From a virus (Duplodnaviria > Caudoviricetes), in IMG/VR virus record IMGVR_UViG_3300027808_000110, positions 1-30,281 of that record: a stretch of DNA of 30,281 nt; one strand, given 5' to 3'. Below the pieces are notes generated by a model. That model was not told where the DNA came from. It did not search any database and saw nothing but the letters and a program-made list of their open reading frames with translations. The position numbers were made by a program, and so were the translations under genes. Positions 1 through 30,281 of this stretch are shown here, in pieces (position 1 is the first letter of the stretch; each line of letters starts with the position of its first letter).

Positions 1-45
1 GGGTTGAAGCTCTTGACAATGAAAAGTGTGCATGGTTTTGCAGGT

Positions 46-74
46 TTGACATCTTGGTCATTAGATGTTAGCCA
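46..74 (+). promoter_or_regulatory. Putative sigma70-like promoter for the terminase operon
   Basis: TTGACA (46-51), 17-nt spacer, TAGCCA (69-74), upstream of the TerS ATG; overlapped by the inverted repeat ACATCT-N8-AGATGT (49-68). Confidence 0.4.
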
Positions 75-96
75 ATAAAGCCAAAATAAAAATGAA

Positions 97-678
97 ATGA
101 GCAATGAAACAAGCAAAGCCATCCTCAAATTACCATCGCTGGGGCAAGTGGCGTGGATTTACAGATTGCCGGAAGCAACGCTAAAAGCATTTAGGCAAAG
201 GGGTTGCGATGTGTTTGATGCCAGGCAAGTCTTCGAGACTTTGGAGAAGACCAGCCGCAAACCCGACGAGTGGAGAGAATACTTTGAGAACCAAGACGAT
301 TCCCATGAATACTGGAAATTGCAAGAAACCAAGGAAAAGGTCGAGGGTCTAAAGCTGAAGAACGCTAAAGCGGCCGGAGAGATGTTTGACAAGTCGGACG
401 GCGAAAAGGTTCAAGATGCATGGGCAAGCGCATTGCAGATCGCTTTGTCTGAGCGGAAAGCGACGGTTCCGCAGATATTGGCAGGCAAAGACGAGGCATG
501 GATATCGGAATGGATGGAGGAAGAGGATAGGAAATTACTGTCAGAATTGAGCGATTTGGAATCTGGTCTATGGAAACAAGTTTATGAAAAATACAGCGTC
601 ATCGCGGAATCTGGAGACATGGCTGAAGACTCACCCGCTAATGAAGCGAAGAGTGGACGGTCTAAAGCCAAGACCTAA
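97..678 (+). CDS. terS: Terminase small subunit (Nu1-like)
   Basis: 193 aa ORF just upstream of and overlapping TerL; possible N-terminal HTH and a coiled segment (KEKVEGLKLKNAKAAGEM) as in lambda-like small subunits. The call rests mainly on synteny. Confidence 0.7.
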   Translation: MSNETSKAILKLPSLGQVAWIYRLPEATLKAFRQRGCDVFDARQVFETLEKTSRKPDEWREYFENQDDSHEYWKLQETKEKVEGLKLKNAKAAGEMFDKSDGEKVQDAWASALQIALSERKATVPQILAGKDEAWISEWMEEEDRKLLSELSDLESGLWKQVYEKYSVIAESGDMAEDSPANEAKSGRSKAKT

Positions 679-2461
679 ACAGACAATTACCGAGTGGTGC
701 TTCGATAACGTCAACCTGTCTCAAGGTCTGACTCCTCGGCTAGATGCATCGATCACTCCGCACATGATCGGCCCGCTGAACTGGGCTTCGGATCATCGAA
801 TCAAGGAACTTCATTGGCTCTGGTCGCCCGGCGGAGGTAAGACCACGGCTATTGAGGGTCTGACTCAATGGCGCATGGCTAATTCTCCATCTAACATTTT
901 AGTCATTGGTCAGAAAGACGATACGGCCGAGCGTTGGATGGAAACGCGGTTATTGCCATCGATCAAGAAGAACCCAATGCTGAAGCATTTGTTGCCATCG
1001 CAAAGCGGGACTGACCGGCACAAGATTAGAAAGACAACGGTAATCTTCAACCACGGGTTTTATCTGGAGGCAGGTGGTAATGCCGAGTCTAACTTGCAGG
1101 AGAAATCCATGCCGTTGGTGATATTTGATGAGGCGTGGAAGACATCTGAGAAGCCAGGCAGGATACAGCAGGGCAAGCAGCGAACCCATGATAAGTGGAA
1201 CGCTATGGTTTTGTTTGCTGGTCAAGCTGGGGAGACACATCACAGCGTTGAAAGCGATGATGCTTTGTGCGACCTGTTCCGCGAGTGGCGCAAAACTGAC
1301 CAGAGGACATTCTGCTTTGAGTGCCAAGAATGCCACACGGTTCAGCCATTTAAATGGGATCAGATGAAGTGGGACAAGGTCGAGATACCCGGTTACGGCA
1401 TTGATTGGACGAAGACTGGCGAGACGGTTAGGATGACTTGTTGCAATCCAGACTGTAACACCGAATACCAAGACAACATCAAGAACAGAAGGATATTAGC
1501 AGAATCCGCTCTGAATAACCCTGCGACCATTGACGGTTATATGGTGATGAATCCTAACGCCGAGAAGGGTTACGTTGGCGCACACGCAAACGCCATGAGC
1601 TACTGGAGGATTCCTTGGGTGAAGCTAGTTCAGCAATTTGAAGAAGCGATGGAGGCTAAGTATCGCGGCGATTTGACTTTGCTACAGGTCTTTGTTATGC
1701 AGCGGTTAGCAGAATTTTGGACACCTGTTGCTTACGAGAACAACACCGAATTGACTGTGTCAGATTACAAAACATCGGATTTTGATAATGGAGAGTTGAT
1801 CGACAACGAAGAATGCCGGTCATTGGCGGTTGATGTTCAGCAGAACGACCTTTGGTTTACTGTAGGTGCGATGGGAGCTGGTGGCGTGTTGCAGATATTA
1901 AATTGCGGGCAGGCTCTGACATTTGATGAGATCGATAAGCTACGGGCTAAATACAAGATCAACCCAAAATACGTATTGGTTGACTCGAAATACCGGCAGA
2001 ACTACGTCATTCAGAAATGTGCTGAATATGGATGGACGGCTTACCGGGGAGTGTTCCGCGATTCTTACGATATGGTGATTCGTGGATCCAAGACTAAGGT
2101 TTTGTATGATGGCCCAGTTCCAGTCCAATCTGGATCTGGAGCAAGAGCAAACGCGATCAACTTATGCGTGAACCCGTTGAAAGACGCTTTAGCTGAGATG
2201 AGAGCAGGTCGCATGGGCAAACTGATGATTCCATCTGATATCGACCCGCAATACAAAAAGCATTTGAACGCAGAGGTCAAACGTAAGGTTGTCGCTGGTC
2301 GAGATAAGAAAGAAGTTGAGATGTGGATAAGAATCAACAAAAGACCCAACCATATGCTCGATAACACGATGGCTCTAGTCGGAATAATGGTAATTCGCCA
2401 AATATTGAAGGTATATGAAATTAACGAAGAAGCAATTGAAATAAAACAAGACGAAGAATAA
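584..2461 (+). CDS. terL: Terminase large subunit, lambda GpA family
   Basis: 625 aa; TPHM adenine-binding-like motif, Walker A SPGGGKT, Walker B LVIFDE, DQR followed by a CQEC...CCNPDC Zn motif typical of GpA, nuclease motifs AVDVQ and NHMLD. Start could be 584 or slightly downstream. Confidence 0.92.
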   Translation: MKNTASSRNLETWLKTHPLMKRRVDGLKPRPKQTITEWCFDNVNLSQGLTPRLDASITPHMIGPLNWASDHRIKELHWLWSPGGGKTTAIEGLTQWRMANSPSNILVIGQKDDTAERWMETRLLPSIKKNPMLKHLLPSQSGTDRHKIRKTTVIFNHGFYLEAGGNAESNLQEKSMPLVIFDEAWKTSEKPGRIQQGKQRTHDKWNAMVLFAGQAGETHHSVESDDALCDLFREWRKTDQRTFCFECQECHTVQPFKWDQMKWDKVEIPGYGIDWTKTGETVRMTCCNPDCNTEYQDNIKNRRILAESALNNPATIDGYMVMNPNAEKGYVGAHANAMSYWRIPWVKLVQQFEEAMEAKYRGDLTLLQVFVMQRLAEFWTPVAYENNTELTVSDYKTSDFDNGELIDNEECRSLAVDVQQNDLWFTVGAMGAGGVLQILNCGQALTFDEIDKLRAKYKINPKYVLVDSKYRQNYVIQKCAEYGWTAYRGVFRDSYDMVIRGSKTKVLYDGPVPVQSGSGARANAINLCVNPLKDALAEMRAGRMGKLMIPSDIDPQYKKHLNAEVKRKVVAGRDKKEVEMWIRINKRPNHMLDNTMALVGIMVIRQILKVYEINEEAIEIKQDEE

Positions 2462-2467
2462 TACATA

Positions 2468-2496
2468 TTGCCTAATTGTTAGATGTTTGCTATTTA
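2468..2496 (+). promoter_or_regulatory. Putative promoter for the head operon
   Basis: TTGCCT (2468-2473), 17 nt, TATTTA (2491-2496); ATG at 2503. Confidence 0.4.
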
Positions 2497-2502
2497 ATGC
2501 AC

Positions 2503-2778
2503 ATGGCAGATCCGTTGTTACTTGCACAAGGTTGGTGGGATAGGGCGCAGCGCGACCCTTCTTACGTAACCACTTTACAGAAAAAAGTGGATGAAATTGA
2601 TGACGGGATCATCAATGGAACGGTTACTGGCGATATCGTGCAAGCTGGAAAAAACGGGTCTAACTACACCCAGCGCACCAACTATTCTCTTCAAGATCGA
2701 ACCACCGCAATGCGTTGGGCGATTCAATGTATCAAGTCGGGAATTAGACCGTCAAGAAACCGTAAAATCATCTTTTGA
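2503..2778 (+). CDS. Head-tail joining/head completion protein (gpW position)
   Basis: Small ORF between TerL and portal, the gpW position in lambda-like phages. ATG 2503 (MADPLL) preferred to the TTG at 2476. Confidence 0.55.
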   Translation: MADPLLLAQGWWDRAQRDPSYVTTLQKKVDEIDDGIINGTVTGDIVQAGKNGSNYTQRTNYSLQDRTTAMRWAIQCIKSGIRPSRNRKIIF

Positions 2779-2781
2779 TTT

Positions 2782-4296
2782 ATGTTAGTAGACCAATATG
2801 GAAATCCGTTAATTCGGCAAAGTTATAATCGAAGCACCGAAAACAGGGGCGTTGATCGTCCTTGGATTCCAACTAAGTTGGATAACATCGATAAACTTAT
2901 CCCTTCTTACGATAGGAACACATTGGTCGCAGTATCCAGAATGCTAGTTGAAAACTGGGGGCCGGCTAGAAGCATTGCTCGCCAAATCCCGATGTATTCA
3001 GTTGGCAAGGCATGGAAACCATCACTTGAGACTTCAGATGACGCAATCAAACTTGAAGCGGAATCTGTCATCCGCGAGCAGTTTTGCCGGATGGCTACGA
3101 TGAAGGGTGATGATCTATCGACAGTTCTATACCACATGGCTCATCTTTTGATCCGTGATGGAGAATGCTTTTATTTGCTAACAGAATGGCAAAGCGGATT
3201 CCCAGCAATCCAAATTATCCCTGCTCATAGGATCGGTCAGCGTGAAAACGCAATCAATCCGATCGAAGAAGGTGCTTACAGGGGATACACAATCAACGAA
3301 GGCGTTATTCGCAATAAATACGGGGTTGTTATTGCTTACCGGTTACTTGGGGAAACTGCGGACAAGGATCAAGATATCTCATCCTCATCGCTCAAGCACG
3401 TAATGGATTCGGATTACCCCGAAGCAAACCGTGGGTATCCAGCACTTAGCCATGCATTGAATGATGGACGCGATGCGTTGCAGGCTCACGAATGGGAGCG
3501 TTTGAATATGCTGGCGAGGTCGTCACATACGTTGATTGAGCATTCCGAGTCTGGAATCCCAGATGGTGACAGAACCAATGAATTCTTCAACGAAGCGGGT
3601 GGGGATAGCTCAAGCCCATCAAATTTGGGTATTACAACTAACACTTTGTTTGGCGGCACATACAAAACCGTTAGAGCCGGAACTGGATATAAACTGGAAA
3701 GCGTTAAGCACGACACACCTGGCGAAACATGGGAGTCATTTGGTGACCGCATGATCCGCAAAATGTGTGCTGGTGTGCCTTGGCCGTTCTCCTTTATCTG
3801 GGAAGGTTCTAGCCGTGGTGGTGGAACTGCCGAGCGCAGGGATATCATGCAGGCCCGCCAAGCTGTTGAGGATATGCAATCAATCATCGAAAAAGAAGCC
3901 AGATTGATTGTCGGATACGCCTACAAAAAGCTAGTCAAACTCGGACGAGTTTCAGACACAGCTGATTGGTGGAAATGGTCATTCAGCAAACCACCTAAAC
4001 TTACGGTCGATGACGGCCGAGTAACCAAAAGCAACCTTGAGTTGTGGAGAGCAGGCATCTTGAACGATGAAGACCTGCTCAACGACATGGGCAAAGACCA
4101 TGACGAGCATTTTAGAAGTAGATTTAACCGTGCCGCCGACAAAGAATTGATGTTTATCGAGGCGCAACAATCTAAAAACGTAAAATTGGATGAGCGATAC
4201 AAGGGTATGTTCACTCCAAACGATATGAAAGATGTCGATTCACCAATGGACGACGACACAACACAACAAGAAGACAATTTAGACGATGAGAATTGA
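2782..4296 (+). CDS. Portal protein, lambda family
   Basis: 504 aa; LIRDGECFY, IQIIPAHRI, EGVIRNKYGVVIAYRL, RGYPALS and W-x-x-x-x-P-P-x-L-T-V-D segments match Phage_portal_2 patterns; synteny. Confidence 0.92.
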   Translation: MLVDQYGNPLIRQSYNRSTENRGVDRPWIPTKLDNIDKLIPSYDRNTLVAVSRMLVENWGPARSIARQIPMYSVGKAWKPSLETSDDAIKLEAESVIREQFCRMATMKGDDLSTVLYHMAHLLIRDGECFYLLTEWQSGFPAIQIIPAHRIGQRENAINPIEEGAYRGYTINEGVIRNKYGVVIAYRLLGETADKDQDISSSSLKHVMDSDYPEANRGYPALSHALNDGRDALQAHEWERLNMLARSSHTLIEHSESGIPDGDRTNEFFNEAGGDSSSPSNLGITTNTLFGGTYKTVRAGTGYKLESVKHDTPGETWESFGDRMIRKMCAGVPWPFSFIWEGSSRGGGTAERRDIMQARQAVEDMQSIIEKEARLIVGYAYKKLVKLGRVSDTADWWKWSFSKPPKLTVDDGRVTKSNLELWRAGILNDEDLLNDMGKDHDEHFRSRFNRAADKELMFIEAQQSKNVKLDERYKGMFTPNDMKDVDSPMDDDTTQQEDNLDDEN

Positions 4297-5113
4297 TAAA
4301 TTAAGCATCCTTTCCGGGATCAGTAACGACATTTGGGCTATGGATGAGGACAAGGTTAAAACCTTTGCCTTGTCATGCATTGATGCATCAGAGAAAAGCG
4401 CAGATTCACTAGCAAAATTTTACCCGATGAAGTCGGAAATGAGCATTGCCGCGCTTCCAATTGGAAAAGTAGCGATTATCCCAATCAAAGGATCGCTAAT
4501 GAACAAAGCACCGGGCATCTACGAGGAACTCGGTTTGGTTACGACATATAAAACGATCCAATCACAAACTCAGTTAGCTATCGAAGAAGGCGCAGTAGGA
4601 ATCATTTACCACGTTGACTCACCCGGCGGAACAGTATCTGGATGCATTGAAACCGCAGACATGATTGCTGGGCTTGGTGTTCCAACTGTCGCATATTGCG
4701 AATGGACTGCTTGTTCTGCCGCTTACTGGCTTGCATCGCAGACTGATTACATCGTAACCGGCAAGTCAGCGAATATCGGCAACATCGGAGCCGTTTTAGC
4801 TTGGGCAGATTTGACCAAGTTCTGGGAATCGATGGGTGTTGAATTCAAAGCACTTGTCAGCGAAGGAGCATCGCTAAAAAGCACTTTCCACACAGAGCCT
4901 AATGAAGAACAGATTTCATTCCTCCAAGAATCAATTAACGAAGCAGGAAAATCATTTTCAGACTCTGTTGTGGTCGCTCGTCGCAAAGCCGGGATTGAAA
5001 TGGATGACGAAGTATTTAAAGCTGGTTGGTATAGCGGGGAAAAAGCAATTTCGCTTGGTCTTGCTGATGATATCGGCACGTTGGAAAAAGCATTGGAATA
5101 CTTTGTCGAATAA
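4286..5113 (+). CDS. Head maturation protease, S49/SppA (ClpP-like) family
   Basis: VDSPGG, ACSAAYWLAS, GNIG and A-x-x-L-G-L-A-D motifs of peptidase S49; follows the portal. Confidence 0.93.
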   Translation: MRIDKLSILSGISNDIWAMDEDKVKTFALSCIDASEKSADSLAKFYPMKSEMSIAALPIGKVAIIPIKGSLMNKAPGIYEELGLVTTYKTIQSQTQLAIEEGAVGIIYHVDSPGGTVSGCIETADMIAGLGVPTVAYCEWTACSAAYWLASQTDYIVTGKSANIGNIGAVLAWADLTKFWESMGVEFKALVSEGASLKSTFHTEPNEEQISFLQESINEAGKSFSDSVVVARRKAGIEMDDEVFKAGWYSGEKAISLGLADDIGTLEKALEYFVE

Positions 5114-5118
5114 TTTAC

Positions 5119-5147
5119 TTGCACAATCTAACGGAATAACCTAACAA
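5119..5147 (+). promoter_or_regulatory. Putative late promoter for scaffold/capsid
   Basis: TTGCAC-17 nt-TAACAA; shares TTGC-N11-GAATAAYCTAACA with the site at 13779-13806. Confidence 0.5.
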
Positions 5148-5165
5148 CATATAAATCAAAGAACC

Positions 5166-5570
5166 ATGTTTGAATCAAGATCCGATCTCAAAAACAAATT
5201 AGCAGCTGCTGAAGCAGATGTTACTCGCCTTGAAGCAGAACTTGCACAATCCCAAGAGCAGGCACAGCTTGTAATTGAGAAAGATCAAGAAATCGCATCT
5301 CTTTCCGCTGAACTTCTTGAAATCAAAGCGGATCACGAAGCACTCAAAGCTGAAGCAGAAGCGGCCGAAGCAAAAACTTCAGACGAAGCCATCCAGGCAC
5401 TTGTCACCGAAGAAATGGCTAAATGCTCGCACAAGCCAGTTGAGGAAATTCAAGCAGAAGACAACAAGCCTCAAGATTTCTACGCTCAATATCGCGAACT
5501 TCAGAAAACCAACCCACGGGCAGCTGCTCAATTCTGGGAGGAAAATGAATCGTCAATCAAATCTCAATAA
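5166..5570 (+). CDS. Capsid scaffolding protein
   Basis: 134 aa, Ala/Glu-rich coiled coil between the protease and the capsid gene. Confidence 0.7.
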   Translation: MFESRSDLKNKLAAAEADVTRLEAELAQSQEQAQLVIEKDQEIASLSAELLEIKADHEALKAEAEAAEAKTSDEAIQALVTEEMAKCSHKPVEEIQAEDNKPQDFYAQYRELQKTNPRAAAQFWEENESSIKSQ

Positions 5571-5599
5571 TCACACCAAAAACTTAATTAACTAATTAT

Positions 5600-6490
5600 A
5601 TGGCAAACTCCACCACCGGCATCCAAGATGACATCATCGCCCGTAGCGTCCTTCAAGGATTTACTGCTGCGATTGCACCAATGGCCGCCCTTAACACCCT
5701 GTTCTCTGACGCAGCCGCTAACCGTGGCGATCGCGTTTCCGTTCCACGTCTCGCATCCTCACTTGATGCTGCCGCAGACAAAGCTGTAGGCTCGGCTTAC
5801 ACCATCCAAGACATCGATTCCGATGCCGTTGAGATCGTTCTCAACAAGCACAAGTATGTTTCGATGGGTAACGACGATATCGAAGTTGCCAACAGTTCGG
5901 CACTTGTTCTTGAGCGTTACGGCGTTCGTAAAGGTAACCTACTCGCCAAAACCGTAGCACAAGACGTGTTCAGCGAAATCACCTTGGCTAACTTCGGTGC
6001 AGCCGCATTCACCGGCGCAGCATCTACCTTCGATGAAGATGATGTAGCTGACGTAGCAGATGTTTGCGACGACGACAATATGCCCGAAGACCGCTACCTG
6101 GTTCTCAGCAACGCTTACATCACCGCTCTTCGCAAATCTGGAGCAATCAAAGACACCTCTGGCTACGGATACAACGCCATCCAAACTGGCAATATCCCAA
6201 TGCTTCACGGATTCAAAATCATCCCATCGAACATCATCCCAGCAAACGGTGAAAACCTTGTTGGATTCGCAACCGATGGATCCGGCATCGCTGCTGCATT
6301 CCGCTATCTTGCTCCACTTGGTGGCAACAAGTATGACCGTGCTGAAGCTATCGTTGGCGAAGGTGGTATCACCCTCGGACTCCGCAGCTGGTATTCCGAA
6401 GACTTCGGTAACTACCGTTCCGTCATGGAGTGTGTCTATGGTTACGAGACTGGCATCGCAGCCGGAATCAAACGCCTTGTCTCCGCTTAA
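5600..6490 (+). CDS. Major capsid protein (HK97 fold expected)
   Basis: 296 aa after the scaffold; GDRVSVPR, IVLNKHKYVS, G-x-I-x-x-L-H-G-F-K-I and VYG motifs typical of capsid proteins; codon use rich in C-ending codons; strong hairpin downstream. Confidence 0.85.
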   Translation: MANSTTGIQDDIIARSVLQGFTAAIAPMAALNTLFSDAAANRGDRVSVPRLASSLDAAADKAVGSAYTIQDIDSDAVEIVLNKHKYVSMGNDDIEVANSSALVLERYGVRKGNLLAKTVAQDVFSEITLANFGAAAFTGAASTFDEDDVADVADVCDDDNMPEDRYLVLSNAYITALRKSGAIKDTSGYGYNAIQTGNIPMLHGFKIIPSNIIPANGENLVGFATDGSGIAAAFRYLAPLGGNKYDRAEAIVGEGGITLGLRSWYSEDFGNYRSVMECVYGYETGIAAGIKRLVSA

Positions 6491-6499
6491 TTCTTGAAC

Positions 6500-6529
6500 T
6501 TATGGGGCAGGGTAATTCCTGCCCCATAA
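6500..6529 (+). terminator. Perfect 12-bp hairpin after the capsid gene
   Basis: TTATGGGGCAGG-GTAATT-CCTGCCCCATAA; no U-tract follows, so it may be an mRNA-stabilising or weak terminator structure. Confidence 0.6.
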
Positions 6530-6545
6530 TAAACCTAACAATAAA

Positions 6546-6779
6546 ATGGCAGCATACGCGTTACTCATCGGTATTAAAAACGGCAAGAAATCATTGGTAA
6601 TTGATGGTTCTCCTGTCGAAGTAAGGAAGTTCTTCAAGCACTCAAGCGGTGAAGGATTCGATCAACTTGAAGTTATTGAATCTGGGGCCGGTAGAAGTCG
6701 CTCGAAAAAGTTCGTCAAAAACACTCCTCAAAGTGAAGAGAAGCAACTGCCTAAAAAGGCAGCCAAAGCATCTAAATAA
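6546..6779 (+). CDS. Small basic hypothetical protein (head module)
   Basis: 77 aa, Lys-rich tail (KKAAKASK), flanked by two hairpins. Confidence 0.65.
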   Translation: MAAYALLIGIKNGKKSLVIDGSPVEVRKFFKHSSGEGFDQLEVIESGAGRSRSKKFVKNTPQSEEKQLPKKAAKASK

Positions 6780-6809
6780 TTTTTTTGTAGTTCGTAGTTC
6801 GTATTGTTC

Positions 6810-6848
6810 AACAGCCTGCCCGCGAAAGTAGGCAGGCTGTTTACTTTT
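6810..6848 (+). terminator. Rho-independent terminator
   Basis: AACAGCCTGCC-10 nt-GGCAGGCTGTT followed by TACTTTT. Confidence 0.8.
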
Positions 6849-6855
6849 AATCATT

Positions 6856-7182
6856 ATGGCATCTTTAGTTGATTTATTTATTCAAGGAGCAATCCCAGTC
6901 TCAAACGCTACAATTGGATCGACTGCCGTAACGCTTTCCAACGGAGTTGTATTGAACGGTGTATGGTCAACCATCGACACTACCTCAATGTCAGAGTTTG
7001 GCGGGGAACAACTTGAGTCCGCCGGGAGCGTGATTGTCCCAGCGTCTGCATCTATAACGATCAATCTTATCGGCAAAAGATGCACGTATAACAACATCAA
7101 GCTACAGGTATCTAGGGTCGAGGTTGGAACGACTGAGTCAACGATTTCATTCAAGCACGACACCGAGGGTATCAAGTTATGA
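6856..7182 (+). CDS. Putative head-tail joining (stopper, FII-like) protein
   Basis: 108 aa, beta-rich, first gene of the neck module; synteny only. Confidence 0.5.
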   Translation: MASLVDLFIQGAIPVSNATIGSTAVTLSNGVVLNGVWSTIDTTSMSEFGGEQLESAGSVIVPASASITINLIGKRCTYNNIKLQVSRVEVGTTESTISFKHDTEGIKL

Positions 7183-8060
7183 AAGCGGTCGTAACCGTTA
7201 ATATAAAGAAGTCTAACGATAAGACTCGGCTGATTAACGATAGCTTCCTCAAATCGATGGAAGCTAATTCAAAATTGGTTGCAAGAATGGCCGCGTTTCA
7301 GCTCCATAAATCAACGCTACCAGAGACATTCTCAATGCCTTGGAATAAGGCTTTCGTGAAAATGAAGAATAAAATTCATGGAGACGTAAATTCAGCTTAC
7401 GCCACAAAACAAGACGATGGATGGCAAGGCATCGCATTTAAATTGATTCGTGATTACGTTAACGGTGACCGGGCTAAAAGGTGGTATACAAACTATAAAA
7501 CAGGCGGTTTGGCTACGTTTGATGAGCGGACGGGAACATATGCTGATTACGAAGAACAATTTGATCGCATGAGAGGAATTCCTCGGAAAGCAAGCCAAGA
7601 GGAATACTTAAATTATAGGAAGCAAAACAATTATAATGTTCCTAGATCCGGCCCATCGCATAAAACTTTGGGTTTTGTTACTGAGGACAAAAGAAAGAAA
7701 TTGCTAAACAATCGGCTCAAGACAGCTGGACTAGCCAAAGCTGGGTGGAAGGCTTGTTATCATTTAGCCGGTGGCAAGGGATTGAACGTCAGTCAGATGG
7801 GTTCAGAAGGGCAAAATAAATTCCCAGCTGAAATCAATGTTCCATACAATCTGTTTGGAAAAACATCACTTGGCTCAGTAAGTCTTTCGCATAACAATAC
7901 TGGATACCGTGGCAAACTAATAAACAGTATTAGGTATATGGAATACGCATCCAACGAATCATTTTTCATTGTTGCTACGGAAATAGTTGAAAAATACATG
8001 AAAATCGTGTTTGAATTACGCAGAAAATCTTTGAGGACTAAATTGAAAAAGAGCGCATAA
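7179..8060 (+). CDS. Putative neck/tail completion protein
   Basis: 293 aa basic protein with GLAKAGW and NSIRYMEY segments resembling HK97 gp10-like neck proteins; ATGA overlap with the previous gene. Confidence 0.55.
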   Translation: MKAVVTVNIKKSNDKTRLINDSFLKSMEANSKLVARMAAFQLHKSTLPETFSMPWNKAFVKMKNKIHGDVNSAYATKQDDGWQGIAFKLIRDYVNGDRAKRWYTNYKTGGLATFDERTGTYADYEEQFDRMRGIPRKASQEEYLNYRKQNNYNVPRSGPSHKTLGFVTEDKRKKLLNNRLKTAGLAKAGWKACYHLAGGKGLNVSQMGSEGQNKFPAEINVPYNLFGKTSLGSVSLSHNNTGYRGKLINSIRYMEYASNESFFIVATEIVEKYMKIVFELRRKSLRTKLKKSA

Positions 8061-8063
8061 ATT

Positions 8064-8498
8064 ATGATACTACCAGACAGGATTAGCAAAGCAGTTGCAG
8101 ACGCGATTAGAAGCGCCGGGGTTTCAGCCACCGTCCAAGGGGCTGTCGAGCCGTCTGTAAATGAGACGACATACGCCAAAATCGTGTCTCATGTGGTTTC
8201 TTGCAGCCAAAAAGCATTCATTTTAAAGGGAGTTTACGATGTAAACGGTGAAGTCACCCTAGTCCAATCGATTGACGACACGACTCCAGAAGTCAAATTC
8301 AGAGCGGAATGTGAACGTCTGAGAGAAATTCTTAGTGACGAATCCCTAACAGTTGCTAATATAACGGCAAATGATAGTTATTTGCACATCTACAACAAGT
8401 CTTGGCAATTAACAGATATGCAACAAGATGCAGGAGAGCGTGGGTTTAAAGCCACATTCTCATGGAAAGCATTAGTAAGAGATACACTTAACACTTAG
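8064..8498 (+). CDS. Putative tail terminator protein
   Basis: 144 aa, directly upstream of the tail tube candidate; size and position fit. Confidence 0.5.
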   Translation: MILPDRISKAVADAIRSAGVSATVQGAVEPSVNETTYAKIVSHVVSCSQKAFILKGVYDVNGEVTLVQSIDDTTPEVKFRAECERLREILSDESLTVANITANDSYLHIYNKSWQLTDMQQDAGERGFKATFSWKALVRDTLNT

Positions 8499-8506
8499 GA
8501 AAAAAT

Positions 8507-8884
8507 ATGTCAGCAACCACATACGGAGATATCAACTTCAGCTTGTCTGAAGAAACTGGTCTATATACAGAAACCGTCACTCAAGATATGAGCAACCAAG
8601 TGAGGGAAATTCCTTCCGCTGGTGGCGAAATCCTTGCTGGTGCTTTCTACGGTAACAAAGGAACCTTCTCTATGGAAGGTGCGCTCAAAACCGCCGCTTC
8701 TCCTACTTGGGAGCTTGGAGTAGCATTGATCTTGGCTAACGTCGCTGAATTTACTGTTCCAGGATACACCTCTGGTGCTACCTACGTCGTCACAAGTGCA
8801 AACGTGTCACTTGGAGCCGAATCCGAAGAGCGCAGAACAATCGGCGGGAATATCTATCCATTCCTTGAAGCTGAATCCACGTAA
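8507..8884 (+). CDS. Putative major tail tube protein
   Basis: 125 aa, acidic, Thr/Gly/Ala-rich and beta-rich; position upstream of the tail chaperone. Confidence 0.55.
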   Translation: MSATTYGDINFSLSEETGLYTETVTQDMSNQVREIPSAGGEILAGAFYGNKGTFSMEGALKTAASPTWELGVALILANVAEFTVPGYTSGATYVVTSANVSLGAESEERRTIGGNIYPFLEAEST

Positions 8885-8901
8885 TCTAACTTGAATTCCA
8901 T

Positions 8902-9627
8902 ATGGCTACGATGATACAAGCCAAAACCAAGGATGTAAGGCTATTCGCTGCTGTTGTGGCGATGGGCATTCCTTGGAAACAAGAAACCGGCTCCATCTCT
9001 GGGGGTGAAAGGGCATGGTTATTTGGGGAAGTCAGCGATTGCGGCAAATGGAAGATCAAGGATTTGTTGAAATGGTGGAGGGACAGTAAATTCCACCATT
9101 CAAATCCAACTCATCCATTTAATATCGTAAAAAGCGTGATGGCCTCAGACCGAGGCGTTAAATCAGCCATAACTGCCCACAAAGGCATCGTGCAGCGTTC
9201 TACAGGACTGAGCATGGTTATTGAGCCGAGCGATGGTGTATCGAGCTACGCAAGCCCATTACGCGCAAATGACGACGTGTCATTGATTTCGGCTTTAAGT
9301 GGGTATGGATTCGAGATTAAAGAATGCCAGAATGTCGGGACTATCAGATTGTTCAGCGCATCCGAAAAGACTCAATTTGATGGATCCACATATGAGGCCG
9401 CAATCTCTTGGTGGCGCGATGCTTCATTTGAGAAGAACAATCCACAACATCCGTTTGCTTACGCGAAATCGGCATCAATAACTTATTCTGCGGCAGTTGA
9501 AGCTATCAGAAAAGAAAGACCATTGATAAAATGGAGTCCAAAGGGAGCAACTGGATTTGCATACATCCACCCAGATTGCTCATCAGTAACAGAAAAGAAA
9601 GTTAGTGGATGGCTGAACAATCAATAA
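8902..9627 (+). CDS. Hypothetical protein with a tandem internal duplication
   Basis: WWRDSKFHHSNPTHPF and WWRDASFEKNNPQHPF lie 112 codons apart. Confidence 0.75.
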   Translation: MATMIQAKTKDVRLFAAVVAMGIPWKQETGSISGGERAWLFGEVSDCGKWKIKDLLKWWRDSKFHHSNPTHPFNIVKSVMASDRGVKSAITAHKGIVQRSTGLSMVIEPSDGVSSYASPLRANDDVSLISALSGYGFEIKECQNVGTIRLFSASEKTQFDGSTYEAAISWWRDASFEKNNPQHPFAYAKSASITYSAAVEAIRKERPLIKWSPKGATGFAYIHPDCSSVTEKKVSGWLNNQ

Positions 9628-9631
9628 AAAT

Positions 9632-10018
9632 ATGAAATCAGATAATAGAGACGATAAACTAGAGGAATCATTCATTTGCGGATCCAACAAATACAAGCCG
9701 TATGTTGTGGGCCGCACCAGAGTGCTACGCAAGCTCGGAAACCCGTTTTTCGGTGGCGAACCAGAGAACCCGGATGAATGGGACATGGATCGCAAACTTG
9801 GAACTGCCTGGGTGATCTTCAAAAGCGAATTCAACGCAATCCATAAATTCATGGAGTTGCCAGAACCGCTTATCCAAATCGACAAAATCTGGCTTGAGGA
9901 AATGCATGATAGCGAAAAGGAATCCATCTACAAATGGATCATCAAAGAAGCCGGTTTAACTGAAGCAGCTCAGACCGAGCCTATTCAAGAAACGCGGGGA
10001 AAGCAACAAGCCGAATAA
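9632..10018 (+). CDS. Tail assembly chaperone (gpG equivalent)
   Basis: 128 aa upstream of the tape measure, with the slippery G-GGA-AAG near its end. Confidence 0.8.
   Translation: MKSDNRDDKLEESFICGSNKYKPYVVGRTRVLRKLGNPFFGGEPENPDEWDMDRKLGTAWVIFKSEFNAIHKFMELPEPLIQIDKIWLEEMHDSEKESIYKWIIKEAGLTEAAQTEPIQETRGKQQAE
9997..10003 (+). other. Programmed -1 ribosomal frameshift site GGGAAAG
   Basis: In-frame G GGA AAG (Gly-Lys), the same heptamer as lambda G/T; the -1 frame is open from here to 10275. Confidence 0.85.
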
Positions 10019-10275
10019 AGGGTGATAGACCGAACTGGCTATCTGTATGGTGTCAGACTCTTTATGCGGCAAACGGAATAACAATGCATGATGCAATATG
10101 GGAAATACCAGAACACGTTGGATGGCAAATATTCCATAGTTACGAGCAATCCCAAGGCAACGCAAGAAAGTTCATGCACAAAATAACAAAAAATAAACAA
10201 TCTAACCACGTTTTTGAGTCATTTCGTGATATTGTTATTCCAGATGACGTAGAATCTGATACACTAAGAATATAG
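9997..10275 (+). CDS. Frameshift extension of the tail chaperone (gpT equivalent)
   Basis: The -1 frame reads GKATSRIKGDRPNWLSVWCQTLYAANGIT-MHDAIWEIP... with no stop, joins the called ORF 10084..10275 and ends 2 nt before the tape measure start. Confidence 0.8.
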   Translation, partial: GKATSRIKGDRPNWLSVWCQTLYAANGITMHDAIWEIPEHVGWQIFHSYEQSQGNARKFMHKITKNKQSNHVFESFRDIVIPDDVESDTLRI

Positions 10276-10277
10276 TT

Positions 10278-11645
10278 ATGGCAGATGCAGAGTTTACATT
10301 TAAGGCAACAGGAGCAGAGACAGTAGTCGCGGCTAACAAGCGTATTGAGCAATCGATGCAGCAACAAGCCAAGGCATCAAGCAAATCTGGGTATGCGGTT
10401 CTTGAGGCATCTAGGGCTTTAGAAGACTTTTCTATGGCCGGTATGCGTGGAGCGTTGAACAACATTCCGCAATTGCTGATGAACCTCGGTGTTGGAGCCG
10501 GGTTGACTGGTGTTATCGGTGCTTTGACAATCGTTGTATGGAAAGGAACTGAGTATTTAGACAAATATATAACCAGCCTTAGAGAAGCTAAGTTAGCTGG
10601 ATCCGATATAGGTATTTCGCAATTTAACGCTGAATCTATAAAAGAAGCGTTTGGTGAAGAAGCGGTTAAAAAAGCAAAGCAAATGCTTCTTGTTTTGGAC
10701 GAAATGGCTAGGGCGCAAGAAAGGCTTAACAATCTCACCCAAATCTATACAAGCGAAACATTGGCGGGTAATGAGTTGAATCACGCTCAAGAAATGCTAA
10801 ATCTGACAAGGAACAGAGCAACCGAAGAGCAAAAAGGAAGGGCCGAGCTAGAATATAAAATTAAACTGGCTGAGGAAGAGGCTAGCATGGTTCAAAATAA
10901 GGCCGATGTCGAAAAAGCAAGCCTTGAGGATATAAAGCGCAAAAAAGAAGAGCAGCAAAAAATTATACAAAAAGCTGATAGACTTGAGTTAGACGCTATA
11001 AACAAAAAAGTCCGCTTGAAATATGTAGAGTATAGTCAAAAATTGATGGCTGCTCCACGCAAAAGACTTGAAGAGGAAGGCTATCTTAAACCCGGATTAT
11101 TCAGAAAAGATAAATTGGACGATTACGATAAAGTTCAATTGACTGTTGCTGCTGGGAAATTAGCCAATAAATATAGAGATGACTTGCTTAAAGAAAGAGG
11201 TTTGACCGGCAAAGATATTGAAGATCAACTTAAAAAAGCATTGATCGCTGAAGAGGAAATTAAAATACTTGATGAGAAAATCAAGAGGCAAGAAGAGTTA
11301 ATTAAAATAGCTGAGGACAATGCTGAGTCAGCGAAGAAAGTATTGGAATATGATGTCGAAAGACTAAAACTTTTAGAGGAAAGGGCTAATCTTGAGCGTC
11401 AACAAAAGCAAGAAGACGAAGATAAAAAGAAAGCTGAAGAGGAAAATAAGAAACAAATGGCAGAATTGATGAAGGAACGAGGACTTGATGTTAGCTCCTT
11501 CCTGTCAAATCAAGCTCGTGTTGGACTTGGTGGCAATGAAGCTAAAACAGCAATGGATACATTAAGTGTATCTAAACAACAACTTGCACAATTAAAAGAA
11601 ATCGCAAGAAACACAAAGCACGGAAAAAGAACCGCATATAACTAA
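10278..11645 (+). CDS. Tape measure protein
   Basis: 455 aa; ALEDF...GALNNIPQL N-terminal motif, one hydrophobic segment, long Glu/Lys coiled coil; follows the frameshifted chaperone. Confidence 0.8.
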   Translation: MADAEFTFKATGAETVVAANKRIEQSMQQQAKASSKSGYAVLEASRALEDFSMAGMRGALNNIPQLLMNLGVGAGLTGVIGALTIVVWKGTEYLDKYITSLREAKLAGSDIGISQFNAESIKEAFGEEAVKKAKQMLLVLDEMARAQERLNNLTQIYTSETLAGNELNHAQEMLNLTRNRATEEQKGRAELEYKIKLAEEEASMVQNKADVEKASLEDIKRKKEEQQKIIQKADRLELDAINKKVRLKYVEYSQKLMAAPRKRLEEEGYLKPGLFRKDKLDDYDKVQLTVAAGKLANKYRDDLLKERGLTGKDIEDQLKKALIAEEEIKILDEKIKRQEELIKIAEDNAESAKKVLEYDVERLKLLEERANLERQQKQEDEDKKKAEEENKKQMAELMKERGLDVSSFLSNQARVGLGGNEAKTAMDTLSVSKQQLAQLKEIARNTKHGKRTAYN

Positions 11646-12556
11646 TGAGCGCAATTAAATATGGATTATCAACAAGTAGTATCAGATGGGAGCCAGCTGA
11701 TAGCGATTTGCAAATCAATAATACCGGTGGAGTAGTTATAAATGTTACTGGGACTATTGATTGTGATGATGGAAGTTTTGCTTTATCAGAAGCAATTACA
11801 TTGATTCCCGATCAATTACCTATTTCTAATGATGGCCCAATAGGAAACAGCACAGATTATAGCGAAGCTAAATTAACAGATTCTGGAGCTAGATATCTTG
11901 GTGATGGCACAATTCAGATTACCGCTACTTATGAGATCGCCGAGCAAACAGGAATCCAGCCTGGGGCGGATCCATTGACAGAAACAGCAGATACAGATAG
12001 GGCAATTAGAAGCATTGTAGCCGAAGAAGTCCCGATTTTAGCTCATCCAGTAGTTAGAGAATTTCCTGCCGCAGAAAGATCGCGTTTAGCATCATTGTTG
12101 GCTGGAGACGTTCAACCAAACCCAAGGTATAATCCAGATGGGTCTGGAAGTGAGCTGTGGGAGTTTAGGCAATATACAGAAGATGGAAACGATTTTGAAG
12201 AGGTAATATTTAGCGATACTGAATACACAACCGAAGATGAAATCACTTCATCTCCGTTAAATTATGCAAGATTGATTGCCATTGGTATTACATCTTATCG
12301 CAGACCGATGGTTAGGCACACTATTACTCGGCAAAGAAATGAACCTGTTTCAAATAACGTATTAAGCAAAGTCGGAGAAGCACTTGATATTACGCCAGCA
12401 CTTGCTCCAGACTTGCAAGGTGGACAATGGTTTTTCAATGGTGTCAATGATTCCACGTCTAATGGCATTTTATGGACATCGCAATTTGAATTTGAATATA
12501 CTGCTAGTGGTGGTGCATTAAAGGACATTTATAAAGGTGGAGAAGCTGAAGTATAA
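11645..12556 (+). CDS. Putative tail tip/distal tail protein
   Basis: 303 aa acidic protein coupled to the tape measure (TAATG); contains a PILAHP motif. Confidence 0.55.
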   Translation: MSAIKYGLSTSSIRWEPADSDLQINNTGGVVINVTGTIDCDDGSFALSEAITLIPDQLPISNDGPIGNSTDYSEAKLTDSGARYLGDGTIQITATYEIAEQTGIQPGADPLTETADTDRAIRSIVAEEVPILAHPVVREFPAAERSRLASLLAGDVQPNPRYNPDGSGSELWEFRQYTEDGNDFEEVIFSDTEYTTEDEITSSPLNYARLIAIGITSYRRPMVRHTITRQRNEPVSNNVLSKVGEALDITPALAPDLQGGQWFFNGVNDSTSNGILWTSQFEFEYTASGGALKDIYKGGEAEV

Positions 12557-12558
12557 TT

Positions 12559-13050
12559 ATGAAACAATTTACGAGTCCTGTTAAACCTCAAGTTGGTCAT
12601 GCAATTAAGGCTGATCATATGCAAAACCACGCTAGAGCAATTGAAGAGTTGCAAAGGGCATTGCAGCCTATAAAACCATCCAAAAAAAGAATGTTTTTTA
12701 AGCGATTGCCGTTTGAGGTTACTGCAAGTGATTCATTACAAGCTGCTCCGGGAGTCTTCTGCGATACAGAATTCGATACAACTATTGAATCAACACCACT
12801 TGATGGTGATTGGTATTTTCAAGGATTGCTTGTTATTGATGACACAACTGGATCAGTCGTGTCGGCTACCGTTGAATGGAGTCAGACTGAAGGTGTAGAT
12901 ACAACAACTGACTTTTACACTACTATTGCGACTGTATATGTTGACAATACAACTCCAACTCCGCCATACATTGTGCAATATAATTATGGAACGATTGTTG
13001 GGATCGTTCATGGTTCTACTGATCAAGTTTGGAATGTTACGTTTTTCTAA
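12559..13050 (+). CDS. Putative tail tip protein
   Basis: 163 aa, Thr/Asp-rich and beta-rich, in the tail module. Confidence 0.5.
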   Translation: MKQFTSPVKPQVGHAIKADHMQNHARAIEELQRALQPIKPSKKRMFFKRLPFEVTASDSLQAAPGVFCDTEFDTTIESTPLDGDWYFQGLLVIDDTTGSVVSATVEWSQTEGVDTTTDFYTTIATVYVDNTTPTPPYIVQYNYGTIVGIVHGSTDQVWNVTFF

Positions 13051-13754
13051 TGGTCGAAGAGTATTTAGCTATAATTAAGCAAAAAAAGCATGATTTACAT
13101 GACTTTTTACAAGGCTATTGGAATCATCCTCACAGATTAACAGAAATATCTTTGTCTGGATATCTTACTCAAATCGAAGATGGAAGGGATTTTACTGGAG
13201 CTGGAACATCGGCATTTGTAGACACATATGATTACACAGGATCATTATTCCCAGTCATAACTCGTAAATTTTATGACAACGAACCATTTAAAAGTTTTGC
13301 TGGCCCAGAACCATCAAAAGGTGAAATTACTATTTCTCAAGATTGCCTTTACGGATGGAGGATGATTTCAAATCAAGGACTTGAAAATGATCCAGTTACA
13401 GTTGGAACTTTTACACGGGAAAGCTATACCCGTGCAACAATTGGAAGTCCTTGGGTATTAGGTAGCACGACAAGTTATGATCTTATAGGAAACCTTATTT
13501 GTTTACCAAACAACGGTGGAGACGTAGTAAGTGGAGGTAGAGGGGCTGACGTTGATTCAAGCAAAGCAGATATATTGATTGATATTTCAATCATGGGGCT
13601 TTTTACGACTATTGGACGCTTTCCTTGGAATGACCCTTGGGCTTCGGAAACTGATGCTTTTACTGATTTCCTAAATGATTGGATAGCAAACGGTAATGCT
13701 GCATACGGAGCTGGGTTTTCCGGTTCGTGTTCTATGTCGCTGGATTTTTCGTGA
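13050..13754 (+). CDS. Putative virion/tail protein
   Basis: ATG at 13050 overlaps the previous stop (TAATG) and is preferred to the TTG at 13029; 234 aa. Confidence 0.5.
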   Translation: MVEEYLAIIKQKKHDLHDFLQGYWNHPHRLTEISLSGYLTQIEDGRDFTGAGTSAFVDTYDYTGSLFPVITRKFYDNEPFKSFAGPEPSKGEITISQDCLYGWRMISNQGLENDPVTVGTFTRESYTRATIGSPWVLGSTTSYDLIGNLICLPNNGGDVVSGGRGADVDSSKADILIDISIMGLFTTIGRFPWNDPWASETDAFTDFLNDWIANGNAAYGAGFSGSCSMSLDFS

Positions 13755-13778
13755 TTGCCTAAATTCGCATATTTATCC

Positions 13779-13807
13779 TTGCCTAAATCGCCAGAATAAT
13801 CTAACAG
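13779..13807 (+). promoter_or_regulatory. Putative late promoter for the tail fibre operon
   Basis: TTGCCT-17 nt-TAACAG, ATG at 13815; TTGCCTAAAT also occurs at 13755. Confidence 0.5.
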
Positions 13808-13814
13808 TCTCCAT

Positions 13815-14309
13815 ATGGGAGTCATTTCAAACGCAAGATTAACTTACGGGCTTTCAGCCTCTGGGACTCATACTGGAACTAACCAGACCGGCAGCATTAT
13901 CGTCGGCAAACCCCAGACAACCAAGAATTTCCTCACGGCCGACATTGCTTACGCTTTCTCGGTTACGAGCGATGACGCAGCCGATGTCGCCACTTTGACC
14001 ATTTCAACTGGCGTGGTCGCACAAACCACGGGTGTTCCGATTATCGCTGACGGGGACGGCAATGATTTCGAGGGTGACGCTCTTACTCCAATCGTGACCG
14101 CTTACGCCATGCTTGTTGAGCCTATTGGCACAACTACTGGTACAATGGCAGTTTCAAGCTCTGTCACAAGCAACGGCATAGGCAAGACGTTTGCGGCCGG
14201 ATCGACCACTCCATTGCTTTGCCAAATCCCATCGACTGGGACTATTTCTTTCACATTCTCACAAGCTGCCGATAGCTACAAAGTAACCGTTTTAGGAAAA
14301 TCCTCTTAA
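13815..14309 (+). CDS. Putative virion structural protein
   Basis: 164 aa, very Thr/Gly/Ser/Ala-rich and beta-rich. Confidence 0.55.
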   Translation: MGVISNARLTYGLSASGTHTGTNQTGSIIVGKPQTTKNFLTADIAYAFSVTSDDAADVATLTISTGVVAQTTGVPIIADGDGNDFEGDALTPIVTAYAMLVEPIGTTTGTMAVSSSVTSNGIGKTFAAGSTTPLLCQIPSTGTISFTFSQAADSYKVTVLGKSS

Positions 14310-14310
14310 C

Positions 14311-14673
14311 ATGGCAATAAATCTTCAGCCACTAACCTGGCATTGGGAGCCGGTTCCTAAAGGTGACACCTACCCTGCTGCAATCATCACCGAAACATTG
14401 AGTGATGCTGATCTCGTTCGTGTGAAAATAGAGATCAAAGCAAACGGCAACACCACGTCATCCTTGGTTCTTGATAGCGATGACACGGGAATTGTTATCA
14501 CCAGTAGTGCTGCTGGGTCATGGGCATTTACTATCGAGGAGATATCTGCCACAACGACAGACGCACTCGATGAGCAGTATTACGCCTATCAATTGAAAAC
14601 CACGGACGCGAATGGAGTCGTAAGAACTGAGTTTCAAGGCACATGGGAAGTGACTCCGCAAATACCTGTTTAA
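14311..14673 (+). CDS. BppU N-terminal-like (Ig-like) fibre anchoring protein
   Basis: KGDT near the N-terminus, T-x-x-L...Y-x-Y-x-L...G-V-V-R-T-x-x-x-G-x-x-x-V pattern typical of BppU-N-like domains; precedes the tail fibre. Confidence 0.6.
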   Translation: MAINLQPLTWHWEPVPKGDTYPAAIITETLSDADLVRVKIEIKANGNTTSSLVLDSDDTGIVITSSAAGSWAFTIEEISATTTDALDEQYYAYQLKTTDANGVVRTEFQGTWEVTPQIPV

Positions 14674-14674
14674 T

Positions 14675-16798
14675 ATGGCAAAGAATTTTACAATCGAACA
14701 AGATTCTCCCACTAAGAATTTTACAATCACCCAAGATGGGGTGACGAAAAATTTTACTATTGCTACCGGAGTCGGGCCGGCTGGGACATCCGCCACAGTT
14801 GATCAAACGATCATCGACGGCAGCACCAACGCCGTGTCTGGCAATGCTGTATTCGATGGACTCGCACTTAAGGCGCCGATTGCCAACCCTACATTCACCG
14901 GCATCGTCACAGCTCCAAGGATTACAGGTCGATGCGATGGATTGGAAGTATTTTGCAAAGCCGGACTTGCGATCAATGCCGGGCAGGTTGTCTATGTAAC
15001 CGGCGCATCTGGCAGCAATATCATCATTGGGCTTGCACAGGCCAACGCAGAGCCGACATCCAGCAAAACAATCGGCATCAGCGAATCAACCCTTGCTCAC
15101 AACGCTACCGGCTACGCGATCACGGAAGGACTGATGACTGTCAGCATCTCGGCACCGTCTGCTATCGAAGGCGATCCGATCTGGCTATCCTCGACAACCG
15201 CTGGCGGCATGGTATTCGGACTTGCCAACAAGCCATCCGCACCGAATCACATCGTTTATCTCGGAGTCGTCACACGCAAGACCGGGAACACAGTTGTTGA
15301 AATCTACGTTAAGATCCAGAACGGCGCCGAACTCGATGAGTTGGCCGATGTAGCCATCACAAGTCCAGTCGCAGGGCAAGCGTTGATGCGCGGTGCATCT
15401 CTCTGGGAAAATCGCAGTCTTGTCAGCGCGGACATTACTGATGCGACCGCAAGCGCTACTCCAAGCACAATCGTAAAACGTAACGCGCAAGGCGGAGCAG
15501 AATTTGCAGGCACAAGCTCGATAGCAGTTTCAGTAACTTCTACTGCTGCCACAGCGGTCAATGCTATTTCAACGAATAGTACCGCAGTTTATGGAGAATC
15601 AGGACCATCTGAAGGTGGTTTCTTCGCATCTGCTACTGGAACAGGTTTGGTAGGTTTCACAGACTCTGGCGACTATCACGCAAAGTTTGGAAACACATCC
15701 GGAGACAATCGTTCGTTCGTCGCAAGAGTAAGCGGAGCATTTGGATGGTGGAGAGGTGCATTTCGTGGGTTTCTGCAAGCTCCTGCCTCTATCACGTCTA
15801 GCGATAAGACTTGGACTCTGCCAAACAACACCGGCACGGTCGCGCTGACGACCGACGAGATGACTCCGACCGCAGCCGGACTGACCAGCAAGTTTGGAAC
15901 GAACAAGGCGACAATCGTCAACGGTGACAAGGTGACAATACTTGACAGCGCGGCATCAGACGCACCGAAGCACGTCCTCTGGTCGCTGATCGTATCGACT
16001 TTGACCACGGCATTCAACGCGCTCTACGTCGGGCTGACGGGTAACCAAACAGTGGCAGGTAACAAGACGCTATCTGGACAACTTGAGCTTACCGGTCAAG
16101 CAGCAACCAATACGACAAGCGCAATGAATCGGGGTTTAGTGCGCGGCGAAAATCTGCAAAACCTATGGCTGCCGATAAGTTGGAACGCGCCGACTGGAAC
16201 AGCCAACACGAGCGGATCAACGGTCGGACTTTCCGTAACTCTAGTCTCGTCTTCTACCTCATTATCAGGAAATAACCGAATCTGTACCATTGCCCAAAAC
16301 TACCTAAACAGGCACGGGAGCGGAGCAAACCAGCGAATGTCTGGGGCTAAATGGAGCGCGATGTTTGATCTTACTTTTGAAGGACCCAGAAACAACGAAA
16401 TCCGCCTCCTTTTCGGCGTGGCTGCAGCAACGCTGGATATTAACTCCGTCGCTGGGCTAGGTCTGGTTGTCCTGCCAAACAGCACTAACGCAAAACTGCA
16501 AATCCATAATGGTTCAAGCCTATTAGAATCCGCCAATTTTTCTTTGACTAGCTCCTCATTACGCAGGATTTTACTAACGTGGGACGGCTCTACCTTTAGC
16601 TGCTATTTAGCTTCTCATACTGATACTGCGGAGGCTCCTAGGTTTGCGCTCGTCCAGAATCTAATTGGAGCATCTCTCCCTACTACGTCTTCAGGAACAT
16701 CTTGGAATATGGTGATTCAGGCGACGGATGTAAACACATTAATCGCAGCATTATATTTACGAGCTGCTCAATTTTGCCCTTATGTAGTAGTCCCATAA
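14675..16798 (+). CDS. Tail fibre/receptor-binding protein
   Basis: 707 aa, Gly/Ser/Thr/Ala-rich; KAPIANPTFTG, LDELADVAI, TWTLPNNTGTVAL and GNQTVAGNKTLSG fibre motifs; beta-sandwich-like C-terminus. Confidence 0.85.
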   Translation: MAKNFTIEQDSPTKNFTITQDGVTKNFTIATGVGPAGTSATVDQTIIDGSTNAVSGNAVFDGLALKAPIANPTFTGIVTAPRITGRCDGLEVFCKAGLAINAGQVVYVTGASGSNIIIGLAQANAEPTSSKTIGISESTLAHNATGYAITEGLMTVSISAPSAIEGDPIWLSSTTAGGMVFGLANKPSAPNHIVYLGVVTRKTGNTVVEIYVKIQNGAELDELADVAITSPVAGQALMRGASLWENRSLVSADITDATASATPSTIVKRNAQGGAEFAGTSSIAVSVTSTAATAVNAISTNSTAVYGESGPSEGGFFASATGTGLVGFTDSGDYHAKFGNTSGDNRSFVARVSGAFGWWRGAFRGFLQAPASITSSDKTWTLPNNTGTVALTTDEMTPTAAGLTSKFGTNKATIVNGDKVTILDSAASDAPKHVLWSLIVSTLTTAFNALYVGLTGNQTVAGNKTLSGQLELTGQAATNTTSAMNRGLVRGENLQNLWLPISWNAPTGTANTSGSTVGLSVTLVSSSTSLSGNNRICTIAQNYLNRHGSGANQRMSGAKWSAMFDLTFEGPRNNEIRLLFGVAAATLDINSVAGLGLVVLPNSTNAKLQIHNGSSLLESANFSLTSSSLRRILLTWDGSTFSCYLASHTDTAEAPRFALVQNLIGASLPTTSSGTSWNMVIQATDVNTLIAALYLRAAQFCPYVVVP

Positions 16799-16809
16799 TT
16801 CAAACCACC

Positions 16810-17136
16810 ATGTCACTCATCCAAAAATCCACCGCCGAGAAACTAGCCAACGAGATTGACTCGATCAATACCGAGGCGATCAGTTTCATCAAATCCATGA
16901 TGTCCAACGCTTTTGCCAAGGCAAACACCGCAGGCGAGCAGCAAGCGATTATGGACGTATTCGGAACGAACGCCGTCAACGCGCTCACAGTCTATTCGAC
17001 CTTCCACGCGGCACTCAGCGCACTAGGTCAAGCCGAGGGATTGGATGTGCCGAATCTTGCAGTGTTCACGCCTCAATCAGACGGCAAGGTGATCTTCGTC
17101 GCGCCACCTGAACCAGAGCCAGAATCAATCTCATGA
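16810..17136 (+). CDS. Hypothetical protein after the fibre (possible fibre chaperone or accessory)
   Basis: ATG 16810 (MSLIQK), 108 aa, helical, PPEPEPE tail; ATGA overlap with the next gene. Confidence 0.6.
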   Translation: MSLIQKSTAEKLANEIDSINTEAISFIKSMMSNAFAKANTAGEQQAIMDVFGTNAVNALTVYSTFHAALSALGQAEGLDVPNLAVFTPQSDGKVIFVAPPEPEPESIS

Positions 17137-17315
17137 ACGAACACAGCACAGCTTACAATCTTCTCAATGGACTTGTCGGATCGGCAGCATCCGCACTCGG
17201 AGTGGTGACTCAATTCCAGGAACAGCTCGACTGGGCATTGAAAACGACTTCAACATCTTTGCTGATCTGTGTTTCGCTTGTGACGCTTTACAATTTACTC
17301 AAAAAGAAAAAGTGA
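17133..17315 (+). CDS. Holin-like membrane protein
   Basis: 60 aa, two hydrophobic segments and a KKKK C-terminus, near the endolysin. Confidence 0.55.
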   Translation: MNEHSTAYNLLNGLVGSAASALGVVTQFQEQLDWALKTTSTSLLICVSLVTLYNLLKKKK

Positions 17316-17710
17316 CCGATTGCTTTCCAGACGTGGCGCAGTTTAGCGATGCCGGTATGCGAGGTGATTCTCGCATCTTCCAGCTTACTGCCAATTTCCG
17401 TTATCACTCATCTGTCGGAACAATTACTGTTCGCAAAGGTTTTTACACGGATGGCGGGAGTGTGCCTCGTATTTTCTGGTCTTTGCTAGATCCTTGGTCA
17501 AAATTCTTCTCCGCAGCATTGGTGCATGACTGGATATACTCCAAAGATTCCACCGCAGCATTCCCAGTCGCAGGCCGCAAAGAAGCTGATTTGATATTCA
17601 AGGAAGCCATGTTTAACGCCGGTGTTGGCTGGATTACGCGGGAAACCGTATATCGGGCAGTCAGACTAGGCGGATGGGCCAGTTACAAGAAGAAGTATTC
17701 CAACGAATAG
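17312..17710 (+). CDS. DUF1353 family protein
   Basis: ITVRKGFYTDGGSVPR, AALVHDWIY, EADLIFKEAM and YRAVRLGG match the DUF1353 pattern. Confidence 0.88.
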   Translation: MTDCFPDVAQFSDAGMRGDSRIFQLTANFRYHSSVGTITVRKGFYTDGGSVPRIFWSLLDPWSKFFSAALVHDWIYSKDSTAAFPVAGRKEADLIFKEAMFNAGVGWITRETVYRAVRLGGWASYKKKYSNE

Positions 17711-17711
17711 T

Positions 17712-17740
17712 TTGACATACGGCTAAATCCTAGCTAAACC
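17712..17740 (+). promoter_or_regulatory. Putative promoter for the amidase operon
   Basis: TTGACA (17712-17717), 17 nt, TAAACC (17735-17740); ATG at 17748. Confidence 0.55.
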
Positions 17741-17747
17741 CAATCTA

Positions 17748-18308
17748 ATGATAGCAATCTGCATAGGGCATAGCCGGAAGATTGGCGGACGATACGATGG
17801 CGGGGCTTACTCCGATGCGCTTAAAATTAATGAGCGCGAGTTTAACTTAAAGGTCGCAAGTGAATTGTCAGCTAAACTGGCATCCCGAGGTATCCGCAAC
17901 AAGATTATCGACCAATACGGCGGCAATGGCTACGGCTCGGCAATGGCAGATGTTGCTAGGCAGGTTAAAGACATTAGGGCATCATTGGCTATCGAGCTGC
18001 ATTTCAACTCGGCATCTACAGACGCTAACGGGCATGAATGGCTTTATTGGCATTCCTCAACGATTGGCGAAAAGGTAGCTGGTAAGTTTGATGCCGAGTT
18101 TTCCAAGGAGTTCCCGACCATCAAAAGACGCGGTTTGAAGGCGATTACCAAAAAGGATCGTGGCGGTAAATTCTTAGAGCTTACGCATTGCCCTGCGATC
18201 ATCCTAGAGCCGTTCTTTGGATCCTCTGTGGCAGATTGTGCCAAAATCAACCTAGGCGGGCTTACAGAGGCTTATACGCGAGCAATTCAACAATGTGTAT
18301 CACCATGA
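17748..18308 (+). CDS. Endolysin, N-acetylmuramoyl-L-alanine amidase (Amidase_3)
   Basis: IAICIGH, E-x-x-F-N, IELHFNS and PAIILEPFF Zn-binding and catalytic motifs; no cell-wall-binding domain. Confidence 0.92.
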   Translation: MIAICIGHSRKIGGRYDGGAYSDALKINEREFNLKVASELSAKLASRGIRNKIIDQYGGNGYGSAMADVARQVKDIRASLAIELHFNSASTDANGHEWLYWHSSTIGEKVAGKFDAEFSKEFPTIKRRGLKAITKKDRGGKFLELTHCPAIILEPFFGSSVADCAKINLGGLTEAYTRAIQQCVSP

Positions 18309-18589
18309 GACTACCACGTTCAGTAAAAATAGCCGGGCAATCCATCAAAATCAAAGTTGGCAAATTAGAGGAAGCATACGGACAATACGAGCATGACAAC
18401 CGGGCTATCTGGATTTCCAATACGATCAAAGACGAGCGGGTCATCATCACAACTTTACGGCACGAAATACTTGAGGCATCACTACTTATATCTGGCGTTG
18501 GCTGGCTTGAGAAATACGATCAAGAGGCAATCGTCAGATGCGTTGACGAGATATTCTGGCCCGCTTGGGAATCATTAAACTTAAACTAA
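18305..18589 (+). CDS. Small zincin-like protein with a variant HExxE motif
   Basis: ATG 18305 (ATGA overlap); YGQY...IWIS...TLRHEILEA...QEAIV resembles minimal HExxH metalloprotease domains. Confidence 0.55.
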   Translation: MRLPRSVKIAGQSIKIKVGKLEEAYGQYEHDNRAIWISNTIKDERVIITTLRHEILEASLLISGVGWLEKYDQEAIVRCVDEIFWPAWESLNLN

Positions 18590-18590
18590 T

Positions 18591-19316
18591 ATGGCTTGGG
18601 AGAAATCAATATTTATGGCTGACTCTCACGGCGATCTGGTCTGCCCAAAAGCAATCAAGGTTTTCAAGTCATTCATGGAGGAATGGAAGCCCAAGATCAA
18701 AGTCCATTTGGGCGATGTCTGGGACTTTAGAGCGATCCGCCGAGGAGCTGGGCCGGAGGAACGCGCGGAGGGCATACGCTACGATTTTAACTGCGGAATG
18801 GAGCTTTTGGATTGGTATCGCCCGGACTATTTAACCCTTGGCAATCATTGCCATCGTTTATGGCGAGCAGCCGGTGAGACAAGCAACGGAGTTTTGGCTG
18901 ATCTATGCGCCCAGAAAGCGCAGGAAACTGAAGACGAGCTGCGTAAAATGCGGATCAAATGGATCCCTTGGAAAGTGACCGAGCGGTTCAAGATCGGAAA
19001 ACTCACATTGATTCACGGCTTCCATTCATCAATGCACCCGGCTAAAGCGCACCACGAAAAATACGGTTCGTGCATATTCGGTCACGTCCATGCCCCGAAC
19101 GATTACGAGGCACGGCATATTGACGGCGGCAGTTCTCACGCTATCGGGACAATGGCACAGATTGACAAAATGTCTTACGCCGATGCTTACACCGCAAAGC
19201 TAGGCTGGAGGCAGGGCTTCGCATACGGACTACACAACACGAAAACAGGAGACTTCAAGATATGGCAAATAACAAGAAACGGATCGGATTGGGTCAGCCC
19301 GCACGGGATACTCTAA
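18591..19316 (+). CDS. Calcineurin-like metallophosphoesterase
   Basis: All five motifs are present: DSH, GDVWD, GNH, HG, GHVH. Confidence 0.9.
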   Translation: MAWEKSIFMADSHGDLVCPKAIKVFKSFMEEWKPKIKVHLGDVWDFRAIRRGAGPEERAEGIRYDFNCGMELLDWYRPDYLTLGNHCHRLWRAAGETSNGVLADLCAQKAQETEDELRKMRIKWIPWKVTERFKIGKLTLIHGFHSSMHPAKAHHEKYGSCIFGHVHAPNDYEARHIDGGSSHAIGTMAQIDKMSYADAYTAKLGWRQGFAYGLHNTKTGDFKIWQITRNGSDWVSPHGIL

Positions 19317-19537
19317 GTGCCTTGGATCGGGCTTTACTCGACCTGGCACTAGATACCCAAGAAAAGCAGCCAGATGAGTTTACAATCAAAGACCTTGTTG
19401 AGTCAACTAACGGCACTTTGCAATATAGCGCGATGAAGGTTAGAGCGCAAAAAATGGTTAAAGACGGCAAATGGAAGGTTCGCGTCTTAAGAGGGGCGAA
19501 GTATTATAGCCAAGCGTTACAAAATGTAACGGTTTGA
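19262..19537 (+). CDS. Hypothetical protein, possible winged-helix
   Basis: 91 aa; FTIKDL...AQKMVKDGKWKVR...YY pattern resembles a wHTH; overlaps the phosphoesterase end. Confidence 0.5.
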   Translation: MANNKKRIGLGQPARDTLSALDRALLDLALDTQEKQPDEFTIKDLVESTNGTLQYSAMKVRAQKMVKDGKWKVRVLRGAKYYSQALQNVTV

Positions 19538-19560
19538 ATCTTTTTTGCTTTTTCTGCATT

Positions 19561-19594
19561 TTTTGCTTCCCATTTCGTAAACGAAAGGTTTAAT
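19561..19594 (+). promoter_or_regulatory. Promoter/operator copy 1 (TAAAC-N5-GTTTA)
   Basis: 25/34 nt identical to 23793-23826; palindrome at 19578-19592. Confidence 0.6.
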
Positions 19595-19600
19595 CGCGAT

Positions 19601-19852
19601 ATGACCCATACAGTCTACTACATAAAACCCGAAGCGGCTATCGTTTGCAAAATCTGCAAACAATCACGCAACGTCAGCGCACCGGAACTAACGATGACGC
19701 TTGACGAGGTGAGGAACATCACGGCATCTGATATTCTGGAAGCCATCACCGAGCGGCAAAAGATCGACGGCTGGCATCACGATTATTGCCCGCGCTGCAC
19801 CACTAATAACGCGGCCCGCATTGCCGAGGAAGAACTAGACGAACAAATTTAA
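19601..19852 (+). CDS. Hypothetical Zn-binding protein
   Basis: 83 aa with CKIC and CPRC pairs. Confidence 0.65.
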   Translation: MTHTVYYIKPEAAIVCKICKQSRNVSAPELTMTLDEVRNITASDILEAITERQKIDGWHHDYCPRCTTNNAARIAEEELDEQI

Positions 19853-19854
19853 AC

Positions 19855-20064
19855 ATGAACTACCAACACATACTAGAACAAGACAAGAACGAGCGGAAAC
19901 ATCTTCGCTTTGTTAAAGCAATCCACGATCAAGATGGTCACACTTATCCTGCTTTATCCTTGCCGGAAAATTGGGAGAATGTCCGCCATGTTGTCGGCAA
20001 TCTTTACTTTGCTTGGGATGAAGATCCTCTGCTTGGTCAGATTTACCTTGCCGAGTATGATTGA
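19855..20064 (+). CDS. Hypothetical protein
   Basis: 69 aa ORF packed tightly in the operon. Confidence 0.6.
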   Translation: MNYQHILEQDKNERKHLRFVKAIHDQDGHTYPALSLPENWENVRHVVGNLYFAWDEDPLLGQIYLAEYD

Positions 20065-20101
20065 GCGGAAAAGTGGTAACGAATACAACTAACCTATAAA
20101 A

Positions 20102-21307
20102 ATGTGGATACTACCAAAATCAATCATATCAGTTTATGTGCCGGATACGGCGGCATTGATCTCGGACTTAGCCGAGCAATCCCAAATCTGCGAACAATCG
20201 CTTTTAGCGAGATCGAAGCCTTCGCTTGCGCGAACTTGGTCGCAAAAATGGAAGCGGGACTCTTGGACGCAGCTCCTATCTGGACGAATCTTAAAACCTT
20301 CCCATGGTCAGAGTTTTGTGACAAAGTGGACATCCTCTCTGGAGGTTATCCCTGTCAACCATTCTCCGCAGCAGGAAAGCGACTTGGAAAAGAAGACCCA
20401 AGACACCTTTGGCCGTGGATCGCAGATGGAATTAGAATTATGCGCCCCAGAATCTGCTTCTTTGAAAATGTCGAAGGACACATCAGCCTTGGACTCAGAG
20501 AAGTCATCAGCGAACTGGAAAGCCTTGGTTATCAAACGACGTGGGGAATATTCTCAGCGCGTGAAGTCGGCGCACCTCACCAACGTAAGCGAGTGTTCAT
20601 CTTGGCCCACCGCAAAAGCGAGGGATTGGAAGGATACGATGGGTTGCTCGCTAGATGCTACGAATCCAGACGGGACTCATCGGAACAGGAGGGACAGGCT
20701 GGTTGGAGCAATAGTTGCGGAAATGCATGGCCAAGCCGCCCCGGTCAACCCCAGCACGGATGGGAGCCGCCTAGAGTCGTGGGCAACTCCAAGCACAATG
20801 GATCACATCAATGTAGTGAGGAAACCAGAGGATCGATCATCCGCAGCGAACAAAGGGGGATGCAAGAATCTGAGGGAGGAAGTTCATCAATGGGCGACAC
20901 CAAACACGATGGATCACTTGGACTGCCGGAGTGCAGAGGGAGTCATCAAGATTGCAACAGGAGCGAGGAAGGGACGATCAATGCCATCGAATCTGAGGGA
21001 GCAGGTAGATCCGCAGACTGTGGATATTTACCAGAAAACCAAGGAGGAGTCATGGGCAACTCCACAGACGAGAGATCATCGGAGCGGAGATACAGAGAGA
21101 TTCCAGAATCCAGATCGAAGCAAAAACCTAAACGATCAGATGCCAGTCCCGAACGGCAAACTAAACCCTCGCTGGGTGGAGACGCTGATGGGGCTACCGA
21201 TCGGATGGGTCATGCCGAGCTGTTCATTACCTCTGACAATCGCACCGACGAACTGCGACTGCTTGGCAACGGAGTTGTCCCTGCAACAGCAACCAGAGCT
21301 TTTATAG
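20102..21307 (+). CDS. Overlapping alternate-frame methyltransferase chain (beta-like)
   Basis: 401 codons open across the MTase; contains LNPRWVETLMGLPIGW (motif IX-like) and four W-[PA]-T-[PA] repeats. Confidence 0.7.
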   Translation: MWILPKSIISVYVPDTAALISDLAEQSQICEQSLLARSKPSLARTWSQKWKRDSWTQLLSGRILKPSHGQSFVTKWTSSLEVIPVNHSPQQESDLEKKTQDTFGRGSQMELELCAPESASLKMSKDTSALDSEKSSANWKALVIKRRGEYSQRVKSAHLTNVSECSSWPTAKARDWKDTMGCSLDATNPDGTHRNRRDRLVGAIVAEMHGQAAPVNPSTDGSRLESWATPSTMDHINVVRKPEDRSSAANKGGCKNLREEVHQWATPNTMDHLDCRSAEGVIKIATGARKGRSMPSNLREQVDPQTVDIYQKTKEESWATPQTRDHRSGDTERFQNPDRSKNLNDQMPVPNGKLNPRWVETLMGLPIGWVMPSCSLPLTIAPTNCDCLATELSLQQQPELL

Positions 21308-21336
21308 TCCTTATCAATCAACTACTAAACCAATAA
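20104..21336 (+). CDS. DNA (cytosine-5) methyltransferase, catalytic (alpha-like) chain
   Basis: GTG start; motif I SLCAGYGG, IV GYPCQPFS, VI ENV, VIII HQRKRVFI, X LRLLGNGVVP; no motif IX seen in this frame. Confidence 0.92.
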   Translation: MDTTKINHISLCAGYGGIDLGLSRAIPNLRTIAFSEIEAFACANLVAKMEAGLLDAAPIWTNLKTFPWSEFCDKVDILSGGYPCQPFSAAGKRLGKEDPRHLWPWIADGIRIMRPRICFFENVEGHISLGLREVISELESLGYQTTWGIFSAREVGAPHQRKRVFILAHRKSEGLEGYDGLLARCYESRRDSSEQEGQAGWSNSCGNAWPSRPGQPQHGWEPPRVVGNSKHNGSHQCSEETRGSIIRSEQRGMQESEGGSSSMGDTKHDGSLGLPECRGSHQDCNRSEEGTINAIESEGAGRSADCGYLPENQGGVMGNSTDERSSERRYREIPESRSKQKPKRSDASPERQTKPSLGGDADGATDRMGHAELFITSDNRTDELRLLGNGVVPATATRAFIVLINQLLNQ

Positions 21337-21340
21337 CATT

Positions 21341-21553
21341 ATGCCACTAGACGAAGACCTGCGCCGATATACGGCCCCACCAGACGAATACGGATCTGAT
21401 CCTAACGAGTATTACTCGGCTCATTTGATACACTACATTTATCAAATGATTCCCGATCACGATAGAGCTTATGAAATTCATGAGGTCATTGAAATACTTC
21501 AATACGCAATAAGATACATTAACGACGAGGAAATCGGAATTGATATGATATGA
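21341..21553 (+). CDS. Hypothetical acidic protein
   Basis: 70 aa, ATGA-coupled to the next gene. Confidence 0.6.
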   Translation: MPLDEDLRRYTAPPDEYGSDPNEYYSAHLIHYIYQMIPDHDRAYEIHEVIEILQYAIRYINDEEIGIDMI

Positions 21554-21753
21554 ACAAAGGACTTGAATCAACTCCAACAGTAAAAGACGCTCACAGTCCT
21601 GCCGGGCAACCATTCTATGCTCCACGGTCGTTCGCTGAGATGCCAGACTGCCCGTTTTGCCGATACGGAACGCCGATCAAACGTGATGAACGATGGGTTT
21701 GTATTGATTGCGGAAACTTTATGACCGAGAATCAAATTATTAAAGCACCATGA
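21550..21753 (+). CDS. Zn-ribbon protein
   Basis: CPFC...CIDCG. Confidence 0.65.
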   Translation: MNKGLESTPTVKDAHSPAGQPFYAPRSFAEMPDCPFCRYGTPIKRDERWVCIDCGNFMTENQIIKAP

Positions 21754-21989
21754 GCGTCCATACCAACACCCAAAAACGAGCAATCGCCAAAGCTAAAAAA
21801 CGCATATCCGACATGATTTATTGTGGTGGATTTAACTGGCAATTTACAATCGACGGGCAATACACTCAGCCATGCCCATTCAAATCAAGCCAAACCAGAC
21901 GGGCCGAAAAACTTATCGATTTCGCTAGACTTGAACTAGGTTTGCCACCAACCGAATACAAGGGTGGTAACTGGAGAAACTATCTCTGA
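21750..21989 (+). CDS. Hypothetical basic protein
   Basis: 79 aa, ATGA-coupled to the previous gene. Confidence 0.6.
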   Translation: MSVHTNTQKRAIAKAKKRISDMIYCGGFNWQFTIDGQYTQPCPFKSSQTRRAEKLIDFARLELGLPPTEYKGGNWRNYL

Positions 21990-22014
21990 ACAAACAACAA
22001 ACGAAACTAATAAA

Positions 22015-22416
22015 ATGGAAAAACAATTCACAGGCAAAGTTAGCCAGATGAAACAAGCAAGTAAGTTCCTGGCTTCCGAGGATTTTCTCGGACTGGGAGA
22101 TATCGATGTCACGATCACCGGCATCTACGAACACGCAGATGAGGTGATGCAAGACGGCAAGAAAAAATCGTTTTACTCAATCGGGTTTAACGATAAACCG
22201 AAACGAATGGTTCTAAACGCAACCAATCGCAAAACACTTGCGGCTTGTTTCGGCGCGGATACCAAAAACTGGATCGGAAAGAACATCCAAATCTACGTCA
22301 AGGATGGCATCAGAAACCCAGCTGGTGGAGATGCCGTTTGCGGACTGCGTATCAAAGCCAAACCCGATCTAGCATTACTCAGAGCCAAACGTGCCGAAAT
22401 GGGAGGTGAAGCATGA
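22015..22416 (+). CDS. Putative ssDNA-binding/annealing protein of the recombination module
   Basis: ATG 22015; MVLNATN...G-x-D-T-x-x-W-I-G-K-x-I pattern seen in phage proteins next to RecE-like nucleases. Function is inferred from context. Confidence 0.5.
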   Translation: MEKQFTGKVSQMKQASKFLASEDFLGLGDIDVTITGIYEHADEVMQDGKKKSFYSIGFNDKPKRMVLNATNRKTLAACFGADTKNWIGKNIQIYVKDGIRNPAGGDAVCGLRIKAKPDLALLRAKRAEMGGEA

Positions 22417-23270
22417 AATCCTACCCAGAAAACGGAATTTATCACGGGCTGCCATTTTCGCTTTACCGGGGAGACGACGTAAACCCATCCGATACGATTG
22501 AAACCGTCAAAGATAAAGCCGTCTCAAAGTCGATGATTTGCAGTTTCATTGAGGATCCAGGTGCATGGAAATACTATGCCAAACCCAAGGCAACCACCGC
22601 AATGAAGGCTGGCAGCCTGCTCGATACGCTCTTAACCGAGCCGCTGGAATTCAAAAACCGATACATCATGTCTGAACACGATGAGTTTAGGACTAATGCT
22701 GCCAAAGAATGGAAAGCACAAGCCGAAGCATCTGGTTTGGTTGTCCTAAAGCAATCCGAGCTTGAATGCGCTCAGATGCAGCTAATGGCGATCAAATCCA
22801 AGCCACAGGCTGCTGCGATACTCGATGGCGCACAGTTCCAAGTCGCATTCCGGCACAAGACAAAATACCCGTTTGCTTGTAAAGGTCTGATCGACATCCT
22901 GCCAAGCGATGGCGAGACAATCGTTGACCTTAAAACCTGCGCTCCGTCTGCGTTGGAATCCAAGCGATCATTGCAGCAATACATTTATAAATGGATGTAT
23001 CACGTGCAGGCTGGGTGCTACACCGATGGCTACGCATTGGCTAGTGGTGATGAGAGAACCCGGTTCAAGTTTATTTTTGTGACCTCGGCCGCACCGTTCA
23101 AAGTCGCAATCGTCGAATTGCCATATTCAGCTATTTCTTTGGGCGCGGAAACTTATCGTAAAGGCTTAAAACTTTACGCCGAATGCCTTGAAACCGGCAT
23201 ATTCCCGTCCATGTGGGATGGCGAGGTTGAACTCGACATACCTCAATACGGTTACAATGAAACCGAGTAA
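22413..23270 (+). CDS. PD-(D/E)xK exonuclease, RecE/DUF3799-like
   Basis: AMKAGSLLD, KGLID, IVDLKT, YHVQAGCY and FKFIFV motifs. Confidence 0.88.
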   Translation: MKSYPENGIYHGLPFSLYRGDDVNPSDTIETVKDKAVSKSMICSFIEDPGAWKYYAKPKATTAMKAGSLLDTLLTEPLEFKNRYIMSEHDEFRTNAAKEWKAQAEASGLVVLKQSELECAQMQLMAIKSKPQAAAILDGAQFQVAFRHKTKYPFACKGLIDILPSDGETIVDLKTCAPSALESKRSLQQYIYKWMYHVQAGCYTDGYALASGDERTRFKFIFVTSAAPFKVAIVELPYSAISLGAETYRKGLKLYAECLETGIFPSMWDGEVELDIPQYGYNETE

Positions 23271-23297
23271 ATTCACAATCCATAATAACAAAAAACA

Positions 23298-23582
23298 ATG
23301 ATAATTAGAGCAAGCATCAACACAGTAAAAATTGATAAGTCGGCAATGATCGACGGCAAGCAAGGGAAATACATCGCTTTCACCCTGCTTGAAAACCGAG
23401 ACGGCGAAGATCAATACGGCAACAATTTCATGATTGTCCAAGACATCGGCAAAGAACGTCGTGAGGCCGGAGAGAAAGGAGCCATCCTCGGTAACGGTAA
23501 GTTTGTCGGAGGTGGTAACGCACCTGCTCCGGCTAATCCTGTCCCCCAGTTGTCAGATGACGACGACAATGTTCCGTTCTGA
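23298..23582 (+). CDS. SSB-like protein
   Basis: 94 aa; GKQGKY, DQYGN and ILGNGK core plus an acidic DDDDNVPF C-terminus typical of SSBs. Confidence 0.65.
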   Translation: MIIRASINTVKIDKSAMIDGKQGKYIAFTLLENRDGEDQYGNNFMIVQDIGKERREAGEKGAILGNGKFVGGGNAPAPANPVPQLSDDDDNVPF

Positions 23583-23583
23583 C

Positions 23584-23754
23584 ATGACAGCTGAACAATA
23601 CAAATCCACTCGGCAATGGCTGGGGCTTACTCAGCGCGAATTAGCAGCTCAATGCGGAGTAACGACCAAGACTATTTCCGAACGTGAAAGAGGTCTTGTT
23701 AAAATCGGAAAAGAGGCAGAAATGGTTGTTTTGAAGCTGATAAAACAAAAATAA
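23584..23754 (+). CDS. XRE/Cro-like helix-turn-helix regulator
   Basis: ATG 23584; R-x-x-LGLTQRELAAQCGVTTKTISERERG is a classic XRE HTH; 56 aa. Confidence 0.85.
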   Translation: MTAEQYKSTRQWLGLTQRELAAQCGVTTKTISERERGLVKIGKEAEMVVLKLIKQK

Positions 23755-23757
23755 AAC

Positions 23758-23800
23758 AAGGTGCTGGAGGCTTTTTTAGGTTTCCAGCACCTTTTTACTT
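23758..23800 (+). terminator. Rho-independent terminator
   Basis: AAGGTGCTGGA...TCCAGCACCTT stem followed by TTTACTT. Confidence 0.75.
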
Positions 23801-23826
23801 CACAATCGTTAAACATAAGGTTTAGT
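23793..23826 (+). promoter_or_regulatory. Promoter/operator copy 2 (TAAAC-N5-GTTTA)
   Basis: TTCACA-16 nt-TTTAGT; palindrome at 23810-23824; matches 19561-19594. Confidence 0.6.
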
Positions 23827-23842
23827 TGAACCACACACACCC

Positions 23843-23965
23843 ATGAAAACAAAAAGAATAATCAAAACCATCATCATGCTCATCGACAACATCAGCATCG
23901 GAATGCTCTGGGCATTTGCAATCGCTGCTCTTGCTTTTGCAATTTGGAGAGAATTAACCAGATAA
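23843..23965 (+). CDS. Small membrane protein (not in the ORF track)
   Basis: MKTKRIIKTIIMLIDNISIGMLWAFAIAALAFAIWRELTR, 40 aa with one transmembrane segment. Confidence 0.6.
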   Translation: MKTKRIIKTIIMLIDNISIGMLWAFAIAALAFAIWRELTR

Positions 23966-23969
23966 AAAC

Positions 23970-24188
23970 ATGATCATTACCACAACTCTAATTGCCGGGC
24001 TTTTATTGTTTACGCTTCAAATCGTTTTTCACGAGATACATCAACAGATAGAACGCATCAAAACCGAGCTTGAACCGCTTACCAAAGACGGCGGGATGTA
24101 TCCGAAAGCAAAACCGATTGAGCTTGCAGATTTGACAAGAAAACTATCGACAAAATCCGCTCCGCTTTACCACGTCATTCAAAGATGA
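23970..24188 (+). CDS. Small protein with an N-terminal hydrophobic segment
   Basis: 72 aa; ATGA overlap with the helicase. Confidence 0.6.
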   Translation: MIITTTLIAGLLLFTLQIVFHEIHQQIERIKTELEPLTKDGGMYPKAKPIELADLTRKLSTKSAPLYHVIQR

Positions 24189-25528
24189 AACTCAGACCGT
24201 ATCAGCAGGATTTATTCGACAGGATACGCTCAACCATCAATGGCGGAATTCGCAACCCAATTGTCGTATCACCTACGGGATCGGGCAAGACCGCGACATT
24301 CTCTTACATTGCCCACAGGACATCACAGGCTGGGAATCGCGTTTTGATTCTTGTTCATCGCAGCGAACTGGTCACCCAAACATCCGAAACACTACGCAAG
24401 TTTGAAGTAGATCACGGGATTATCCAGGCAGGCATCAAGCCGGATCCTGCCAAGTTAGTGCAGGTCGCTATGGTTCAGACTATTTCACGTCGAATAGTTT
24501 CCACATCACCACCGAGCTTGATTATCACGGATGAATGCCATCACTCAGCCGCGAATCAATACAAGGCGATTCTGACCGCATTTCCAGATGCCGTATCGAT
24601 AGGGTTTACTGCAACACCCGTGCGCCTCGACGGGAAAGGTCTATCAGATTATTTCGGTCAAATCATCATCGGTCAAACAGTTGAATGGCTTATGGAGAAC
24701 GGGTTTCTTGTTCGGCCGAAATACTACGCGCCGCCCGTTCAAGTTGTCCTCGATGGGATCAAGAAACGTGCCGGTGATTACGCACAGGATCAACTTGCTG
24801 CCGCAATGGACAAACCGTTCGTCACAGGTGATGCTGTCGCCCATTACAAACGAATTTGCCCGGATTCCCGTGCGGTTGCATTTTGCTGTAACATCTCTCA
24901 TGCTGAACACGTAGCAACTGAGTTTGAGTCAAACGGGATACCGAGTGGAGTAATTCACGGGCAATTGAAACCAGATGAGCGCAAAAAGATAGTCGAAGAC
25001 CTAACCTCTGGGGCAATCAAAGTCATGACCAGCGTTGATGTCGTCTCCGAGGGGTTTGACCTGCCATCTGCCGAGGTAGCGATTTTGCTGCGGCCGACGA
25101 CTTCGCTTGGTTTGCACTTACAACAGATCGGTCGGGTTTTGCGGCCGTCCGAAGGGAAACAAGCTGTTGTTTTGGATCATGTTGGCAATTTAAGCAGGCA
25201 TGGTTTAGCCGAGGATGACCGAGAATGGAGCCTCGACGGCATCGACAAAAAAGCCAAAAAGTCGGAATCGCTTGGTTTTAAACAATGCAAGCAATGCTTT
25301 TGCCTGCACAAGCCTGCGCCAGTTTGCCCAGAATGCGATTACGTCTACCCTGTGGCGAAACCACGTGAGATGACCTATATCGAAGCGAATCTGGAAGAAT
25401 TTACTCGCAAGCCAGTCAGCGAAATCCTAAAACACGTCAAAACTCGTGAAGACCTTAAGTTGATCGCAAAAAGCAAAGGCTATAAATCTGGATGGGTTTA
25501 CTACACAGCAAAAGACATGAGATTATGA
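24185..25528 (+). CDS. SF2 DExH helicase with C-terminal Zn ribbon
   Basis: LRPYQ, PTGSGKT, DECHH, TATP, EGFD and QQIGRVLR motifs; CKQC...CPEC. Confidence 0.95.
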   Translation: MKLRPYQQDLFDRIRSTINGGIRNPIVVSPTGSGKTATFSYIAHRTSQAGNRVLILVHRSELVTQTSETLRKFEVDHGIIQAGIKPDPAKLVQVAMVQTISRRIVSTSPPSLIITDECHHSAANQYKAILTAFPDAVSIGFTATPVRLDGKGLSDYFGQIIIGQTVEWLMENGFLVRPKYYAPPVQVVLDGIKKRAGDYAQDQLAAAMDKPFVTGDAVAHYKRICPDSRAVAFCCNISHAEHVATEFESNGIPSGVIHGQLKPDERKKIVEDLTSGAIKVMTSVDVVSEGFDLPSAEVAILLRPTTSLGLHLQQIGRVLRPSEGKQAVVLDHVGNLSRHGLAEDDREWSLDGIDKKAKKSESLGFKQCKQCFCLHKPAPVCPECDYVYPVAKPREMTYIEANLEEFTRKPVSEILKHVKTREDLKLIAKSKGYKSGWVYYTAKDMRL

Positions 25529-25869
25529 AAGAATCAGAAATCCAAAACCAAATTAGAATCGCTTGCAACACGGGTGACATTAGGCTCTGGAGAAATAATG
25601 TTGGAGTGGCAAAAACCAAACACGGCGTTATTAGATTTGGTATACCAGGCGAAGGCGGAAGTGATCTAATCGGATTCAAAACCATAACAATCACAGCCGA
25701 TCATATTGGAAAACAAATCGCAGTTTTTGCTGCTGTCGAATGCAAAGCACCCAAAGGCAAGCCCACTACAGAACAAACAAATTTTATCGAATTTATCCGC
25801 AATTCGGGCGGTTTAGCTGGAATAGCAAGATCAACCGAAGATGCAAAATCAATACTGAACGAATTATGA
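25525..25869 (+). CDS. VRR-NUC domain nuclease
   Basis: ESEIQ, RNNVG, GGSDLIG, VECK and EQ-x-x-F motifs; ATG 25525. Confidence 0.9.
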   Translation: MKESEIQNQIRIACNTGDIRLWRNNVGVAKTKHGVIRFGIPGEGGSDLIGFKTITITADHIGKQIAVFAAVECKAPKGKPTTEQTNFIEFIRNSGGLAGIARSTEDAKSILNEL

Positions 25870-28310
25870 GAATAGACAAAACGAAACTAAGAAACATCAA
25901 AGAATCCGCATCAAGAATTACCGCTCAATGTCCTGCCTGCGCTGAATGCGGAGACGACAACAACGGAGATCACCTTTTTATCTCCCCAGCAACGCAGAAA
26001 TTTGGCTGCGTTTTATACCAAGGTATCGATGGAGCCGATCATCGCAGGCGCATCTTCGATCTGGTCGGGATTGTCGATGACGCACCAAAACAGAAACAAA
26101 CTTACACCGCACTCCCAGCAGCTCCACCGAATGCACCCAAACCGAGCTTAAACCATTACAAGCACGGCAATCCTGTGGCACATTGGACTTACCATACGAT
26201 TGATGGAGCGATCGCTGGTATCGTTTCTCGTTATGATATCACGAACGGCAAGAAAGAAACCCTGCCGATGACATGGTGCAAGAACCAGAACGGAGAAACA
26301 TCTTGGCAATTTAAGGCGATGCCAGATCCAAGACCACTTTACGGGTTACCGTTCCAATCGGAACAGATCGTTTTGGTCGAGGGTGAGAAAACCGCCGAAG
26401 CAGTTCGGATGGCAGGTCACGAAGCTACCACATGGTCGGGCGGATGTGCTGCGATCCATAAGACCGATTTCACTACCTTAACCGGCAAGCACGTCACTCT
26501 CTGGCCCGACAACGATGAGCCTGGACAACGTGCCATGAAATCAATCGCGGCAATCATCAAACCATACGCAGCATCTATTTCGATTGTTTCGATTCCTCAC
26601 GGTCTGCCAAGCGGATGGGATGCAGCAGATACCACGGCCGATCACATTACTCAGCTTGTCGAGGGCGCGACTCAACCCAATCAAGCCGAAAACAAACAGG
26701 ATTGCTTTGAGTCATCCCAAACGCCAACGGATCGGATCGGATCGATGCCGTTTCGATTCCTCGGCATGGATGATGGGATTATGCGCTATATGCCGGACAA
26801 CGGGCAGCACATCGTCAGCCTAACGCCTGCGTCACATACCAAACTCAACCTTATCCAACTCGCTCCGCTCCAAGACTGGGAATCAACATTCCCGTCAAAA
26901 AACGGATGTGACTGGGACGCAGCATCTAACAGCCTAATCCAATTCTCACAATCCCTGCCCAAATTCGACCCACGGGCAATTCGCGGTCGAGGTTGCTGGA
27001 TCGATGGCGAGGATGTAGTCTACCATGCTGGTAACAAACTTGCAGTAAACGGCTCCATCCAATCGATTCCGTCTTACCTGTCACCGAGCATGGCGATTTA
27101 CGAATCCGGCTTGCAGATTGCGATCGATACCGAGGACGCTGCAACCAATGCCCATGCAGCCAAGATTATCGAGCTTTGTGACTCTCTGACATGGGATCAA
27201 CCGCTTTACGGCAAACTCCTTGCCGGGTGGATGGCATTATCTCCAATCTGCGGAGCTTTGAACTGGCGACCACATATCTGGATCACGGGATCGGCTGGAT
27301 CCGGCAAGACTTGGATTATGGGCAATGTCGTCAATCCGCTTGCAGGTAGATCGACCGTTTTCGTGCAGGGTAACACTTCCGAGGCTGGAATACGTGGTCA
27401 GCTTGGATGCGATGCTCTTCCTGTCTTATTCGATGAGGCCGAGGCTGAGAACCAGAGATCGATACCGCGAATGGAAGGCGTGATGGAACTAGCCAGACAG
27501 GCAAGCTCCGAATCGGGCGCAGGAATCGTCAAAGGCACTCAAAACGGTGGCAGCATCACTTACATGGTCAGATCAATGTTCTGCTTCTCATCAATCGGGG
27601 TCGCAGCTGTTAAGAAAGCCGATACAAGCCGGATATCCGTATTGTCGTTGAGAAAGTCGGATTCGCCATCACAATTTGAGAAAGTGAAGGAGATTTGGAG
27701 GCAAACCACAGCATCGCCCGTGTATTGCGCCAGGATACGTGCCAGATCGATCCGCAACGCAATCACGACCCGACACAACGCAGATGTGTTCTCGGCTGCT
27801 GCTGTGGCGTTTACGGGCGACAAACGCTCTGCTGACCAGATCGGGACTCTACTGGCTGGGGCATACTCGCTTACATCGACTAAAAAGATCACGGCCGAAT
27901 CTGCCACAGCTTGGCTATCAAAACAGGATTGGTCTGGATTCAAGGTTGACTCAATTGACTCCGACGAGAACCAATGCTGGTCGCATTTACTTAGCTCACC
28001 GGTCATCATTCAGCGTGAAAAATCCACCGAAACGATCTCAATCGACGAGGCTGTTTCTTGCTATTATAATTCCAAAAACCAAGACTATGAGGCAGCTTTA
28101 CGTCGAATCGGCATCAAAATTACCGAAAACGGGCTGATAATTGCCAATAATCACCAAGGTCTGGAGCGGATTTTTCGGGATACGGCATGGTCTGGATCCA
28201 AATGGAGGGGGCAATTACTCAGAATCGTTGGATCAGAATCACCTAAAAACCCGGTCAAATTTGGTCAAAACGTATTGCAAAGGGCTGTTTTTGTTCCGTT
28301 TTTGGCTTAA
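25866..28310 (+). CDS. Primase-helicase (Zn finger, Toprim, P-loop ATPase)
   Basis: CPAC...DHL Zn-binding region, Toprim VEGEK/WPDND/GWDAAD, Walker A GSAGSGKT, Walker B VLFDE; ATG 25866 (ATGA overlap). Confidence 0.9.
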   Translation: MRIDKTKLRNIKESASRITAQCPACAECGDDNNGDHLFISPATQKFGCVLYQGIDGADHRRRIFDLVGIVDDAPKQKQTYTALPAAPPNAPKPSLNHYKHGNPVAHWTYHTIDGAIAGIVSRYDITNGKKETLPMTWCKNQNGETSWQFKAMPDPRPLYGLPFQSEQIVLVEGEKTAEAVRMAGHEATTWSGGCAAIHKTDFTTLTGKHVTLWPDNDEPGQRAMKSIAAIIKPYAASISIVSIPHGLPSGWDAADTTADHITQLVEGATQPNQAENKQDCFESSQTPTDRIGSMPFRFLGMDDGIMRYMPDNGQHIVSLTPASHTKLNLIQLAPLQDWESTFPSKNGCDWDAASNSLIQFSQSLPKFDPRAIRGRGCWIDGEDVVYHAGNKLAVNGSIQSIPSYLSPSMAIYESGLQIAIDTEDAATNAHAAKIIELCDSLTWDQPLYGKLLAGWMALSPICGALNWRPHIWITGSAGSGKTWIMGNVVNPLAGRSTVFVQGNTSEAGIRGQLGCDALPVLFDEAEAENQRSIPRMEGVMELARQASSESGAGIVKGTQNGGSITYMVRSMFCFSSIGVAAVKKADTSRISVLSLRKSDSPSQFEKVKEIWRQTTASPVYCARIRARSIRNAITTRHNADVFSAAAVAFTGDKRSADQIGTLLAGAYSLTSTKKITAESATAWLSKQDWSGFKVDSIDSDENQCWSHLLSSPVIIQREKSTETISIDEAVSCYYNSKNQDYEAALRRIGIKITENGLIIANNHQGLERIFRDTAWSGSKWRGQLLRIVGSESPKNPVKFGQNVLQRAVFVPFLA

Positions 28311-28615
28311 TTGTAACCCAAAAATCGTCAAATTACGGTGTTTTTACCATGTTTGTAACCTTATTAGCAAGCTCAAACCCTTATAGAATAAGTAAAGTTA
28401 CAAAAAAGGTTACGGTTACGCTTTTCCATACACACTCATATAGAATTATACCTACCTATATCCCTTTACCCCTCCTATTATATATCTATTCTTAAATACG
28501 GGTGTAATAGTGTATCCTCCGCCAAAATCACCTAGAGCCATATCAAAAATCGAGGTTACACCCTCTGTAACCTAACCGTATCCTACCGTAACCAGAGATA
28601 ATCCTTGCAACCGCA
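28311..28615. repeat. Putative replication origin with GTAACC/GGTTAC iterons
   Basis: GTAACC at 28313, 28355, 28567, 28588; GGTTAC at 28408, 28414, 28554; AT-rich core; directly after the primase. Confidence 0.6.
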
Positions 28616-28639
28616 ACAAAACCGAATAGAACGAAACAT

Positions 28640-29032
28640 ATGAAATCCAAAGACATCATCACGCTACTACGCAAACGGCTTGAGCAGAACCAAGAACTGC
28701 TGGCATCAACCGAAGAAGACCTAGCCACGCTAGACCCAACCGGCTGGGAACATCGTGTTCAAATCCATCTCAAAGGCTATTACACGGGTCGCGTCGATGA
28801 GTTGATCGTATTGATTAACCGGGTTGATCCCTCCAAGACGCGACTGGAATACCCCATCTGGGTTTGCCACCCATGTGGCAACAGGCACGGGTTCAAAAAA
28901 TGCGGAGTCGCAACATGGCATGAGAATACCTGCGGAATCTGCGGTCAGATTACATCCGTAACCGAGCCGAGGGATTTCGGTCATCTAAAAAATAGCTGGA
29001 TGGAAGCGATCAGAAATGTGTTATCACATTAA
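28640..29032 (+). CDS. Hypothetical protein with C-terminal Zn finger
   Basis: 130 aa; coiled N-terminus, CHPCG...CGICG, TEPRDFG. Confidence 0.7.
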   Translation: MKSKDIITLLRKRLEQNQELLASTEEDLATLDPTGWEHRVQIHLKGYYTGRVDELIVLINRVDPSKTRLEYPIWVCHPCGNRHGFKKCGVATWHENTCGICGQITSVTEPRDFGHLKNSWMEAIRNVLSH

Positions 29033-29074
29033 AAACTTGCCATTATTCGGGATAATTTGAATATACGAACACAC

Positions 29075-29998
29075 ATGAAACAATACCGAACACTAAACGA
29101 CGGTGAAATCGTAATGGCTGGAGACGAATTCTGGGGCATTGACCGCAGCTGGACACCGGCTACCGAGATCGGCAAGAAGGTGACCAGTTACACCCATAAG
29201 ATGTATAGACGGCCGATGACCGAAACATCCAGTCAAACGACCGATACCTGCCCAGATTGCAGCGATATCCCTTGCGATTGTGGGTTGCCTGCTGGTTATC
29301 AATCCGATATACGCTTTGCTGCCAATTTCGCGCCGCACATTAAGGTTATGGAAGCGAGTAACGTTGCAGAGATAATTCAGCAGCGAGACGACTTACTGAG
29401 ATACAACGAGGCATTTAGGCAAGAGACATTGATCTGCTCAGATTGTGATGCGATCAGTAAAGAGGAATATGACCAAGCAATCCAGCAGCTGGACGCAGCA
29501 CAGAAGGAAATTGAACGCCTTCAATGTGCAGGCATACACAGCTGCCATGATAATTGTGAACGACCTAACTGCGTGTTGCGTAGGGAGATTAAAGCACTTA
29601 CTGAGCAGCGGGATGGATTACGTGCAGGTATTGATTACGCAAGCGATCAACTAACCGCCGTCACCGAGCAGCTAGACGAAATGACTCTGCGATGGGAGCT
29701 AACAAACGATTCCCTTTTCGACAAACGCGCTCTGGCGGACAGGCTGGCGGAGGAGCTAACCACAACACGGCAAGCTCACGATGTTGTCGTTTTAGCGTTT
29801 CGTAAAGTTGATGCCGAGCTAACCGCCGTCACCGAGCAGCGGGACAGGATGGCGGAGGCTTGCAAAGCACTCATGAAAATAGTCGGCGAACCAAACTCCA
29901 CAATAGATGATTGCTGGGTATCTGAGGATGAGATGGACGCAGCGTGGAACATGGGTAACGAAGCACTCGCAGCCGTGAAAGGAGGGGTAGATGAGTGA
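29075..29998 (+). CDS. Mosaic Cys-rich/coiled-coil hypothetical protein
   Basis: ATG 29075; repeated L-T-A-V-T-E-Q units and several Cys clusters. Confidence 0.7.
   Translation: MKQYRTLNDGEIVMAGDEFWGIDRSWTPATEIGKKVTSYTHKMYRRPMTETSSQTTDTCPDCSDIPCDCGLPAGYQSDIRFAANFAPHIKVMEASNVAEIIQQRDDLLRYNEAFRQETLICSDCDAISKEEYDQAIQQLDAAQKEIERLQCAGIHSCHDNCERPNCVLRREIKALTEQRDGLRAGIDYASDQLTAVTEQLDEMTLRWELTNDSLFDKRALADRLAEELTTTRQAHDVVVLAFRKVDAELTAVTEQRDRMAEACKALMKIVGEPNSTIDDCWVSEDEMDAAWNMGNEALAAVKGGVDE
29651..29840 (+). repeat. 22-bp exact direct repeat
   Basis: CTAACCGCCGTCACCGAGCAGC at 29651-29672 and 29819-29840. Confidence 0.9.
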
Positions 29999-30152
29999 AA
30001 TTACAATAACTCCGACAGAAACAATTGATGATAAGTGTCCTGATTGCGGAAGTGACATTTTTGCTTTATTTTATGTAGAAGAATGGGGGAGAACTTATTG
30101 CGAAGAATGTCTAGATATTCAAATTTCAAAATACCAACCAACCGAACCATGA
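29991..30152 (+). CDS. Small Zn-ribbon protein (not in the ORF track)
   Basis: 53 aa, MSEITIT...CPDCG...CEEC; preceded by AAAGGAGG. Confidence 0.7.
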   Translation: MSEITITPTETIDDKCPDCGSDIFALFYVEEWGRTYCEECLDIQISKYQPTEP

Positions 30153-30281
30153 ACAACACACCGACACCGAGAACTGATACAGAACACGCTCAATTTCCTA
30201 TGGGTGGATTCACTTTAGACTTCGCCCGCCAACTAGAACGCGAGCTAACCGCAGCACGGGAGGATGCGCGGTGGCTGGAGT
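30149..30281 (+). CDS. Hypothetical coiled-coil protein, truncated by the window end
   Basis: MNNTPTPRTD...DFARQLERELTAARED; ATGA overlap with the previous gene. Confidence 0.65.
   Translation, partial: MNNTPTPRTDTEHAQFPMGGFTLDFARQLERELTAAREDARWLE

Follow-up and report, generated by a model that had tools for sequence, protein, structure and literature searches.

Two open and selected reading frames in a 1.2-kb phage gene with C5 cytosine methyltransferase motifs

The methylase locus and its two chains

The window, meaning the whole stretch of DNA that was analysed, is a 30,281-base linear virus record with an estimated completeness of 66%, and was assigned by Pfam and PHROG profile matches to a tailed phage with terminase, portal, S49 protease and major head genes at the left, an amidase in the middle, and an exonuclease, helicase and primase at the right. 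The methylase gene is located among small genes before the replication block. Profile searches against Pfam and PHROG recognised no restriction enzyme gene adjoining it, and promoter and terminator scans gave chance-level results. Two same-strand frames occupy the gene exactly as a preliminary description had claimed, one from an ATG at 20102 to 21307 and the other from a GTG at 20104 to 21336, with their starts interlocked in ATGTG, and its claim that the second chain spans nearly the whole gene was likewise upheld. The features are given below; the motif labels I, IV, VI, VIII and X in alpha and IX in beta are those which we take to apply.

20102-20106, plus strand: paired start ATGTG, with the beta ATG at 20102 and the alpha GTG at 20104
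20102-21307, plus strand: beta chain, ATG start, 401 aa, in the +1 frame relative to alpha; N-terminal half, four cassettes and a motif-IX-like segment
20104-21336, plus strand: alpha chain, GTG start, 410 aa; catalytic large domain, linker and motif X
20134-20598, plus strand: alpha motifs I, IV (catalytic PC), VI and VIII, overlapping the beta N-terminal half, with both frames constrained
20134-20154, plus strand: alpha motif I, from sequence
20344-20367, plus strand: alpha motif IV, from sequence
20458-20472, plus strand: alpha motif VI, from sequence
20575-20598, plus strand: alpha motif VIII, from sequence
20603-20779, plus strand: beta cassette 1 (WPTAKARD...) and spacer, directly after alpha motif VIII; same cassette in P0003 and P0018
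20728-20775, plus strand: conserved alpha element WPSRPGQPQHGWEPPR within the linker; columns 209-226 invariant or nearly so in 47 alphas
20780-20890, plus strand: beta cassette 2 (WATPSTMD...), same type in L042
20891-21052, plus strand: beta cassette 3 (WATPNTMD...), same type in L009, related in phage C75C1 and a Lachnospiraceae locus
21053-21160, plus strand: beta cassette 4 (WATPQTRD...), same-type copy in none of the 49 other loci
21161-21208, plus strand: beta motif-IX-like segment LNPRWVETLMGLPIGW, from beta-frame constraint, position and register
21253-21279, plus strand: alpha motif X core, from sequence
21253-21333, plus strand: alpha motif X and C-terminal helix, from alpha-frame constraint; pLDDT about 90 at residues 391-410

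The preliminary description had placed motifs I, IV, VI, VIII and X in one frame and had proposed a search of each frame against PF00145; all five motifs were found in alpha, residues 7-185 of which matched that family (E 8e-36) over profile positions 2-169 of 324 only. Alpha also matched PHROG 363 (E 1e-55). Its structure model was confident at residues 1-180 and 391-410, with pLDDT under 50 for most of 197-387, and compared with M.HhaI at Z 19.3 and rmsd 3.0-3.6 with 190-202 of 327 residues aligned, leaving about 130 residues of M.HhaI, about the size of its small domain, without a counterpart. Alpha thus has motifs I, IV (PC), VI (ENV), VIII and X in order together with the large-domain fold, the marks of a C5 cytosine methyltransferase.

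Beta matched PHROG 1008, labelled DNA methyltransferase (E 7.5e-18), and 1900 of 2230 candidate proteins were found to be related to its residues 160-375. No family match was found for beta in Pfam or NCBIfam, no meaningful match to solved structures was obtained by sequence or profile, and an Atlas search returned viral clusters without names only. A one-cassette beta (L099) folded alone gave isolated helices and no compact model (pTM 0.29).

Alpha and beta queries recovered 39 and 52 viral loci, respectively, on partly shared contigs. Removal of duplicates, of three loci in which no motif I or IV could be scored and of four that lacked a start pair left 62, the window included. Setting aside seven cut by contig ends and five without the motif IX pattern left 50 complete loci. 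Start types among the 62 non-redundant viral loci were ATGTG (49), ATGACATG (10), TTGTG (2) and GTGTG (1), a count conditioned on the start-pair rule used, which four loci failed. Such a neighbouring codon was present at -2 or -5 in 8 of 214 control ORFs and at any of four offsets in 23. Remoter lineages had a start offset of +4 (ATGCATG) or +7 and a beta N-terminus that still read M-x(0/1)-W-x-x-(x)-P, as in MWILP, MTWLYLP and MAWCHVP, its Trp being in part forced because the alpha NTG precedes G. A paired alpha start together with that beta N-terminus was present in 36 of 40 bacterial-genome loci with the +1 frame open across motifs I-VIII. Of the shared ATGTG start first described, the closeness of the two starts was kept, within 2-7 nt (offsets -2, -5, +4, +7), while ATGTG itself varies. 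An upstream ORF ended on the methylase start in 27 of 61 loci and a Shine-Dalgarno-like word was present in 28 of 62; before the window start there was no such word, and the nearest upstream ORF stops 9 nt ahead. A single initiation region for both frames is likely, and the ATG and GTG starts could as easily give unequal amounts of the chains as the fixed ratio first proposed.

Several other observations were made in the window. The closest bacterial-genome relatives of the methylase were from Verrucomicrobiota, with Bacteroidota loci in the same supported group, a kinship which hints at a possible phage host. GTAC was nearly missing over positions 1-30281, with 6 occurrences on the two strands where 129 were expected, and GGCC was halved, a shortage that suggests host restriction at those sites. 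A Ser/Thr-rich ORF of 145 aa at 6060-6497, which may be due to chance, lies within the major head gene in its +1 frame, where 4 stops were seen against 9.8 expected. A contig of run X3 linked positions 19938 and 21353, as though from a relative without the whole methylase gene, by a weak match with a 33-letter side.

Open frames and frame-specific selection

Both frames were open to an extent well outside the redrawn sequences. With the alpha protein fixed and codons redrawn, the full overlap was expected to contain 9.6 stops in the +1 frame and contained none (0 of 5000 draws), the part under motifs I-VIII had 0 against 6.4 (synonymous redraws, P 0.0006), and with the beta protein fixed the alpha frame over beta 168-372 had 0 against 12.8. 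The longest off-frame open stretch was 24-149 codons in all 12 other long genes of the window. An assembly indel as the source of the second frame was considered and rejected, the contigs of the probable source run matching the locus with zero differences.

Stops in the second frame of homologues had been named beforehand as a check, and none were found in the 50 complete loci, where both frames were open; summed over these loci, 337 stops were expected in the beta frame along alpha 1-165 and 602 in the alpha frame along the cassettes, and none was seen in either, although shared ancestry means that these sums are not independent draws. The +1 frame was without an early stop in 35 of the 36 scorable loci from the alpha query (39 found, 3 unscorable). 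Departures from the layout included motif X outside the alpha frame in L033, L034, L076 and L084, and an alpha that stops early in L032. The protein P0075 was examined as a single-chain form and rejected, being a chimera of the alpha N-terminus and beta C-terminus without motifs VI, VIII and X, probably owing to an indel.

Selection ratios were estimated from disjoint close pairs, with the +1 frame of ordinary neighbouring genes (39 pairs) as the control, for which the two measures gave 1.3 and 1.5. The 26 pairs compared over alpha 1-160 gave an alpha ratio of 0.12 (0.10-0.16) and, beneath it, a beta ratio of 0.38 (0.28-0.52), or 0.43 (0.32-0.62) by the second measure, with no clear constraint on beta under alpha 81-120. 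For the 69 pairs drawn from the same cassette type, beta gave a ratio of 0.03-0.08 and alpha was near neutral. The middle of alpha, which forms the linker, was about neutral (0.7-1.6) with pLDDT under 50, while beta was constrained there; the linker element WPSRPGQPQHGWEPPR was nevertheless present in 49 of the 50 loci, positioned after 0-3 cassettes. In the IX-like segment (23 pairs) there were 0 beta-changing differences at 443 sites and 95 beta-silent differences at 262, with alpha free to vary, and in motif X, where the picture was the opposite, there were 2 alpha-changing differences at 413 sites and 88 alpha-silent differences at 303. The short stretch between IX and X was constrained in both frames. 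Constraint thus lay on both frames across motifs I-VIII, on beta alone in the cassettes and motif IX, and on alpha alone in motif X; the preliminary description had called for selection to be examined in both frames of homologues, and it was found to switch frame where the motifs do. The presence of two open frames under selection in the 1.2-kb gene, overlapping on the same strand with measurable selection in each, is confirmed, and since the selection is frame-specific it is very likely that both are translated and used.

Cassettes and the motif-IX-like segment among relatives

Beta is more than the donor of motif IX that it was first taken for, as it also carries a strongly selected and shuffled cassette array that had been overlooked. 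Residues 168-353 are divided into four units, each of the form W-[PA]-T-[PA]-x-A-x-D ... L-x-x-[QA]-V. The 50 loci contained 226 cassettes, with 1-9 per gene and lengths from 26 to over 60 aa (median 37), that fell into 97 types at 70% identity and made up 48 different arrays. Thirty-nine of the 44 types shared between loci occurred in more than one context. Among 389 same-type pairs, 55 were at least 95% identical in cassette DNA with catalytic DNA at most 85% identical, down to 62%, and loci at least 97% identical in catalytic DNA had on average one third of their cassette types in common, with none in common in three of the eight such pairs. Cassettes are traded whole between phages. Of the twelve listed contig joints in four runs, eight started at the cassette 1 edge (20601-20615), and a single contig swapped out cassette 1 and kept 2 and 3, both weak lines with short sides. 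No cassette type was repeated within any of the 50 arrays (P 0.006), and deletion between identical copies could account for the missing repeats; some long betas (P0124, P0128) do repeat a cassette.

The segment LNPRWVETLMGLPIGW had been described as the missing motif IX in the second frame. Its register and position fit, as it gave a gapless alignment to motif IX of four single-chain enzymes and was the best match of the whole profile, but the profile score was not significant (E 0.69) and a second profile comparison gave no match to motif IX in beta. In gp4 of Gordonia phage Derg and in L139, L140, L142 and L144 the same IX-like segment belongs to the catalytic frame, some 20-40 residues ahead of motif X, and this location supports the assignment by position.

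Other layouts were present among the relatives. The 80 bacterial-genome loci were scored as 41 two-frame, 3 split, 3 single, 1 other and 32 unclassified, and the three scored as single (L140, L142, L144) do have cassettes in the +1 frame. These three and L139, all in actinobacterial genomes (around 2500-3700), show a third layout with the IX-like segment and motif X in alpha and only cassettes in the +1 frame. Derg gp4 (L093:2007-3392) carries cassettes in both frames, with three between motifs VIII and IX of the catalytic chain and two in a +1 frame that is unannotated. The loci L107-L137 from alphaproteobacterial genomes represent a widespread form in which the starts are of the ATGCATG type and the arrays are nearly fixed, unlike the highly shuffled viral arrays. 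Betas of 712-1120 aa were seen in P0122-P0128, some with cassettes beyond the IX-like segment or with that segment repeated, including one fused to a PF12705 protein and P0122, in which the N-terminal half has a long insert. In a tree made by a quick method, with automatic labels that misfile some rows, 47 full-overlap rows and 4 unlabelled rows formed one group (SH-aLRT 96) apart from the nested and actinobacterial types.

With two frames overlapping over 1.2 kb, annotation routinely loses or mislabels one of the chains, and it had been expected that gene callers would drop one chain. This was borne out by the GenBank phages C75C1 and RcCWillis, where alpha alone is annotated, and by the window itself, for which the protein collection holds beta and lacks the exact alpha, so that in the window genome the dropped chain seems to be the catalytic one. 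On the other side, PHROG 1008 is a beta family and the Paenibacillus larvae phage Bloom has both chains annotated.

Proposed function and comparison with known systems

It is highly probable that the locus encodes a two-chain methylase. The full reading, to which we give a probability of about 0.6, is of one C5 cytosine methyltransferase in which alpha provides catalysis while beta supplies motif IX and multispecific, swappable recognition cassettes. Translation would begin at one or the other of two start codons that lie 2 nt apart within one initiation region. From the model and selection data, alpha would form the large domain, which binds SAM and carries out catalysis, and a largely unstructured stretch of about 190 residues, chiefly the cassettes read out of frame, would link it to motif X. 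By analogy with M.EcoHK31I and M.HhaI, beta may dock through the motif IX segment together with the helices of its N-terminus and thereby stand in for the small domain. Each cassette would recognise one target sequence, much as the recognition domains arrayed in tandem in multispecific methylases of Bacillus phages do, a proposal drawn from position and behaviour rather than sequence likeness, and the whole-cassette exchange described above might retune protection against host restriction. Heterodimer assembly, formation of 5mC and a role in anti-restriction are all expected under the full reading, and the swapped cassettes probably shield several DNA sequences from host restriction enzymes. 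We suggest more tentatively, at a little under even odds, that the gene belongs to a system, widespread among phages and prophages, that trades a library of DNA-recognition cassettes of about 37 residues, one specificity each, in the hidden frame and co-initiates both chains from one start site. The enzyme would then be programmable and multispecific, and its swappable recognition units would be the smallest in its class.

The cassettes of a two-chain methyltransferase need not be separate units of specificity, and could instead form a joint surface for relaxed or non-specific DNA binding or bind a protein partner. Neither sequence nor fold connects them with known recognition domains, arrays range from 1 to 9 units and a unit is repeated in some betas, all of which would suit such a role; but the variable residues are tightly kept within each type, cassettes move whole between genes with catalytic DNA only about 62% identical, and all 50 arrays are free of a repeated type, and we regard a joint surface as unlikely. 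An accessory or regulatory beta, with alpha methylating alone or with a host partner, draws on the actinobacterial relatives that hold the IX-like segment and motif X in alpha and have cassettes only in the +1 frame. The window alpha, however, has neither a constrained variable region nor motif IX, and in the available part of PMC3404938 the small domain of M.HhaI and M.HaeIII makes all specific DNA contacts, which leaves this role for beta highly improbable.

Recoding would yield one chain from alpha motifs I-VIII by a +1 shift into the cassettes and IX and a shift back for X, as might be read from the start of cassette 1 directly after motif VIII and the dual constraint between IX and X. Two shifts are required, though, and slippery heptamers, the sole signal scored, were seen at one junction in 1 of 47 loci and at the other in none of 47; recoding also leaves unexplained the beta start, the conserved beta N-terminus and the selection on beta 1-160, as well as the stop-free alpha linker and its conserved element, and is considered improbable. 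The chance that the second frame is a by-product of alpha codon use or an assembly artefact is practically negligible: off-frames here can stay open for 140-150 codons, which calls for general caution, but the stop counts, the beta-only selection over 200 codons and the read support can be said to have refuted it already.

The two-frame lineage is found in phages and in the genomes of several bacterial phyla. The window gene family offers a direct route to a question posed in 2015 for overlapped phage methylase genes, namely whether two chains or recoding are involved. If each cassette reads one sequence, then the array is a fast-moving anti-restriction repertoire and provides natural small recognition modules on a detachable chain that would be useful for targeted methylases.

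The multispecific C5-methyltransferases of Bacillus phages, including M.SPR, M.phi3T, SPbeta MtbP and M.H2I, are single chains with tested specificities and recognition units of 38-57 residues, close to the cassette lengths given above. The window gene resembles them as a phage enzyme with several short tandem units that lie between motifs VIII and IX and are exchanged as modules, and differs in that its cassettes are on a second chain. A cassette profile gave no match to SPbeta MtbP, the only Bacillus phage member compared, and the likeness of WATPNTMD to MtbP AFTVNTID is by eye only.

Division of a C5-methylase over overlapping or adjacent frames is known from mycobacteriophage Corndog gp6/gp7 and M.AquI (PMC3404938, in the part available). 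Overlapped methylase halves in Corndog and other phages were described by Cresawn et al. 2015 (PMC4351075), where the portions accessible left two products or recoding undecided and noted no peptides found for gp6/gp7. In those systems, as far as these sources extend, IX and X are together on the second chain with a short overlap, whereas the window has X in alpha, a complete overlap, and so not both motifs on beta. Maminiaina gp84/gp83 has a Corndog-like layout and bears the same type of cassette sequence. Bloom gp56/gp57 (MH454077), both annotated as cytosine methyltransferase, share with the window a nested +1 beta, cassettes and an IX-like segment, and differ in that the Bloom beta begins well within alpha; the available text of the Bloom genome paper (PMC6070908) lists two methyltransferases and does not discuss the overlap. 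As far as could be seen from their accessible parts, PMC11855218 concerns an out-of-frame HNH insert and PMC5009743, PMC3025963 and PMC3706429 have no bearing on a two-frame methylase. Neither the full-length overlap nor the paired starts nor the cassettes were described in any paper found by the literature searches, which reached few subscription papers and do not prove absence.

The closest likeness claimed at the outset was to M.EcoHK31I of E. coli (YGGCCR), and the layout agrees, with a motif-IX-like chain (IX at E 0.69) in another frame inside the alpha gene and motif X in alpha. According to the parts available of PMC2836561 and PMC3404938, the M.EcoHK31I alpha has motifs I-VIII and X together with a predicted recognition domain, and its beta, the smaller chain, holds motif IX wholly in another frame; removal of the beta starts abolished activity, which beta in trans restored (PMC2836561, section 13). 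M.EcoHK31I was also sought in plasmids, and the three loci examined had ordinary single-chain enzymes. Likened through these papers rather than by aligned sequences, the window beta overlaps nearly the whole gene and starts 2 nt from alpha, and the selected variable region of the window consists of the cassettes on beta, the window alpha being without a recognition domain like the one predicted for M.EcoHK31I alpha. Our best reading is that the window gene differs from M.EcoHK31I in its full-length overlap, its paired starts and the apparent placement of recognition in beta.
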